Shown: piece after piece, positions 1 through 64,000 of the stretch
Numbering within the stretch: position 1 is the stretch's first letter
How the letters are laid out: the number at the start of each line of letters is the position of its first letter
Source: Terriglobales bacterium
GTDB taxonomy: Bacteria > Acidobacteriota > Terriglobia > Terriglobales > Acidobacteriaceae
DNA: 64,000 nt
Assembly: GCA_035624455.1 (NCBI GenBank)
Contig: DASPRM010000102.1
Location: 116-64,115 of the forward strand
Direction: 5' to 3'
Position numbers and translations under genes: made by a program
The notes under the pieces: model-generated
The model's database searches: none
Seen by the model: the letters and a program-made list of their open reading frames with translations, nothing else
Told to the model about the DNA's origin: nothing

Positions 1-176
1 AAAGAGGAACTGGGGCCACCATGGCTGCAGGCCAGCCTCTTCCGCTTCGGTGCGAGCGGCATGCTGGCCGATATCGAGCGCCAGTTGGAATATTTCGCCA
101 CCGGAAGATACTCGGCGGATTATCGGCACCCCATCGCATAGGACTCATTACCGCTGAGAGGATCGAGCGCACACGC

Positions 177-2561
177 ATGAGTATTGTCGAAAAATTTCTA
201 GGCATGGAATACGGGCCGGCGCTGGAGGATCCGCGGGAGGCGCTGGTCTGGCTCGACCGCCACGGGCGCCGCTTCGGACATTTCATCAATGGCGAATGGC
301 GCCAGCCCGCAGCTGGCGAATTCTTCGACACAACTGATCCTTCCACTGGCGAGAAACTGGCATCCGTCGCACAGGGTTCGGCTGAGGACATCGATGCAGC
401 CGTTCAATCAGCCCGAACAGCGCTGGCCTCATGGCAGGCTCTTACTCCTCATGCGCGCGCCCGCTATCTGTATGCCCTGGCACGCCAGGTGCAAAAGCAT
501 TCGCGGCGATTGGCAGTGCTGGAGACCCTGGATAATGGCAAGCCCATCCGCGAAAGCCGGGACATCGATATTCCTCTCGTGGCACGACATTTCTATTACC
601 ACGCCGGGTGGGCACAGCTGCTCGATCAGGAGTTTCCCGGCTACGCGGCTTGCGGTGTCGTAGGACAGATTATTCCCTGGAATTTCCCGCTATTGATGCT
701 GGCCTGGAAGATTGCCCCTGCCCTGGCCACCGGCAACACGGTGATCCTCAAGCCGGCAGAGTTCACTCCTCTTACGGCACTGGCATTTGCAGATATTTGT
801 CAGGAGATCGGGCTGCCAGGGGGCGTGGTGAACATCGTGACTGGCGATGGCCGCACGGGCGAAGTCCTCGTGAAGCACCCCGATGTGGACAAGATCGCGT
901 TCACCGGATCCACCGAAGTCGGGCGCGCCATTCGCAAAGCCACTGCCGCCAGTCACAAGCGGCTGTCTCTGGAATTGGGCGGTAAATCGCCATTCATCAT
1001 CTTCGAGGATGCTGACCTCGACAGCGCCGTCGAGGGCTTGGTCGACGGAATCTGGTTCAACCAGGGTCAGGTTTGTTGTGCGGGTTCGCGCCTGCTGGTG
1101 CAGGAGAGCGTGGCCGAAGCGCTGATTGGCAAGGTCCGCGATCGCATGGAAACCCTGCGCATCGGCCCACCGCTGGATAAAGCCATCGACATTGGCGCCA
1201 TCATCGCTCCCGTGCAACTGGAGCGTATTCGCCGGCTCGTGGATCAAGGTGTGGCAGAGGGAGCTACGTGCTGGCAGCCCTCAACCCCTCTTCCTTCTCG
1301 GGGTCTATTCTTCCCGCCCACGCTGTTGAGCAACGTGCAGCCCACTTCGGTAGTTGCCCAGGAAGAGATCTTCGGTCCGGTGCTGACGTCCATGACCTTC
1401 CGCACTCCGCGTGAGGCCGTGGAACTGGCTAACAATACCGCATACGGCCTGGCCGCCTGCGTCTGGAGCGAAAGCATCAATGTTGCTCTGCATGTGTCGG
1501 CGCAGTTGAAGGCGGGCGTCGTGTGGGTGAACAGCACCAATCTCTTCGACGCCTCATGCGGGTTCGGGGGATATCGCGAAAGCGGCTACGGACGGGAAGG
1601 TGGACGAGAAGGTCTGCTGGAATATTTGGAACCGACATGGTTCAAGCAGGCGCCGCCACTTCGACAACCCGCAGCCGCGGTGGATCTCTTGCCCGATGGC
1701 GAGGCGGATATCGCTGCTCCCGCCATCGACCACACGGTGAAGCTGTACATCGGCGGAAAACAGGCGCGGCCTGATTCCGGCTACACCATCGAGGTGCGGG
1801 GAGCCGACGGCCGTCTGCTGGGCGAGGCGCCACTCGGAAACCGCAAGGACATTCGCAATGCCGTGGAAGCCGCCCGTAAGGCGGACGCGTGGAGCCGTAC
1901 TACAGCCCACAACCGCGCGCAGGTTCTCTACTACATGGCGGAAAATCTGTCGCAGCGTGGCAAAGAGATTAGCGACCGCCTCGCTTCGGTCGTGGGCAAA
2001 GAGCAAGCCGCCGCCGAGGTCCAACTCAGTATCGAACGCATTTTCTCCTACGCCGCATGGGCAGATAAATTCGAGGGAACGGTACACGACCCGCCACTTC
2101 GAAACGTCACCCTTGCCATGCACGAACCGATTGGGACCGTTGGCATCGTCTGTCCAACTGAGACGCCCTTGCTTGGATTCGTCTCCCTCGTGATGCCCGT
2201 CCTTGCTGTCGGAAACACGGTGATCGCGGTTCCCTCTGAGCTCTATCCCTTGATTACCGGTGATCTCTATCAACTCTTCGATACCAGCGATTTGCCTCCT
2301 GGCGCGGTGAACATGGTCACCGGCCGCTCCCCTGAACTGATGAAGGTGCTCGCCGAGCATGACGACGTGGACGCCATCTGGTGCTTTGGAAACGAAGCCA
2401 ATGCAACTATGGTCAAAGCGCTCTCCATCGGCAACTTGAAGCAGGTATTCACGAACGAGGGGCGGGCCATCGATTGGTTTGACTCCAGGCAGGGTGAAGG
2501 TCGCTGGTTCCTGCAGCACGCAACCCAGATCAAAAACATCTGGGTCCCTTACGGCGAGTAA
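177..2561 (+). CDS. Aldehyde dehydrogenase family protein. An N-terminal catalytic ALDH domain (Cys in VCCAGSR, Glu in ELGGKSP) is fused to a second ALDH-like domain that lacks the catalytic residues.
   Basis: The ORF runs 21..2561. The likely start is ATG at 177 (MSIVEKF), preceded by GAGAGGA. The ALDH motifs GSTEVG, ELGGKSP and NQGQVCCAGSR are in the first half. The second half (about residues 560-846) is ALDH-like but has no Cys/Glu pair. Confidence 0.8.
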   Translation: MSIVEKFLGMEYGPALEDPREALVWLDRHGRRFGHFINGEWRQPAAGEFFDTTDPSTGEKLASVAQGSAEDIDAAVQSARTALASWQALTPHARARYLYALARQVQKHSRRLAVLETLDNGKPIRESRDIDIPLVARHFYYHAGWAQLLDQEFPGYAACGVVGQIIPWNFPLLMLAWKIAPALATGNTVILKPAEFTPLTALAFADICQEIGLPGGVVNIVTGDGRTGEVLVKHPDVDKIAFTGSTEVGRAIRKATAASHKRLSLELGGKSPFIIFEDADLDSAVEGLVDGIWFNQGQVCCAGSRLLVQESVAEALIGKVRDRMETLRIGPPLDKAIDIGAIIAPVQLERIRRLVDQGVAEGATCWQPSTPLPSRGLFFPPTLLSNVQPTSVVAQEEIFGPVLTSMTFRTPREAVELANNTAYGLAACVWSESINVALHVSAQLKAGVVWVNSTNLFDASCGFGGYRESGYGREGGREGLLEYLEPTWFKQAPPLRQPAAAVDLLPDGEADIAAPAIDHTVKLYIGGKQARPDSGYTIEVRGADGRLLGEAPLGNRKDIRNAVEAARKADAWSRTTAHNRAQVLYYMAENLSQRGKEISDRLASVVGKEQAAAEVQLSIERIFSYAAWADKFEGTVHDPPLRNVTLAMHEPIGTVGIVCPTETPLLGFVSLVMPVLAVGNTVIAVPSELYPLITGDLYQLFDTSDLPPGAVNMVTGRSPELMKVLAEHDDVDAIWCFGNEANATMVKALSIGNLKQVFTNEGRAIDWFDSRQGEGRWFLQHATQIKNIWVPYGE

Positions 2562-2588
2562 GAATTCGATTCCAACAGAGCGGCGGAG

Positions 2589-2849
2589 TCAGGCAGCAGG
2601 CCGGGAATCATTGGAACCGGCTACCGCGGGAGTCGCTGCTTTTCCCAACTGGGTCGGCTGCCCTACAACATGCGCTCGCGGGATCTGGAACACTCTTGGC
2701 AGATAAAAACGCTTGTAGCACGCATGGCAGCGTACCGCCTGAAGATAAGTGGCCTGCAGGAAAGCTCGTTCCACCGCATTCTTAATGCGCGAGCTGTAGA
2801 GCTGCTCGGATGTTTGGCAGCGGGGGCAGACGTCGCTAAAGCTCAGCAT
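2589..2849 (-). CDS. Putative small zinc-ribbon protein (86 aa) with a CPRC...CHAC pair of cysteine dyads, downstream of the ECF sigma gene
   Basis: ATG at 2849 is preceded by GAGGTG at 4-5 nt spacing. The Cys motif is CPRC-x27-CHAC. It lies 290 bp downstream of the sigma gene on the same strand and could be spurious. Confidence 0.25.
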   Translation of the reverse strand: MLSFSDVCPRCQTSEQLYSSRIKNAVERAFLQATYLQAVRCHACYKRFYLPRVFQIPRAHVVGQPTQLGKAATPAVAGSNDSRPAA

Positions 2850-3139
2850 ATGTCACCTCAGAGCTGTCGCTGTGCCAGGTGGAATCGAGCGCGCCAAAAG
2901 GAAAGCTATTTTACCGTCCAATGGATGGCAGGCTTCGCTCCTCCGTTGCCTAAAGATGCAACAGCTGCCCAAGAAATGCAACGAAAGAACCACGAATCCG
3001 CTAAGCATACTTGCTTCAGACTGTCGCCCAAAAACCTGTTAACCCTGTGAAGGCACAAGCTTTCGCTGCGATTTGCCTACGTGGGTACGCACTAGGACAT
3101 GTCCCATATTTTCGTCTTTCTAACGCCTCACAGCGCAAG

Positions 3140-3805
3140 TTAGCGCAGCGGCGCCAGATCGGCGCGTAACTTCTGGGTGGCGCGGAATAGAGTGCTCTTA
3201 ATGGTGTTTTCTGTTGTGTGCAGGATGGCAGCGACAGTCTGCAATCGCATCCCGTGGTAGTGCTTCAGTTCGAAAACCATGCGCTCCTTGGGCGAAAGCT
3301 TTCGCAATGCCCGGTTTATCATCAACTGTAGTTCGCGGCTGAGCGCCGCTCGTTCGGGACTGCCGCTGGCGCGCTGATCAGGTATCCGGTCCAGAACACT
3401 GCGCTCTTCGGCTTCGCCATTGACCTCGGTCGTTACCTCGCGCATCCGAAAACGATTCTTGCGGAGGTGGTCGAGGCACAGATTAGTCACAATACGGTAC
3501 ATCCACGTGTAAAACGAGCAGTCGAAGCGGAAGGTGCCGAGATTGCGATAAGCACGCAGAAAGGCGTCCTGGTAGATGTCCTGGGCATCCTGTAGGGATC
3601 CAGTCAAATGCGTAGCCAGGCGGAGGACAGCCTGATCATAGCGGCGAATGAGCTCTTCAAAGGCAGTCTTGTCCCCCTGTTGCGCCTGGCGGGCCAGCGT
3701 ATTCTCATCCAGTGCGAGGGAGACGGTGCTTTCGGCCGGCGCGCCGCAAAAGGCAAGCACCACGCCGCTGTCGAGAGGTCCCCGAATTTTGGCTACCCCT
3801 GCCAT
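3140..3805 (-). CDS. RNA polymerase sigma-70 factor, ECF subfamily
   Basis: Sigma70 region 2 and region 4 signatures are present (FEELIRRYDQAVLRLA, YTWMYRIVTNLCLDHLRK, LSPKERMVFELKHYHGMRLQTVAAIL). The start is ATG at 3805. Confidence 0.85.
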   Translation of the reverse strand: MAGVAKIRGPLDSGVVLAFCGAPAESTVSLALDENTLARQAQQGDKTAFEELIRRYDQAVLRLATHLTGSLQDAQDIYQDAFLRAYRNLGTFRFDCSFYTWMYRIVTNLCLDHLRKNRFRMREVTTEVNGEAEERSVLDRIPDQRASGSPERAALSRELQLMINRALRKLSPKERMVFELKHYHGMRLQTVAAILHTTENTIKSTLFRATQKLRADLAPLR

Positions 3806-3819
3806 GGTTTTGTAGCGCG

Positions 3820-4710
3820 CTACACTCCATCCTCAAATTGCCGCCGTAAGACTAGTAGTCCCATATCGTCTTCGTGCTGATTGCTGGCAAAATCTGCCGC
3901 CGCTCCGAGCACGGAAAAAAGCATCGCGCGAGCTGACCGCTCTTGGCACTTTTTGGCAGCCGTCACCAGTCGCTCGGCCCCGAACTCAACACCGGATTGG
4001 TTGCGGCATTCCACGACCCCGTCGGAGTAAGCGAGCAGAGAATCTCCTGGTTCGAGCGTGACCTCTCCCCGCGAAAAGCGAGCCCGAGGAACGACACCCA
4101 TAACCGGTCCTCCCTCCTGGAGCCGTTCCACCGTTCCATCGTGTCGCAGAACTTGAGCTGCCGGATGCCCGGCGTTGCAGTACACGAGTCTTCCGGTCTC
4201 GCGATTTAGTCTCGCGAGAAATAGCGTCGTTAGTGGTGGGGCGGACTGCAGCTTGCAAAGGTCGCGATTGATCGCGCTCACAGCCAATGCAGGCTGTTTT
4301 CCCTTCAGAACCTGCAGACGAATCGCTGCCAGTAGATGGGTAAACCACATTGCGGCATGAAGACCCTTGCCCTCGATGTCGCCAATGGCAAAGACTAACT
4401 CCGCTCCGTGCTCACAGCTGCTGATGAAGTCCCCGGAAAGATGGCGGACGGGAAAGATCTCGCCGGCAAACTCAAATGGAGAGCGCACGATATGCCCCGG
4501 GCCGCACAGCCGTCTTTGCATTTGGGCGGCCTCGAAGAAGTTGCGCTGCAACTCGTCGTGTCGGCGACGCAGTTCAGCAATCTGCTCTTCAAGGACATGG
4601 TTCTTGCGAATCATCTGGGCCAAGGAAGTGCGCTGCGGGCGCCGCCCAGATCCTACAGAACAGACCAGCTCCGTCCTGCTTCGGCGATTGACTGTTTTCG
4701 TGCTCGGCAC
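3820..4710 (-). CDS. SpoIIE/RsbU-type PP2C serine phosphatase with an N-terminal coiled-coil
   Basis: PP2C motifs GDFIS, GDIEGKG, NAGH and SDGVVE are present. The start at 4710 is GTG, 16 bp after the response-regulator stop, and is uncertain. An internal ATG (MIRKNHV) is an alternative. Confidence 0.75.
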   Translation of the reverse strand: MPSTKTVNRRSRTELVCSVGSGRRPQRTSLAQMIRKNHVLEEQIAELRRRHDELQRNFFEAAQMQRRLCGPGHIVRSPFEFAGEIFPVRHLSGDFISSCEHGAELVFAIGDIEGKGLHAAMWFTHLLAAIRLQVLKGKQPALAVSAINRDLCKLQSAPPLTTLFLARLNRETGRLVYCNAGHPAAQVLRHDGTVERLQEGGPVMGVVPRARFSRGEVTLEPGDSLLAYSDGVVECRNQSGVEFGAERLVTAAKKCQERSARAMLFSVLGAAADFASNQHEDDMGLLVLRRQFEDGV

Positions 4711-4725
4711 TGTAGTCTCTCCCGG

Positions 4726-5406
4726 TTAGCCGACAAACTTGTAACCAACCCCGTGAACCGTCAGGATGAAGTGCGGATCCTCTGGTTTGGGTTCCAGCTT
4801 CTGCCGCAGCCGGACGATGTGAGCATCCACCGTTCGTGTGGTGGGGAAGCGCTCATACCCCCAAACATCTTCCAGCAGGCGATCGCGGCTGATCGCTTCC
4901 CCTGAGTGGGAAATGAAGTACTTCAGCAGCTCGAATTCTTTGGATGAAATCTCCAACTGCTTGCCCTTGCGCGAGACCTGGCAACTGCGCAGGTTCACCT
5001 CCACATCACCAAAGTTGTATCGATCCGCGTCCTTGGGATGGCCCTGAGCGCGGCGCAGCACGGCTTTCACACGGGCAAGCAGCTCGCGAATGGAGAACGG
5101 CTTGGTCACATAGTCATCGGCGCCCAATTCCAGACCAACTACCTTGTCGACCTCCTGCCCGCGCGCCGTCAGCATAATGATGGGAAGCGATGGACGTTTC
5201 GCCTTCAATTGCTTGCAAACGTCCAGGCCGCTCATGCGCGGCATCATCACGTCAAGAATCACCAGATCGGGCGACTCGCTAAGTGCTCTTTCTAATCCCG
5301 CTACACCATCGTTGGCAGTGGCCACCTCGTAGCCTTCGTATTCGAAGTTGTCACGCAGTCCGGCCACCATGCCGGGCTCATCTTCCACAATCAGGATCTT
5401 GGTCAT
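4726..5406 (-). CDS. OmpR/PhoB-family response regulator (receiver plus winged-helix DNA-binding domain)
   Basis: Receiver motifs: MTKILIVEDE, D in LVILDVMMP, LTARG, K in VTKPF. The winged helix is at the C-terminus (ISRDRLL..VWG...RTVDAHIVRLRQKL). The start ATG at 5406 has GGGAGA 7 nt upstream. The ORF track's 5421 start is an unsupported TTG. Confidence 0.9.
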   Translation of the reverse strand: MTKILIVEDEPGMVAGLRDNFEYEGYEVATANDGVAGLERALSESPDLVILDVMMPRMSGLDVCKQLKAKRPSLPIIMLTARGQEVDKVVGLELGADDYVTKPFSIRELLARVKAVLRRAQGHPKDADRYNFGDVEVNLRSCQVSRKGKQLEISSKEFELLKYFISHSGEAISRDRLLEDVWGYERFPTTRTVDAHIVRLRQKLEPKPEDPHFILTVHGVGYKFVG

Positions 5407-5448
5407 CCTCAGTTCTCCCAAAAGCGACTGCGGTACTGACTGCGGTGC

Positions 5449-7119
5449 TTATGCCGATGCCGATTGCACTCCATTGGGCTCAACCGGCAATGCGATGGTG
5501 AATTTGCTTCCCTGCCCCGGTGCACTGTCCACGGAAACCTCGCCCCCATGTGCGTGCACGATGTGTCGAACCAGCGAGAGCCCCAGCCCGCTGCCCTTGG
5601 TGTTGTGAACCAGCGGATCGCCAACCCGGTAAAACTTTTCGAAAATCTTGCCCTGTTCGGTGCGCGGAATACCGATTCCGTGATCGATTACTTCCAACTT
5701 CACCGAGCCGTTTTCCCGATACAGGTTTACGCCAATATATTTCCGGTCCTGCGAATATTTCAGAGCGTTATTGACCAGGTTTACGAGCGAACGCGCCATG
5801 GCCTCGCGATCGATGCGCATTGGCGGTACCGGCTCGATCTTCTCTTCGAAGATGAAACCATTCTGCTCGATCTGGTAGCGGTACGATTCCAGTGTGTTCT
5901 TCACCAGTTCCCGCAGGTCGGTCTCGCGAAACTCGTACTCTTTGCGTCCCGCCTCGATACGTGAAAAGTCCAGGATATTGTTGATGAGGGCAGTCAGCCG
6001 TTCACTCTCCTTGCGGATAATCTGGTAATACTCCTGGTATTTCCTGGGATCCGTGAGGCGGCCCAGCTCCAGCGTTTCCGCGTACAAACGGATCAGCGAA
6101 AGCGGGGTTCTCAGCTCGTGTGAAACATTGGAAACGAAATCGGACTTCAGTCGTGCCAGGGCGATTTCCTTGCTCACATTGCGATAGGTCAGCACGACTC
6201 CTCCGGCCATCAAAAGCGACAGGCAGCCCAGAATCAGGAAGCTGGTGTGCATGAATTTTTCACTCATGGCCTTCAAGGTTGTGCCGCGCAATTTCATGCC
6301 TAGAGTGAGGCCCGGAAAAGCGGCTTCCATATTGCGTTCCGTCTCGGGCGTACCACCGTCCCATCCCGCTGTTGTCGCCAGGGGAGTGGATTCATTCTTG
6401 GGGTGCACGATCATGACCGCGGCCTTTTTCTCCCCCGATTCCACATTGCGGTTCATTTCTGCTTCCAGCGCCTCCGGGAAGAACTCATCGCGCAGATACT
6501 CGGCGTCAAACACCATGCCGGCGATCGCCTTTTCACCACTTTCTTCGTCTCGCACGAGGAACATAGGGATGGATTGATATAAATGTTTCTCGCCCCGCGG
6601 AGCCCAGTAGTATTCGGAAACGTACGGTTGAAGTTTCTCTTTCTCCTTCTTCTGCTTAGCTTCCAACTTCTTGCTGAAATCCTCAAAGTCGACTTTCAGC
6701 CAGGTGGCGAACATCTTGGTAAGGCCTTCGGACTCAGCACGAAAATCCGCTTCCTTAAGACGCCGAGGCTGAGAACGGAGCCTGATACCTCCCTGCGGGT
6801 CATAAATGAACACATGCGCGGCATACGGGTGAGAGGCCAGAATCTTGTCCAGTTTGGCTTCGCAAGTTTCGTCGGGCGCGGGAAAGTCCTCGCGCACATC
6901 ATCCGCTAAGGCGAACGCTTTTTGGTTGATGTGCTTCTCGGAAATGGCCAGCACCTCGCTGAAATCTCGCTGCAGCAGCGCCTCAATCGCGCGATCGCGC
7001 TGAATCGTCCTCAAGTGCAGCACGGCGACGACGATCAGCGCGGCTGCCGGCAATACGATGGCGAGCTCCAGCGTCAGCATCAACCGGGTTCGCTCATTCC
7101 ATCGCGGTTTCGTCTTCAT
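5449..7119 (-). CDS. Sensor histidine kinase (two TM segments, HisKA, HATPase_c)
   Basis: The H-box is VSHELRTPL. The N, G1 and G2 boxes are NLVNNALKYS, IDHGIGIP and GSGLGLSLV. The start ATG at 7119 (MKTKPRW) has GGAGAAG upstream. It lies 42 bp upstream of the response regulator. Confidence 0.9.
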   Translation of the reverse strand: MKTKPRWNERTRLMLTLELAIVLPAAALIVVAVLHLRTIQRDRAIEALLQRDFSEVLAISEKHINQKAFALADDVREDFPAPDETCEAKLDKILASHPYAAHVFIYDPQGGIRLRSQPRRLKEADFRAESEGLTKMFATWLKVDFEDFSKKLEAKQKKEKEKLQPYVSEYYWAPRGEKHLYQSIPMFLVRDEESGEKAIAGMVFDAEYLRDEFFPEALEAEMNRNVESGEKKAAVMIVHPKNESTPLATTAGWDGGTPETERNMEAAFPGLTLGMKLRGTTLKAMSEKFMHTSFLILGCLSLLMAGGVVLTYRNVSKEIALARLKSDFVSNVSHELRTPLSLIRLYAETLELGRLTDPRKYQEYYQIIRKESERLTALINNILDFSRIEAGRKEYEFRETDLRELVKNTLESYRYQIEQNGFIFEEKIEPVPPMRIDREAMARSLVNLVNNALKYSQDRKYIGVNLYRENGSVKLEVIDHGIGIPRTEQGKIFEKFYRVGDPLVHNTKGSGLGLSLVRHIVHAHGGEVSVDSAPGQGSKFTIALPVEPNGVQSASA

Positions 7120-7245
7120 ATCTTCTCCGGGGGCCCCAAGCACTTCGATGGTACGGCATGCAACATACCCCACCCAGCCATGGCATGTGTGAAGTTGAAG
7201 TAAAGAAAAGTAAAAAGTTGTGAAATCGTTTTGGAGCGGACGCGA

Positions 7246-8181
7246 TCAGGGCTGGGCGGGGGTAACCGCGGGTTCACCGTAGACTTCGCGCAAAATCTCT
7301 CCCCCGCCGCGGCGCAGTAACTGTTGGCCGACCTCCCTACCCAGCAATTGCGGATCGCTTCCGGTGCGGACTTCGCGCAGGACAGTGGACCCGTCCGGCC
7401 GCGCCACCACACCCGTCAGCTGAATCTTCCCATCAACAACTTCAGCAAAGGCGCCAATCGGTACCTGGCAACCCCCGCCGAGCTCGTTCAATAAAGCTCG
7501 CTCGCAAGCAGCGGCTTTTGCCGTCGGAGGATCATTCAGAAATTCAACTTCTCGGCGGGTCTTCTCATCACGTGACCGGATCTCTATCCCCAGGGCGCCC
7601 TGTCCGGCGGCTGGACACATCATGTCGGCTGTGAGGATCTGGCGTATCAACTCCGTGCGGCCTAGGCGATTGAGCCCCGCGGAAGCCAGAATAATTGCGT
7701 CATATTCGCCATCGTCCAGCTTGCGCAGACGCGTATCGACATTTCCGCGAAGAGGAAAAACGGCGAGATCAGGACGAAGCGCTTTGAGCTGAGCCTGTCG
7801 GCGCAGGCTGCTGGTCCCTATGCGAGCGCCCTGCGGCAGTTCCTCGATGCACTGAAAGCGGCGCGAAAGAAAAGCATCGAGCGGATTCTGGCGCTCCGTG
7901 ATGGCTGCGATCTCGAACTCAGGGGCAAGCTCTGTGGGCAGGTCCTTAAGGCTGTGCACGGCAAGGTCGATTCGGTCCTCGATCAACGCCTCTTCGATTT
8001 CCTTGGTAAACATCCCCTTCGTGCCCACCTTGGCCAAGGCCACGTCTGTGATTTTGTCACCCGTGGTCTTGATGATTTCCAATTCCACCTGATGACCGCG
8101 CGCGCGCAACAGGGCGGCGATGTGGTTGGCCTGCCACAGGGCGAGTTGGGAACCACGGGATCCGATTCGCAGCAGGGTCAT
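7246..8181 (-). CDS. hemC: Hydroxymethylbilane synthase (porphobilinogen deaminase)
   Basis: The N-terminus [13 protein letters not shown] is conserved and the gene is HemC-length. Its start overlaps the hemA stop by 1 nt (TGATG). Confidence 0.9.
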
Positions 8182-9491
8182 CAGGAAACGGCTCCGTCGC
8201 TGCCAGCGGAGTCTGATTTGGAATTCTTGCGGCTCTTGTCGGAGAGATTAAAAAGGCGCCGCATGACCTCTACGACGGTAGTGGCTTCGGGCTGGCGGGC
8301 GGCGCTCTTCAGGTTGGTGATGGGCGTGTGCATGATCTTGTTGACCATGCCACGCGTCAGGGCATCGATCGCCACTTCCTGCTCGGGAGTGAGTGTGCCC
8401 AGGCGGCTGCGGAAGCGTTCGATCTCGGCTTGCCGAATATCGTCGAGATACTCCTGCAGCGAAAGGATCGTAGGCACCACATCCAGAGTGCGCAAGCGCT
8501 CACTGAAGCGCTCGACCTCCAGGGCCACGATGTCTTCCGCCTTGAGCGCCTCGCGCTTGCGGTCCGAGATGTGGCTGGAAACTACCTGCTGAAGATCGTC
8601 GATATCATAAACGAAGATTCCATCGACATCGTTGAGCGTGGGATCCACATCGCGAGGAACCGCGATATCGATAAAGAACATCGGACGGTTCCGGCGGCGA
8701 GCCATAAAGGCCTCCCCGTGCTCACGGCGGAAGATGGCGTGAGGCGCCCCGGTGGAGGTGATCACGATGTCAGCTTTGTCACAAGTATCGTACAGATCAC
8801 TGAATTGCAGCGCCTGGCCATCGAACCTGCGCGCCATCTCCAGCGCTCGTTCGTGCGTCCGGTTGACGACATAGATGGTTGCTATCCCGCTAGCCAGCAG
8901 ATGCCGGGCTGCAAGCTCGCACATCTTGCCAGCCCCCACCAGGTATACGCTCTTCCCCTTCAGGTCGCCGAATATCTTCTTAGCTAGTTCCACCGCCACG
9001 GAAGCCACGGACACGGCGGAAGAGGCAATTGCGGTCTCGTTGCGCACTTTCTTGGCAACCGCAAACGAGCGGGTGAGAAGAGCATCCAGCTGCGAGTGCA
9101 CAGCGCCGACTGCCCGGGCGATGGCATAGGCTTCCTTCACCTGGCCCAGGATTTGGGGCTCACCCACGACCATCGAATCAAGGCTGGAGGTGACGCGGAA
9201 GAGATGCTTGATAGCCTCCTTCTCACGAAATTCGTAGAGATAAGGTTCAAACTCGGCATGTGGCAGCTTGAAATAATCGGCAACAAAACCCCGCAGGTCA
9301 GCGGCGCCGTTTTGCAGCCCGGCCAGAACCTCAACCCGGTTGCAGGTAGAGAGAATTATTCCTTCTTCGACCCCGGGATAGTGCAGCAGATGTTGCAGAG
9401 CGTCCGGCAGTCGGGACTCGGAGACCGCGAAGCGTTCCCGAATCTCCACGGGCGCGCTTCGATGGTTCACTCCGATGAGCTGCACGTTCAT
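8181..9491 (-). CDS. hemA: Glutamyl-tRNA reductase
   Basis: [22 protein letters not shown] is the HemA N-terminus, and the NAD-binding [13 protein letters not shown] is present. The start is taken at the internal ATG 9491, overlapping the upstream gene's stop in ATGA; the ORF track extends further. Confidence 0.9.
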
Positions 9492-10315
9492 GGGGCCACA
9501 AACCTGTGTACTGCGCTGAAGTAATTTGCTGCCCAGGCTCCCACCGCCGCCAGGAAAGCAAACGTCGCCAAATAGGCAGCGCGACGCCCGCGCCAGCCGG
9601 AGTTCCAGCGGCTGTACAACAGCAGCATGTACACCGCCCACATCAGCAGAGAAAGAATGATTTTGGGATCATAAAAAAAGTGCGACCCAAAATTTGCTTG
9701 CGCCACCACCGATCCCGCAATTAGGCCAAACGTCATGAAGGGAAAGCCCAGCAAAAGCGACTTGTAGCCGATATCGTCGATCACCTGCAGCGCGGGCAAG
9801 CGCGAAAGCACACCATCGGCTGCCGGAGTCTTGGATTTCAGGCTCCGCTCCTGCACCAGGTAAAGAATGCTCGAGGCGAAGCTGAGTAACAGAGCAGCGT
9901 AGCCCGTAAAGATCATCGCTACGTGCACGCCGATCCAGCCGCTACGCATCAGGCGCGAAGTAAAGATCACCTGCTGCTGCCCCAGTGCGGAGGCAAAAAC
10001 TAACAGAAAAACCAGGGGAAAGACGAAAATACCGGGCGAAGTGGTGCGGTACTTGGCAAATACCACCATGAAAACCACGAGGATCAGAAAAGCGAGTAGC
10101 GATTCCGACTCGTGAATCGACATCAGAGTGAGCGAGAGATGGCCGCTGGTCATGGCGGTCTCGGTTAGCGAGACGAAATGGAACACCATGCCCATCCCGA
10201 CAAAGGGTATTACCACACGGGATAGCCAGGCGCAGGGCCGGCTTACCGCCGCCAGCGCATAGAGCAAGCCCACCGCATAGAACAGCACCGCAATTCGGAG
10301 CCAAAGCAGTGGCAT
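9488..10315 (-). CDS. Cytochrome c assembly protein family (CcsA/HemX-like) integral membrane protein upstream of hemA
   Basis: It is polytopic and hydrophobic with a W-rich CcsA-like region (WNSGW, WAANYF). It sits in the classic hemX-hemA position. Confidence 0.7.
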   Translation of the reverse strand: MPLLWLRIAVLFYAVGLLYALAAVSRPCAWLSRVVIPFVGMGMVFHFVSLTETAMTSGHLSLTLMSIHESESLLAFLILVVFMVVFAKYRTTSPGIFVFPLVFLLVFASALGQQQVIFTSRLMRSGWIGVHVAMIFTGYAALLLSFASSILYLVQERSLKSKTPAADGVLSRLPALQVIDDIGYKSLLLGFPFMTFGLIAGSVVAQANFGSHFFYDPKIILSLLMWAVYMLLLYSRWNSGWRGRRAAYLATFAFLAAVGAWAANYFSAVHRFVAP

Positions 10316-10522
10316 AGCTTAATCCCCTCGGATCAGGGGCGCTGCCCTCCTCCTGTTCTGTAGGGAAGAATGATTATAAATCCCTTGATTACGGTGCCTC
10401 AGGCCAATGGGACGGAGCAGCGGAAGAGATCACTCCGCGGGTGTGATCTGGGTCACAGGATAAATGGCCATTCCCCGTCAGCCCGTCAGTTAGCTGGCGA
10501 AGCTTGTCCGCGCCGTTATCGC

Positions 10523-10885
10523 TTAATCCACTCCCAGGCTGTTGAGGTACTCCTCGATCTCAGCGGCGCTCACGCTGAGCCGGCGTCCGTCCTGCATCAT
10601 GTTCTCAATTTCGTCGAAGCCATGAAAGAGGCGCACCTTAGCCACCGCGTACCGTTCGGTATCGGTAAGAGGGCGGCCGTGCGCGGAACTCCAGTTTTCC
10701 GCCACCTCGCCTCTAATGAAGACGCTGACTGCATAGGTAGTCTTTCGATCGGAGCTGACGTCAAATATGTACTCGGTGGCGGGCGCCTCGCTATCGCCGG
10801 AAAGAGCAGGACGCTGACCTACAAAATAGTATTGATAAACGTAGCCGGTTTCGCCAGTGTAGGTCTTTACGCGACGCAACGCCAT
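10523..10885 (-). CDS. Hypothetical protein (120 aa)
   Basis: Protein-like composition. The overlapping plus-strand ORF 10370..11089 is low-complexity and judged to be antisense noise. Confidence 0.45.
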   Translation of the reverse strand: MALRRVKTYTGETGYVYQYYFVGQRPALSGDSEAPATEYIFDVSSDRKTTYAVSVFIRGEVAENWSSAHGRPLTDTERYAVAKVRLFHGFDEIENMMQDGRRLSVSAAEIEEYLNSLGVD

Positions 10886-11005
10886 CAGATACGAAGAAGT
10901 GTACTACTTCCACCCTCGGCCCTCGTTCACTTCAGTGGGACCCGAGCTCACGAGCTCACCCTTAACATCCCCCGATCGCCCGATCTGGCTTCTTCCTCGG
11001 CGTCC

Positions 11006-11995
11006 TTACTCCAGAGGAATTTCTCGCAGGCGTTTGGCGCAAGTCTCAGAACTCACTGGCGTGTAGTACACCTCCTTGAACGTGTATGACTTTGCCTTGT
11101 CTTTGACAACCGGAAGAATTTCGATGTGCCAGTGGTAATCGTCATCAATCGTGGTCCAGTAACGGAGAACGTCGGACCGGTGCAGTGTATTGGGCGAGGT
11201 GTGCAACACCAGGTGGAAGGCATCACTCACAGCGCGGATGCGGCTGAGCGTGCGCCTCAGCAGCGCCGCCAGATCGCGAAGATTCGAATTTCTGCTGACG
11301 CTCAGGCGTTCAAAGGAAGCCTCGTGTTGGCGGGACATAATCCAGGTTTCGAAAGGCACCCGCGGTGCATAGGGAACGCTCGCCACATAGTCACCACGGG
11401 TTTCTACGACGCGCTTGCCACTGCGTTCTTCCTGGGCTAGGATGTCGCAAAAAACGCACCGTTCCTTTTGACCGAAATATTCCTTCCCGGCGCGTAATTC
11501 ATACAGGATACGTCGGGGAACAAAGGTAGTCGCAGTGAGTTCAGAAGTCGGATGCTCGAAGTCCTGTCCGGCCGCCACACCGTAGTTCTTGTAAACCGAG
11601 ACATACTTGAAGCGTCGGTCGCGCTTGAGATCCAGGATGCGGCTGGAAATGAGCTGCAGTACCTGCTCGATTTCAGCGTCAGTGGCCTGCCAAAGCTGTT
11701 TCTTGTGGTTGGGGTTCTCCACCAGAACTTCGTGCGCGCCCACGGCTTGCATGGAATCATAGAGACCCTCGCCCCGGCGTTGCGGTTCACCTTCGATGCG
11801 AAAGATGGGCATAGGATGCACCACCGCTCTTGCCTGCCAGAGACCGCCGTCCCGTGAAGGCACGCTGGATATTACTTGCGGAGGCGCCGTCGCGTCGGGG
11901 CAGTATCGACAAATACTCTCGTCTTTAACCTGAGCCGCAGGATCGTCTCCGGTAATGACCCAGGAGCGAGTAATCGGGTCCTTGCGTAATTGCAT
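11006..11995 (-). CDS. Galactose-1-phosphate uridylyltransferase family (GalT/HIT-like) protein with non-canonical active-site residues
   Basis: GalT landmarks are CRYCP (Zn CxxC), HEVLVENPNH and YKNYGVAAG. The position of the HPHGQ nucleophile motif reads HPTSE. The start ATG at 11995 (MQLRKDPITRSWVI) matches GalT-family N-termini. Confidence 0.65.
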   Translation of the reverse strand: MQLRKDPITRSWVITGDDPAAQVKDESICRYCPDATAPPQVISSVPSRDGGLWQARAVVHPMPIFRIEGEPQRRGEGLYDSMQAVGAHEVLVENPNHKKQLWQATDAEIEQVLQLISSRILDLKRDRRFKYVSVYKNYGVAAGQDFEHPTSELTATTFVPRRILYELRAGKEYFGQKERCVFCDILAQEERSGKRVVETRGDYVASVPYAPRVPFETWIMSRQHEASFERLSVSRNSNLRDLAALLRRTLSRIRAVSDAFHLVLHTSPNTLHRSDVLRYWTTIDDDYHWHIEILPVVKDKAKSYTFKEVYYTPVSSETCAKRLREIPLE

Positions 11996-12083
11996 ATGGT
12001 AAGGAAACACTGATCGCGGCCAGGCGTCAACACAGACCGTTCCGGGATTCGCTCTGCTATAATCCGCCCAGTTTTGCGGTGAA

Positions 12084-14792
12084 ATGACCGATTTCCCCAC
12101 TCCGCAGTCTCCCCACCCGCCGCCTGCCCCCAATGAGCCAAGCACGCCCCTGATGCGACAGTACACGGCGATTAAAAAACAACATCCGAATGCCCTGTTG
12201 TTTTTCCGGCTAGGTGACTTCTATGAATTGTTTTTCGATGATGCGGTAGTCGCCTCACGAGAGCTGCAGATCACCTTAACCTCCCGTAACAAGGAAAAGG
12301 GCGTTCCCATGTGTGGCGTCCCCTATCACAGCGCCGAGGGATACATCGCCAAGCTGATCCGCAAAGGCTACAAGGTGGCAATTTGCGAGCAGACCGAGAA
12401 TCCCAAGCTGACAAAAAAGCTGGTGCGCCGCGAGGTGACCCGTGTCGTCACTCCCGGGACTGCGGATTCTTCTCTCATTTCCGAAGAAAACAACTTCTTG
12501 GCTGCCATCGCCAGTATCCAGGGAAAGAGCGGAAAGATAGTTGGCTTTGCGGCGCTGGATCTCTCCACAGGCGAGTTCCGGGCAACAGAATTTGCTGGCG
12601 AGACCGCCGAGCGCCGGATCTGGGAGGAGATGGAGCAGTTGCGCCCGCGGGAAGTACTCTACGCCTCTTCATTGCCCTTGTTTGAGGTTCGTGGAGTTTC
12701 CGCGGTTGCTGCATCCGAAATCGCTGTCCAGGGCGCTGCAACGGCTCTTCCATCGAGCGCCGCCTGGGCGCTGACTCCGCTGGAGGATTGGGTGTTCGCA
12801 CCTGATTACGCCGTGCCGCTGGTCGAAAACCATTTTGGAGTGATGTCACTGGAGGGCTTTGGTCTGGCCGCCAAGTCCTCTGCGGCTACGGCAGCGGGAG
12901 CCGTTCTCCATTATGTGCGCAGCACGCAGCGCGGATGCCTCGACCACGTTGACCGTATCGGCTTCTACGAGCGCCAGGACTGCCTGGTGCTGGATTCTGT
13001 TACCGTCCGCAACCTCGAACTGATCGAACCCCTGTTTGCCGGATCGGGGGAAGCGGTCACACTATTTCGCGCTCTCGACTCTACCCTGACTCCAATGGGC
13101 AAGCGACTGCTGCGCGCCTGGATGCTGCGCCCATCGATTGATGTGCAGGAGATCAACGCCCGCCTCGATGCGGTGGAAGAGCTAAGTTCTCGATTGATGG
13201 GCCGGGAGGAGCTGCGACGGTCGCTGGATGGCATTTTCGACATCGAGCGGCTGCTAAGCCGAGTCACGCTGGAGACCGCCAACCCGCGCGATGTGCTGGC
13301 CCTGGCAGCCTCGTTGGCAAAGATCCCTCCGGTGAAAGCGGCGCTTAGTCAGTTTGTCGCGGCTCGCCTGCGCGAGAAGCTTGAGTCGCTGGATGACCTG
13401 CAAGACTTGCGGCAGCGCATCGACCTGAGCATTGTTCCCGAGCCACCGCTGACGTTTGCCGATGGCGGTGTGATTCGGGATGGGGTAAGTACCGAGTTGG
13501 ATGAGCTGCGCGCCCTCAGTCGAAACAGTAAGCAGTACCTGGCTCAGATCGAGGAGCGCGAGCGGCGACGTACTGGCATCGCCTCCCTGAAGGTGAAGTT
13601 CAACTCCGTCTTCGGGTATTACATCGAGATTTCCAAGGCTAATCTTCACCTGGCTCCCGCGGACTACGAGCGCAAACAGACGCTGGTCAATGCCGAGCGC
13701 TTCACCACCCCCGAGCTCAAAGAGTACGAGGCCAGGATTCTGGATGCACAGGAGAAGATCGTCGAGATCGAGCGGCAAATCTTCGCAGATCTGCGGGCTG
13801 CGGTAGCCGGGCAGGCGAAGCGCATCCGGCAAAGCGCCCTGGCGCTAGCCGAGATTGATGTGCTGACCTCGATGGCGCACCTTGCCGCGCAAAGAAATTA
13901 TTGCCGGCCGCAGTTTGAAAACAACGGAGAGCTGGAGATCGTTGATGGCAGGCATCCCGTAGTCGAAATACAGGAACTCTACGGAGTAGCTGAACGATTC
14001 GTCCCCAATGACTTGTTTCTAAATACTACGACTCAAGCCATCCTGCTGCTGACTGGTCCAAACATGGGCGGCAAATCCACCTATCTGCGACAGACTGCCT
14101 TGATCGTAATCATGGCCCAGATGGGATCGTTTGTGCCGGCGAAGCGAGTGCGATTAGGCGTAGTGGATCGCATTTTCACGCGCATCGGGGCCAGCGACAA
14201 TCTTGCCCGCGGGCGCTCCACGTTCATGGTGGAGATGATGGAAACGGCGGCTATTCTCAACACCGCCACCCCAAGGTCCCTGATCCTGCTCGACGAAATT
14301 GGCCGGGGCACAGCCACCTACGACGGCCTGGCGATCGCTTGGGCGGCCGTGGAATACATTCACACGCGCACACGCGCCAAGACGCTGTTTGCCACTCACT
14401 ACCATGAACTAACGGAACTGGCGGAGAGGCTTTCGGGAGTAAAGAATTATCACGTCGGAGTAAAAGAAAGCGCAGGAGGAATCGTGTTTCTGCGCAAGGT
14501 ACAGCCTGGAGCAGCGGATAAAAGCTACGGTATCGAAGTGGCCAAATTGGCAGGGCTGCCTCACGATGTCGTAGTGCGAGCGCGGGAAGTGTTGGCCGAA
14601 CACGAAGCTGCCGAGCAACGGCTGAGCAACCATCTGGCTCACGAGGAGCAATCGCCTGAACCCATCCAGTTAACCATTTTCACGCCTCTATCGCAGAAGA
14701 TAGTGGACAGGCTGCGCGAGACAAATCTCGACCAGCTCACGCCACTGGAAGCTTTGAATCTGTTGCATGCGCTGAAAAAGCAAATCGAATAA
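12084..14792 (+). CDS. mutS: DNA mismatch repair protein MutS
   Basis: The N-terminal mismatch-binding region [30 protein letters not shown] is present. The Walker A is GPNMGGKST, with DE in [11 protein letters not shown], and the C-terminal dimerisation region is intact. The protein is 902 aa. Confidence 0.95.
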
Positions 14793-14836
14793 TCGACTGG
14801 CGCGAGCGCAAGAAAGGCCCTTCGGGACAATCCTCA

Positions 14837-15961
14837 ATGGTGCAGAAATCCTCTTTAGAGCTTCAGCAGCAGGTTGGACAGATGCTGATCATGGGATTTG
14901 ACGGGCTCGAGATGGGAGCGCGCCTGCGTACCATGCTCAGCAGCCTGCAGCCGGGTGGCGTGATCCTCTTCCGGCGAAACATTGATAGCGCAGACCAGAC
15001 CTATAGCCTCGTACAGGAGTGCCGTAAGTCCATTTCCACTCCCTCCTTTTTGTGTGTCGACCTGGAGGGTGGCGCTGTCGACCGCTTCCGCGACCTGATT
15101 GCCCCCGCACCCTCAGTAAATGAAGTAACGGCGGCGGGCAATCGGCAGTTGTTCCGCAAGCACGGTCAGCTACTCGGACGGGAATGCCGGGCGTTCGGAT
15201 TCAACACCGACTTCGCTCCCGTATTGGATCTCGGCCTGGAAGCCTCCAAGCAGGTTCTCACCACGCGTACCGTATCTGCGGATCCAAGAAAGGTCGTGGT
15301 GTACGCCCGCGAGTTGCTGAAAGGATTGAAAGATGTAGGCATCCTGGGAAGTGGAAAGCATTTTCCAGGGCTAGGCGAGGCAAGCCTGGATACGCACCAC
15401 GCCATGCCGAAGATTGTGAAGCCTTGGAAGCGCCTATGGGAGGAAGACCTCTATCCCTACCGCACGCTGGTACACGAGTTGCCATTCGTTATGGTCGCGC
15501 ACGCTGCATACCCGGGAATCACTAAGAACGGAACACCAGCTTCGATCTCCCGGAAATGGATCACCGACATTCTCCGCAAGAAAATTGGATATAAAGGGCT
15601 GATCGCTGCCGACGATCTGGAAATGGGCGGCGTGCAGGCGGCAGCCTCGATCGAGGAAGCTGCGGTCGAGACGGTGCGAGCCGGTTCAGACATCTTTTTG
15701 GTCTGCCACAAAGAAGAGCTGGTATGGCGCTGCCACGGAGCGGTGCTGAAAACCGCGGAGACGGATCGTCGCTTCCGGGAACTGGTCAGGACTGCCTCGA
15801 AGCGCATCCTGTCAGTGAAGAAACGATCGCCAGAGCTCAAAATGCGTCCACCCCGCAAGCCCGAGCAGAAGACCCTGGACCAGCTTCGTCGGGCGGTATG
15901 GGAGTTTAGCGAAGAGGTGCGCCTGGATGCCGAAGCCCCCAGGATCGCGACCCAGGTGTGA
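14837..15961 (+). CDS. nagZ: Beta-N-acetylhexosaminidase (GH3, NagZ)
   Basis: It has only a GH3 N-terminal domain (GGVILFRRN, KHFPGLG, a D-H dyad region) at 374 aa, typical of NagZ. It is adjacent to anmK. Confidence 0.85.
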   Translation: MVQKSSLELQQQVGQMLIMGFDGLEMGARLRTMLSSLQPGGVILFRRNIDSADQTYSLVQECRKSISTPSFLCVDLEGGAVDRFRDLIAPAPSVNEVTAAGNRQLFRKHGQLLGRECRAFGFNTDFAPVLDLGLEASKQVLTTRTVSADPRKVVVYARELLKGLKDVGILGSGKHFPGLGEASLDTHHAMPKIVKPWKRLWEEDLYPYRTLVHELPFVMVAHAAYPGITKNGTPASISRKWITDILRKKIGYKGLIAADDLEMGGVQAAASIEEAAVETVRAGSDIFLVCHKEELVWRCHGAVLKTAETDRRFRELVRTASKRILSVKKRSPELKMRPPRKPEQKTLDQLRRAVWEFSEEVRLDAEAPRIATQV

Positions 15962-15964
15962 GGC

Positions 15965-17116
15965 GTGATCGTTGCCGGAGTGATGAGCGGCACCTCGGCT
16001 GACGGAATCAATGTCGCTTTGATGCGGCTGCTTGGCAGAGGGTTCCGCACTCGCTTGGAGCTCCTGGAACACGCAAACTACCCCTTCCCTCCTGCGGTGC
16101 GCCGCACCATTCTCTCCCTTATGAACGCCCAGGCCAGGGTGGCCGAGTTGGCACGGCTGAATTTTCTGTTGGGCGAGTTGTATTCGGACGCGATTCTTTC
16201 AACATCCCGCAAAGCACGGATCGCAGTGGAGCTAGTGGGATGTCATGGGCAGACTCTCTATCACCAGGGCGAAGCCGCAAGTTTTCTAGGACGTAAGCTG
16301 GCCGTGACCTGGCAGACGGGCGAAGGTGCGGTGATAGCGGCACGAGTGGGAGCGCCGGTCGTCTCGGATTTTCGTCCGGCTGATATGGCGGTCGGGGGCA
16401 AGGGTGCGCCGCTCGTTCCCTTCCTCGATTATGTGTTGTATCACCATCGCCGCAGAGGAAGAATTTTGCAGAATCTTGGCGGAATCGCGAATCTGACGGC
16501 GATTCCCGCGCGTTCCACTCCGCAAGACGTGCTTGCTTTCGACACCGGCCCCGGCAACATGGTGATCGACGCGGTCACCGATCGGCTGTTTGGAAAACCA
16601 TTCGATCGCAATGGTCGGATCGCGGCCAAAGGACGCGTCCTCGAGCGGGTGGTGGACGAAACTCTGGCCCTGCCGTTCTTCCGCCGCAAGCCGCCCAAGA
16701 CCGCTGGGCGGGAGGAGTTCGGCCGGGAGTTTGCCACAATGTTTGTTCGCCTCTGTGGGAGAGTTGCCAAAGAAGACGTGGTAGCAACCGCGACCGCGCT
16801 GACCGCGCATTCAATCGCGTTCGCGGTGCGAAGTTTCCTCCCTGGAATAAAGCTGGTGAACCGGCGCCTCCCCTACAAAGACTTCATCGTCTCGGGCGGA
16901 GGCGCCAGGAATCCAACCCTGATGCGAATGCTTGCCGAAGCTCTTCCGGGCTTACGCCTTCAGACCACTGACGATTACGGGCTGCCTGCCGAAGCTAAAG
17001 AAGCGGCAGCATTCGCCCTCCTGGCATATCAGACGTGGCGGCGCCTGCCTTCAAATATACCCACTGCAACTGGAGCACAGAAACCCGTGGTGCTGGGCAA
17101 GATGTCCTGGCCATGA
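15965..17116 (+). CDS. anmK: Anhydro-N-acetylmuramic acid kinase
   Basis: AnmK N-terminus GVMSGTSADGIDVAL-like (GVMSGTSADGINVAL). The start is GTG at 15965, 3 nt after the nagZ stop. The protein is 383 aa. Confidence 0.9.
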   Translation: MIVAGVMSGTSADGINVALMRLLGRGFRTRLELLEHANYPFPPAVRRTILSLMNAQARVAELARLNFLLGELYSDAILSTSRKARIAVELVGCHGQTLYHQGEAASFLGRKLAVTWQTGEGAVIAARVGAPVVSDFRPADMAVGGKGAPLVPFLDYVLYHHRRRGRILQNLGGIANLTAIPARSTPQDVLAFDTGPGNMVIDAVTDRLFGKPFDRNGRIAAKGRVLERVVDETLALPFFRRKPPKTAGREEFGREFATMFVRLCGRVAKEDVVATATALTAHSIAFAVRSFLPGIKLVNRRLPYKDFIVSGGGARNPTLMRMLAEALPGLRLQTTDDYGLPAEAKEAAAFALLAYQTWRRLPSNIPTATGAQKPVVLGKMSWP

Positions 17117-18831
17117 CGCTTCGTCGGCCACATCACCGTGCCTCTGTAACCTTCAACTGTCATTCTGAGCGACGGCCGAGCCCGGGGTCCCCAGCCAACC
17201 CGCTTTTGGCTTGCTGGGGTGGTTGCAGGCCAGAGGCGAAGGACCTCGCGCTTTCCGCGTCTGGCAGCCGGTGTGTGCACGGGTGTCCCACTCAAGCCCT
17301 CTTTTGGCTTGAGTGGGAATGGGTTTCTGTCACCGCACTTCTCCTCGCCTGCTTGCTCTTGCTCTCCTGCGCCGAGCATCCCCCCTCCAACTCGCTGGTG
17401 ATGATCATCGAGAGCAGCCCGACGAATCTGGATCCAAGGGTAGGCATCGATGCGCAATCGGAACGCATTGACGAGTTACTGTTCGATGCCCTGGTGCATC
17501 GTGATGAGCATTTCGCCTTGCATCCCTGGCTGGCAAAGAGCTGGGAAATTCCCGATCCCCAGACCTACGTTTTTCACCTCCAGCGCGGCGTCACCTTTCA
17601 CGATGGGCGTCCCTTGACCGCGCGTGACGTGAAGTGGACCTTCGACTCGCTCACCAACGGCACGCTGCGCACAACCAAGACGGGCACGTTCCGTTACTTG
17701 GATCGCATCGATACCCCGGACGATGCCACCGTCATCTTCCACCTCAAGCAACCCTGGGCCAGCCTGTTGTGGAATGTTTCGAACGGCGCGATTGGGATCG
17801 TCCCCTATGGGAGTAAGGGCGAGCTGACTCAGATGCCGATTGGCTCGGGACCCTTCCGGTTTGTGCGCGCTGAACAGGATAAAGACGTCGTAATTGAGCG
17901 CAACGACCGCTACTGGGGCGAAAAGCCGAACCTGCAGCGCGTTCAATTTCTGGTAGTGCCGGACACCACCACGCGAGCGCTGGAATTGCGCAAAGGAAGT
18001 GCAGATGTGGCCCTCAACTCTCTGACCGCTGACATGGTTGCGACGATCGAGAAAAATCCGCAGCTGGAGGTAATGCGGCGTCCGGGAACTATTCTGAGTT
18101 ATCTTACGATGAATCTGCGTGATCCGATTCTGAAGGATGTGCGGGTGCGCCGTGCGCTGGCTTACGCTATCGACCGCCGTCCCATGATCCAATATATTTG
18201 GCGCGACCTGGCGCGACCAGCCAGCAGCATTCTTCCGCCAGAGTCATGGGCCTATGATCCGCAGACCGAGCAATATCCCTTCGATCCAGCGCGCGCCCGC
18301 CAGTTGCTGGATGCAGCCGGATATCGGGCGGTTAATGGCGTGCGCTTTCATCTTGCGATGAAGACTTCCACCGAGGAGAGCACCCGTCTTCTCGCAGCCG
18401 TGCTGCAACGACAATTGCGGGATGTGGGAATTGCTCTGGACATCCGCAGCTATGAATTCGCTACTTTCTTTTCCGACGTCACCAAGGGAGCTTTCCAGAT
18501 CTATTCCCTGCGATGGATTGGTGGGAACGACGATCCAGACATTTTTGAATACGTGTTTGACTCGGACCACACTCCGCCTCGAGGCGCCAATCGCAACTAC
18601 TATTCGAATCCACGCGTGGACCAGTTAATCGCGCAGGGGCGCAGTGAAGTAGACCCGACGAAACGCATTCAGGCTTACGGCGAGATCCAGCGCATCCTCG
18701 CCGAAGATCTTCCTTACATCAGTCTATGGTATTACGACAATGTGGCGGTCCATTCACCGCGCGTGACGAACGTCGAAATCAGTCCTGCCGGCAACTACGA
18801 TTTCCTGCTCCACGCCCAACTGCAGCAATAG
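17113..18831 (+). CDS. ABC transporter substrate-binding protein, family 5 (peptide/nickel-type), probable lipoprotein
   Basis: A family-5 SBP fold is recognisable from about residue 115 (LVMIIESSPTNLDPR..). A lipobox-like LLLLSC precedes it. The 5' end is ambiguous: ATG at 17113 overlaps the anmK stop in ATGA, but the next 200 bp contain two copies of a repeated hairpin element. A GTG at 17278 is the alternative. Confidence 0.75.
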   Translation: MTLRRPHHRASVTFNCHSERRPSPGSPANPLLACWGGCRPEAKDLALSASGSRCVHGCPTQALFWLEWEWVSVTALLLACLLLLSCAEHPPSNSLVMIIESSPTNLDPRVGIDAQSERIDELLFDALVHRDEHFALHPWLAKSWEIPDPQTYVFHLQRGVTFHDGRPLTARDVKWTFDSLTNGTLRTTKTGTFRYLDRIDTPDDATVIFHLKQPWASLLWNVSNGAIGIVPYGSKGELTQMPIGSGPFRFVRAEQDKDVVIERNDRYWGEKPNLQRVQFLVVPDTTTRALELRKGSADVALNSLTADMVATIEKNPQLEVMRRPGTILSYLTMNLRDPILKDVRVRRALAYAIDRRPMIQYIWRDLARPASSILPPESWAYDPQTEQYPFDPARARQLLDAAGYRAVNGVRFHLAMKTSTEESTRLLAAVLQRQLRDVGIALDIRSYEFATFFSDVTKGAFQIYSLRWIGGNDDPDIFEYVFDSDHTPPRGANRNYYSNPRVDQLIAQGRSEVDPTKRIQAYGEIQRILAEDLPYISLWYYDNVAVHSPRVTNVEISPAGNYDFLLHAQLQQ

Positions 18832-19161
18832 CCGGCCGAATGAAACACTCAAGACCTCTGCTGGCCTGAGTGGGCCATTTCGTGCGTGGCAACGGGCGTC
18901 TCGTCCGTTCAGGTCGAGGCGCAGCCTCGACAGAACAGTTTTGCAAGGCAGCGGCTCCAGCCGCAGCGTACAATTCCCTCCCAATTGTCATCCCGACCAA
19001 GCACTGGGATCGCCTGCAGGCGATCCCAGTGCGCGTTGAGAGACCTGCTTCGTCCTCCCTCTTCCGCTCTCCCGACCTTTCTTCACCCGATCTCTCGATC
19101 TTACTTCTCACCCCACGTGCTACCATCGATTGTTTGGGCTTGCAGCCACGAGGGAACCTGA

Positions 19162-19974
19162 TTGCGCATTCTCTTCATTGGTGACATTTTTGGACGGCCG
19201 GGCCGCACCATCGTGCAGCAGCGGCTCTCGGAAGTTGTGGCCCATTACCGCGCCGACCTCATCATCGCCAATGCCGAGAATGCCGCCGGCGGTTTTGGCA
19301 TCACGCCTGGGATCGCCGAGGAGTTGTTCGAGCAAGGCATCAGCGTCTTAACCACTGGCAACCATGTGTGGGACAAGCGCGAAATCATGGACTACATGAA
19401 TTTGGCGGTGAATGGACATCCGGCTCGGCGCCTTCTCCGACCCGCCAACTACCCTGCAGGCACTCCCGGACGCGGGTTTTACGAAGGCAAAGCATCGAAC
19501 GGCGTCCCCTATGCCGTGATGAACCTGCAAGGACGGGTATTCATGGCGAACAACGATGATCCCTTCCGGGTGGCCGACGATCTTCTGAAGACGAACACAG
19601 CCAAGGTGGTGCTGGTCGACATGCATGCCGAAGCTACATCCGAGAAGATAGCTCTAGGCTGGTATTTGGACGGGCGTGTTACTGCCGTTTTGGGTACACA
19701 CACCCACATCCCCACCGCGGATGAACGCGTGCTGCCCAAAGGCACGGCTTACCAGACCGATGTGGGGATGACTGGTCCCTACGACAGCATTATTGGAGTG
19801 CAGAAGGAACTGGTGATTCAGCGTTTTCTCACCAACTTGCCCGCGCGCTGGGAGCCGGCCACCGGCGACGTAAAATTTGCCGGGGTGGTAATCGACTGCG
19901 ACGAGAGTACCGGACGAGCGCGGTCGATCCAGCGAATTATGATCGCAGAAAACGACCCGCCACTTCGTACCTAG
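19162..19974 (+). CDS. YmdB-like metallophosphoesterase (TIGR00282 family, 2',3'-cyclic-nucleotide phosphodiesterase-like)
   Basis: MRILFIGDIFGRPGR, GNHVWD and GTHTHIPTAD are metallophosphatase motifs. The start codon is TTG. Confidence 0.85.
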   Translation: MRILFIGDIFGRPGRTIVQQRLSEVVAHYRADLIIANAENAAGGFGITPGIAEELFEQGISVLTTGNHVWDKREIMDYMNLAVNGHPARRLLRPANYPAGTPGRGFYEGKASNGVPYAVMNLQGRVFMANNDDPFRVADDLLKTNTAKVVLVDMHAEATSEKIALGWYLDGRVTAVLGTHTHIPTADERVLPKGTAYQTDVGMTGPYDSIIGVQKELVIQRFLTNLPARWEPATGDVKFAGVVIDCDESTGRARSIQRIMIAENDPPLRT

Positions 19975-20138
19975 TACTCCAGTTCTCGCCCGCCTTCTCA
20001 AGATCTGCAAATCGGTAGTTGAATGGCGAGCGCCAGCAAGCTAAGCTACGGCTGTTGATCCTCCCCCAATCGGCAGTTCCCGCTCCAAAGTCATTCGGCT
20101 CGTAGCTGGAACGCTAAGTCAGATCCGCGAGTTCATTC

Positions 20139-21860
20139 ATGAAAAGCGCGCCTCCGGTTCTAGTGTGCTTCACTGTCGTCTTCCTTTATGGAGCGCTTGC
20201 GACGGGGCAAGACAAACCTGCGACTCAGGGTGCTGTTCGAAGCGCAGAGCAGAACGACTCTGCTCCCCCCCCGACGAGTAATGCCATCCCCGGCTCCAAA
20301 GCGAAGTCAGGCGTTCAGCGCCGGGAAGCGCCACCACGCACACAGGCGATAGATCTGTTGCAACGCAGCCACGCCATCGGCGAGCAACTCCCGCTTCGCG
20401 ACCGGTTGAACACTTTGCAGCGGCAGGTGAGGGCGGCTGCCCGCCTGGATCCCTCTTTGGCGCGAGCCTGGGCCAACGAATTGCTGGAGGCCAGCAATGA
20501 CTTGCCAGATCCCGATGAGAGGGCAGCGTCGCAAGCAGGAGTGGTAGTGAACCTGGCCCCGCGTGATGTTGAAGGAGCATTGGAGATTTTCCGCAGTCTG
20601 CCCGCTTCCACCTCCACTAAGGCCAGTCGCGATCCTCGCACTATGGCGGCTCAGATATTGTTCCCCGCTTTGCTCAACAAAGATGGAGCAGCCGCATTGC
20701 CGACAATCGAAAAAGAAGCGGTGCGGCTGGGCAGTGAAGATGCGTATCCATATTCGGCTATGGGCCAGGTCGCAGTTCAATCCGGGCAGGACCCTAAGTC
20801 GGCCAAAGATGACAAGGATTTGATAACCGATGCGCCACCGCCTAAAGGTGCGAATGCACCGGACGGAAAGCCCCATCGCAGCGGACTGCCGCCGGGTGCG
20901 AGCGTGCCGCGTAAAGACCCGGCGCGGGAGGCTACGGTGCTGCGAATCTGCCGGCAGGCTTTCAGTTACTATGAGTCCAGCACGCGCTCGCTGGCCGGCG
21001 ACCTGGATTTTGCGGACATGATCATGTCGACCTGGCAGTGGCTGCCGGCGGATTTCCTTCGCTCCGCTTTACATACGTCAGCCAACAACCTCGTGGCCAG
21101 TGCGGCCGACTCCGATCTGGAATTTCAAAATTCTTCGGATGCAACCAAGGATCAGAAAGTCCACCAAAACCCGGCCGATCTCGCCCTTGTACAACTGGCT
21201 CCCGTACTCAGCAAGCTTGATCCCGAGGCACTGGAGAAGGTGAAGCAAGCTCGTCCTTTTGTTGCCCAGTCGCTGCAGCCCACCCCGCCAGGCGGAGTGC
21301 CGATGTGGATGACCGGAACCCCTGCTCGCAGTTCGGGAGACGATGCCATGCTTAACATCCAACGCACGGCACAGTCGGATCCCAACAAGGCCCTCAGCCT
21401 GAGCCAGGATCTCACCGATCCCGCCGCCAAGGCGCAAGCCCTGTCAACAGTTGCCAGCGCGTTTGCTGCCGTAGATCCGCAGCAGGCCACCCGAACGCTG
21501 GAGCAAGCCGATAAGTTGACCGCTACAGTCAAAGATAAGGAAGAACAATTGCATCTCGTGATTTCCGAGGCCGAAGCCGCAGCCGCGATCAAGAACATGG
21601 TTCTGTTGCGACAAAGCATGGGCCGGGCGTTCGATCTCGCTGACCAGATTACTCGAGCTGAGGAGGATGCCCGCGCCGAACAAGTAATCGGCTGGAGACC
21701 CCTCATGCGTCTGGTGAACGTCGGCATGAAATTAGAGCCAGAGCTCACCGTCGCTTATATCGACCACCTGAACACTCCAGTGGCTAAAGCGAACTTGCTG
21801 CTGGCCGCCGCGGAGAGCATCCCGTTGCGTCAAGACTCGAAGCAAAAGCCGAATTCCTAG
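20139..21860 (+). CDS. Hypothetical secreted protein (573 aa, Ala/Gln/Pro-rich, predicted helical)
   Basis: There is an N-terminal signal peptide MKSAPPVLVCFTVVFLYGALATGQ. I recognise no domain. It lies upstream of the Cys-rich paralog pair. Confidence 0.6.
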   Translation: MKSAPPVLVCFTVVFLYGALATGQDKPATQGAVRSAEQNDSAPPPTSNAIPGSKAKSGVQRREAPPRTQAIDLLQRSHAIGEQLPLRDRLNTLQRQVRAAARLDPSLARAWANELLEASNDLPDPDERAASQAGVVVNLAPRDVEGALEIFRSLPASTSTKASRDPRTMAAQILFPALLNKDGAAALPTIEKEAVRLGSEDAYPYSAMGQVAVQSGQDPKSAKDDKDLITDAPPPKGANAPDGKPHRSGLPPGASVPRKDPAREATVLRICRQAFSYYESSTRSLAGDLDFADMIMSTWQWLPADFLRSALHTSANNLVASAADSDLEFQNSSDATKDQKVHQNPADLALVQLAPVLSKLDPEALEKVKQARPFVAQSLQPTPPGGVPMWMTGTPARSSGDDAMLNIQRTAQSDPNKALSLSQDLTDPAAKAQALSTVASAFAAVDPQQATRTLEQADKLTATVKDKEEQLHLVISEAEAAAAIKNMVLLRQSMGRAFDLADQITRAEEDARAEQVIGWRPLMRLVNVGMKLEPELTVAYIDHLNTPVAKANLLLAAAESIPLRQDSKQKPNS

Positions 21861-22346
21861 AAAGCGCCGAAAAAGTAATCTCTTGCAGTTCTTGCAGTGA
21901 AGACTCTATGCGGATTCTGTGCAATTCCTTGCATCTGACTGCATAGAATCCGACTAGCCCGGTTTGCTAGTCAGTTTTTCCTGACCGTCGCATCTTGACA
22001 ACATTTCTGTTGCCAGTATGCTCATGGGCGGCTGATGCCATCAGTTGTTGTGCCGTGGCACAGTGAGACCAGTCTCCCCGTCATGCAACAGACCCCTTGA
22101 AGCTCCAGTAAGCGTCTGGGTGTAAGAGAAACAACCCAGGCTAGGGCTATCGAAGCATCTCCGGCCGAACCCCAGGCACTTGGGACCCAAGAGATCCTGT
22201 CCACCCCAACGCGTCACTTCGTGCGCTCGGTGGTGTGCGAACTACAAACAACGATCTCCAAGCCCGCGCTCTCCCCACGCGAGGGTTGGATCAATTCGCA
22301 TGGCGAAATTACGCCGATGTTCATGAATATACCGAGGAGAAAACAC

Positions 22347-22799
22347 ATGAGGAAGCTTGCTCTGGTTTCTGGAGTCGTGCTGCTGCTGTTTGGTCTGGTG
22401 GGAATCGCATGCGCGCAATTGCCTGAGTATTGCCTGTATACCAAGACCAAGATCAGCCCGTCGGTCGCGAACGTAAACGGCAAAGAATCATTTGACGTCA
22501 CCACTCTGACGAAAAGCGTATGCGGCTTCCCGATCTATGAAGGAGTCGCTTGCATTTACGATTCGTTCACTAGCCTGACTCAAATCGATTGTGAGGAGCT
22601 GGACGATTGGGGCAAGGCATACTTCACCGTCCACAAAGGTGAGTACGTGAACTTTTCTGGCTCCATTCCCACGCAGTACATCCAGGGTCGGTTCTTTGAT
22701 GAGGAGGACGTCGTCTGGGAAGGTGTGAAGTATTTCTTCTATCCCAGCATCACCAATCCCGGCACCCTGGTGTGCGTAGGCTGCGCCAGCGGCTTTTAA
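22347..22799 (+). CDS. Small secreted cysteine-rich protein, paralog 1 (150 aa), unknown family
   Basis: The start ATG at 22347 has GAGGAG 10 nt upstream. It has a signal peptide MRKLALVSGVVLLLFGLVGIACA and six Cys in the mature part. The C-terminus is PSITNPGTLVCVGCASGF. Confidence 0.75.
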   Translation: MRKLALVSGVVLLLFGLVGIACAQLPEYCLYTKTKISPSVANVNGKESFDVTTLTKSVCGFPIYEGVACIYDSFTSLTQIDCEELDDWGKAYFTVHKGEYVNFSGSIPTQYIQGRFFDEEDVVWEGVKYFFYPSITNPGTLVCVGCASGF

Positions 22800-22963
22800 C
22801 TAGGGCCATGTGAGAGTTGCCAGCATGCTACTACTACGAACCGTATCGGTCGGCCCAGGCGATTGGAGAAACGGACTCAACCTAGCTTCCAGCCCCCGGG
22901 CTGCCGCAGCGGAAGTTGACCTGAAACGTATTGCTTTGTGCGAAGACATCGAGGAGGGGGAAA

Positions 22964-23437
22964 ATGAAACGAGTTTGTCTGGCTATTGGAATTGTGCTCC
23001 TGCTGTTATGCCTCTCAGGAGCTGCGCTCGCGGTCGATGATGGAGTCTGCTTGTACACAAAGACCACCATCAGCCCCTCGGTCGCAAACGTAAACGGTAC
23101 TGAATCGTTTAACGTAACCACCAAAACGAAGAGCATTTGCGGTTTCCCGGTCGATGTAGGCGAGGTCTGTATATATGACTCGTTTACAAGCCTGACGCGC
23201 ATTACCTGCGATGACGTGGACGACTGGGGCAAGGCATACTTCACCGTCCACAAAGGTGAGTACGCGAACTTCTCTGGTCCCATTCCCACCCAGTATATCC
23301 AGGGGCGATATTTCGATAATGTGGAAGTCTGCGCTCTTGATGCGATCTGTGAACTCACTCCGGTGGAAGAATTCTTCTTCCCCAGCATAACCAACCCCGG
23401 CACCCTGGTGTGTGTCGGCTGTGCCAGTGGATTCTGA
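22964..23437 (+). CDS. Small secreted cysteine-rich protein, paralog 2 (157 aa), unknown family
   Basis: The start ATG at 22964 has GGAGGGGG upstream. It is about 75% identical to paralog 1 in protein sequence, with long identical DNA stretches, and shares the same C-terminal PSITNPGTLVCVGCASGF. Confidence 0.75.
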   Translation: MKRVCLAIGIVLLLLCLSGAALAVDDGVCLYTKTTISPSVANVNGTESFNVTTKTKSICGFPVDVGEVCIYDSFTSLTRITCDDVDDWGKAYFTVHKGEYANFSGPIPTQYIQGRYFDNVEVCALDAICELTPVEEFFFPSITNPGTLVCVGCASGF

Positions 23438-23452
23438 ATCTGGCCGAAACCT

Positions 23453-23480
23453 GGGCCGCCCCGCGGGGCGGCCTTTTTTG
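23453..23480 (+). terminator. Rho-independent terminator after Cys-rich paralog 2
   Basis: A GC-rich inverted repeat GGCCGCCCC..GGGGCGGCC is followed by TTTTTTG. Confidence 0.8.
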
Positions 23481-23561
23481 CTTGGTAACTTCCTTTAGTT
23501 TTGCTTCCCGCCCAGTTCGCCCGCGCATAAGGAGGCAGTTCAGGGTAGAATCTCCGGGCCT

Positions 23562-25412
23562 ATGCGGACCCTCCTCGGCATAATCCTTCTGCTCGCCACC
23601 TCGCTGTCAGCCGAGAAGACTGCTGCCAATCCCCAAAATTGTTCTGCCAACGCTACTTGTGGCATCTCGAAGAAGGACCTGAAACAGGCGCATCGGGCTT
23701 TGGAGCACGCGCAAAAGCTACAGAAAGAAGGGAACCTGGAGGATGCCCTGCAGGCGATGGACGAGGTTGTTCGCCTGGTTCCGCGCAATCTGGAATACCT
23801 CACCACCCGGGAGACAATCAAGCAGGAACTTGTGTCGCGGCACATCGACCGTGCAGGAGAACTGCTGACCGCAGGCAAACGAGCCGATGCGCTAACCGAA
23901 CTGCAGGCTGCCTTAAGGCTGGATCCAGACAACGACCTGGCCAAGCAGCGCGTACTCGATGCCATGCCGCCGTCGGCTGGCGCCTCGGATGCGAATAAGG
24001 GAACCGTTCCCGACGCCTTCTCGGAAGCTCAACCGATCGTCCTGGCGCCGAGTTCCGAGCGCTTGACCATCCATTTTCGAGGATCCTCGCGAGATCTTCT
24101 GCAGCAAATCTGCAATGCCTTCGGCATCAAGCCGGTCTTCGATGACTCAGTGCGAACCCGAGCCATTGTGCAGTTTGATCTGGAAGACGTCGGCTTCAAC
24201 ACTGCCATGGATGCGGCGAGCAAGCTCTCCAAAGTGCTTTGGTTTCCCGTATCGGCTAAAGAGGTCTTGTTCGCTGACGATACACCAGAGCAGCACCGGC
24301 TGTTTGATCGCATGGTGCTGCAGACGTTTTATCTGAGCAGTTCAACCACTCCGCAAGAGCTGCAGGAAATCGCTACTGCACTGCGCTCGGTATTGAACCT
24401 GCGGCTGATTCAGACGGCATCCGAGAATTCCAGCCTGAGCATCCGAGCCTCACAGTCCACAGTCGAAGCTGCAGAAAAATTGCTACCCCTGTTGACCCGC
24501 CCCAAGCCGGAAGTAATGCTGGACCTGCAGGCTTTCCAGATCAGTCACACGCTTACGGAGCAATTGGGAGTGAACTTGCCGTTGCAGTGGCAGGTCATAA
24601 ACCTGCCGTCCTCGGTGCTTGCCCTTTTAGAAAATCCTCAGACGTCAGACCTTATAAATCAGTTGTTCAATTCCGGTGGGATCAACCAGGCTAATTCCGC
24701 TGCCATTCAGGCGTTGCTTGCTCAAGCGCAGAGCCAATCTCAGAATCCCCTATTAAACACTCCCTTTGCCACGTTTGGAGGTGGCCTAACCAGATTTGCC
24801 ATTCCCTTTCCGCCGGCATCGATTCAAGTGCAACTGAATGAGTCCACCGTAAGAGACCTGCAGCGCCTCAGTTTGCGGGCTTCCCTGGGTAACGCAGCCA
24901 CCATGAGGATCGGCAGCCGCATCCCCATTCTCAATACCAGCTTCGCGCCCATCTTCAATAGTGCCCAGGTTTCGCAGGTGCTTGCCAATCAGACCTTTAT
25001 TCCTCCATTCCCCTCCTTCAATTACGAAGACATCGGAATCACGGTGAAGGCAACACCGCTTAGCATTTCTCCCGATGACGTGAGTCTGAAGCTGGAGCTT
25101 CAAGTCAGAGCTGTCACCGCACAAACCGTAAATGGAATACCGGTGCTCTCTAATCGGGAATATGTGGGCAACCTCAGCCTGAAAAACGGCGAACCCGGCT
25201 TTGTAGCCGGAATTCTCACTCAAAGCGAACAGAGAAACCTACAGGGAGTTCCAGGCCTTCATCATGTGCCGCTCATCAGCCAGGCAACCACACTTCATAA
25301 CCTGGAGCACGATACTGACGAACTGATGGTTGTAATCGTTCCGCGAATTGTATCTCGGGCAGACACACCGAACCAGAAAGCCGAAATCTGGCTCCCTACG
25401 GCGTCGAGATGA
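23562..25412 (+). CDS. Secretin family outer-membrane protein (type II/III secretion system / pilus secretin-like) with an N-terminal TPR-like region
   Basis: It has a signal peptide, a TPR-like helical region at about residues 40-130, secretin N-domains, and the C-terminal secretin signature NLQGVPGLHHVPLISQATTLHNLEHDTDELMVVIVPRIV. Confidence 0.8.
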   Translation: MRTLLGIILLLATSLSAEKTAANPQNCSANATCGISKKDLKQAHRALEHAQKLQKEGNLEDALQAMDEVVRLVPRNLEYLTTRETIKQELVSRHIDRAGELLTAGKRADALTELQAALRLDPDNDLAKQRVLDAMPPSAGASDANKGTVPDAFSEAQPIVLAPSSERLTIHFRGSSRDLLQQICNAFGIKPVFDDSVRTRAIVQFDLEDVGFNTAMDAASKLSKVLWFPVSAKEVLFADDTPEQHRLFDRMVLQTFYLSSSTTPQELQEIATALRSVLNLRLIQTASENSSLSIRASQSTVEAAEKLLPLLTRPKPEVMLDLQAFQISHTLTEQLGVNLPLQWQVINLPSSVLALLENPQTSDLINQLFNSGGINQANSAAIQALLAQAQSQSQNPLLNTPFATFGGGLTRFAIPFPPASIQVQLNESTVRDLQRLSLRASLGNAATMRIGSRIPILNTSFAPIFNSAQVSQVLANQTFIPPFPSFNYEDIGITVKATPLSISPDDVSLKLELQVRAVTAQTVNGIPVLSNREYVGNLSLKNGEPGFVAGILTQSEQRNLQGVPGLHHVPLISQATTLHNLEHDTDELMVVIVPRIVSRADTPNQKAEIWLPTASR

Positions 25413-25425
25413 GTCCGCCAGACGG

Positions 25426-26361
25426 CTAGCGGCTTGGCTGAAGTTGCGCCTTTTCCGATCCTGATTGCGCCTGAAAGATCGTGATCTGCTTCAGCACTTC
25501 AAAAGGCGTTCCCGCCACGTTCGCGATCTTGCGGCCATTGATAAAGATCGTGGGCGTCGCGGTCACTTCCAATTCATTTCCCAACGCCTGCGAGGCATAG
25601 ATTCGTTCTGCCACCTTAGGATCAGAGGTGCAGGTGGCAATCGTGTCCGGGTTCAGGCCGGTCTCGCTGACCAACTGCTTCAGGCGTCCTTCCACCTCAT
25701 TTTCGTTAAGGCGCGCGATTTCGTCCTGCCGGTCATAAACCGTATCGACGTATTTCCAGAAGCTGTCGTTGCTCTGCCGCGCAACACACTCGGAATACTT
25801 AGCGGCAGTAAGCGCCCATTTGTGGATTTGGGTCAGGGGAAATTGCTGGAACACCAGTCGCGAGTTCGGGGTTTCGGCAAGCAGCTTCTGTATGATCGGC
25901 TGAGCCCGCTTGCAGGCGGGACACTGCAAATCACCAAATTCTACAATCGTGACCGAAGCATCCGCAGGACCACGCCCCGGCCCATTCATTTTGGCTTTGA
26001 GAAGTTCCCGCGCGGCAAGAAAGGGATCGGCGCCGAAGGGCATCATGTCGGCATACAAAGCGTACTTCTGATCCGGGGTCACATAGAGTTTCAGAGCTTG
26101 CTGGCCCTGGGGGGTCGTCGCGCGGGCATCCACTTCATAAAGCGAGGGATCGGGGGCGGCCTTGATATCCACGACTTCAATCCGCAGATTCTGATCGTAT
26201 CCGAACATATGGTGAAGAAAGGATTCCACCGTTTCTTTCGTGAGCGTTGACGGCGGATGCGGAGCCGCCGCAGGAGCGGCAGCCTTGGAGCTACTCTTGT
26301 TTTGTGCCGAAACGCTGGCGGTAATTAAACAGACCAGGATTGAAAGAATGACTGAGCGCAT
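25426..26361 (-). CDS. DsbA-family thiol:disulfide oxidoreductase (thioredoxin fold, CPAC active site) with an N-terminal extension
   Basis: It has a signal peptide and the CxxC active site in GDLQCPACKRAQPI. It is convergent with the secretin gene across a 13-bp gap. Confidence 0.8.
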   Translation of the reverse strand: MRSVILSILVCLITASVSAQNKSSSKAAAPAAAPHPPSTLTKETVESFLHHMFGYDQNLRIEVVDIKAAPDPSLYEVDARATTPQGQQALKLYVTPDQKYALYADMMPFGADPFLAARELLKAKMNGPGRGPADASVTIVEFGDLQCPACKRAQPIIQKLLAETPNSRLVFQQFPLTQIHKWALTAAKYSECVARQSNDSFWKYVDTVYDRQDEIARLNENEVEGRLKQLVSETGLNPDTIATCTSDPKVAERIYASQALGNELEVTATPTIFINGRKIANVAGTPFEVLKQITIFQAQSGSEKAQLQPSR

Positions 26362-26379
26362 TGGTTCCTTTCCATCGTT

Positions 26380-28020
26380 TTAGAAGTCGTATTTGGCAGC
26401 TATTGGATAACGGCGACCCATACCGAACGCCTTCTCCGTCACTTTCAATCCCACGGCTGCTTGCTGCCGCTTGTATTCCGCATGGTCCACCATACAAATA
26501 ACCCGCCCCACGACACTCGTGTCGAGCTTTCGTTCTGACGCGATTTCTTCTGCTGTCCTGTGCTCCTCAATATAGTCCTCGAGAATCGGATCCAGGACCT
26601 CGTATGGCGGCAGGACGTCTGTGTCCTTCTGGTCGGGCCTTAGCTCTGCGGAAGGTGGCTTCTCGATCGAGGCGCGGGGGATCACGGGCTGCCGGGAGTT
26701 GACGTAATTCGCCAGTCGATACACCAGTGTCTTTGGTACATCGGAGATGGCGGCCAAACCTCCTACCATGTCCCCGTAGAGAGTGCAGTAGCCCACGGCC
26801 AGTTCCGATTTGTTTCCAGTACTGATGACAAGAGCGCCAAACTTATTGGAGAGCGCCATCAGCAAGGCTCCACGAATTCGCGATTGAATATTCTCCTCTG
26901 TCACATCCGGCCCTCTGCCTTCAAAAACCGGCTGCAAGGAACTTAGATAAGTGTAAAAAATGTCTGCAATCGGAATGAGCTCAAAGCGTATGCCCAGGTT
27001 CGCAGCCAATGCCCGGGCATCGTCTATGCTGCCCTGCGACGAATAGTCGCTCGGCATGCCAACGCCGATGACGTTATCCCTCCCCAAAGCGTCTACCGCA
27101 ATCGTGGCGGTTAAGGCAGAATCAATACCCCCACTCAGACCGATGATTACCCGCTCGAACCCGCATTTGCGTACATAGTCGCGAGTCCCGAGGACCAAGG
27201 CAGCATACACAGTCCCTTCCTCGCCTTTGATCTGCTCGTGAATCTCGCCCTGGAGAGAATTGGAGTCGAATAAGACCAGATCTTCTTCAAAGGATTTGGC
27301 CTGCGCAACAATCTGGCCATCCGGGGCGATCACCAGACTCGAGCCATCGAAAATCAGGCTGTCGTTCCCGCCCACAAGATTCACTACTGCTACTGGCACC
27401 CGGTGACGTGTGGCAATTGCGGTCAGTATCTTTTGCCGCAGTTCGCGCTTGCCGATGTTAAAGGGCGAGGCGGAAATGTTGAGCAGGAAATTCCCCCCTT
27501 CGCGCATTAACGCTTCCACCGGATCGACCCCGTACAGAGGACGGCTCCAGAAGCTCTTGTCATTCCACGCATCCTCACAGATGGTGAGCGCCACACGCCT
27601 GCCGCAGAATGACAGCAGTTTCTGGCTGGCGGCTGGGGCGAAATTGCGCGATTCATCAAAAACATCATAGGTAGGCAACAGCATTTTGGATTGCGTGAGT
27701 ACTACCCTGCCGTCTTGAACTACTGCAGCCGAATTCAAGACTCGCTTACCGGTCTCTGTTGTGGCGGGCGTCACCAGGCCGCAGATCACCGTGATCCCCT
27801 GGATCTGCGTCTGAATCTCCTGCAGGGCCTCCAGGTTGCGAGCCAAAAAACTGGGCCGTTCCACTAGGTCGCGTGGGGGATACCCGCAAATCGCCAACTC
27901 AGGGAAAAGAATCAGTCCTGCGCCCGCTTCTTCAGCCTCACGAGCGTAGCTGATAATCTTGTCGGTGTTACCCCGGAAATCCCCGATCGTGGTGTTGATC
28001 TGTCCCAGAGCGACCTTCAC
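26380..28020 (-). CDS. nadE: Glutamine-dependent NAD+ synthetase
   Basis: The N-terminal CN-hydrolase domain (FPELAICGYPPRDL) is fused to the NAD synthase PP-loop GLSGGIDSALTATIA. The protein is 546 aa. Confidence 0.9.
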   Translation of the reverse strand: MKVALGQINTTIGDFRGNTDKIISYAREAEEAGAGLILFPELAICGYPPRDLVERPSFLARNLEALQEIQTQIQGITVICGLVTPATTETGKRVLNSAAVVQDGRVVLTQSKMLLPTYDVFDESRNFAPAASQKLLSFCGRRVALTICEDAWNDKSFWSRPLYGVDPVEALMREGGNFLLNISASPFNIGKRELRQKILTAIATRHRVPVAVVNLVGGNDSLIFDGSSLVIAPDGQIVAQAKSFEEDLVLFDSNSLQGEIHEQIKGEEGTVYAALVLGTRDYVRKCGFERVIIGLSGGIDSALTATIAVDALGRDNVIGVGMPSDYSSQGSIDDARALAANLGIRFELIPIADIFYTYLSSLQPVFEGRGPDVTEENIQSRIRGALLMALSNKFGALVISTGNKSELAVGYCTLYGDMVGGLAAISDVPKTLVYRLANYVNSRQPVIPRASIEKPPSAELRPDQKDTDVLPPYEVLDPILEDYIEEHRTAEEIASERKLDTSVVGRVICMVDHAEYKRQQAAVGLKVTEKAFGMGRRYPIAAKYDF

Positions 28021-28252
28021 AAGGTTAGTGTAAAAGGGCGGCTACAGAATCAGCAATGAGCAGCGAGCAACCCGCAATCAGGGGCTCAAGACTCAGAACC
28101 TGTCTCATAAATCGATTTTGAATGGGCACGGCTTTCGCGGCGTCGTCCAGAGCCGCATGAATCCCAGGCTTTTCGCCCCTGAGGGAAACGGAAGTTTACT
28201 CCCTCGGTTTTATGAGATCGCTTCTCCGCGCTCGATCACCTTGGGGGTCACT

Positions 28253-29347
28253 TTAGTTGGGAGGCACGTGGGGTGGAGCAGGCTGGCCTCCCGGCGCGCC
28301 AGGAGGATCGGCGCTGGGCACATCTCGCGGATCCCGCGGCACGGGAGGACCAGGAAGGCGACCTGGCACGGTGTCGGGCTGACCTTCTGCCTCTTCCCCA
28401 GGACGGCGCAATGAGGGAGCGCCGGCGGGACGAGGCTGCGGCTCTTCTTCCTGCTTCTTGGCGACGGTGGCAGTCGGTTGCAGCACAACCTCCTTTTCCG
28501 TGCGTACCATCTTCTTGCCGTCTACCTTCATCACCTCAACCCGCACCACTTCATCGCCAACAAAACGAACAAACTCCACATCCTCCGGAGGGACACCATA
28601 AATCCACTCTTCGTATTCCGAGTCGCCATCCTTCTCGCGCGTCTTCTGCGGCGGGCGTCCTTTGGAGTAAACCACCATCTCGCGGTTCATCCCGACCAGC
28701 ACCTGATGATTCTTGATGGCCTCTTTGGCCTTTGGCGGAATCGTATCCAAGTAAGCCTCAACCGCCGACTGCGAGTGGAAATCGAGCACCGGGCTGAGCA
28801 TATCTTTCACCTGGGTAGGCGTCATTTCAGGCACATAGTTGTCGAATAACAACTCTACAAACGAACCGCGTGGATTCGTATTTTCAGTGGGTGTGCCCGG
28901 GCTCGCCGACCCCATGGGTCCGTCAACCTCTATGTGCTCATACCATTTCTTCTTGCGCTCAGGCCCACCGTTGATCTCAAAGACGATGCTCTTGGACTTG
29001 AACTTGACCAGCGTGATGCGGGCTCGGTCACCCGGCTTGGCTGCTGGACCGTAGGCTGCCGTCATCATTTGCAACTCGGCATCATTGGGTGAGACCGTGC
29101 CATCTTTAATGGTCAGCCCTTTCCTTCCCATGGGAAAGGGTTTGCGCACGAACACCTGCTCGGCACTCAGAGATCGAATTAGCGTGACCCGGCCTTCATT
29201 CGAAATATGTGGAGCGTCTTTAGGAGGTGGTGCAGGCTTGGAATCAGAAGTTGGTGCAGGCTTGGAATCGGCAACGGAGGAGCCGCCAAAGGCGAAGAGC
29301 GCCAGGAGCAGAAACAAGGTGCGCTGGCCGGTCATGATGTACCCCAA
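28253..29347 (-). CDS. Hypothetical secreted protein with a Pro-rich C-terminus
   Basis: It has a signal peptide (TLFLLLALFAFGGSSVA) and ends in a low-complexity Pro/Gly tail. I recognise no domain. Confidence 0.55.
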   Translation of the reverse strand: MGYIMTGQRTLFLLLALFAFGGSSVADSKPAPTSDSKPAPPPKDAPHISNEGRVTLIRSLSAEQVFVRKPFPMGRKGLTIKDGTVSPNDAELQMMTAAYGPAAKPGDRARITLVKFKSKSIVFEINGGPERKKKWYEHIEVDGPMGSASPGTPTENTNPRGSFVELLFDNYVPEMTPTQVKDMLSPVLDFHSQSAVEAYLDTIPPKAKEAIKNHQVLVGMNREMVVYSKGRPPQKTREKDGDSEYEEWIYGVPPEDVEFVRFVGDEVVRVEVMKVDGKKMVRTEKEVVLQPTATVAKKQEEEPQPRPAGAPSLRRPGEEAEGQPDTVPGRLPGPPVPRDPRDVPSADPPGAPGGQPAPPHVPPN

Positions 29348-29373
29348 ATCCCTTCAGCGATTATAAGCCTGGT

Positions 29374-30297
29374 CTAGGGCGCAACGGGCGGCATGGCGTC
29401 AGTATTTTCCAACAGAGGACGGATCTCGATCACCGGAAGGGGCCGCTGGCGAATGCAATAGAGTACAAACAACAGACCAATAAAAATGGCGATTGTGGCC
29501 AGCACCCCTCCTTCCGGTCCGTAGCTACCGCCCGTCAGCCATTGAGGCCCGGCGACTCGTCCCACTCCAATCACAGCAAAATCCGTAAGACCGCTCACCG
29601 GAAGGCCAAAGACAAGCCCCAGAGCCGCGTTCCAGCTGAAGTGAATTCCCCAGGGCAGCCACAGACCCTGGGTACGCAAGTATGCCAAGGACAAAACTAC
29701 ACCGATAAGGGCAGTGTTGGCCGCTCCTAGAAATGAAACATGCGGATTCCCAAGATGCACGCTGCCGAACAGCAGTGAAGACACCAGAATTGCCCCAGCT
29801 GGCCCCAAGCCTTCCACTAAACGCTGAAAGGGGTATCCCCGGAACGTCAACTCCTCTGCCAACGCGCCTGTGACCAGAATCCAGACCACAGCCGTTGCTA
29901 ACTTGAGCGTTTGGCGATTAAGAACTGGAGAATAGCCCAGATGACCTCGTTGGATTATGGCCTGAAGCAGAACCGCCATGAGGCTCATCACGAATCCAAC
30001 CGCGATTCCGAGAAAGCTATCATGCAAAGCATTACTGGCGCCCAAACCCAGGGCACGGACAGGATGTCCTTTCACCCGATCAAGGACGACCAGCATAGCG
30101 CTGTAGGAAAGCAGCAACAGCAACGCGAGCGTAGGGCGGAAAAAAGCATCGAAGAGCCGTTCATTGTTTGCGGAAAAAGCTGCGCTGAAGAGGATGAGCC
30201 AGGCAGCCAGCCAGTTGGCGGCGAAGAAGACCGCCAGCGAGATGAGAAAACGCCAGCCGCTGCGCAGGCGTCCATCGTCGCCGAGAAACAAGGTCAT
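29374..30297 (-). CDS. CPBP-family (CAAX/Abi) intramembrane metalloprotease
   Basis: EELTFRGY and the FGSVHLGN motifs are present, with multiple TM helices. The start ATG at 30297 overlaps the upstream gene's stop in ATGA. The ORF track's longer N-terminus is rejected. Confidence 0.8.
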   Translation of the reverse strand: MTLFLGDDGRLRSGWRFLISLAVFFAANWLAAWLILFSAAFSANNERLFDAFFRPTLALLLLLSYSAMLVVLDRVKGHPVRALGLGASNALHDSFLGIAVGFVMSLMAVLLQAIIQRGHLGYSPVLNRQTLKLATAVVWILVTGALAEELTFRGYPFQRLVEGLGPAGAILVSSLLFGSVHLGNPHVSFLGAANTALIGVVLSLAYLRTQGLWLPWGIHFSWNAALGLVFGLPVSGLTDFAVIGVGRVAGPQWLTGGSYGPEGGVLATIAIFIGLLFVLYCIRQRPLPVIEIRPLLENTDAMPPVAP

Positions 30298-31382
30298 ACC
30301 ATCGCAGTTTGCGGCCGCGTTTTGCTGATATTGGTGGCGAGGCCGTCTGGGGCAACCCGGCAAGGCAGCACGTGTCCCCCGTTCACTTTGAGCGCTTCGG
30401 CCACTCGTTCTTTTGCGCCATCCTTGACCATGAAGATCACACAACCACCGCCGCCCGCTCCACAAACCTTGGCCGCACGACCGCCGGTTTTGGCCGCCAC
30501 CGCAATCAGGCGATCGATCAAGGCGGTGGAGATGCCGCTGTAATTGCTGCGCCGAAGCTTCCACTCTTCCCGCAATAGCCGTGCCACCTCATCCCATTGC
30601 CCCTCGGCCAGTGCCGGACGCATGGCCCGGGAGAGCTCAGCCAGGTGCTGGAAATTCTTAATGACGTTCTTGTTGCCATCTACATGTGACTTGAATACCT
30701 GCCAGTTATTGATGCCCGAGCGGCGGGGTTCCCCTGTGTAGACCAGCATAAAGCGCGCATCGATCTCTTCGGAAGCAACCGGCAGGGCTTCACGGCGGAT
30801 TCCTTGCGGTTCCAGGTGCACCGCACTGACTCCCCCATAGAGGGCAGGGTAGTAATCCTGGCAGCCCGTAGGCACGCCGATCAACTGCGCTTCCACATTC
30901 TGTGCCAGCACTCGCATCTCTTCCAGAGAAAGCCTGCGGCTACAAAGTCTGCTCAGCGCCGCCGCAGTCGCAATCATCAGGGCAGAGGAACCGGCAATTC
31001 CTCCTCCGGCGGGGGATTCCGAATTGGTCTCCAGCAAGAAACCGTCCTCAGGCGCGAATAATCGCACCAGACTGGCAGCTAGAGCGTGCTTCAACTGCCG
31101 GGCGCGGCGAAGGCTATCCAGGTTCTCAAAGCGATCTTCCTTCTTGGTATCCAGTGAGCGCAGATGAATGCTCTTGCCTGGCAGCGGAGTAATCTTGCAC
31201 GAAGTCATGATGTTGACTGCAAAATTTACAGTCACCGCCCCAGGGTGGAACAGGTATAACGGCCAGAGATCCAGAGTCCCTCCCGCCAGGTCGACACGGC
31301 AGGGGGCTTGTGTGCAAATGCTGCGCAGCTCTGAAAGATGACTGGGCTCTTCGCTTGGCATCAGTTTGTTCTTTTGTATCAC
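30294..31382 (-). CDS. GHMP-family sugar kinase (heptose/hexose-1-phosphate kinase-like)
   Basis: The GHMP motif [20 protein letters not shown] is present, with the C-terminal [10 protein letters not shown]. Substrate is unknown. Confidence 0.75.
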
Positions 31383-31607
31383 GAGCGGCCGTTCCGGCAG
31401 TCACTGGCCGTCCTGCCGCTGGGTTCGACAGCTGGAATCCTGATCGAACCGATTATTCTACTGCCAACAGGATCGATAGTGAGAGCCAGCTCTCTTGTCC
31501 CGCCCCCCTTTCCCATTTTGTTGCCGCGCGTGGTGCATTGTCGTTCGAGCCACACACGCCTGCGATACAATCCGCCAACAGGGCTGCTTTTGCGAACGGA
31601 GTTCCTT

Positions 31608-32393
31608 ATGCCTATCAGTTTTGGATTTGTCGCTGCGGTCATCGTCTTCATCTATCTGCTGAGTTCAATCAAAATCCTGGCGGAGTATGAGCGGGGTGTG
31701 ATTTTCCGACTCGGCCGCTTGCTCGCACACGCCAAGGGGCCCGGACTGATCCTCGTTTTCGCTCCCGTGGATCGCATGGTGCGGATTTCGCTTCGGCAGG
31801 AGGCTCTTGAGGTTCCGCCACAAGACATCATTACCCGCGACAACGTCACCCTAAAGGTAAATGCAGTGATCTTCCTGCGCGTCATTGATCCCCGCCGGGC
31901 GGTAAATGAGGTCTCCAACTATGTGTACCAGACCTCGCAGTTTGCCCAGACCACGTTACGTTCGGTGCTGGGCGAAGTGGATCTGGACGAACTCCTGGCC
32001 CACCGTGAAAAGATCAACTTGCGGCTACAGAGCATTCTGGACCAGCACACCGATCCCTGGGGGGTCAAAGTGGCCAACGTCGAAGTAAAGCAGGTGGACC
32101 TGCCGGATTCGATGCTCCGCGCCATGGCCCGCCAGGCCGAGGCAGAACGCGAAAAACGTTCCAAAATCATTCATGCCGAGGGCGAATTCTCGGCCGCGCA
32201 ACGCCTGGTGGATGCAGCTCGCTTGCTCGCGCAGGAACCGGTAACCATCCAGTTGCGTTACCTGCAGACGCTTACCGAGATCGGAGTGGAAAAGAACACC
32301 ACTATCGTATTTCCCCTGCCGGTCGACATCATTCACGGGCTCACCAAGGCCGTCGGGCAAGTTGGGCAAGCGCCTGCGCAGCCGGGCAGGTAA
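31608..32393 (+). CDS. SPFH/Band-7 (stomatin-like) membrane protein
   Basis: It has an N-terminal TM segment followed by the SPFH core [32 protein letters not shown]. The start ATG at 31608 has GGAG upstream. Confidence 0.85.
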
Positions 32394-32411
32394 AGGAGAA
32401 CTAAGGAGATT

Positions 32412-33002
32412 ATGGGAGAACAGGACACAGAAATCACCCTAGGCACGGTAAGACTCCTGGGCCTGTTTTTCGGCCTTGTCATCGTTTGCGGAGCCTTTTT
32501 CGGCTTGGGCTTCTCTATGGGACGCAGCTCCGCCAAATCGACACTGATGCTCACAGATAATCCCGCATCTACGCTTCCGTCGTCTGGAGCGCCCAAAGCG
32601 TCAGCCAATGCCGCCACGAAAATCGCCGAGAGTTCGCCCGCCGCTGATAATGCCACCCCTGCGGCAGTGACAAAAAGCCCGCAGGCAGCTGATCCGTCTA
32701 CCGTCTTGGCAGCCGCTCCAGAACCGAAAGGTGAGTCCGATTCCAATCAGGCCACGGCCCCGCCGCCGGTGGCTGCCGCCAGCGGATATCTCGTGCAGGT
32801 TGCTGCCGTGACCAAGCAGGAAGACGCCGAGGCGCTGGTCGGGGCGCTACGTAACAAACATTACACGGTGTTTGTCTCCCCCGGTGCAGGCGCGGACAAG
32901 TTGTTCCATGTACAAATCGGCCCCTTTTCTGACATAAAAGATGCAGAGGCCATCCGAGCCCGCCTGGTGAGCGACGGATACAATCCCATCCTGAAAAAAT
33001 AA
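32412..33002 (+). CDS. SPOR-domain (peptidoglycan-binding) membrane-anchored protein
   Basis: It has an N-terminal TM segment, a low-complexity Ala/Pro linker and a C-terminal SPOR domain (YLVQVAAVTKQEDAEALVGALRNKHYTVFV..FHVQIGPFSDIKDAEAIRARL). Confidence 0.8.
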   Translation: MGEQDTEITLGTVRLLGLFFGLVIVCGAFFGLGFSMGRSSAKSTLMLTDNPASTLPSSGAPKASANAATKIAESSPAADNATPAAVTKSPQAADPSTVLAAAPEPKGESDSNQATAPPPVAAASGYLVQVAAVTKQEDAEALVGALRNKHYTVFVSPGAGADKLFHVQIGPFSDIKDAEAIRARLVSDGYNPILKK

Positions 33003-33203
33003 CGGCTTGAGGCACAATGGGCATCTGTGCACTTGCCCCCTTCCTGCCCCATTCCTGATTGAAAACCCTTTTCACTTTGACAAGCAGCCGGCACAACTCG
33101 CTGTTGACAGAGACAGGGCTCGTACTTAAAGTCAATTGAACTTCCAACACAAGCGAACTCCCCCTTTTAGAGTGGAAGCGTACCCTGTCTGCAGGAGTGG
33201 AAT

Positions 33204-33542
33204 ATCGAGGAGCATGGCCATCCCGATCGCCGCTGGTCTCGTTACCAGATCGATTGTCGGGTCAAGATTTTTGCCGGCCTCGGTCCCAACAAAACCGTCC
33301 TCTACGGGCGCGCCGACGATATCGGCGAGGGCGGGCTATTCCTGGTTGCTGCCATCGAGCTGAAACCAAATGATGTCATCGACCTGGAGTTCACCCTGCC
33401 TTATTCCAGCGACCCCCTGCGATTGCGCGGTCTGGTCCGCAACCGGCAGGGATATGGCTACGGAGTCGAATTTCTCAATCCCAGCGAAGCCGAGCGCCAG
33501 CAATTGCTCCGCATGTGCCAGGTGTTATCGATCCTCCGCTGA
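33204..33542 (+). CDS. PilZ-domain (c-di-GMP-binding) protein candidate with no canonical start codon; either a pseudogene or a rare-start gene
   Basis: The frame stays open from 33171 to the TGA at 33540-33542. It encodes RRWSR (RxxxR) and DDIGEGG (DxSxGG-like) at PilZ spacing, but has no ATG, GTG or TTG upstream of the motifs. AGGAG at 33193-33197 lies 6 nt before an ATC at 33204. Confidence 0.35.
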   Translation: MEEHGHPDRRWSRYQIDCRVKIFAGLGPNKTVLYGRADDIGEGGLFLVAAIELKPNDVIDLEFTLPYSSDPLRLRGLVRNRQGYGYGVEFLNPSEAERQQLLRMCQVLSILR

Positions 33543-33644
33543 GTTCATGGCCGGCCGATAGACGCGCCCGGATTGTCATCACCAGCGGCGTTCGCCGCGA
33601 GGGATCTGCATTTGCTGATTGCTGAACGCTGACTGCTGCTCTTC

Positions 33645-36600
33645 CTACGCTACGAAATACTTCGCCGCGGGATGATGGACGATGATCGCTGAAGTTGATT
33701 GTTCCGGGTCGAGCAAGAATCCACTCGTCAGCCGCACGCCTACATTTTCCTCCGGCTTCAGCAATTGAAAGAGCTTGGTCTGATCTTCGAGGTTAGGACA
33801 CGCGGGATATCCGAATGAGTACCGTGACCCGCGATATTTCTGGTGGAACAGATCGTTAACACGAGGCGAATCCTCGCCCGCAATTCCCAGCTCTTCCCGA
33901 ATCTGCTTGTGGACATACTCCGCCAGCGCCTCGGCGGTCTCCACGCTCAGTCCATGATGGTAGAGATATCGCGTGTACTCGCCTGATTGAAACAATTTCT
34001 GTGTCTCGTCCGACGCTCTCCGGCCGATCGTCACCAGCGACATCCCCAGTACATCCATCTGTGCGGAACCACGCGGTAGAAAGAAATCGGAGATGCACAG
34101 GCGGCGTCCCTCGCGCTGACGTGGAAACGTGAAGCGCAGCAGCTCGCGGCCCGGCGGTGAGCCATGAAATTCCGGGTCGTACACGATGACGTCGTTACCT
34201 TCGCTCTGACAGGGAAAGAACCCATAAACCGCCTTGGGTTCGTACCACGCTTTCTCTATCACTTCTGCTTGAACTTCCGCGAGAACGCCGCGGAACTTCT
34301 CCTGAACCAGACGCGCGTAGTCCTCCTGCGATGCTGTCTTTAACTGCCATTGGTTCTTGAAAAGCGCGGTTTCATTGATGTAGCCGAAGATCTGGCGCAG
34401 ATCGTAGTCCTTCCTGACCCGGACTCCATAAAATGGCGGCTGCGGAATATTTGGCGCCGGTCCGACTGCAGGGCTACGTTCTGCAGGCGTAGCCGGCGGA
34501 GCCTCGGCCACTGCCACTGATCCGGAGGAAACCCCAACCCCCGCCGATCTTGCGAATTCAACGACTCGCTTTCCTTCCCCCAGGCGAACCGCCCGCTTCT
34601 CCTCTGACTGAGTTAGATCGTCCATCACGTGCAGGCCGTCAAACGCATCATTGGCGTAAAAGACCGCACCGGAATACTCCCGCCGCAAGTCGTCTTCCAC
34701 ATACTTGCGGGTAAGGGCAGCTCCGCCGCAGATCACCGGATAATCCAGCCCCTGTAACTGCAAATCCTGGATCACATATTTCATTTCCAGCGTGGACTTC
34801 ACCAGCAGACCGCTGAGACCGATGGCATCGGCATCATGCTCTCGGGCTGCGTGGATGATCGTCTCCGCCGGCTGCTTAATGCCCAGATTCACCACCTTGT
34901 ATCCGTTATTGCTGAGAATTATGTCCACCAGGTTCTTCCCGATATCGTGGACATCGCCTTTCACCGTGGCCAGCACGATTATTCCCTTCTCCGCCCCCTC
35001 CGTCTTCTCCATCTTGGGTTCAAGGTAACTGACGGCCTGCTTCATGACCGCCGCCGAATCCAGGACGGACGGTAGCTGCATCTTGCGTGCGCCAAACAGG
35101 TCACCCACTGTTCGCATGCCATCGAGAAGTACGTTGTTTATCAGATCCAGAGGACTATAGTTCTTCAGTCCTTCTTCCAGAATTTCCTCTAGCGTCTGCT
35201 TGCCGCTTCCGTTACCTAAGCTCTTTTCACCGTGGATAATGCAAAACTTCAGCCTGTCTTCAAGCGTGAGTTGCTCGACTGGAGTTTGTGGTCCTTCCTC
35301 AACTTTTTCCTTGCCTGCGAAATGTTGCATGTACTTCTGCAGCGGGTCGCCGTCAGAAGTGTCGTGGTAAATCAGCTTCCGCGCCAGTTCAACCTCTACT
35401 TCAGGCACTTTGTACAACGGATAGATTTTTGAATAGTTAACGATGGCGATATCGAGGCCATTCTTAACCGCTTCATCGAGGAAAACGCTATTGAGGACCC
35501 GCCGGGGATAAACCGCCAAGCCGAACGAAATGTTGCTCACTCCCAGGATTGTCTTGACCTCGGGCAGTTCCTGCTTGATGCGTCGCACCGCATTCAAGGT
35601 TTCGATCCCTGCTGTGCGGTAATCTTCCTGACCGGTGGAGATCGGAAGAGTCAGCGCATCAAAGATCAGATCGACAGCACGAATGCCATATTTGGTCGTC
35701 GCAAGTTCAAAGATGCGTTTGGCAATGGCCACCTTGCGATCAGCGCTCAGCGCCATGCCTTGTTCATCGATGGTGAGTGCGATGACGGCCGCCCCGTAAC
35801 GCTTCGCCATTGGAAGGACTTTGGCAGTTCGCTTTTCACCGTCCTCCAGATTGATGGAGTTAATGATGGCCTTGCCGGGCATCCGCTTGAGGGCGGTCTC
35901 GATGACATTGGCCTCAGTGGAATCCACCAACACCGGCGCCGGCACCCGGGTTGCGATCTTCTCCATCACCCGGTCCATGTAACCGTTCTCATCTTCGCCC
36001 ACAATCGCGCAGCACACGTCCAACATGTGGGAGCCATCGTTTACCAGGTGTTTGGCAAGCGCGAGAATGTCGTCGTACTTGCCGCCGCGCACCAGGTTAC
36101 GGAAATGCTCCATGCGCGTGGTGGTGTTCATTTCTTCGGCCACGATCAGCGGCTTGGGCTCCAGATCAAGTGGAACCGAGCTGTAAGCGCTGGAAGCGGC
36201 TCCCGCCAGCTTGACCTCCCGAAGCGCAGGTTCCAGTCCCGAAACTGCCTCCACGACGGCTCTCAAGTGTTTATCCGTAGTTCCGCAGCAGCCACCTACG
36301 ACGCGCACTCCATAGTCCTTGACGAAGTGCCGGTGAAACTCAGCCAATTCCGCTGGCTGGAGCTTGTAAACCGCGTGCCCTCCTTCGTTGTGGGGCAAGC
36401 CGGCATTGGGAAGCACCGAGATGTGCTTGGGCGAATAGAGAGACAAGTGACGGACAGCATCGTTCATCTCCCGCGGGCCGGTGGCGCAATTCATGCCGAT
36501 GATGTCCACATCGTAGGGCTCCAGGGCGGTTAGTGCGGCGCCGATTTCCGTCCCCAACAGCATCGTGCCCGTCGCCTCCAGTGTTACCTGGACCTGCACT

Positions 36601-37151
36601 GGAACACGCCTCCCGGCTTTCTCCATGGCGTCGAACATTGCCACCACGCCTGCCTTCGCTTGTAAGAGATCCTGGCAGGTTTCGACCAGCAGCAAGTCCA
36701 CACCACCTTCTAGCAGAGCCACAGCCTGCTCCACGTACGCTGCCACCATATCGTCGAACGTAATGTGTCCGAGCGAAGGCAGCTTTGTTGTGGGCCCAAC
36801 GGATCCCGCCACAAAGCGCCGATTTCCATTGGATGAGAAGCCATCCGCTACTTCCCGCGCCAGCTTGACAGCCGCCCGGTTGATCTCGGCTACTCTGTCC
36901 TGGAGCTGATATTCCCCAAGAACAATTCGCGTTGCCCCGAAAGTATTGGTCTCCACAACGTCGCAGCCGACCGTAAAGAAACTGGCGTGGATGTCGCGAA
37001 TGATGTCGGGGCGGCTTAATACCAGCAGCTCGTTACAGCCCTCTTTTCCCCAGAAATCGTCCACCGATGGGTGGCGCTGCTGAATCGACGTGCCCGTAGC
37101 GCCGTCGAAGATCACCACCCGTTCGTTGACAGCCTTGAGGAAATCGCTCAT
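33645..37151 (-). CDS. metH: Cobalamin-dependent methionine synthase
   Basis: It has the full five-module architecture at 1168 aa: Hcy-binding, pterin-binding, cap, B12-binding (DxHxxG region GDVHDIGKN) and AdoMet reactivation domain. Confidence 0.95.
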   Translation of the reverse strand: MSDFLKAVNERVVIFDGATGTSIQQRHPSVDDFWGKEGCNELLVLSRPDIIRDIHASFFTVGCDVVETNTFGATRIVLGEYQLQDRVAEINRAAVKLAREVADGFSSNGNRRFVAGSVGPTTKLPSLGHITFDDMVAAYVEQAVALLEGGVDLLLVETCQDLLQAKAGVVAMFDAMEKAGRRVPVQVQVTLEATGTMLLGTEIGAALTALEPYDVDIIGMNCATGPREMNDAVRHLSLYSPKHISVLPNAGLPHNEGGHAVYKLQPAELAEFHRHFVKDYGVRVVGGCCGTTDKHLRAVVEAVSGLEPALREVKLAGAASSAYSSVPLDLEPKPLIVAEEMNTTTRMEHFRNLVRGGKYDDILALAKHLVNDGSHMLDVCCAIVGEDENGYMDRVMEKIATRVPAPVLVDSTEANVIETALKRMPGKAIINSINLEDGEKRTAKVLPMAKRYGAAVIALTIDEQGMALSADRKVAIAKRIFELATTKYGIRAVDLIFDALTLPISTGQEDYRTAGIETLNAVRRIKQELPEVKTILGVSNISFGLAVYPRRVLNSVFLDEAVKNGLDIAIVNYSKIYPLYKVPEVEVELARKLIYHDTSDGDPLQKYMQHFAGKEKVEEGPQTPVEQLTLEDRLKFCIIHGEKSLGNGSGKQTLEEILEEGLKNYSPLDLINNVLLDGMRTVGDLFGARKMQLPSVLDSAAVMKQAVSYLEPKMEKTEGAEKGIIVLATVKGDVHDIGKNLVDIILSNNGYKVVNLGIKQPAETIIHAAREHDADAIGLSGLLVKSTLEMKYVIQDLQLQGLDYPVICGGAALTRKYVEDDLRREYSGAVFYANDAFDGLHVMDDLTQSEEKRAVRLGEGKRVVEFARSAGVGVSSGSVAVAEAPPATPAERSPAVGPAPNIPQPPFYGVRVRKDYDLRQIFGYINETALFKNQWQLKTASQEDYARLVQEKFRGVLAEVQAEVIEKAWYEPKAVYGFFPCQSEGNDVIVYDPEFHGSPPGRELLRFTFPRQREGRRLCISDFFLPRGSAQMDVLGMSLVTIGRRASDETQKLFQSGEYTRYLYHHGLSVETAEALAEYVHKQIREELGIAGEDSPRVNDLFHQKYRGSRYSFGYPACPNLEDQTKLFQLLKPEENVGVRLTSGFLLDPEQSTSAIIVHHPAAKYFVA

Positions 37152-37257
37152 CGCTCTGTTATTTCCTAAATGTGATCTTTACAGAATCCTCGCAAATAAA
37201 CGAATGCCGGTCCACCTGCGGACCGGCCATTCCTCCCAAAAAGCATCTGATCGACAA

Positions 37258-37788
37258 CTAGCTGGTTATCGCCGGCTTCTGCTTCTCCTCGACATCCTGG
37301 GTGTTGAAAACCGCATTCGAACCCAGGTGCGCCGGCAAAGGTGCCAACATTTGCTCCTTTCGATAAACCAGATTGCTGGCATTGAAAGTGGCAATCTCGA
37401 AGCCGTGGCCGTGAGTTATGGCGTCGGTCGGACACGCCTCCACGCAGTATCCGCAGAAAATGCAGCGGTTGTAGTCGATGTTGTAAACCTTGGCGTAGCG
37501 CTCCGCGCCACTGATGCGTTTCTCCGCAGTATTCTCTCCCGCCTCAATATAAATGCAGTTGGATGGACATGCCGCCGCACAGAGAAAGCAGGCTACGCAT
37601 TTCTCCAGCCCATTCTCATCCCGCTGCAAAACGTGCGTTCCCCGGTATCGTTCCTGAAAAACCGCTCCCCTGAGCGGGCCGGGGCCGTCTGGATAATTCT
37701 CCACCACTGTAGGCTGAAACATCTCCTTGAATGTCGTACCCATGCCTTTGGCAATGGCGGCGATGTCTTTGACGATGGCCATAACCAA
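37258..37788 (-). CDS. NuoI-like 2x[4Fe-4S] ferredoxin (NADH-quinone oxidoreductase subunit I family), standalone
   Basis: It has two CxxCxxCxxxCP motifs (CVACFLCAAACP, CIFCGYCVEACP) and a NuoI-like length and N-terminus. No other nuo genes are adjacent. Confidence 0.7.
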   Translation of the reverse strand: MVMAIVKDIAAIAKGMGTTFKEMFQPTVVENYPDGPGPLRGAVFQERYRGTHVLQRDENGLEKCVACFLCAAACPSNCIYIEAGENTAEKRISGAERYAKVYNIDYNRCIFCGYCVEACPTDAITHGHGFEIATFNASNLVYRKEQMLAPLPAHLGSNAVFNTQDVEEKQKPAITS

Positions 37789-37871
37789 GCCAGTATAAAC
37801 GGTCAGAATACCGATTGGCGATTATCGCTGTGCGGCTCGAAATGCCGGCTGGGGCGTCCTTTACTGGGCGC

Positions 37872-39446
37872 TTACTGGGCGCTCATTCCGAGCTCCTTTG
37901 CAAGTTTTTTCCATTTCTCATCCACCATCGCTTTGACCTTTTTATCCATCGTGATCTCCTCCGGCCAGGGACGTGAGAAGCCTTCCGATGGCCACTTTCG
38001 TGTGGCATCGACTCCCATCTTCGAGCCGAAGTCGGGAAGGCGTGATGCGTGATCCAGCGAGTCGACGGGACCGAGAGTGAACTGAATATCGCGTTCTGGG
38101 TCAATGTGATTCAACGCCCGCCACACCACCTCACCCGAATCCCGGACATTGCAATCCTCGTCGACCACAACGATGCACTTGGTGAACATCGCCTGCCCGA
38201 GTGACCAAATCGCGTTCATTACCTTCCGCGCCTGCCCGGGATAGGACTTGCGGATAGAAACGATCATCAGGTTGTGAAACACGCCTTCGACTGGCAGATT
38301 CACATCCACCAACTCGGGAATGGTAAGCTTCATCAACGGAAGAAAGATGCGTTCCACTGCCTTCCCCATGTAGGCGTCTTCCATCGGCGGTTTGCCCACA
38401 ATCGTTGTGGCATAGATCGGATTCCGGCGATGGGTAATGCAGGTCGCATGAAAAACCGGATACGAATCTTCCAGTGAGTAAAAGCCGGTGTGATCTCCAA
38501 AGGGTCCCTCCATACGCAGCTCGTCCAGATTCACATAGCCTTCCAGGACGATCTCCGCAGAGGCGGGTACTTCCAGATCCACCGTTTCGCACTTCACCAG
38601 CTCCACCGGCTTTTGCCGCAGGAAGCCTGCAACCAGGAACTCCTCGACATCGGGTGGTGCGGGAACAATGGCAGAAAAAGTGAGTGCGGGGTCTGTTCCG
38701 ATTGCTACGGCCACCTCCATGCGTCCTGTTGGTTGACCACCATCCGCAACTCGCGATCCACCGCTGCTTCGCGCCATGATATCTACCCCAGCCGAGCGAC
38801 TGTCTGCACTGCCGGCGGCTTGCCGCATTCGCTCCCGATAATGCTCCGCGCCAATTTTCTGCCGCTGCCAATGCATGCCGGCACTAGTAGCGTCGTAGAC
38901 CTGCATGCGATACATGCCCACGTTCCGCCTTCCAGTTGCGGGGTCGCGTGTGATCACGCACGGCAAGGTAATGAAGCGGCCACCATCCTTGGGCCAGCAT
39001 TTCAGAACTGGAAAATCGAGCAGAGAAAATCCATCGCGCTTGATGACCTCCTTACAAGGACCACTGCTGACTGTCTTCGGAAAGAATTTCCCCATTTCGG
39101 CCAGCATGGGAAGCATCTTGATCTTGTCCAGGAGGCCCTCCGGACTCTTCACATCCATGAATAGCTTGATCCGCTCCGCGACTTCATCCAGCGAATCGAC
39201 GTCCAGCCCCAGTTTCATACGCTGGGTTGAGCCGAATTGATTGATCAGGACTTCTTGCCCGCCATATCCCTTGACGTTTTCGAATAAGATCGCCGGACCT
39301 CCTGCCTGAACTCCTCGCCCGCTCTTCGAGACACGATCGGTGATCTCGGTGATTTCCAGATGCGGATCAACCTCCGTCCTAACGCGCTTCAACTCACCGG
39401 CTTTGTCGAGAGCCGCGATCCACTCCCGCAGGTCGTTGTAGGCCAA
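37872..39446 (-). CDS. UbiD-family (prenylated-FMN-dependent) decarboxylase
   Basis: The N-terminus LREWIAALDKAGELKRV is typical of UbiD. The protein is 524 aa. Confidence 0.85.
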   Translation of the reverse strand: MAYNDLREWIAALDKAGELKRVRTEVDPHLEITEITDRVSKSGRGVQAGGPAILFENVKGYGGQEVLINQFGSTQRMKLGLDVDSLDEVAERIKLFMDVKSPEGLLDKIKMLPMLAEMGKFFPKTVSSGPCKEVIKRDGFSLLDFPVLKCWPKDGGRFITLPCVITRDPATGRRNVGMYRMQVYDATSAGMHWQRQKIGAEHYRERMRQAAGSADSRSAGVDIMARSSGGSRVADGGQPTGRMEVAVAIGTDPALTFSAIVPAPPDVEEFLVAGFLRQKPVELVKCETVDLEVPASAEIVLEGYVNLDELRMEGPFGDHTGFYSLEDSYPVFHATCITHRRNPIYATTIVGKPPMEDAYMGKAVERIFLPLMKLTIPELVDVNLPVEGVFHNLMIVSIRKSYPGQARKVMNAIWSLGQAMFTKCIVVVDEDCNVRDSGEVVWRALNHIDPERDIQFTLGPVDSLDHASRLPDFGSKMGVDATRKWPSEGFSRPWPEEITMDKKVKAMVDEKWKKLAKELGMSAQ

Positions 39447-39569
39447 GTCTCCCTCCCGTGCTGAGAAACGGCCAAAGGATTATAGAGGCCGAGACCTCTA
39501 GAAATTGAACCGTGCTCATTGACGAGTCTGGTATGGTCGGATGGATATTGCTGACCGTGAGCCACAGTC

Positions 39570-40250
39570 ATGCCGCCTGTTCCCGGTATTGAGCCTTTTT
39601 CCGACATCTCCGGCGACCCCGCCGTTCGTGGTTTCCTTCATCACCCCGCTGCTTCCGCGGGGGCATCCCTGGTTCTCACTCATGGGGCTGGTGGGAATAG
39701 CCGAAGCCCCCTACTTGTGGCTCTAGCTAGGGCGTTCGCCGAGGCGGGTTTTTTGGTTCTACGCTGCGATCTGCCCTTTCGCCAGGCGCGTCCTAAGGGA
39801 TCTCCTTATCCGGCTACCGCCGCTAAGGATCGGGAGGGATTGCATCGCGCGCTCGAAGCAGTCCGGCAGTTACAGCCAGGCCGCGCCTTCCTGGGAGGTC
39901 AGTCTTACGGCGGCAGGCAGGCAACTATGCTGGCAGCAGAGAAGCCAGGCCTTGCAGACGGTCTGCTCTTGTTGTCGTATCCGCTGCATCCACCCGGACG
40001 ACCTGCAGATTTGCGCGTCGCCCACTTTCCTCAACTTCACACTCCCCTGCTGTTTGTTCACGGCTCGCGCGACCCCTTTGGATCGCTGGAGGAACTCCGA
40101 GGCGCTCTCCGGCTGATTCCCGCTCGAACCACGCTGCTGGAAATAGAAGGTGCAGGGCACGGACTGGCGACCGCTAAATCCCTGAATCCGGAATTGATCA
40201 CGCGGATCTTAGAAGCGTTTCGCAGCTTCTTCCAGGAGCCTGCCGTCTGA
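39570..40250 (+). CDS. Alpha/beta hydrolase-fold protein (dienelactone hydrolase/KANL3-like)
   Basis: The nucleophile elbow is GQSYGG and the C-terminal His is in GAGHGL. The protein is 226 aa. Confidence 0.7.
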   Translation: MPPVPGIEPFSDISGDPAVRGFLHHPAASAGASLVLTHGAGGNSRSPLLVALARAFAEAGFLVLRCDLPFRQARPKGSPYPATAAKDREGLHRALEAVRQLQPGRAFLGGQSYGGRQATMLAAEKPGLADGLLLLSYPLHPPGRPADLRVAHFPQLHTPLLFVHGSRDPFGSLEELRGALRLIPARTTLLEIEGAGHGLATAKSLNPELITRILEAFRSFFQEPAV

Positions 40251-40276
40251 GAGTTGGCAGGCTCCAAAAGACAATA

Positions 40277-40903
40277 TCAGCGATTCACCTGCAAAGTGGT
40301 TGACGCCGTCACCGTGCCGGACGAAGCCGTGATGGTAGTGCTCCCAGACGCTACGCCTTGCGCCAGGCCACTGGTGGTGATCGTAGCCACCGCGGTGTTG
40401 GAAGATGTCCATGTCACCGAAGAGGTCACATCTTTGGTAGTCCCGTCATTGAACGTTCCAACAGCTGAAAACTGCTGCGTGGGTTGGCTGGACAGGCTGA
40501 TCGACGGGTTCTGGGGTGAAATTTGAATGGAATTCAGCGGCGAGCTGACAACGCTTACCGTCGTTGAGCCGGTAATCCCACCTGAAGTCGCCGAGATGGT
40601 TGCCGACCCAGTCGCTACCGCTGTCGCCAATCCGGTACTGCTGATTGTCACCACCTGCAGATTCGACGAAGTCCAGGTGATGTCGGAAAGGGTCTTGGTT
40701 TGGCCATTATCGAATACTCCAGAAGCGGAAAATTGCTGAGTCCCGCCCTTCAAGAGCGAAGGGCTAGGCGGAGATACCGTGATGGAAGTCAACTGCGGGT
40801 CAACGAAGAAGCCGCTACAAGACGAAGCCAGCGCCAACAAAAACACCGCACAAGCCAGCAGAACCCAGGATTTCCGACTACCGAGTACCATTTGTATCTC
40901 CAT
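40277..40903 (-). CDS. Lipoprotein with two bacterial Ig-like (Big_2) domains
   Basis: The lipobox is LALASSC. Two repeats of about 85 aa are T/S-rich (ITWTSSN..ATISATSG / VTWTSSNTAVATI..TTITASSG). Confidence 0.75.
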   Translation of the reverse strand: MEIQMVLGSRKSWVLLACAVFLLALASSCSGFFVDPQLTSITVSPPSPSLLKGGTQQFSASGVFDNGQTKTLSDITWTSSNLQVVTISSTGLATAVATGSATISATSGGITGSTTVSVVSSPLNSIQISPQNPSISLSSQPTQQFSAVGTFNDGTTKDVTSSVTWTSSNTAVATITTSGLAQGVASGSTTITASSGTVTASTTLQVNR

Positions 40904-41288
40904 GATTCAATACTACTTACGGCAGCGAGTGAGGAGGCTCCGCCCGAACTCCATCGCACTCGATCGCAATGAGTCCCCCGCCCGCAGATGCGCCAAATGC
41001 TTATCTAACCAAAGACCGGATTCAAGCGACGGTCTTGCGTATTATTCCACTAACAAATTGCGGTCCAATGATTAAACCACAGGAAAGAGCGTTTCGGCGG
41101 GTCGTATTCTCACCAGTAGTAACCTGACCGTAACCATTCGGCCTCTATTTTCCCCTGAGCAAAGAAAGCCCTGTAGATCAATCCGCCCGGGCCCTTGGCA
41201 GACCTTGACCGCTTCGCAACTCGTTCAGTGATGAAGGTCACAACGCTCCGGTAGAAGTTATCGATAAGATCAACAACAGGAGCGCCGC

Positions 41289-41558
41289 ATGTGCCTGGCT
41301 ATTCCCGGCAAGATTGTTGAGATCGCCGAGCGATCGCGCTTAGCAACGATCGAGGTCGCAGGTGTGCGCCGCAAAGTCGACCTTGGATTGCTGCAAGACG
41401 AGATGCCCCAACTCGGTGATTGGGTCCTGATCCATGTGGGTTTCGCGATTAGTAAGGTCAGCGAGCAAGAGGCACTTGAGCAGATGCTCACTCTTTCTAG
41501 GCTCGGCGAAGCGGAGCAGGCGATCCGTGAGGTTCGGGCGTACGGGCAGCAAGAATGA
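41289..41558 (+). CDS. hypC: Hydrogenase maturation factor HypC/HybG
   Basis: The N-terminal MCLAIP signature is present. The protein is 89 aa. Confidence 0.9.
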   Translation: MCLAIPGKIVEIAERSRLATIEVAGVRRKVDLGLLQDEMPQLGDWVLIHVGFAISKVSEQEALEQMLTLSRLGEAEQAIREVRAYGQQE

Positions 41559-42682
41559 AGTTTGTTGATGAGTTTCGCGACGCAGAGGTCGTCCACAAGG
41601 CTGCCGGGGAGATTCGCCGCCTCGCTGATCCTGCCCGTCATTACCGAATCATGGAAATCTGTGGCGGCCACACTCATGCTATCTACCGCTTCGGTCTAAA
41701 GGACATACTTCCAGAAAGCATCGAGTTCATCCACGGCCCCGGGTGTCCCATATGTGTGCTCCCCATGGGCCGGATTGACGATGGCTTGTCCCTCGCCGAA
41801 GACTTGAACGTTATCTTTGCCGCTTTCGGTGACGTGATGCGAGTCCCTGGCACACGCGGGAGCCTGCTACAACACAGAGCCCGCGGCATGGATGTGCGCA
41901 TCGTGTATTCCCCTTCCGACGCGTTGACCCTCGCCCACGCAAATCCAGACAGGCACGTAATGTTCTTCGCCATCGGCTTTGAAACCACCGCGCCCTCGAC
42001 CGCGCTCACTCTCATGCGGGCCAAGGCTGAGGGTATCCGCAACTTTTCCGTATTCTGCAATCACGTCACCATCATGCCCGCAGTTCAGGCCATCCTCGAT
42101 TCTGCTGACGTGCAACTCGATGCTTTCATCGGTCCCGGCCATGTCTCCACGGTGATTGGCTGTCAGGCGTATGAATGGATTGCTAAGCATAAAAGCAAGC
42201 CGGTCGTGATTTCCGGCTTCGAGCCTCTGGACATTCTTGAATCTGTCGTAATGATCCTCCGCCAACTCAACGACGGCGAAGCGAAGGTAGAGAACCAGTA
42301 CAAACGAGCGGTGCCTTGGGAGGGAAATCGCACAGCATTGCAGGTGATGGCGGAAGTCTTCGAGCTGCGGCCCGATTTCGAGTGGCGAGGCATTGGATTG
42401 ATCTCCCAATCGGCATTGCGCATTCGCGATTCTTATGCTGCCTGGGACGCCGAGCGGCGCTTCCATATACCGGGTCTGCGCGTCACTGATCCCAAAGCAG
42501 CGCAATGCGGCGAGGTGCTGAAAGGCGTCCTCAAGCCCGTGCAGTGCAAATTATTCGGCCAGGAGTGCACCCCAGAACATCCCCTGGGAGCGCTCATGGT
42601 GTCCTCGGAGGGAGCTTGCGCAGCGTGTTACAGCTACGAACACCGAAAGGCGATGGTGAGCATTCCGAGCCAGTCGGCCTGA
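41555..42682 (+). CDS. hypD: Hydrogenase maturation factor HypD
   Basis: CGGHTHAIY, GPGCPICV and the C-terminal Cys cluster (CxxC..CxxC) are present. The start overlaps the hypC stop in ATGA. Confidence 0.9.
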   Translation: MKFVDEFRDAEVVHKAAGEIRRLADPARHYRIMEICGGHTHAIYRFGLKDILPESIEFIHGPGCPICVLPMGRIDDGLSLAEDLNVIFAAFGDVMRVPGTRGSLLQHRARGMDVRIVYSPSDALTLAHANPDRHVMFFAIGFETTAPSTALTLMRAKAEGIRNFSVFCNHVTIMPAVQAILDSADVQLDAFIGPGHVSTVIGCQAYEWIAKHKSKPVVISGFEPLDILESVVMILRQLNDGEAKVENQYKRAVPWEGNRTALQVMAEVFELRPDFEWRGIGLISQSALRIRDSYAAWDAERRFHIPGLRVTDPKAAQCGEVLKGVLKPVQCKLFGQECTPEHPLGALMVSSEGACAACYSYEHRKAMVSIPSQSA

Positions 42683-42744
42683 AGTCCGAGGCCAGAGACT
42701 CCAGCCCATCTTTCGCCGTTCTTCTTCGCGACCCGCAGATCGAA

Positions 42745-43737
42745 ATGGCTCATGGCGCCGGAGGCACAGCCACCCGACGGCTGGTTGAAGGCTTATTCGC
42801 CCCACTCCTCCTGCATTCTCCCTCGGAGCCCTTAGCCGATGCCGCACATGTTGCGGTCAATGGAACACGGATCGCCGTGACCACAGACAGCTTCGTTGTC
42901 AGCCCATTGTGTTTTCCCGGCGGTTCCATCGGCGAACTCGCAATCAATGGCACCATCAATGACCTGGCAGTCGCGGGCGCCAGACCCGAAGCCATAGTAG
43001 TCACGTTTGTTCTGGAGGCCGGCTTAGCTACGAAAATTTTGGAGGCCGAGGTTCGCGCCATGGCAGAAGCCGCTCGGCGGGCAGGAGTTCAGATCGTGGG
43101 CGGCGACACCAAGGTAGTCGAACATGGCAAGGCAGACCAGATGTACGTCACCACCACAGGAATCGGATCACCTCTGCCCGGCGTGACGATTGACCCGCGC
43201 TTAGTTCAGGTGGGCGACAAAGTTTTGCTCTCCGGCTGCATGGGGGATCACGGCATTACCATCTTGCTCGCACGCGGAGAACTCGACATCCAGGCTGATC
43301 TGCGGTCAGATACGCGCTCGGTATTTCCTCTGGTAGATGCTATGGTTCGAGCCGCGGGCCCGGGCATTCGCTGGATGCGGGATCCGACACGCGGCGGCGT
43401 CGCTACTTCCTTAAATGAGCTGGCGCGCGACTGCAGTCTGGGTATCCACCTCTTCGAGCCTGCGCTGCCGGTCCGGGATGCGGTTCGCGGCGCCTGCGAG
43501 TTGCTGGGACTCGACCCCTTGCACATCGCCAATGAAGGCCAATTTCTCGCGGTGGTTGCCTCGAAATATGCAGAGCGGGCTCTGAACGCCCTCCATCAGA
43601 CACCAGGCGGGGAAGAAGCCCGGGTGATCGGTGAAATTCATGAACAGCCCGCCGCCGCCGTCTTGGTCACCACACCATATGGCGGCAGCCGGGTGGTGGA
43701 CATGCTGGTCGGTGATCCTTTGCCCCGCATTTGTTGA
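42745..43737 (+). CDS. hypE: Hydrogenase maturation carbamoyl dehydratase HypE
   Basis: MAHGAGG at the N-terminus is HypE-like and the PurM-like fold is present. The C-terminal PRIC matches the conserved HypE C-terminal Cys. The ORF track's upstream extension is rejected. Confidence 0.85.
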   Translation: MAHGAGGTATRRLVEGLFAPLLLHSPSEPLADAAHVAVNGTRIAVTTDSFVVSPLCFPGGSIGELAINGTINDLAVAGARPEAIVVTFVLEAGLATKILEAEVRAMAEAARRAGVQIVGGDTKVVEHGKADQMYVTTTGIGSPLPGVTIDPRLVQVGDKVLLSGCMGDHGITILLARGELDIQADLRSDTRSVFPLVDAMVRAAGPGIRWMRDPTRGGVATSLNELARDCSLGIHLFEPALPVRDAVRGACELLGLDPLHIANEGQFLAVVASKYAERALNALHQTPGGEEARVIGEIHEQPAAAVLVTTPYGGSRVVDMLVGDPLPRIC

Positions 43738-43836
43738 GGCTGTGGAAGATGCAAACTCGTCAGATTGAGGGATGCGATTTTCGCAAAAGAATCCCTGCGA
43801 GGGCTGCCCTGGCGCGGTTGTGCACTTAAGTGTCAT

Positions 43837-46149
43837 ATGAGTTCTGCCTTCTCCATCCGCGTGCGCGGGGTTGTCCAGGGCGTGGGATTCCGTCCTTTCG
43901 TCTACCGCCTGGCCCACTCCCATGCGCTGACCGGCTGGGTGCTGAACGGCGGGGATGGAGTCGAGATTCATGTGGAAGGCAGTGATGCGGGATTGCGTGC
44001 CTTCCTGAAGGATCTGGCCACCGAAGCCCCAGCCGCCGCGAGCATTGCAGGCATCGAATCGCGTGAAACAGAAGCCGCAGGTTTGTCGGAATTCACAATC
44101 CGTGAAAGCCAACGGCGAGACCGGCCTACGGTGCACATCTCGCCTGACTTACCGGTCTGTAATGCTTGCCTGCGCGAACTCTTCGAGCCTGCCAATCCAC
44201 GCTATCGCTATCCCTACATCAATTGCACCGACTGCGGACCGCGTTACAGTGTGGTGCTGTCTCTCCCCTACGATCGGCCCAACACCACCATGCGGGCCTG
44301 GCCCCTCGACCAATTCTGCAGTCGCGAGTATCACAACACCGGCAACCGGCGCTTCCATGCTCAGCCTGTAGCTTGTCCCCAGTGTGGGCCAGACTACTTC
44401 TTGCAGCAGCAAAAAGGTGAAACGCTAAGTGGTAATGCAGCTATTCGAAAAACAGCAGATCTGCTGCGGCGAGGCATGATTGTCGCGGTGAAGGGAATTG
44501 GCGGCTATCACTTGGCTTGCGATGCAAGAAACGCCACGGCCGTGGACGGTCTGCGTGAGCGAAAGTTCCGCAAGGAGAAGCCGTTTGCGCTGATGGCGAA
44601 AGACCTTGCTGTTGCGAACACCTTGATCGACCTTACTCCTGAAGCAGAACTGCTACTCAAATCCAACGCCCGCCCTATTGTCCTCGCCGGCGCGAAAACC
44701 AGGCTTCCTCAAGTCGCTCCAGATAATGACGGATTGGGCGTGATGCTCCCATACACCCCATTGCAATACCTGCTGTTCGACGCGGGCGCTCCCGATGTCC
44801 TCGTGATGACCAGTGCCAACCGCTCCAGCGAGCCGATCGCGTATCAGGATCGTGATGCGCTTGATCAACTCGGCGGCATCGCCGACGCCTTCCTGATCGG
44901 CGAGCGTCCTATCGCCCGCCGCGTGGACGATTCGGTAGCTCGCGCCGGCGCCTTTGGCCCTGTCATCCTCCGCCGTTCTCGCGGATACGCCCCGGGCGCA
45001 GTCGCCAGCTTACCGGTTGAAGGTCCCATCCTTGCCGTAGGTGCCGATCTCAAGAACAGCATCACCCTGGTAGTGAACGGCCAGGCATTCGTCAGCCATC
45101 ATATCGGAGACTTAGAGTACTACGAGGCACGCCGTGCTTTTCATGCCACTATAGAAGACCTGCTTGCGATGTATGAGGTGCGTCGCGAAAACCTTTTGGT
45201 CGTGCACGATTCACACCCGCAGTATTTTTCGACTCAGCATGCACTCGGACTTCCGGCGGCAGAGCGACAATCCGTGCAGCACCATCGTGCACACATTGCG
45301 TCGGTTTTGGCAGAGCGCGCCGAGTGGCAAAAACGCGTGCTGGGAGTGAGTTTGGACGGCACAGGCTACGGAGACGATGGCACGATTTGGGGCGGCGAAT
45401 TCTTCGTCGGCAGCATAGCGGAAGGTTTTCAGCGGGTGGCTCACCTTCGGCCTGCCTTCCTCCCCGGTGGAGATGCCGCAGCGCAGTTTCCGGTCCAGGC
45501 TGCGGCGGGTTTTCTTGCGCAATTGGACCACGAACGGGACTTCACGCTCAGGCCGTTCGCCTTCCCTGCCCGTTATCACGATGCCCAGAACCTGATTCGC
45601 CGTAATGTGCGCTGCTTTCGCACAACTTCCTTCGGAAGGCTGTTTGATGCCGCGGCGGCACTGCTTGGCTTCCGTCGCCAAATCACTTTTGAAGGGCAGG
45701 CTGCGATGTGGCTCGAACATCTCGCGCGCCAGGTCAGACACGCAGAGCCGTATCCATTTCCATTTGCGGACGCCGGGCTGGACTTCAGGCCACTGCTCGC
45801 TGCTGTCATCAAGGACCGCCTGCGAGGACGACCTCTCACTCGAATCGCGCGCTCCTTCCAGCGAGCTATAGCCCAGGGCTTGCATGGAGCCGCGACAACG
45901 CTCTGCCGGGACTGCCAGGTGGATACTGTAGTCCTGTCCGGCGGCGTTTTTCAGAATGAGTTATTGATGCTGGATCTGAAGGAGCTGTTCCAGAACGCGG
46001 GCTTGCAGGTATGGACCAATCACACGGTGCCCCCCAACGACGGTGGGATCAGCCTGGGGCAGGCAGCACTTGCGGCTTTTCAAGGCCCGCGGCATGCCCA
46101 CCAGAATCTGCAAAAGCACACTAATGCACGTCGCGCTGCGCTCGTTTGA
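43837..46149 (+). CDS. hypF: Carbamoyltransferase HypF
   Basis: It has an acylphosphatase domain (VRGVVQGVGFRPFVY), two CxxC-x18-CxxC Zn fingers, a YrdC domain and a Kae1-like domain. The start is ATG at 43837. Confidence 0.9.
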   Translation: MSSAFSIRVRGVVQGVGFRPFVYRLAHSHALTGWVLNGGDGVEIHVEGSDAGLRAFLKDLATEAPAAASIAGIESRETEAAGLSEFTIRESQRRDRPTVHISPDLPVCNACLRELFEPANPRYRYPYINCTDCGPRYSVVLSLPYDRPNTTMRAWPLDQFCSREYHNTGNRRFHAQPVACPQCGPDYFLQQQKGETLSGNAAIRKTADLLRRGMIVAVKGIGGYHLACDARNATAVDGLRERKFRKEKPFALMAKDLAVANTLIDLTPEAELLLKSNARPIVLAGAKTRLPQVAPDNDGLGVMLPYTPLQYLLFDAGAPDVLVMTSANRSSEPIAYQDRDALDQLGGIADAFLIGERPIARRVDDSVARAGAFGPVILRRSRGYAPGAVASLPVEGPILAVGADLKNSITLVVNGQAFVSHHIGDLEYYEARRAFHATIEDLLAMYEVRRENLLVVHDSHPQYFSTQHALGLPAAERQSVQHHRAHIASVLAERAEWQKRVLGVSLDGTGYGDDGTIWGGEFFVGSIAEGFQRVAHLRPAFLPGGDAAAQFPVQAAAGFLAQLDHERDFTLRPFAFPARYHDAQNLIRRNVRCFRTTSFGRLFDAAAALLGFRRQITFEGQAAMWLEHLARQVRHAEPYPFPFADAGLDFRPLLAAVIKDRLRGRPLTRIARSFQRAIAQGLHGAATTLCRDCQVDTVVLSGGVFQNELLMLDLKELFQNAGLQVWTNHTVPPNDGGISLGQAALAAFQGPRHAHQNLQKHTNARRAALV

Positions 46150-46154
46150 GACCC

Positions 46155-46673
46155 TCACGCGCGCACAGAGTTCTGGTCCTGTTTACGGGCGCGCTCCTGC
46201 TCTCGCAAATGCCGACGGCGGCCGGCGTCCTCGTAGCGCCGTTTTTCTTCACCGGATTCCGGAATAACCGCAGGGACAGGCAGCCGGCGGCCATGCCTAT
46301 CGATGGCAACGAACGTCAGATAAGCCGAGCTGACGTGCTGGCGCGTTCCGGTAATGTAGTTCTCCACCAGCACCTTTACCCCCACTTCCATCGAAGTATG
46401 AAACGCGCGATTCACCTGCGACTGCAGAATCACCAGGTCGCCCACATGCACCGGTGTCAGGAAATCCAGGTGGTCGATAGAGGCGGTGACTACGTAATTG
46501 CGCGAGTGACGATGAGCCGCAAGTGCACCAGCCATGTCGATCCAGTGCATCAGTCTCCCGCCAAGCAGCGCGCCCAGAGGGTTGGCATCGTTGGGTAATA
46601 CAATTTCCACCATCTCGGAGGCTGACTCGCGGATCGGTCGCGGTTGCAGCAGAACCTCACCCGGGGAGCTCAT
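46155..46673 (-). CDS. Acyl-CoA thioesterase (hotdog fold, YciA-like)
   Basis: The hotdog core is LPNDANPLGALLGGRLMHWIDMAGA..VTASIDHLDFLTPVHVGD. The start is uncertain: ATG at 46673 or at 46613. Confidence 0.75.
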   Translation of the reverse strand: MSSPGEVLLQPRPIRESASEMVEIVLPNDANPLGALLGGRLMHWIDMAGALAAHRHSRNYVVTASIDHLDFLTPVHVGDLVILQSQVNRAFHTSMEVGVKVLVENYITGTRQHVSSAYLTFVAIDRHGRRLPVPAVIPESGEEKRRYEDAGRRRHLREQERARKQDQNSVRA

Positions 46674-47157
46674 TCGTTTCGTCACTCCCTTCTCGCTCTT
46701 GTGTAGCTTCCACCCCAATCGCTCGCCGGTCGAGGTAGACCTGCAGGAAGCATTGCGCCAGCCGCTGAATTTGCGGGTTGTGATGGCTCACCGGCCAATA
46801 ACGCCTTTGCGTATCGTATCGCAGCGAACTGTTTCCGCCGGGCAGGTAATTGCGCTCGCAGACGCAGCAGATCACAATTTGGTGGTCGCGATCCTGGGCA
46901 ATAGAAAAACGCACGGCATCGGCGAAGCGTTCCGCGGGAAGCCAGCCGCACTGGTGGGCATACCCAAGATTGCATTGGCTGCGAAGCGCCTCATCAGTCG
47001 GAACGGATCCATCATGTTCTGGAGCGCAGCACCGCCCTCTGAAGCCGGCTCCAAGCGGCAGTCTCTGCGGGTGAACCCAACCGGCATCATCGAACCGTTC
47101 CGTGGGAGCAAAATAGGGACAGGCCAAAGGTGCGTCTTCCTCTAAGCGCTCAAGCAT
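46657..47157 (-). CDS. Hypothetical cysteine-rich protein (166 aa, 10 Cys)
   Basis: Cys-containing segments include CPYF, RCCAPEH, CNLGYAHQCGW and ICCVCE. I recognise no family. It overlaps the downstream thioesterase by 17 bp if that gene starts at 46673. Confidence 0.4.
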   Translation of the reverse strand: MLERLEEDAPLACPYFAPTERFDDAGWVHPQRLPLGAGFRGRCCAPEHDGSVPTDEALRSQCNLGYAHQCGWLPAERFADAVRFSIAQDRDHQIVICCVCERNYLPGGNSSLRYDTQRRYWPVSHHNPQIQRLAQCFLQVYLDRRAIGVEATQEREGSDETNELPG

Positions 47158-47226
47158 ATCGTTGAGCGCTCACGGCTGCCAATGGCTGATTTGAGGAAAA
47201 CGTTTTTGTCGGGAGAAATCAAGTTC

Positions 47227-48240
47227 TTACTTCATCGTCAGAACCACCCGGAAACGCGCTTGTCCGCGCTCCATGCGCGAATAGGCCTCGCTCACCTGCT
47301 CCAAAGGAAATCGCTCGATCATGGGGCGAACTCCGCTGAGCGCGCTGAATTGCAGCGTGTCCTCTGAATCCTTCGCCGTGCCTGAGGGCCACCCCTGAAT
47401 CGAGCGTCTGCCCAGAATCAACGGAAGCAGGTTTACAGCCAGGGGCTCGTTGGGCACCGCCACGATCAAAAGCTTTCCATTAAGGCCGAGACCATCCATC
47501 AAAGCACTGATGGCTTTGCTGTCAGGCGCGGTCGCCAGGATGACTCGCGCGCCTCCAAGTTGTTTAAGCTGGCCTGCCACATCGACGGCGCTATCGACAT
47601 AGTGCTTCGCGCCCAATTGTCGCGCCAGGGGCTCTTTATCTTTTCCCCGGCCGATAGCCACCGTGGTGAATCCCAATTTGCTGGCGAACTGGATGCCGAG
47701 ATGGCCTAATCCCCCTATGCCTTGGATGGCTACCAGGTCCTCGGCCCTGGCGCCGGCGTTACGCAGCGCATTGAAGGTTGTGATCCCAGCGCAGAGCAGC
47801 GGAGCGGCCTCCTCCGCCCCCAGCTCATCCGGCATGGCAGCCACCGACTCCGCCGGAGCGATCATGTATTCGGCGTAGCCGCCGTCGTGAGAAACACCTG
47901 TAATCTTTTCGAACTGGCAGAGAATGAAATCGCCGCGGCGGCAAGCCTCGCAGTGGAAGCAGTGACCGCCGTGCCATCCCACGCCCACACGCTGGCCCTT
48001 AAGCCATCCCTCTACATTCTTGCCGATGGCATCGATTCTACCCGCCACCTCATGTCCCGGGATGCGTGGATACTGTAGGCCCGGCCAGATGCCTTCCTTA
48101 ACTACCATGTCGCTGTGGCAAATGCCGCAAGCCTCCACTTTGATCCGGACCTGCCCGCTGCCGGGCTCGGGAATTTCGCGTTCCACTAACTGCCACTCGC
48201 CTCCTGGAGTTGCTATCTGCGCTGCCTTCATTCGTGCCAT
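47227..48240 (-). CDS. Zinc-dependent alcohol dehydrogenase (MDR family)
   Basis: The catalytic Zn motif is GHEVAGRI with structural Zn Cys residues (CFHCEACRRG). The Rossmann motif is GIGGLGHLG. Confidence 0.9.
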   Translation of the reverse strand: MARMKAAQIATPGGEWQLVEREIPEPGSGQVRIKVEACGICHSDMVVKEGIWPGLQYPRIPGHEVAGRIDAIGKNVEGWLKGQRVGVGWHGGHCFHCEACRRGDFILCQFEKITGVSHDGGYAEYMIAPAESVAAMPDELGAEEAAPLLCAGITTFNALRNAGARAEDLVAIQGIGGLGHLGIQFASKLGFTTVAIGRGKDKEPLARQLGAKHYVDSAVDVAGQLKQLGGARVILATAPDSKAISALMDGLGLNGKLLIVAVPNEPLAVNLLPLILGRRSIQGWPSGTAKDSEDTLQFSALSGVRPMIERFPLEQVSEAYSRMERGQARFRVVLTMK

Positions 48241-48483
48241 TCATTGCTCCTAAGCGAACGGGGTTGCGGCTGGCGCCATCTCCGATCCAAGACCCCGAAA
48301 ATGTCACGCGAGTGGTCGCCAAGTAAGACGAACTAAAAGATGAAGGAAGGCACGAAAGGACTCGCTTTTGTTATCAACCTGCGGACCCCAATGTTCCAAT
48401 ACAAATAGCTTGATCGATCTCCTTCAGCTTAGTTCTCCCAGGAAAGGCATGGTAGGTTCGTGGTTTGATACGATGCCGCTTCC

Positions 48484-49260
48484 GTGCGGCTCATCCACAC
48501 AGCAAGCGTGCTCCTTGCATCAGGTCAGCCCAGCCTGATCGCTGGCTCACTGCGTGCGCGTTGGATACCGGCGGCCCTGCTGACTGCGGTATTTGCCATT
48601 TCGGCATATTGGCTGCGTGGCGTCACGCGCAATGGCGCCATCGCCGGAGCCATGATAGCTTTCACGCTTTACCTGGGTGCTGGGAGTGGCGGTTTCCTCG
48701 GGCTGGTGTCGGTATTTGTTCTCGCCTTCGTTTCATCGCGCCTTGGCTATGCTCGCAAACAGCAGCTCGGGATCGCAGAGAGCAAACAAGGCCGCTCGGC
48801 GGCTCAGGTATGGGCTAATCTGGGCGCCGCCGCAGCTTGTGCAGTGCTGGCGCTCGCCTTCCCGCTTCAACCCTGGCTTATCGCGATGGTGTCTGCTCTG
48901 GCGGAAGCGGCAGCAGATACCGCATCCAGCGAATGTGGAGAGGCGCTAAGCGAGCAAGCTTATTTGATCACTGATTTTCGTGCTGTTCCTGTCGGAACCA
49001 ACGGTGCAGTCAGCGCCCAGGGGACACTTTCCGCACTGCTCGCTGCATTGGTTGTTGCAGGCATCTGCGCAGCCGCAGCGACGATTCCCTTTCGTGCCGT
49101 TATCGTGGTTGCTGGGGCTGCTATGATCGGCACGACCGCTGATAGCTACCTGGGCGCTACCCTGGAGCGCCGTTCCGTGATCGGCAATAATGCTGTGAAC
49201 TTCGCAGGCACAACGCTGGCGGCGGTGGTCGGATTCGCACTCGCCAGACTGTTTCATTGA
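48484..49260 (+). CDS. DUF92/TIGR00297-family integral membrane protein
   Basis: It is polytopic, with the conserved EAAADTASSE segment typical of DUF92 (TMEM19-like). Confidence 0.6.
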   Translation: MRLIHTASVLLASGQPSLIAGSLRARWIPAALLTAVFAISAYWLRGVTRNGAIAGAMIAFTLYLGAGSGGFLGLVSVFVLAFVSSRLGYARKQQLGIAESKQGRSAAQVWANLGAAAACAVLALAFPLQPWLIAMVSALAEAAADTASSECGEALSEQAYLITDFRAVPVGTNGAVSAQGTLSALLAALVVAGICAAAATIPFRAVIVVAGAAMIGTTADSYLGATLERRSVIGNNAVNFAGTTLAAVVGFALARLFH

Positions 49261-49278
49261 GGGCTCTGAAAATCTCCC

Positions 49279-50970
49279 ATGCACAAATCGATCCTTGCAT
49301 TTCTACTCTTCCTGCTGACACTAAGCGGGTTTGCTCAGCAATTTGACACCCTCATTCGCCATGGCCGTGTCATCGACGGCAGCGGCAACCCCTGGACCTA
49401 TGCCGACGTAGGCATTAAAGGCGACCGGATCACCTTGGTCGGCCGTGCACCTGAAGGCGCTACCGCCCGCCAAACCATCGATGCCACAGGATTGGTCGTG
49501 ACGCCCGGCTTTATCGACATGCTGGGACAGTCGGAAGTCAACTTACTCATCGACCGGGGCGCTTTTAGCAAGCTGACCCAGGGAATTACGACGGACATTA
49601 CCGGCGAAGGTGAGTCGATCGCGCCGCAAAACGATGCCACCATTGCCGCTGCCAAGGACTTTCTCGAACACTTCAAATTGCAGGTGGATTGGCGCGATCT
49701 CGACGGCTACTTTCGCAGGCTGCAGCAGCAAGGCTCGGGCATAAACATTGGCACCTATGTGGGTGCGGCACAAGTGCGTGAGCTGGTAATTGGCCGGGAG
49801 AATCGCGCCCCTACGCCTGAGGAGCTGAAGCGCATGCAGCAATTGGTGGAAGCTGCCATGCGCCAGGGCGCTATGGGACTCTCCACCGCGCTGATCTATG
49901 CCCCAGGAAATTACGCGCGCACGGATGAGTTGATCGCTCTGGCGCAAGTGGCAGCTGCTTATGGCGGCATCTATGCTTCCCACATTCGCAGTGAAAGCAA
50001 TCTTGAGCCTCAGGCACTGGAAGAGGCATTCCGGATCGGAAGAGAGGCTCACATCCCGGTTGAGATCTTTCACCTCAAAGTCTCCGGCAAGCAGAACTGG
50101 GGAAAGATGCAGGACGTGGTGGCAGCCGTTGAGAAGGCTCGCGCAGAGGGGATTGATGTCACCGCGGATCAGTATCCCTATCTGGCCGGCGCCACCTCTC
50201 TAGGGGCCACCATTCCGCCGCAATATCATGCCGGCGGGACCGATGCCTTCCTGGCCAGGTTGCGCGATCCCAAGCAACGCAACGCCATCCGTAATGATCT
50301 TTCAAATTCGCAGACTTCGTTTGAAAACTGGTGGCTCCTGGCCGGCCCCGAGCGGATTCTGGTGAATTCAGTGCTCGATCAGTCGCTGGCGCGCTATCAG
50401 GGAAAAACCGTGGCACAGATTGCAGAGATGGATCATAAGGATCCCCTCGACGCACTCATGGATCTGGTCATCGCCGATCGCGACAACACCGGTGCCATCT
50501 ATTTCGTCATGAATGAAGACGATCTACGTTTGGCGATGCAGCAGCCTTGGGTGAGCGTCGGAACCGACTACGGGGAAGTGAGCCCGACCGGTCCCCTGTC
50601 AGAGGGAAACGCGCATCCGCGCGCCTATGGCAGCTTCCCACGCATTCTCGGCACTTACGTTCGCCAGCAGCATGTGCTGAGGTTGGAGGAAGCGATCCGC
50701 AAATTCACCTCCCTTCCCGCTCAGCGGGTGAGGCTCACTGATCGTGGGTTGCTGCGCGTGGGATATTTTGCAGATATCACGATCTTCGATGCGGAGAAGA
50801 TCAACGACGTTGCCACGTATACGGATCCCAACCGGCCCTCGGTCGGTGTGCGATACGTCTGGGTCAACGGTGTCCTTTCGCTGGTCGATGGAAAGCTCAC
50901 GGGGAAAGTCGGGGGCAGGCCGCTGCGCGGACCCGGATATATGCCCTTGTCCTTGGCTCGCAAGCAATGA
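49279..50970 (+). CDS. N-acyl-D-amino-acid deacylase (D-aminoacylase), amidohydrolase superfamily, secreted
   Basis: It has a signal peptide. The N-terminus is typical of D-aminoacylase (RHGRVIDGSGNPWTYADVGIKGDRI, PGFIDMLGQSE). The protein is 563 aa. Confidence 0.8.
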   Translation: MHKSILAFLLFLLTLSGFAQQFDTLIRHGRVIDGSGNPWTYADVGIKGDRITLVGRAPEGATARQTIDATGLVVTPGFIDMLGQSEVNLLIDRGAFSKLTQGITTDITGEGESIAPQNDATIAAAKDFLEHFKLQVDWRDLDGYFRRLQQQGSGINIGTYVGAAQVRELVIGRENRAPTPEELKRMQQLVEAAMRQGAMGLSTALIYAPGNYARTDELIALAQVAAAYGGIYASHIRSESNLEPQALEEAFRIGREAHIPVEIFHLKVSGKQNWGKMQDVVAAVEKARAEGIDVTADQYPYLAGATSLGATIPPQYHAGGTDAFLARLRDPKQRNAIRNDLSNSQTSFENWWLLAGPERILVNSVLDQSLARYQGKTVAQIAEMDHKDPLDALMDLVIADRDNTGAIYFVMNEDDLRLAMQQPWVSVGTDYGEVSPTGPLSEGNAHPRAYGSFPRILGTYVRQQHVLRLEEAIRKFTSLPAQRVRLTDRGLLRVGYFADITIFDAEKINDVATYTDPNRPSVGVRYVWVNGVLSLVDGKLTGKVGGRPLRGPGYMPLSLARKQ

Positions 50971-51056
50971 CCGCTGCGGAAGGCGCGTCGATGTTGAATC
51001 CCTCTGCCAAACAAAGGTGCACGGCGGACCACCCAGCTACGAATCGGATTCGCAAT

Positions 51057-51686
51057 CTACGTGATGTGCAGCCTCCAGAGAGAGTAGCTCATCGCTTCCC
51101 GAACCACCCCTTCTATCCGGCCCCAGGGAGAATGAGGGAGCGAGTCCGGCCGAGGCGCGCCATAGGCTTCAATTCCTTCCTTCGCCATCATGGCCTTGAT
51201 CCGGAAGATATGGTAGGCATCGCTAACCACCAGGGCGGTCCGCATGCCGTTGGCTTTCATGATCACCGCAACCCGCGCCGCCGATTCCGCGGTATTTCCA
51301 CCTTGGGTCTCGGCAATGAGATTAACGTCAGGAATGCCGCGGCGGGCCAGGAAGTCGCGCCCTACGCCACCTTCGCTATAGGTTGGATCCTCGGCCGCTC
51401 CCCCAGTCGTAATCACTACGGGTGCGATTCCCTTCTCAAACAAGCTAAAGGCGTGCTCCAGGCGTGCACGATAGACGGGCGAAGGATGCCCTGAATACTC
51501 CGCTGCCCCGAAGACCACGATGGCATCTGCGGGGCGAATCTCGTTTTGCCCCGCCTGGCGCGAGATCAGCGAAGCGATTCGCACCAGTCCGGCTGCGATC
51601 ACAAACACAAGAAGGGCCACGACCAGGAGAGCCGCGGTCGTGCGCTGCCTCGCAGGCCGATCAACAGGAGGAGGAACTGCGGTCAT
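51057..51686 (-). CDS. YdcF/SanA-family (DUF218) protein
   Basis: The DUF218 core is AIVVFGAA...VITTGG. It has an N-terminal TM segment. The start overlaps the tsaC stop in ATGA. Confidence 0.75.
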   Translation of the reverse strand: MTAVPPPVDRPARQRTTAALLVVALLVFVIAAGLVRIASLISRQAGQNEIRPADAIVVFGAAEYSGHPSPVYRARLEHAFSLFEKGIAPVVITTGGAAEDPTYSEGGVGRDFLARRGIPDVNLIAETQGGNTAESAARVAVIMKANGMRTALVVSDAYHIFRIKAMMAKEGIEAYGAPRPDSLPHSPWGRIEGVVREAMSYSLWRLHIT

Positions 51687-52357
51687 CCTTCGCTAAAGGC
51701 CTGACCCAGCGCGTTGACGATCTCCTGGGTAGGAATCGCGCCCTCCCGCTGCACTCGCCATTCCCCATCTTCGCTCAGGTCAACGATGGTCGAGGGCACG
51801 TGGCGCGGTGAGGGGCCGCCATCGAGAATAATCGAGAGCCGGTCTTTGAGTTGCTCGCGCACCGCTTCCGCTGTGGTGCATTCCGCTGCCCCGCTCAGAT
51901 TGGCTGAAGTAGCGGTAATAGGCAGGCCGGAAATTCGGATTACTTCTACCGGAATCGTCGCTGCCGGCACTCTCAGCGCAACATTGCCGGTATTGGCCGT
52001 GACCTTCAGCGGCAGCCGCGACGATGCTTTGACAATCAAGGTCAGCGGCCCGGGCCAGAACTTGCGCGCCAGCGCATAGAACTCTTCCGGTAGAGGACGC
52101 GTCAATTCCTCGGCCTGCTCAATGCTTTCGATGAGCAGAGAGAGCGGCTTGTGACGGCCGCGCGATTTGATTTCGTAGATGCGATCAACCGCCCGCAAAT
52201 TGAGCGGATCGGCCGCCAGTCCGTAAAACGTGTCCGTGGGCATCCCTAGCACCTCGCCCTGCCGAATCTTCTCGGCGGCATAGGCTATGAGCGAGGGTTC
52301 CGGAGCGGTCTGGTGAATCTTGATGATTTCCGCGCGCAAACCCGGTTTCCTTTCCAA
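51683..52357 (-). CDS. tsaC: L-threonylcarbamoyladenylate synthase (TsaC/YrdC/Sua5 family)
   Basis: The YrdC fold motifs PTDTFYGLAADP and KSRGRHKPLSLLI are present. It is 224 aa, a single domain. Confidence 0.85.
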   Translation of the reverse strand: MERKPGLRAEIIKIHQTAPEPSLIAYAAEKIRQGEVLGMPTDTFYGLAADPLNLRAVDRIYEIKSRGRHKPLSLLIESIEQAEELTRPLPEEFYALARKFWPGPLTLIVKASSRLPLKVTANTGNVALRVPAATIPVEVIRISGLPITATSANLSGAAECTTAEAVREQLKDRLSIILDGGPSPRHVPSTIVDLSEDGEWRVQREGAIPTQEIVNALGQAFSEG

Positions 52358-52850
52358 CCTTGTCCAGAAACGGCGAAAACTAACATATCACTCGGGTTTA
52401 GAGCAAGAGAGCATGGTGAAGATTGAGGGCACACGATACGTGAACCAGGCCTTCAGACCTGCATCAACATCCAAAAAATCGGGGCTTCAGGGCGTACGTG
52501 AGAACTGCTTTTGGGCGAGTCAAGTGGTCCCAGACATGCCAGAAATCCAGCCCCGAAGGGGCGGCAGAGCATAGCCCCGGCGTGAGCCGGGGAAATCGAA
52601 AAAAATTGTGAGTGCCATTAGGCACGACAGAGTTCTCACGCACAATCTTTCGCCCCGAAGGAAAGCAGGCGCAGTGCAGGCAAAGTGTCCCTCAGCGGCT
52701 GAAGCCCGAATTCTCCGCGGTGGAAATGCTTGGCTGAAAGCCCTGCTCCACCCACTATGTCCAATGATAAATACAGGCTAAAGCTGTTGAATCGGAAAGC
52801 TCCGACTCGCGGCGTATGATGGCCTGGTAACAGCGGCAGCACCTCCCTAC

Positions 52851-53678
52851 ATGCCAAGCTCCGAGCTAGACCGCCTGCGGAAGATCACGAGCCGCCAGAA
52901 TTCTCAGGTCAAAGAGTTGCGCCACGCCTTCCAGCAGGCGGAGACCACATCCGACGGCTATTGCGCCATCGAGGGCATCCGGCTGATCGAGGAGGCGATC
53001 CGCAGCGGCTTGCGCTTTAAGGCGGTCTTTTTTCGCCAATCAGCACACGAACAGGCGGAACGTTTGTTGCCGCAATTGTCCACTCACTTGGACACGCTGC
53101 TGCTCCCCGATGATGTTTTTGACGGTGCGGTGGACACCGAAACTCCGCAGGGCGTGGCGGCGCTTGTACGTTTACGAGATTACAAGCTGGAGCAGGTGCT
53201 GGCGCGCCCCGTTCCGTTCCTCATGGGCGCCGTTGGCATCCAGGACCCGGGGAACCTCGGTACCATCATTCGATCCTCCGAAGCTTTTGGCGCCGATGCC
53301 TTGCTGGCGGCTGAGAAAACGGTGAAACGATTTAATCCCAAGGTCATCCGGGCGTCGGCCGGATCGCTCTTTCGGCTGCCTGTTCTGGATTGGTCCGAGG
53401 AGGATTTGGGCCGCCTGCGGGAAAAATCCATCAAATTAGTCGCGACTACATCGCACAAAGGCGAGGATCTCGATGCCGTTGATCTCACCGGGCCTTTGGC
53501 TGTCTTCATCGGTGGGGAAGGAACTGGTCTCCCGCGCGCCTACATGGCTCAAATGCAGCAACTGGTGCGTATTCCCCAGTCGGAGCGCGTAGAATCGTTG
53601 AATGCCGGCGTGGCGGCGTCAATTGTGCTGTATGAGGCCGCACGACAGAGAAAGAAACTGGAGGGTGCCACATCGTAG
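52851..53678 (+). CDS. TrmH/SpoU-family RNA 2'-O-methyltransferase
   Basis: SpoU motifs are present ([40 protein letters not shown]). Confidence 0.85.
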
Positions 53679-53754
53679 CCGTTTTTTGCCTGGGGTGGAA
53701 GGTCGAGGCGGAGCCTCGACAGAATCGCCACATTTTTTGCCCGAGAACCGATGC

Positions 53755-55143
53755 ATGAGCTTGTTTCAACCAATTCCCGGTGATGCTGAAGCGGTGGATA
53801 AGACCCGGCCGCTGGCCGACCGCATGCGCCCGCGCTCGTTGGATGAATTCGTCGGTCAGCAACACCTGCTGGCTGCGGGAAAGCCGTTGCGCGTACAAAT
53901 CGAGCGCGATGATCTCGGGTCGATCCTCTTCTGGGGTCCGCCCGGTGTCGGTAAAACCAGCTTGGCGCACATCATTGCCCGCGTCACGCGCGCCGAGTTC
54001 ATCGAATTCTCGGCCGTGCTCGCAGGCATCAAGGAAATTAAGCAAGTAATGGCCGACGCTGAAAAGGCCAGGCAGTACGGAACCCGCACCATCGTTTTCA
54101 TCGACGAGATTCATCGCTTCAACAAGGCCCAGCAGGACGCCTTTCTGCCGCACGTCGAAAAAGGCAACATCCGCCTGATCGGCGCCACCACTGAAAATCC
54201 CTCATTCGAGATCATCTCTGCCCTGCTTTCGCGCTGCCGGACCTACGTGCTTCAGCCGTTAACAGAAGACGAGATCGTGCTCCTCCTGCGCCGGGCACTC
54301 GAAGATCGTGAACGTGGCCTGGGGGATTTGAACATCGAAGCTTCCGGCGAAATTCTGGCGCGTATCGCGGCTTACTCAAGTGGGGATGCTCGCGCCGCCT
54401 ACAACGTGCTGGAGGTCGCCTCGACTCTCGCCCGCAACGCAGCCGACGGCAAGCCCACCATCACCGACGAGATCGTCCAGAATGCCCTCCAGAAGCGCGT
54501 CCTGCTGTATGACAAAGCAGGGGAAGAACACTACAACCTGATTTCCGCGTTGCACAAATCGGTGCGCAACAGCGATCCGGACGCGGCCCTGTACTGGCTG
54601 GCTCGCATGCTGGAAGCGGGAGAGGATCCCCTGTACATCGCTCGTCGCGTAGTTCGCATGGCGGTGGAAGATATCGGCATGGCTGACCCGGGCGCACTAG
54701 GAATCACGGTTGCCGCACGGGACGCGGTTGATTTCATCGGTATGCCTGAAGGGGACCTCGCCCTGGCGCAAGCTGTTGTGTATCTTGCGCTGGCCCCCAA
54801 ATCCAATTCGCTTTACGAAGCCTATGCCCGGGTTCACGAAGATGTGGAACAAACGGTGGCGCAGCCAGTTCCCCTGCATCTGCGCAATGCACCGACCCCG
54901 CTGATGAAGCAGATCGGCTACGGCAAGGGATATCAGTATGCTCATGACCTGGAGGGCAAAGTAGCTGATATGCAGTGCTTGCCCGACAACCTGCGGGACC
55001 GGCAGTACTATCAGCCGTCCGACCAGGGACTCGAGAAGCGCATTCGTGAGCGCATGGAAGAGATCCGTCGCTTGCGCATGGCTGCCAGGCCATGGGGAAC
55101 ATCAGTCCGGCCGGCCACCGAAGAGCCCAAGAAACCACAATAG
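53755..55143 (+). CDS. rarA: Replication-associated recombination protein A (AAA+ ATPase RarA/MgsA)
   Basis: Walker A is GPPGVGKTS and Walker B is [11 protein letters not shown], followed by the MgsA C-terminal domains. The start is ATG at 53755. Confidence 0.9.
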
Positions 55144-55145
55144 CC

Positions 55146-55454
55146 ATGGATCGAATTGCCAGCTTGAAAGAAATCCTCTCGCAGGATCCCAACAACGCCT
55201 TTGCCCGCTACTCGCTGGCAACGGAGTACTCCGGCCGGGGTGAGATTGAGGCGGCCCTCGCCGAATTTTCTTCGCTGCTCAGGGCAAATCCTGATTACAC
55301 CAACGGCTACTTTATGGCTGCGCAGACGCTGATGAAAGCCGATCGCACCGAGGAGGCGCGTCAGATGCTCGCCGATGGCCTCTCCTGCGCTCGGCGGACC
55401 AGCAATCGCCACGCTGAATCAGAAATGCAGTCGATGTTGGACGAACTGGGATGA
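55146..55454 (+). CDS. Small tetratricopeptide-repeat protein (102 aa)
   Basis: Two or three TPR-like helices are visible (AFARYSLATEYSGRGEIEAALAEFSSLLRANPDY...). The start ATG is 3 nt after the rarA stop. Confidence 0.6.
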   Translation: MDRIASLKEILSQDPNNAFARYSLATEYSGRGEIEAALAEFSSLLRANPDYTNGYFMAAQTLMKADRTEEARQMLADGLSCARRTSNRHAESEMQSMLDELG

Positions 55455-55740
55455 TTACAGTGTCGTGAGAACTGATTTTTTCAGCCAAGTGAGAGACCCA
55501 GAAATCGCGCCCCGAAGGGGCGGCAGAGCGTAGCGCCGGCGTCACCGCTCTACCACCTCGCGTTTGACTGCTAGGTCAAAGAGAGCCAAGGACGCTAGCC
55601 CGATTGGTTAGATTGGGCTCCCGTTCCGCTCGCATACCTTGCGCTGCTCCACCCTCCTATCGAAAACCTGCATCACACGATGTTGGGATTATGCGGGTAT
55701 AATCGCCCAAGACGTGATCGGAGTGAGGTCCCCTTCCCAT

Positions 55741-57237
55741 ATGAGTTTCCCTCGGACACTTGGTGGTCTTCGCCACAGCAATTTCTGCGAAGCCCGGCTT
55801 CGCAAGCGCCGCGTAAAAGACGAACTGAGAGAGAACCTCATAGCTAGGCTCCGCGAGGAAAACACCGAGAGTGTCTTCCCAGGCATCGTCGGTTATGACG
55901 ACACGGTCGTTCCTCAGATCGTGAACGCCATTCTTTCAAAGCACAATTTCATTCTTCTCGGCCTCCGCGGCCAGGCCAAGAGCCGAATCCTGCGCGCCCT
56001 CACCGGTTTACTCGATCCCGAGATGCCATACATCGCGGGATGCGAGATCCACGACAATCCCTATGCTCCCATCTGTCGCCGTTGCCGCGAACTGGTAGAG
56101 GCGGAAGGTGACGCGACTCCCATTGACTACCTGCTCCCCGAAGCCCGTTATGTTGAAAAACTGGCCACTCCAGACGTGACCATTGCCGATTTGATTGGCG
56201 ATATCGATCCCATCAAAGCGGCTCGCGGCGGGCATGAATTAGGCAGCGAGCTTACCGTCCACTATGGGCTTCTGCCGCGTGCCAATCGCGGTATCTTCGC
56301 GATCAATGAGTTGCCTGATCTGGCGGGCAAAATTCAGGTCGGCTTGTTCAATATCATGCAGGAAGGGGACGTACAGATTAAGGGCTATCCGGTGCGCCTG
56401 CCGCTGGATGTGGCACTGGTGTTCAGTGCCAACCCGGAAGACTACACAGCTCGCGGGAAGATCATTACTCCCCTGAAAGATCGTATCGGATCCGAAATTC
56501 GCACGCACTATCCGGCCACTGTGGATGAAGGCATAGCCATCACCGCCCAGGAAGCCTGGGTTCAGCGCGACAGCTACATGCTCGAGGTGCCAAAGTTCGT
56601 GCAGGAGGTGATCGAGCGCATCGCGTTTACCGCCAGGGAAGATAAGCGTATCGACAAGCGCTCCGGGGTCAGCCAGCGCCTCCCCATCACTTGCATGGAG
56701 AACGTGATTTCCAATGCCGAGCGCCGCAGTATCCGGAATAGAGAAGAAATCGTGGTTCCCCGCATCGGGGACATCTACGCGGCCATGCCGGCCATTACCG
56801 GAAAGCTGGAGTTGGAATACGAAGGTGAGGTCAAGGGAGCCGATACTGTGGTGCGGGAGCTGATCCGAACCGCGGTGGCCAACACCTTCGACGCTTACTT
56901 CCACGGCGCAAACCTGCAGCAGGTGGTCCAATGGTTCGACTTGGGTGGATCGGTGCAAATGCAGGACACTGCCTCTGCCGCTGAAGTGCTGGATACGATC
57001 AAAAATATTCAGGGATTGATGGAGCGGTTGGCCCCGCTGGGTGTGAAACCCAAAGACCCGCCCGAGTTACAGGTTTCGGCTGCGGAATTCGTTCTTGAGG
57101 GTTTGTACGCCCACAAGCGGATCGGTCGCAGTGAAGAGCGGCTATTCACGGCGGGTGAACGGCAACCGCGCCGAACCGAGCAGGAACGGTTGCGTACCGA
57201 CGAACCGCCGTTCCGCCCGCGGCGGCCGTTCAATTAG
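55741..57237 (+). CDS. ChlI/BchI-like (Mg-chelatase subunit I family) AAA+ ATPase
   Basis: It is collinear with BchI: a Walker-A-like GLRGQAKS, a Cys-containing insert [17 protein letters not shown], then [19 protein letters not shown] (Walker B/sensor-1 region) and the [18 protein letters not shown] block. The start is ATG at 55741. Confidence 0.75.
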
Positions 57238-57368
57238 TGATGCTAGGGCGCGGGTGCCCCACGTTAGCCCTCTTTTGGCTAACCTGGGATTCAAACGGTT
57301 GGGCCGCCTGCTCTTCCGCCATTCTTAGACGGAGGGTGGGATCGTGAATCATAGAAGTCCTCCGGTAA

Positions 57369-58619
57369 TTGGATATGAAGCGCGTTCGTTATTCTAAATA
57401 CGTTCCTGATCCGGCCTCCGAGATGAGCATGGAGGACTTGCTCAACGCTCTCTCTGACTACCTGCTGCAAAGCGGGTTCCAGAACTCCTACATGGGCTTT
57501 TACGACATGCAGGATTTTGGCCAGACTATGGAGGAACTGAAGCGCGCCATGGAGGAGGCGCTGCTCAACAGCGATCTTTTCGACGAAGAGCTGCGCGAAC
57601 AACTGCAGCAGATGAAAATGGAAGGCAAGCTCGACGAGTTGATCGAGCAGTTGATTCAGCGGATGCAGCAGGAAGACTACATCAGCGTGGATGAGCCGCC
57701 TGATCCTTCGCGCGAAGCCGGGGCGGGTGGGCAAATCGGCCAGAATCAATCGCAGGCGCGCTTTGAAATTACCGACAAGAGCCTGGATTTTCTCGGCTAT
57801 CGAACTTTGCGCGATCTGCTGGGCTCATTGGGCAAATCCAGCTTCGGCCGTCACGACACCCGCGACCTGGCCACCGGAATTGAGACCAGCGGCGCAGCTA
57901 AGCAATATGAATTCGGCGACACTCTAAACCTCGACATCACCGCCACGCTCTCCAGTGCCATCCAGCGCGAGGGCCTCACCCTGCCGTTGAATATCGAGTA
58001 CTCTGACCTGCAGGTCCACCAATGTGAATACCAGTCTTCTTGTGCCACCGTGCTGATGCTGGACTGCTCGCACTCCATGATCCTCTATGGCGAAGACCGT
58101 TTTACCCCGGCTAAGAAAGTCGCCATGGCGCTTTCGCATCTGATTCGCAGCCAATATCCCGGAGATTCCCTCTCGCTGATCCTGTTCCACGATTCCGCCG
58201 AGGAGATTCCGCTGACGCAACTCGCACGCGTAAAAGTTGGACCCTACTACACGAATACTCGCGAAGGTCTGCGGCTGGCGCAGCGCATCCTCCAGCGCCA
58301 GCGCAAAGACATGAAGCAGATCGTCATGATCACCGACGGCAAACCGTCGGCGCTGACCCTTGAAGACGGACGCATCTATAAAAATGCCTTTGGTTTGGAC
58401 CCATTGGTCGTCAGCCAAACACTGGAAGAAGTTTCCAAATGCAAGCGCGCCGGGGTCATGATCAATACCTTCATGCTTGCCTCTGATTACGGGTTAGTAC
58501 AGTTTGTGCAGAAGGTCACAGAAATGTGCCGCGGAAAAGCCTACTTCACTACCCCTTATACCCTCGGGCAGTACCTGCTGATGGACTACATGTCGCGTAA
58601 GACCAAAACGATTCACTGA
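57369..58619 (+). CDS. von Willebrand factor A domain protein (ChlD/BchD C-terminal-like partner of the AAA+ ATPase)
   Basis: The C-terminal vWA has a MIDAS motif DCSHS in [10 protein letters not shown] and a vWA end MITDGKPS. The N-terminus is acidic and helical. Confidence 0.75.
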
Positions 58620-58834
58620 GCACTCAGCCATCAGCACTCTGCAGTCAGCAGTCAGCGTAATCGTGAGCTACCAGAAAGTCTCTGTGTCATCAGTGGGGTA
58701 GCCCACCTTCGCGCCGTGCAATGCAGCTCTAAGCTGGGCAGGTAGTTACTTACAGCGCTGCACCCGCCATCCACGCGCCCCGCGACTTGCCTCCTCAACG
58801 CTGCATCTAATTGGTTAGAGGTGATCAAAAAGCT

Positions 58835-59842
58835 ATGAAGCGGCCATGGTTTGGAGCCTTTGCAAGCTTCTTCCTGGCAGCTCTTCTGACTGTGCCAGCA
58901 TTTGGTGCAATCCCAGGGCGTCCAGGAACTCTGAATTACACAGAGGGTAAGACTTTGATCGGCACAGAAACCCTCGACGCGAAAGCCGTCGGCTCGACCC
59001 AACTGGAGCCTGGGCAGGTACTGAGCACGGAAAACGGGAAAGCAGAAGTCCTGCTGACCCCAGGGGTGTTCCTGAGACTGGGCGACAACAGCTCCGTGAA
59101 GATGATCTCTCCCAGTCTGACTAATACCAGGGTGGAACTCGAGAAAGGGCACGCCGAAGTAGAGGTGGCCGAGATTCACAATGAAAACGATCTCCAGGTG
59201 ACGGAAGACAACGTCACCGCTCAGTTGCTGAAGAAAGGTGTTTACGATTTCAACGCCGATCAGGCACAGATTCGTGTTTTTGATGGCCAGGCCAAGGTTA
59301 GCGAGGACGGCAAGCAGATCGACGTCAAAGGCGGACACGAACTCGATCTGAATGCGGGTGGATCCCTAAAGGCAAAGAAGTTCGACAAGAAGGAATATGC
59401 CAGCGAAGATGATCTGTATCGCTGGAGCAGCTTGCGCTCCTCCTATCTGGCTGAGGCTAACGTTCAGTTAGCGCCAAGCTATGCGACTACGGGATTTGTC
59501 TCCGGCTGGTACTGGGACCCGTGGTTTGGTGGTTACACATTTATCCCTGGCAGCGGACTCCTTTATAGCCCATTCGGGTGGGGCTTCTACTCGCCCTGGG
59601 CAGTCTATGGCGCACCCTACGGCTACTTCGGATATTACGGCCCTTACTACCGCTATCACTATTACCGGCCAGGCCCGTACTACGGACACGATCATCGGGT
59701 AGTGGTTCCGCCGGCAGCTGGCTTCCATCCACCAGCAGGTAACTTCCATCCGCCGGCGCCACACGCTCCGGCTCCGCACGTTTCGGCTGGATTTAGCGGC
59801 GGATTCCACGGTGGCGTGGGCGGGTTCCACAGCTCACGATAA
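58835..59842 (+). CDS. Secreted FecR-domain protein with a Tyr/Gly/Pro/His-rich low-complexity C-terminal tail
   Basis: It has a signal peptide MKRPWFGAFASFFLAALLTVPAFGA and a FecR-like segment GKAEVLLTPGVFLRLGDNSSVKM. The tail is GYFGYYGPYYRYHYYRPGPYYGHDH...HPPAGNFHPPAPHAPAPH. Confidence 0.65.
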   Translation: MKRPWFGAFASFFLAALLTVPAFGAIPGRPGTLNYTEGKTLIGTETLDAKAVGSTQLEPGQVLSTENGKAEVLLTPGVFLRLGDNSSVKMISPSLTNTRVELEKGHAEVEVAEIHNENDLQVTEDNVTAQLLKKGVYDFNADQAQIRVFDGQAKVSEDGKQIDVKGGHELDLNAGGSLKAKKFDKKEYASEDDLYRWSSLRSSYLAEANVQLAPSYATTGFVSGWYWDPWFGGYTFIPGSGLLYSPFGWGFYSPWAVYGAPYGYFGYYGPYYRYHYYRPGPYYGHDHRVVVPPAAGFHPPAGNFHPPAPHAPAPHVSAGFSGGFHGGVGGFHSSR

Positions 59843-59972
59843 ATTGCGCAAGGATTGGTGAAGCGAGGGGCGCGCCGGCGCCCCTTCTTTACACTATCGA
59901 CGCACGGGAAGCTGCGCTATCTTCCGTGTGCGGCGGTTTGATGCTACTGTCATCAGCCACCAGCCGGTCGGC

Positions 59973-61370
59973 ATGTCACCAACTCACAGCTTCGTCTTCT
60001 CCGATCTCCGCGAGCTCTTCGCGAAAGCCAATGAGGAGAAGTCAGGAGATCAGCTTGCCGGTCTCGCCGCCAATTCGGAACGCGAGCGGGTCGCCGCCAA
60101 GCGCAAGCTGGCCGATCTGACCCTGGCCGAGATCGTGAATCAACCTCTGATCGATCCCGACAAAGATGATGTGAGCCGCCTGATTCTCGAGACCTACGAT
60201 CGCGCGGCATTCCAGGCAATCCGCAGCATGACTGTCGGCGAGCTGCGCGAGTACATCCTCGATGACGCAACCGCAGAAGCCGACCTTCACCGCCTCCAAT
60301 GGGTCCTGATTCCTGAAATTGCCGCCGCCTTGGCCAAAATCATGAGCAACAAAGATCTCGTTCTGGCCGCGGCCAGGATTCGCAATGTCACGCGCTGCCG
60401 CAATACCATGGGCGGGCGCGGCGTACTGGGAATCCGTATTCAGCCGAACCATCCGGCGGATGATCTGGGCGGAATTCTGCTCACCACCTTTGAAGGACTG
60501 CTCTACGGATGCGGCGATGCTGTAATCGGCGTGAATCCGGCCACCGATTCGGTGGAAGTCGTTTCCTCCATTCTGAATGCTTTGCTTCGGTTAGTGGACT
60601 CATACCGCGTGCCCACTCAAACCTGCTGTCTCGCTCACATCACAACTCAGATGGCAGCCCTTGAGCGCGGAACCCCCATCGATCTCCTCTTTCAATCGAT
60701 CGCCGGGACGGAGGCAGCGAACCGCAGCTTTGGAGTCAGCCTCGAGATCCTCCGCGAAGGCCGGGAGGCGGCTCTGGAGCATCATCAAAAACGCAATGTA
60801 CCCTGGAAAGGAACCAATGTGATGTATTTTGAAACCGGCCAGGGCAGCGCACTTTCTTCCAGCTCGCATCACGGCGTGGATCAATTGACGCTTGAGGCCC
60901 GCGCGTACGGCCTGGCACGCGTGTTTGAGCCCTTCCTCGTTAACAGTGTCGTCGGCTTCATTGGTCCCGAATACCTGTACGACGAGCGCCAGATCACTCG
61001 CGCGGGGCTTGAAGATCATTTCATGGGCAAACTGCTGGGGCTGCCCATGGGATGCGACGTCTGCTATACGAACCATGCCGCCGCCGACCAGAACTCCGCG
61101 GACAACCTGCTCATGCTGCTCGCCGCAGCCGGCTGCAACTATTTCATGGGTGTCCCCTGTTCCGATGATGTGATGTTGAACTACCAATCCACCAGCTACC
61201 ACGACGCGCTAGCGGTCAGGCGGCTGTTCGACCTGCGTCCTGCTCCGGAGTTCCTGGCATGGCTTCAAGCGATGGGCATCTATCGGGATCGCGATCCCGC
61301 GCTGCTCGATGCATCAGCCCGCCGGCAGTTGATGCATGGATTGGAATCGTCGCTGGAGAAAATTGTCTGA
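59973..61370 (+). CDS. eutB: Ethanolamine ammonia-lyase large subunit
   Basis: It is collinear with EutB throughout (GDAVIGVNP, YFETGQGSALS, VVGFIGPEYLY, MLNYQST..HD). The start ATG at 59973 is chosen to match EutB length. Confidence 0.9.
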   Translation: MSPTHSFVFSDLRELFAKANEEKSGDQLAGLAANSERERVAAKRKLADLTLAEIVNQPLIDPDKDDVSRLILETYDRAAFQAIRSMTVGELREYILDDATAEADLHRLQWVLIPEIAAALAKIMSNKDLVLAAARIRNVTRCRNTMGGRGVLGIRIQPNHPADDLGGILLTTFEGLLYGCGDAVIGVNPATDSVEVVSSILNALLRLVDSYRVPTQTCCLAHITTQMAALERGTPIDLLFQSIAGTEAANRSFGVSLEILREGREAALEHHQKRNVPWKGTNVMYFETGQGSALSSSSHHGVDQLTLEARAYGLARVFEPFLVNSVVGFIGPEYLYDERQITRAGLEDHFMGKLLGLPMGCDVCYTNHAAADQNSADNLLMLLAAAGCNYFMGVPCSDDVMLNYQSTSYHDALAVRRLFDLRPAPEFLAWLQAMGIYRDRDPALLDASARRQLMHGLESSLEKIV

Positions 61371-62174
61371 ATGGCGGAGAAACCCGACCCCAAACCGGGA
61401 CAGCTCGCGGGAAATTCGCCCCGCGATGGCAATGAGATCTGGCCAGAGCTTATCCGCCGAATTCGTGATCGCACCCCTGCCCGGATTCTCTCGGGCCGTG
61501 CCGGAGCGGCGTATCGCACTGCGACTCAGATGGAATTGCGCGAGGCGCATGCTGCCGCCCGCGACGCCGTCGAAGCCGAACTTGATCTGAACCGCGATCT
61601 GGGCAGGGATTTTATAGAGCGATGGAAGCTGTTTGAAGTTTCGACGCACGCCACGTCGAAGCAGGAATACCTGCTCCGCCCGGACTTGGGGCGAGGGCTC
61701 AGCAATTCGGCGCGCGAACTCGTCCGCAGTCGCTGCCAGTCGGGCAAACAATTTCAAATCATAGTCGGCGATGGTTTGTCAGTCACCGCCGTCTCTGCCC
61801 AGGTACCAGGCCTTTTGCCGCGTGTGCAGGAGGGCGCAAGAGAACGCGGCTGGACGGTGGGGCAGCCGTTCGTTGTCCGCCATTGCCGGGTTGGAATTCT
61901 GAACGTAGTGGGAGAGATACTGTCACCGGAAGTCGCAGTGCTGCTGATCGGCGAGCGGCCGGGGCTGGCCACTGCTGAAAGCCTCTCTGCTTATCTCGCC
62001 TACCGTCCTCGGCACGACCACACGGACGCTGATCGAAACCTGATCTCCAACCTTCACTCTCGTGGCATCGGCCCGGAGGAGGCTGCCCGCCGCATCCTGG
62101 ACTTGGCCGCTCAGATGATGCAGAAGCAAATCAGCGGCTTTCAGCTGAAGGAACAGTTAGCGATCAGCAGCTAG
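61371..62174 (+). CDS. eutC: Ethanolamine ammonia-lyase small subunit
   Basis: EutC motifs RPDLGR and LIGERPGL are present. Its ATG is immediately adjacent to the eutB TGA. Confidence 0.85.
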   Translation: MAEKPDPKPGQLAGNSPRDGNEIWPELIRRIRDRTPARILSGRAGAAYRTATQMELREAHAAARDAVEAELDLNRDLGRDFIERWKLFEVSTHATSKQEYLLRPDLGRGLSNSARELVRSRCQSGKQFQIIVGDGLSVTAVSAQVPGLLPRVQEGARERGWTVGQPFVVRHCRVGILNVVGEILSPEVAVLLIGERPGLATAESLSAYLAYRPRHDHTDADRNLISNLHSRGIGPEEAARRILDLAAQMMQKQISGFQLKEQLAISS

Positions 62175-62234
62175 CAATCTTGTGAGAACTGCAATGCCTG
62201 CCCCAGGTCCCACGCATTTCGAGACCTGGGTAGC

Positions 62235-62507
62235 CTAGACTTTGGGAACACCTGGGTCTGATTGTGCGTCCGCTGTCTTCACCGCCAGCTCAGCACCTTG
62301 GAACCCAGTCTTGGAGTGAGTGCCGTCGCAAAACGGTTTAGTTACCGACCCGCCGCAACGGCAGAGCGAAAACGCCAACTTACCTTCCTTCAACTTGGTG
62401 CTTAGGTCAAAGGCATTTCCGTTGGCGTCAACCAACTCGATCGCACCCTCGGGAGCTTCCACCCGGTAGGGACCATTCATTCTTACGGTTATCTTCACAT
62501 CAGCCAT
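62235..62507 (-). CDS. CDGSH-type iron-sulfur domain protein (90 aa)
   Basis: The CDGSH motif is CRCGGSVTKPFCDGTH. Confidence 0.8.
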   Translation of the reverse strand: MADVKITVRMNGPYRVEAPEGAIELVDANGNAFDLSTKLKEGKLAFSLCRCGGSVTKPFCDGTHSKTGFQGAELAVKTADAQSDPGVPKV

Positions 62508-62717
62508 TAGCGTCGCGTCGCCTCCAGTAGTAGTTCATCATCCCACAGCGCATTGGCTGTGCACAAATCTCGCAAACATGAATGACAGGTACACAATCGC
62601 AACCGGCCGCCAAACCTCTTCTCTCGCCTGGTTCGCAATAATGACTGCAATACCCCACTCAGCCCCGTCCTGCCGAGGGGAACCAGGCGCCTTCAGGCTT
62701 CGTCCCTGCAGCCGCCC

Positions 62718-63077
62718 TTACTTCGTGTACTGCGCCTCGCCGTTGCCGAAGGACCAGTTCTCCTTCACGACCTCGACGAGATTAATAAACACATTCTCTT
62801 TGCGAATTCCGGGATTCTCCGCGAGCAACTCGGCGATCCGGCGATAAAGCGCGCGTTTCTGATCCACAGTTCGCCCAATGTTCAGCGAGATCTGTATGAA
62901 GACCACGCCGTCGGTTCGTGCGATGTCCAAAAAGCTGGGATCATAAACTAGATCCTCCTTGGCGTGCTCAGTGATCACCTGAAAATGATCTGGAGCCGGA
63001 ACATTGATGGTCTCGACCATCGCCCGATGAACCGCTTCGCCGACGGCGGTCCGGAATTCTTTCGTCTTCCCCTGCAT
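62718..63077 (-). CDS. Tautomerase-superfamily-like protein (about 120 aa); start uncertain
   Basis: A 4-OT-like segment VFIQISLNIGRTVDQKRALYRRIAELL...VFINLVEVVKENWSFGNGE is present. The ORF track's 183-aa version begins in low-complexity sequence and is rejected. The ATG at 63077 is not followed by Pro, so the assignment is tentative. Confidence 0.4.
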   Translation of the reverse strand: MQGKTKEFRTAVGEAVHRAMVETINVPAPDHFQVITEHAKEDLVYDPSFLDIARTDGVVFIQISLNIGRTVDQKRALYRRIAELLAENPGIRKENVFINLVEVVKENWSFGNGEAQYTK

Positions 63078-63214
63078 CAGGGAGATTCGCACCAAGGGCA
63101 CGCTGCACCTCCGCTCGCTGAGCTGGTTGCTGGATGATGGATGAGCCCCATTCAGCGAAGATTCAGCTTTAACATGACCCGGTGCGTCGGTCTTTGGGAT
63201 TCCGGTTCTTCCCT

Positions 63215-63709
63215 CTAGCCTCTTCCTCTTGGGTCGAGTCTGTTTTTCAGCTTCTCGGCTAATTCGCAAACCGCGGACAGCCGTTGCTGTCCTTCCGCGG
63301 ACAGCCCGGTGCTCTTCAGCGCTACTTGTGCTGCTAGCAAAAGGCCGGTCAGATCGCTGGCTAGTTGACTGTGCAGCTCGGCGGTTGCGTGCCTGCTCGC
63401 CGCCTCATGTTCCTGTTTACGGCGCCGCAGTGCAGCTCGGACTTCCTCAACCATCCGTTCCGTTCCGCGGATCGCGAGATTGATGAACACCGGCGCGGCA
63501 GGACCCAGATTCTCGAGGAGCAGCTCAGCCGAATCGGATTGAGCCTCCACCACCGATTCATCGATTACTACGGCAGCGAATTCCTGCTCCCGTAAAATCG
63601 GAATTGCTGCTCGCAGCGACGTTTGTAAGAGAGTTTTTTCACGCGTAGCTGCTTCTACCGCAGCTGCGCACTCATGACTGCGTGCGAAAGATGAGATGAA
63701 GAGAATCAT
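63215..63709 (-). CDS. Hypothetical protein (164 aa), possibly a degenerate receiver-like domain
   Basis: Composition is protein-like. It lies directly downstream of a sigma-54-activator C-terminus. I recognise no clear motif. Confidence 0.4.
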   Translation of the reverse strand: MILFISSFARSHECAAAVEAATREKTLLQTSLRAAIPILREQEFAAVVIDESVVEAQSDSAELLLENLGPAAPVFINLAIRGTERMVEEVRAALRRRKQEHEAASRHATAELHSQLASDLTGLLLAAQVALKSTGLSAEGQQRLSAVCELAEKLKNRLDPRGRG

Positions 63710-63845
63710 GCTCTGCAGTAATGCACGTTCTTCGCCATTTGTTCGCCTTTTGCAATAGCATGATTATCAGCGACTTGCGCAATCGGAGATGCGCTTAGAG
63801 GGCATCCCGATCTCCCGTTCGGGAAAACAGTCTGCCCTCCGGCAT

Positions 63846-64000
63846 CAGATTTGGGAATATTCCTTCAGCTTGCGGTAAAGCGTCGTCTTGCCAATTCCCA
63901 ACATCTTGGCAGCCAGCAGTTTGTCACCGTTGAGCTGCTCAATGGCAGTGAGAATCGCGTCCCGTTCCATGTCGGCAAGCGGGACGATTTTCGGTCCGGC
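63846..64000 (-). CDS. Fis-type HTH C-terminus of a sigma-54-dependent (NtrC-family) transcriptional activator; partial, continues beyond the window end
   Basis: The reverse translation ends ..ERDAILTAIEQLNGDKLLAAKMLGIGKTTLYRKLKEYSQI*, a Fis/NtrC HTH. Confidence 0.7.

Follow-up and report, generated by a model that had tools for sequence, protein, structure and literature searches.

The two adjacent genes described here, A and B, encode small proteins that are most likely divergent stand-alone Big_1-type domains, and not a new fold. They lie in a stretch of 64,000 nucleotides (the window) from an uncultured soil acidobacterium that is represented by a MAG. Taken as a whole, we consider with moderate confidence that A and B are Sec-exported, disulfide-stabilised, single-domain Ig-like proteins of the Big_1 type, which arose from an old tandem duplication. 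The family is real and very rare, and can best be seen as a new, stand-alone form of the known Big_1-type domain. The positions of all the features discussed are collected in Table 1.

Table 1. Features of the A-B locus and its surroundings, and the lineages that carry the pair. Positions are those of the window unless a locus (L001 to L009) is named.
Feature	Position	Strand	Remarks
Variable slot between ymdB and secretin	19975-23561; L007 5264-5968; L008 5265-5999; L009 5486-5794		
573-aa protein	20139-21860	+	signal peptide; no recognised family; same lineage-specific block as the pair
Terminator-like hairpin	21952-21972		3' of the 573-aa gene
Leader region and its counterparts	21995-22346; L004 ~1835-2186; L001 ~8960-9312		
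Promoter, sigma-70-like	21995-22022	+	TTGACA-16-TATGCT; upstream of gene A
Putative 5' leader of the A-B transcript	22030-22346	+	~320 nt; non-coding, conserved; contains CAGUCUCCCC
Shine-Dalgarno of gene A	22334-22339	+	GAGGAG
Gene A	22347-22799	+	150-aa precursor
Gene A, signal peptide	22347-22415	+	predicted cleavage after ACA23
Gene A, Big_1-like Ig domain	~22431-22700	+	residues 29-118
Gene A, identical tract	22608-22647	+	exact 40 nt; codons W88-Y100
Gene A, conserved C-terminal tail	22734-22796	+	FFYPSITNPGTLVCVGCASGF
Shine-Dalgarno of gene B	22951-22957	+	GAGGAGG
Gene B	22964-23437	+	157-aa precursor
Gene B, signal peptide	22964-23032	+	predicted cleavage after ALA23
Gene B, Big_1-like Ig domain	~23048-23317	+	
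Gene B, identical tract	23225-23264	+	partner of the 40-nt tract in gene A
Gene B, conserved C-terminal tail	23372-23434	+	
Intrinsic terminator	23453-23484	+	9-bp stem with 8 GC pairs, 4-nt loop, T-run; closes the A-B unit
TPR-secretin	23562-25412	+	616 aa; N-terminal TPR region and secretin domain (PF00263, E 8e-19); downstream of the pair
DsbA-like gene	25426-26361	-	next to the secretin
Lineage 1 (window)			A and B
Lineage 2 (L004)			P0002 and P0006
P0006, second gene of the L004 pair	L004 2878-3303		141 aa
Lineage 3 (L001, L002, L003, L005, L006)			P0004 and P0005

An earlier note on this DNA had placed here two genes for proteins of 150 and 157 aa, each with a Sec signal peptide, and both open reading frames are present. 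The two proteins begin with a basic MRK or MKR, followed by a hydrophobic core and an AxA motif (ACA before Q in A, and ALA before V in B), as expected for such a signal. The AxA site is kept in all of the homologues and Cys22, found in A, is not, and the signals are therefore of the SPase I type and the proteins are not lipoproteins. Over their full length A and B are 67% identical (BLASTP, E 8e-75), and their mature parts are 74% identical, very close to the 75% or so estimated before. Six cysteines, the number given in the earlier note, are invariant in the five close members of the family (C29, C59, C69, C82, C143 and C146), and the linker of B has two more. Both proteins have the same layout, with a predicted Ig-like core, a linker that is variable in length and in sequence, and a conserved tail, FFPSITNPGTLVCVGC, which is specific to the family and lies downstream of the Big_1-like domain. 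The 20-residue consensus of the tail is (F/Y)(F/Y)PSI(T/S)NPG(T/S)LVCVGC, and this includes the CxGC pair. Conservation is found mostly in the second half of the proteins, W88-D118 and P133-C146 of the tail being nearly invariant in the five close members. Both proteins end four residues past CVGC (…CVGCASGF), with no hydrophobic helix.

A and B are real genes, as seen from the dN/dS evidence of purifying selection and from their conservation in three lineages. Comparisons of the five close members with one another all give a ratio of 0.15-0.27, and those with the divergent P0006 give 0.22-0.39 where dS is computable.

It is striking how rare these proteins are. Searches with A and B gave no match in Pfam, NCBIfam, PADLOC or PHROGs, and the family profile gave none among PDB sequences at E <= 10, so that the description of the family as unrecognised still holds for these collections. 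Only three proteins besides A and B came out of a word-indexed search over 5.8 billion clusters. When the family profile was run exhaustively with hmmsearch on 1.84 billion representatives at 50% identity, four proteins were matched, these being the family's own cluster, the 141-aa P0006, and two giant proteins of 4,085 and 2,136 aa; the family itself makes up two 50%-identity clusters among these representatives. In pattern scans, 185,579 genomes yielded a single species representative, the Terriglobales MAG L005, and one metagenome contig was also matched; no more copies were found in the 64-kb window.

The three known lineages are about equally distant from one another, since the 573-aa protein that flanks the pair is ~70% identical between them. 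Within the third lineage, the five loci have at least 99% mutual identity in the family proteins and in the leader. Gene B is the positional orthologue of P0005 (in L001) and of P0006 (in L004). P0006 is divergent (32-40% identity) and retains the four core cysteines, but its CxGC tail has been lost altogether; its best partner is B (47%, E 1e-15) over A (35%, E 2e-11).

The earlier note had considered a recent duplication or gene conversion to be likely. Conversion is well supported, and a recent duplication can be rejected. dS between A and B is ~1.1 (1.08, with dN/dS of 0.21), compared to 0.62 between A and its orthologue P0002, and each of the three lineages has a tandem pair at this position. 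Together with the closer similarity of B to P0006, this means that the duplication is old, and that it happened before the three known lineages separated. The nearly identical DNA that had been pointed out between the two genes (22605-22650 and 23222-23267) is identical at 44/46 positions, with an exact run of 40 nt, and pS between A and B drops to 0.11 over codons 88-100. The orthologues vary at the synonymous sites of this same stretch (GGC/GGA/GGT, GCA/GCT/GCG, AAA/AAG), so gene conversion fits the 40-nt identity better than a constraint at the nucleotide level, which can be discarded, and the run is a probable short gene-conversion tract. The sequence SVANVNG, which is common to A and B only, all other members having (T/A)VFVN, looks like a second such tract. 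Read in this way, A and B show paralogues kept partly alike by gene conversion. We also note that the second gene of the pair is partly homogenised with the first in the window genome, but diverged and tail-less in L004.

In the earlier note the fold could not be placed in any family. The evidence that now places it comes from the two giant proteins, which are the only matches outside the family among the 1.84 billion representatives (E 3.5e-7 and 2e-4), and which the family profile matches through nine and six separate stretches respectively. The two stretches sampled are Big_1/Invasin_D3 repeats according to Pfam (E 1e-28 to 1e-30). Against individual Big_1 repeats, residues ~29-100 of the family fall into one common register, in which the family motifs SP…(V/F)VNG, CG(F/W)P, SLT and DDWGKAYFTV fall on the Big_1 motifs P…A(N/D)G, G-x-P, GSS and D-x-G-x-A-x-F-x-V. 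MAFFT independently gives the same register and extends it through NFSG…TQYIQGRFFD, corresponding to the F and G strands of the repeat, so that residues ~29-118 are in register with Big_1. HMMER, hhalign and MAFFT thus agree on a single register. The hhalign comparison of the mature family to 33 repeats has a probability of 75%, a P value of 2.4e-5 and a score of 33.3. The maximum score for 30 column shuffles of the family is 14.6 and that for the reversed alignment is 16.4, both far lower, and the similarity is therefore not an effect of composition. P0006 also gives a weak match (E 0.017) to Big_3_5, another bacterial Ig family. Homology of the family to bona fide Big_1 repeats is in this way detectable by profile methods. 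The curated Pfam model of Big_1 (PF02369, gathering score 34.9 bits) gives no match to A or B at E <= 1, and formal membership of Pfam Big_1 therefore fails; the scores of single Big_1 repeats against the family are marginal (<= 12-14 bits).

AlphaFold was run on the five family sequences alone, giving a pLDDT of 35, and on mature A with 14 Big_1 repeats in the alignment, giving an Ig-like sandwich with a pLDDT of 82.9 and a pTM of 0.77. In the seeded model the strands are at mature residues 8-14, 17-20, 26-34, 44-49, 55-61, 67-72 and 86-94, and there are short strands in the tail at 99-101, 104-106 and 117-121, a region that is covered by family sequences only. The model scores 9.4 against a bacterial Ig domain, 9.2 against an RTX-adhesin BIg, about 9 against MG domains, and 8.3 against both invasin and intimin. 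Because it was seeded with Big_1 repeats, it shows consistency and is not independent proof of the fold. It could be argued from this seeding, from the pLDDT of 35 for the family on its own, and from the lack of any Pfam or PDB sequence match, that the Big_1 similarity is spurious and that the family has a truly new β-rich fold. We regard this as unlikely. The exhaustive search produced Big_1-repeat proteins as its sole matches outside the family, the register was the same from three programs, the hhalign score far exceeds the shuffled and reversed controls, P0006 points to a second Ig family, and the strands predicted with a pLDDT of 35 fall where the seeded model has its strands A to D. We are fairly sure that the core of A and B has an Ig-like fold, and we favour, less firmly, a specific Big_1 ancestry. 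Strands A to G of the Ig domain are all present by alignment, and donor-strand complementation is hence not required.

The retention of the four core cysteines in P0006, which has no CxGC tail, suggests a pattern of two core disulfides plus a separate C143-C146 pair. The four core cysteines and the CxGC pair would form these disulfides through Dsb oxidation, and the tail is predicted to add further β-strands to the domain. One could instead see in the CxGC the active part of a periplasmic metal or redox protein, either a metallochaperone or a thiol-disulfide relay, carried on an Ig-like scaffold. Ig-like and cupredoxin-like scaffolds are common among periplasmic copper proteins, and the predicted fold is compatible with this; none of the five close members deviates from the CVGC, which is located at a flexible C-terminus. 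However, the paralogue P0006 has no CxGC at all and keeps the four core cysteines, no similarity to metal-binding families was found in Pfam, NCBIfam or PDB sequences, the DsbA-like neighbour is conserved regardless of the pair, and the block contains no genes for metal resistance or transport. A metal or redox function is thus very unlikely.

The interval between ymdB and the TPR-secretin is a variable slot, occupied here by the 573-aa gene together with A and B. The secretin itself is widely conserved, with more than 1,400 homologues found at ~45% identity and of about the same length; those with a named source are from Terriglobales. The secretin scores far under the NCBIfam cut-offs for GspD, PilQ and MshL. 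In three distant genomes (L007-L009) the backbone of ymdB, slot, secretin, dsbA (minus strand) and nadE (minus strand) is kept, and the stretch further upstream (mutS, GH3, anmK, SBP) is present in full in L007 and partly in L008. A HAD hydrolase occupies the slot in L007 and L008, and an unrelated 102-aa ORF on the minus strand does so in L009. At these three loci neither the pair, nor any other family member, nor the 573-aa gene was found. The secretin locus is thus kept in distant Terriglobales that have no pair, which means that adjacency to the secretin is not a conserved association, and the link to a secretin that the earlier note implied is not supported. GC content over the pair is ~0.53, and ~0.58-0.60 upstream, which is not a strong anomaly.

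In each of the three lineages the pair nevertheless lies directly upstream of the secretin and is read in the same direction, which invites the proposal that A and B are cargo or subunits exported through the TPR-secretin. They might for example form a small surface fibre or be a factor that is secreted, and the C-terminal CxGC hairpin might serve for recognition or cross-linking. They are tandem paralogues with a highly conserved tail behind a variable linker, and a DsbA-like gene adjoins the secretin. We consider this to be quite unlikely. The secretin has more than 1,400 homologues, and at the three distant loci inspected the pair is replaced by a HAD hydrolase or some other gene. A and B also lie between a promoter of their own and a strong terminator ahead of the secretin gene, and their signal peptides are of the SPase I and not the prepilin type. 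No T2SS or T4P parts, ATPase and platform genes included, were found among the annotated ORFs at about 9.5-37 kb of the window, where the other ORFs are housekeeping. The full set of strands A to G removes the need for a donor strand. A fused pilotin-like module within the 616-aa secretin is speculation, and a search of the literature on acidobacterial TPR-secretins found nothing relevant.

The 573-aa protein has low-complexity stretches rich in proline and alanine. It has no match in Pfam, NCBIfam, PADLOC or PHROGs, and only a chance match among PDB sequences (E 0.89). Like A and B it is restricted to the lineages that carry the pair, with one homologue in the 5.8 billion clusters and a partial copy in L004, and it may function together with A and B. 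The boldest reading of the locus would be an undescribed envelope structure in which A and B, perhaps with the 573-aa protein as a secreted helical component, are Ig-fold subunits locked by the NPG hairpin and the CxGC, exported through or docked on a self-piloted TPR-secretin, with a new cis-acting leader RNA turning on their expression. We think this highly improbable.

The pair has its own transcription signals. The promoter hexamers TTGACA and TATGCT are the same in all three lineages, and the Shine-Dalgarno sequences are as good as had been thought. As the earlier note also proposed, there is one strong terminator after B (hairpin at 23453-23474, followed by the T-run), which is conserved in L004, and a scan found none in the spacer that separates the two genes; it is plausible that they are co-transcribed up to this one terminator. 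The spacer between A and B is 164 nt in the window (22800-22963) and ~240 nt in L004 (2634-2877) and L001 (9763-10000), the latter two being 74% identical at aligned positions. Since the other two lineages have longer and mutually similar spacers, the window genome seems to have lost ~80 nt.

The leader is 70-80% identical among the lineages, which is equal to the coding DNA although dS is 0.6-1.3. It contains no conserved ORF of at least 30 codons in any frame, and Rfam gave no match over 21800-23650 at E <= 1. RNAalifold, applied to the three sequences, predicts several hairpins, with compensatory changes in 9/76 pairs (for example, a stem CCUGGGU…ACCCAGG which is CCCGGGU…ACCCGGG elsewhere), and predicts that the invariant element CAGUCUCCCC pairs with the Shine-Dalgarno sequence of gene A. 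The fold of the single sequence has no unusual stability (z-score 0.09). The leader may be a new cis-regulatory RNA, three sequences being too few to show it.

From these results we propose the following picture for the Big_1-type proteins A and B. They would be expressed as one regulated bicistronic unit, with its own conserved promoter, long conserved leader and strong terminator. They would then be exported by Sec, cleaved by SPase I and oxidised in the periplasm, and would serve as non-enzymatic modules in the envelope or outside the cell. A role in binding or as structural modules is likely, and we hold this with less confidence than the identity of the domain. A and B could act as a pair, or together with the 573-aa protein. 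On the reading favoured here they represent neither a new fold nor a new secretion system, and they enlarge by one uncharacterised family the already large set of exported proteins that are restricted to particular lineages of soil Acidobacteriota. For experiments, the stand-alone TPR-secretin and the conserved leader RNA may be a better place to begin than the pair itself.

Several other identities were considered and rejected. A lipoprotein was discarded: the lipobox [LVI][ASTVI][GAS]C is not conserved, A alone having a cysteine (GIAC) where its orthologues have AFA, AYA, SFA and ALA. The earlier note had stated that the proteins are not pilins, lack SCPU features and have no PEP-CTERM, and this is all correct. 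For a type IV pilin or T2SS pseudopilin, the signal is of the MRK/MKR-core-AxA kind, there is no G-F-T-L-I-E, and there is no match to the Pilin or N_methyl families of Pfam. For a chaperone-usher or SCPU subunit, no fimbrial or SCPU family is matched in Pfam or NCBIfam, and the neighbours are ymdB, the 573-aa orphan, the secretin, dsbA and nadE. For proteins with a sorting signal (PEP-CTERM, LPXTG, MYXO-CTERM and similar), there is no transmembrane helix behind the motif. The C-terminus fits the β-signal of outer membrane proteins poorly, with Ser at position -3 and no terminal GF in P0002. A RiPP or bacteriocin precursor was dismissed in view of the ordinary Sec signal and the absence of modification genes among the annotated neighbours.

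Among known systems, the Bacillus proteins Ena1A and Ena1B are alike in being adjacent paralogues of ~120-150 aa with conserved cysteines in a terminal extension and, as predicted for A and B, a β-sandwich fold. The Ena proteins have the jellyroll DUF3992 fold, are not known to have Sec signals, and carry an N-terminal cysteine motif. The searches with A, B and the family profile showed no similarity to them, and polymerisation is not indicated for A and B. The match of the model to macroglobulin (MG) domains (alpha-2-macroglobulin, C3/C5) and to generic Ig-like modules reflects a shared sandwich topology only, with no sequence similarity detected, and MG domains are part of multidomain proteins of ~1,500 residues. 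The closest comparison is with the Big_1/Invasin_D3 domains of invasin, intimin and the giant repeat adhesins. These domains usually occur as tandem repeats in large surface adhesins or inverse autotransporters, whereas A and B each consist of a single stand-alone domain of ~125 residues in a protein of 150-157 aa, which is below every Pfam threshold and is joined to no β-barrel anchor and no LysM or lectin partner domain. In contrast to the adhesins, they have four conserved core cysteines, the CxGC, and a family-specific C-terminal extension of 30 residues. If our interpretation is correct, a repeat module of giant adhesins has here become an independent, disulfide-stabilised and tandemly duplicated secreted protein within one narrow acidobacterial lineage.

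Follow-up and report, generated by a model that had tools for sequence, protein, structure and literature searches.

Two intergenic sites in the window, the whole 64-kb stretch of DNA that was analysed, carry short, similar and hairpin-rich sequences, which raises the question of what kind of element they represent. The first-pass annotation suggested either a small mobile or repetitive extragenic element or a conserved cis-regulatory or small-RNA module. Both copies, 52497-52583 (copy A) and 55464-55542 (copy B), are found by sequence and repeat search where the annotation places them. The gapless repeat finder recovers a 45-nt block shared between 52539-52583 and 55498-55542 (91% identity) and a 16-nt block shared between 52497-52512 and 55464-55479 (94% identity). 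MAFFT aligns the copies over their whole length, opening two central gaps (2 and 6 nt), and reproduces the identical blocks cgtgagaactg, caagtg, ccagaaatc and ccccgaaggggcggcagagc[a/g]tagc[c/g]ccggcgt. The two copies differ in length by 8 nt, which breaks any common reading frame, and a coding repeat is therefore excluded. When the 64 kb is searched with the 20-mer CCCCGAAGGGGCGGCAGAGC, tolerating three mismatches, only the sites in copies A and B are found, against an expectation of 0.02, and none of 100 shuffled sequences reaches two occurrences.

Copy A is located in a 493-nt spacer, in agreement with the gene-free region of about 490 bp described previously, between a minus-strand gene of the Sua5/YciO/YrdC family (ending at 52357) and a SpoU methylase gene (starting at 52851), both of which were identified from their orthologues in relatives. 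Copy B lies directly after a small TPR gene, as had also been described, beginning 10 nt past the stop codon of this 102-aa gene (55146-55454). The two hairpins noted earlier, ccccgaagggg and ccccggc-gtga-gccgggg, are real, but the unit of about 85 bp is too short, as copy A runs on to 52640, where it ends in AGTTCTCACG, the reverse complement of its first 10 nt, CGTGAGAACT, as detected by an inverted-repeat search. The full element is 144 nt in length. The features of the two loci, including those defined by comparison with the relatives L031 and L005 and with the covariance model R1 discussed below, are as follows.

52460..52836: lineage-specific DNA holding copy A, about 360-385 nt with fuzzy ends, from comparison of the spacer with that of L031
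52494..52506: left closing arm, GTACGTGAGAACT, of which 12 of 13 positions pair with 52631-52643 (sequence and fold)
52497..52640: copy A, a complete enclosed element of 144 nt, consisting of arm, tail, three-hairpin unit and arm
52507..52546: tail linking the closing arm to the unit; its minus strand holds GGACCACUUGAC, common to L005 (alignments)
52547..52633, minus strand: three-hairpin unit of about 93 model positions (R1, 63.3 bits, E = 5e-16, model positions 1-93, matched as 52633..52547)
52549..52592, minus strand: match to Rfam family RF01687, comprising the central hairpin P1, CUA, a linker and the distal small hairpin hpA (cmscan, 43.3 bits)
52550..52562: small hairpin hpA, GCCCC-GAA-GGGGC on the plus strand (sequence and cmscan)
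52572..52592: TAG foot (52572-52574), then P1, CCCCGGC-GTGA-GCCGGGG (52575-52592)
52612..52625: hpB, the other small hairpin, outside the Rfam model, with the plus strand reading GTGCC-ATTA-GGCAC (fold and R1 alignment)
52631..52643: right closing arm, AGTTCTCACGCAC (inverted-repeat search and fold)
55455..55640: junction segment holding copy B, in place of about 3.4 kb of L031
55464..55551: copy B, a partial element (Rfam and R1 scores)

On the minus strand of copy A, hpB is preceded by CUCUGUCG and followed by CU, as is the case for hpA. The 161 nt at 52490-52650 are predicted to fold on the minus strand into a closed multi-hairpin structure of -67.6 kcal/mol (z = -6.0), while the plus-strand fold gives z = -4.1. 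The two copies had been presented as equivalent, whereas copy B is a fragment. It consists of the arm homologue CGTGAGAACTG (55464-55474), the tail, hpA (55509-55521), the tetranucleotide GTAG (55530-55533) and a decayed P1, and lacks the spacer, hpB and the second arm; no reverse-complement arm was found near it in the inverted-repeat search. Only the half that adjoins the closing arm of the full element is present, and on the minus strand the 5' arm of P1 has decayed while its loop, its 3' arm and CUA remain. The foot tetranucleotide is ATAG in copy A and GTAG in copy B, and the tail of copy A is partly kept both in copy B (CACTTG and CCAGAAATC) and in the third L005 copy (GGACCACT...TTGAC).

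The Rfam/Infernal search that the annotation recommended returns a single above-threshold match in the whole window, RF01687 (Acido-Lenti-1), at 52592..52549 on the minus strand (43.3 bits, E = 1.8e-6), where the gathering score of the family is 37 bits and all of model positions 1-46 are covered by copy A. Copy B matches the same model at 55508-55541 (-) only under a relaxed threshold (24.3 bits), with P1 mostly skipped, and by the gathering-score rule falls outside the family. The first hairpin of RF01687 has a 5' stem of about 8 bp and a 4-nt loop and is directly followed by GCUA; the minus strand of copy A reads CCCCGGC-UCAC-GCCGGGG-CUA, with a 7-bp stem, and thus has both hairpin and GCUA. 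The second is set off by a 12-nt linker and has 5 bp and a 3-nt loop followed by U. The linker and hpA read CUCUGCC-GCCCC-UUC-GGGGC in both copies, and the next base is U in copy A, as in the family, and G in copy B. The host is likewise of the kind expected for RF01687 (Acidobacteria or Lentisphaerae), the RarA protein encoded in the window being 100% identical to that of a Terriglobales metagenome-assembled genome (MAG) in NCBI. Copy A therefore resembles Acido-Lenti-1 in its first hairpin, GCUA, linker and 5-bp hairpin followed by U, as well as in host phylum. Acido-Lenti-1 was defined by Weinberg et al. in 2010 from 89 sequences, mostly of Lentisphaera araneosa and Koribacter versatilis, and was rated 'y' (probably) as an RNA, with covariation and no gene association (PMC2864571); its Rfam type is 'Gene; sRNA'. 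Copies A and B are one complete and one half-decayed copy of this repeat. The extension of copy A with its terminal inverted repeat, the catalogued motif on the other strand and the partial nature of copy B are points that go beyond the earlier annotation.

Exact-match scans and a strict hairpin scan show the second small hairpin, hpB, as a regular companion of the Rfam motif, located 20-29 nt upstream of it and with flanks like those of hpA (CUCUGyCG before and CU after). On the Rfam strand, the resulting unit of about 93 nt consists of CUCUGyCG, a small hairpin and CU, an unconserved spacer of 20-29 nt, then P1 (7-8 bp, G+C-rich, with a 4-nt loop), CUA, a linker of 9-12 nt, a small hairpin and CU; its central part, read on the non-Rfam strand, is an nTAG-hairpin. 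Among 27 hand-anchored units (alignment A3), T5, C8 and G9 are invariant before hpB and the spacer is 20-29 nt long throughout. The covariance model R1, built from these 27 units (93 positions, 18 base pairs), gives 47 matches that exceed 45 bits when run over the retrieved loci (290 kb). In the 64-kb window it finds two copies, both singlets; copy B (55506-55548, minus strand) scores 21.8 bits with 44 model positions skipped. For loci that were retrieved through hpA or Rfam, and not through the 21-mer described below, hpB counts as an independent observation, and almost all of them have it. The arrays of Lentisphaera described by Weinberg have periods of 69 and 74 nt, corresponding to the 46-nt motif plus a spacer, and these periods of 69-74 nt are counted in favour of the larger unit. 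The Rfam model of 46 nt thus seems to capture half of the conserved unit, which measures about 93 nt and has another small hairpin upstream; in the Terriglobia copies a tail and a closing stem come in addition.

Base-pair covariation is evident across the family. In alignment A4 (70 distinct sequences), which is model-derived and therefore fitted to the structure, and in which the first small hairpin was partly fixed by the search pattern, 96.4% of the cells are standard pairs and 16 of the 18 pairs change on both sides (136 cells). None of 500 shuffles reaches these values, and sliding the pairing partner by 1-3 columns reduces the paired fraction to 36-68%. According to the annotation, a chance duplication would be indicated by a total of two copies with no covariation and no transcript; with 64 kb of the host genome examined, dozens of units are found elsewhere and the covariation is clear. 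Chance or a local segmental duplication without wider meaning, with which the finding of just two copies in 64 kb would agree, can be given practically no weight, as a shared 20-mer is expected 0.02 times, copy A exceeds the threshold of a curated family and dozens of homologous units occur in other genomes.

The covariation is almost purely Watson-Crick, and the few wobble-compatible cells carry information on the strand. What appears as A.C on the annotated strand corresponds to G.U (or G.T) when the opposite strand is read. The 52 best R1 matches contain five G.U against nine A.C cells on the Rfam strand and the 70 unique seed sequences of Weinberg eight against 38, giving 13 G.U against 47 A.C cells when pooled. 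The scant wobble pairing therefore speaks for the plus strand of the window, opposite to the one annotated in Rfam. This asymmetry stems largely from related Lentisphaera copies and may reflect few events, and it provides a weak signal against a strictly minus-strand RNA.

Strong R1 matches are found in Terriglobia, Pyrinomonadaceae, Phycisphaerales, Planctomycetaceae, Pirellulales and a MAG labelled 'Armatimonadetes', with more than 45 strong copies overall in Acidobacteriota, Planctomycetota and the Armatimonadetes-labelled MAG. The 21-mer GCTCTGCCGCCCCTTCGGGGC, which contains hpA, is identical across phyla, occurring in all of these groups. Dozens of copies are also found in Lentisphaera, among the seeds of Weinberg. 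The copies are arranged as singlets, tandem arrays and inverted dimers. Outside the Terriglobia most are inverted dimers, 12 of which are of the -,+ type, with the upstream small hairpins central and the CUA/TAG feet facing outward, and two or three of the +,- type, while several tandem runs occur (L005, L025 and L036). One copy (L066, 10176-10265) is placed in frame inside an ORF coding for an HD/HD_assoc phosphohydrolase. Exact scans of genome and metagenome contigs with a 19-mer and the 21-mer additionally yielded a 1.2-kb metagenome fragment (L064) identical to copy A; about half of the 19-mer matches in genome contigs are chance matches inside coding sequences. Viral contigs gave one weak match, of low value, and the plasmid collection gave no match. 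A Pfam scan of 102 flanking ORFs identified DDE_Tnp_1 in three and IstB in one, the remainder being housekeeping genes with none mutually homologous, and revealed no enriched partner family. DDE_Tnp_1 is thus the sole family that recurs, and two of its three matches belong to IS4-family elements, with unrelated inverted repeats of their own, that adjoin copies in L019 and L025. Insertion of the IS4-family element of L019 into P1 of a unit was considered and is not claimed, as the junctions do not rebuild a clean hairpin.

A structural counterpart of copy A was found by the 19-mer scan in L005, a Terriglobia MAG with three Rfam-positive copies in 8 kb. The element at L005 3783-3927 shares the GTGAGAAC/GTTCTCAC arms and the order of parts with copy A, and its tail is conserved in part (GGACCACU...UUGAC). 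In the two remaining L005 copies the same core is flanked by other arms, GTGAGCG/CGCTCAC and GCGGAGTG/CACTCCGC, which are again complementary to each other. In the Terriglobia the unit and its tail are enclosed by an inverted repeat of 10-17 bp, and such closing arms are absent from the copies in other phyla. The 144-nt length of copy A and its terminal inverted repeats of 10-13 bp are compatible with a MITE (50-500 bp, non-coding), a non-autonomous transposon. In that case a DDE transposase would have cut and pasted copy A by way of these repeats (GTrCGTGAGAACT), and copy B would be truncated. The identical arms in another Terriglobia genome, the position of copy A within lineage-specific DNA and the IS4-family transposase genes adjoining some family members would fit this explanation. 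It appears very unlikely, however, given that no target-site duplication is visible at copy A, that homology between the window and L005 extends into the flanks immediately beyond the arms, and that the different arms around the same core in L005 point to selection for pairing rather than for a transposase-binding sequence; furthermore, the copies in other phyla have no such arms and the inverted repeats of the insertion sequences in L019 and L025 are unrelated. A direct repeat, AAAGAG, at the L005 copy was rejected as a target duplication, as it is situated inside sequence homologous to the window and is hence part of the element.

Other enclosed repeats offer a partial comparison. The ERIC/IRU, Correia and RUP elements have fixed terminal repeats, and Correia and RUP elements also have target duplications. 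Copy A resembles these in its size (100-160 nt range), terminal inverted repeats, intergenic location and the long closed fold that it would adopt if transcribed, but in the present family the closing arms vary between copies and it is the internal three-hairpin core that is conserved. An integron attC site was rejected, since the arms GAGAAC...GTTCTC have pyrimidines after GTT where purines are required (RYYYAAC ... GTTRRRY), no cassette array or integrase gene is found nearby and the Lentisphaera periods of 69-200 nt are too short for cassettes. A CRISPR was likewise rejected, the spacers in the tandem arrays being themselves repeated (L036) and cas genes being absent.

Comparison with the closest relative found, L031 (GCA_035319065.1), the RarA protein of which is 91% identical, shows that the element is present or absent between close relatives. 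The gene order in L031, Sua5 (minus strand), SpoU, RarA and TPR, is that of the window, but the spacer between the Sua5 and SpoU genes is 136 nt in L031 as opposed to 493 nt in the window. Two alignments with L031 disagree by about 30 nt on the ends of the lineage-specific DNA, and the spacers are too diverged for a target duplication or a clean empty site to be read. At the second site, the TPR gene and a gene coding for an AAA-type ATPase are separated in L031 by about 3.4 kb, with genes for an ECF sigma factor, a DUF4386 protein and an SDR protein, among others. Homology resumes at about 55640-55655 in the window, corresponding to about 15100-15113 in L031 and about 100 nt beyond copy B. 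Copy B is thus located at the junction of an indel, and the half that it lacks is on the side of the breakpoint. By R1 and alignments, copies A and B are both absent from the syntenic sites of L031, and R1 finds no copies in L031-L035 and L071. In L072, an unselected relative, a strong copy (70.6 bits, R1) is found immediately upstream of rarA, which is a third site. The unselected Terriglobales DNA, about 150 kb in total, thus holds three copies, no two of them in the same place.

These observations bear on whether the element functions as an RNA. As a small-RNA gene acting in trans, copy A would give rise, from its minus strand, to a structured transcript of about 90-150 nt with its ends joined by the closing stem, and copy B would be a pseudogene. 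The rating of the motif by Weinberg et al. as probably RNA ('y'), with covariation and no gene association (PMC2864571), is consistent with such a gene, as are the better fold of 52490-52650 on the minus strand (z = -6.0 against -4.1), the covariation of all three helices and the closing stems, which vary in sequence between copies yet remain paired. Tandem arrays, inverted dimers and a copy within an ORF are, however, not the arrangement of a small-RNA gene, and the almost purely Watson-Crick covariation includes wobble-compatible pairs favouring the opposite strand. In addition, no sigma-70-like promoter or intrinsic terminator was found in 52300-55800, in a scan that may not suit Acidobacteria, and the copies are absent from these sites in the relative with 91% RarA identity. 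A small-RNA gene is therefore considered unlikely.

A cis-acting RNA, retained because of its effect on the genes nearby, would have copy B blocking the 3' end of rarA-TPR as a hairpin or ending it as a U-less terminator, and copy A as a leader for the Sua5-family or SpoU gene. It is suggested by the start of copy B at 10 nt from the TPR stop codon and by its very stable G+C hairpin. Copies 1 and 2 of L005 and the L072 copy are also placed just downstream of ORFs on the same strand, and repetitive extragenic palindromes (REPs) are found mainly downstream of coding regions, where they are thought to stabilise mRNA (PMC3733652). We judge this improbable as the primary function, in that copy A lies between divergent genes and so ends no transcript, the genes flanking the element across loci share no function, no T run follows either hairpin and the closest relative has the same operon without the element. 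No intrinsic terminator was found at either copy on either strand, the hairpins being followed by CGGCAG on the plus strand and by CUGG or CGCG on the minus strand. A cis-acting role could nevertheless supplement the main explanation instead of replacing it. Of the two suggestions in the annotation, the cis-regulatory or small-RNA module agrees with the Rfam label, but no support was found for a discrete small-RNA gene or a gene-specific regulator. The repetitive extragenic element agrees best with the findings, as the family is multi-copy, multi-genome and intergenic and both copies are absent from these sites in the closest relative; its mobility is something that we infer.

Taken together, the family is probably, though by no means assuredly, a dispersed palindromic repeat similar to REPs and BIMEs, rather than a dedicated small-RNA gene. 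The repeat appears to be gained, duplicated and eroded over short evolutionary times. Its propagation would probably depend on an enzyme that recognises hairpins and acts in trans on the folded single-stranded DNA, for instance a RAYT-like Y1/HUH transposase. Where an element is transcribed, stable hairpins would result, and copy B, in the 3' end of the rarA-TPR transcript, could protect or end that transcript, as REPs do.

The likeness to REPs, BIMEs and REPINs (Nunvar 2010; Bertels and Rainey 2011; Di Nocera 2013, PMC3733652) extends to the short G+C-rich hairpin with a conserved unpaired foot ending in TAG, and to the extragenic, multi-copy occurrence as singlets, inverted dimers with conserved spacers and tandem clusters. 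Compensatory stem variants, occasional in-frame intragenic copies and insertion sequences beside or inside the repeats are further shared characteristics. In a set of 48 units of the family, the three positions that follow P1 on the Rfam strand hold C in 98%, U in 94% and A in 88%, while the first base of the foot on the non-Rfam strand is A in 46%, T in 25%, G in 25% and C in 4%. In GTAG-type REPs, by comparison, an unpaired GTAG (or GYAG/GTRG) is present in more than 90% of members, so that with G first in 25% the present family falls outside this type in its foot. In the stem (6-13 bp with a loop of 2-4 nt in GTAG-type REPs) it agrees with them, P1 having 7-8 bp and a 4-nt loop in most units. 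GTAG REPs have been published for R. baltica and G. uraniireducens (PMC3733652), and both species are hosts of Acido-Lenti-1 seeds.

The differences from the classical systems concern both the repeat and the enzyme. The foot is nTAG, the unit has two extra small hairpins with a conserved linker of their own, and the 21-nt module is identical across phyla, whereas classical REPs are species-specific sequences. Furthermore, no REPtron (a flanked RAYT gene) was found in 0.49 Mb of element-bearing loci, in which a tblastn search with E. coli RayT and two motif scans identified no RAYT/Y1 gene tied to the element. The sole Y1_Tnp ORF in these loci (L066, 6577-6912) has unrelated inverted repeats of its own. 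The Y1-transposase (TIRYT) genes of Koribacter, the positions of which we roughly estimate from gene numbers, presumably do not overlap with Weinberg's Koribacter copies.

[quoted passage not shown] 2018, PMC6006769). The class 3 hairpins share the unusual host range of the present family, namely Planctomycetes, Acidobacteria and some Proteobacteria. Compared by description, their 5' CnGA foot has no obvious fit to either strand here, and a motif scan of the element-bearing loci found no class-3-like TnpA-Y1 ORF; the connection is accordingly treated as a lead only. A tentative and rather doubtful extension of the REP/BIME-like reading is that Acido-Lenti-1, instead of being a small RNA, may belong as DNA repeat to a REPtron-like system, so far undescribed, of Acidobacteriota, Planctomycetota, Lentisphaerota and others, with the unit read opposite to the Rfam strand. 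The 21-nt module GCUCUGCCG-CCCCUUCGGGG-C, identical across phyla, would then be the recognition site of a conserved, horizontally shared enzyme, for which the little-studied class 3 TnpA-Y1 proteins, with their matching host range, would be the obvious candidate.

Acido-Lenti-1 is a family known since 2010 with no known function, to which the window adds one enclosed copy and one relic. For the window itself, the finding amounts to two more copies of a repeat catalogued since that year. The apparent half-unit scope of the Rfam model, the indications from arrangement and base-pair statistics of a REP-like rather than small-RNA character of the family and the enclosed 144-nt variant of the Terriglobia are side results of modest use to specialists. 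As the repeat is present or absent between MAGs with 91% RarA identity, it is also a possible marker of recent rearrangement, as at copy B. Should a link to a Y1/HUH enzyme be shown, REP-type systems would extend to the Acidobacteriota and the PVC group with a new and more complex repeat architecture, and one orphan Rfam family would be explained.

The complete copy of the Acido-Lenti-1 (RF01687) element in the window (copy A, 52497-52640) is bracketed by a wider inverted repeat, AATCGGGGCTTCAG / CTGAAGCCCGAATT, and similar hairpins, GATTCC-TCGGGGA-CTGAAG-TCCCCTC-GGAAT, flank the homologous element in L005, a Terriglobia MAG. These bracketing sequences may represent another small repeat family travelling with the element.

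Hairpins and inverted repeats bracketing the element
Window 52477-52490 and 52699-52712: wider inverted repeat AATCGGGGCTTCAG / CTGAAGCCCGAATT around copy A
L005 3727-3758 and 3990-4020: hairpins beside the homologous element

Aside from these bracketing sequences, the window harbours a second family of intergenic hairpin repeats of approximately 42 nt (GGGTGTCCCACTCAAGCCCTCTTTTGGCTTGAGTGGGA), which is unrelated to Acido-Lenti-1, occurs at four to five sites and was assigned to no Rfam family at the gathering threshold in a scan of the window. A 25-nt hairpin, AGGTCGAGGCG(C/G)AGCCTCGACAGAA, is also present in two copies sharing 96% identity, the second of which lies in the small gap separating rarA from the SpoU methylase gene.

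Other small repeats in the window
17179-17220, 17277-17318, 18834-18875 and 57248-57289: ~42-nt hairpin repeat
53659-53700: ~42-nt hairpin repeat, weak copy
18911-18935 and 53700-53724: 25-nt hairpin

Larger duplicated stretches occur at 22431-22807 and 23048-23445, which are adjacent (~620-640 nt apart), share 78% identity over 282 + 83 nt and are probably tandem paralogous genes. The closest relative, L031 (GCA_035319065.1), has the TPR gene separated from that of the AAA-type ATPase by a block of 3.4 kb (ECF sigma factor, a 112-aa ORF, DUF4386, a 153-aa ORF and an SDR), which is absent from the window. The difference may reflect a deletion in the window or an insertion in L031.

Location of the 3.4-kb difference
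Window 55455-55655: block absent
L031 11704-15113: block present

In another Terriglobales genome (L072), a strong copy of the Acido-Lenti-1 element (9860-9948; 70.6 bits) is found between a menaquinone biosynthesis gene and rarA, the product of which is 80% identical, and is preceded by a decayed inverted version of its own last hairpin. An IS4-family element (425-1838) with a DDE_Tnp_1 domain and imperfect inverted repeats of 32 nt is present in locus L019. An inverted dimer is found here, and the IS4-family element begins at the position expected for the central hairpin (P1) of its second unit. Insertion into the Acido-Lenti-1 repeat is possible, but a clean hairpin is not restored across the junctions.

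Locus L066 encodes a short Y1_Tnp ORF (6577-6912; IS200-like/RAYT-like; score 23.7 bits, cut-off 23) with its own 26-nt inverted repeats, GGACGCACGGGCGTCCTCGCCCGTGC, on both sides, which bear no relation to the Acido-Lenti-1 element. The whole (6440-6945) looks like a 'TIRYT' unit, in which a Y1 transposase lies between terminal inverted repeats (Di Nocera et al., PMC3733652). The same locus contains a full three-hairpin unit (10176-10265; 81.6 bits) in frame within an ORF (9297-10616), localised between its HD and HD_assoc domains. Intragenic copies have also been reported for REPs, and this unit is of the same kind.
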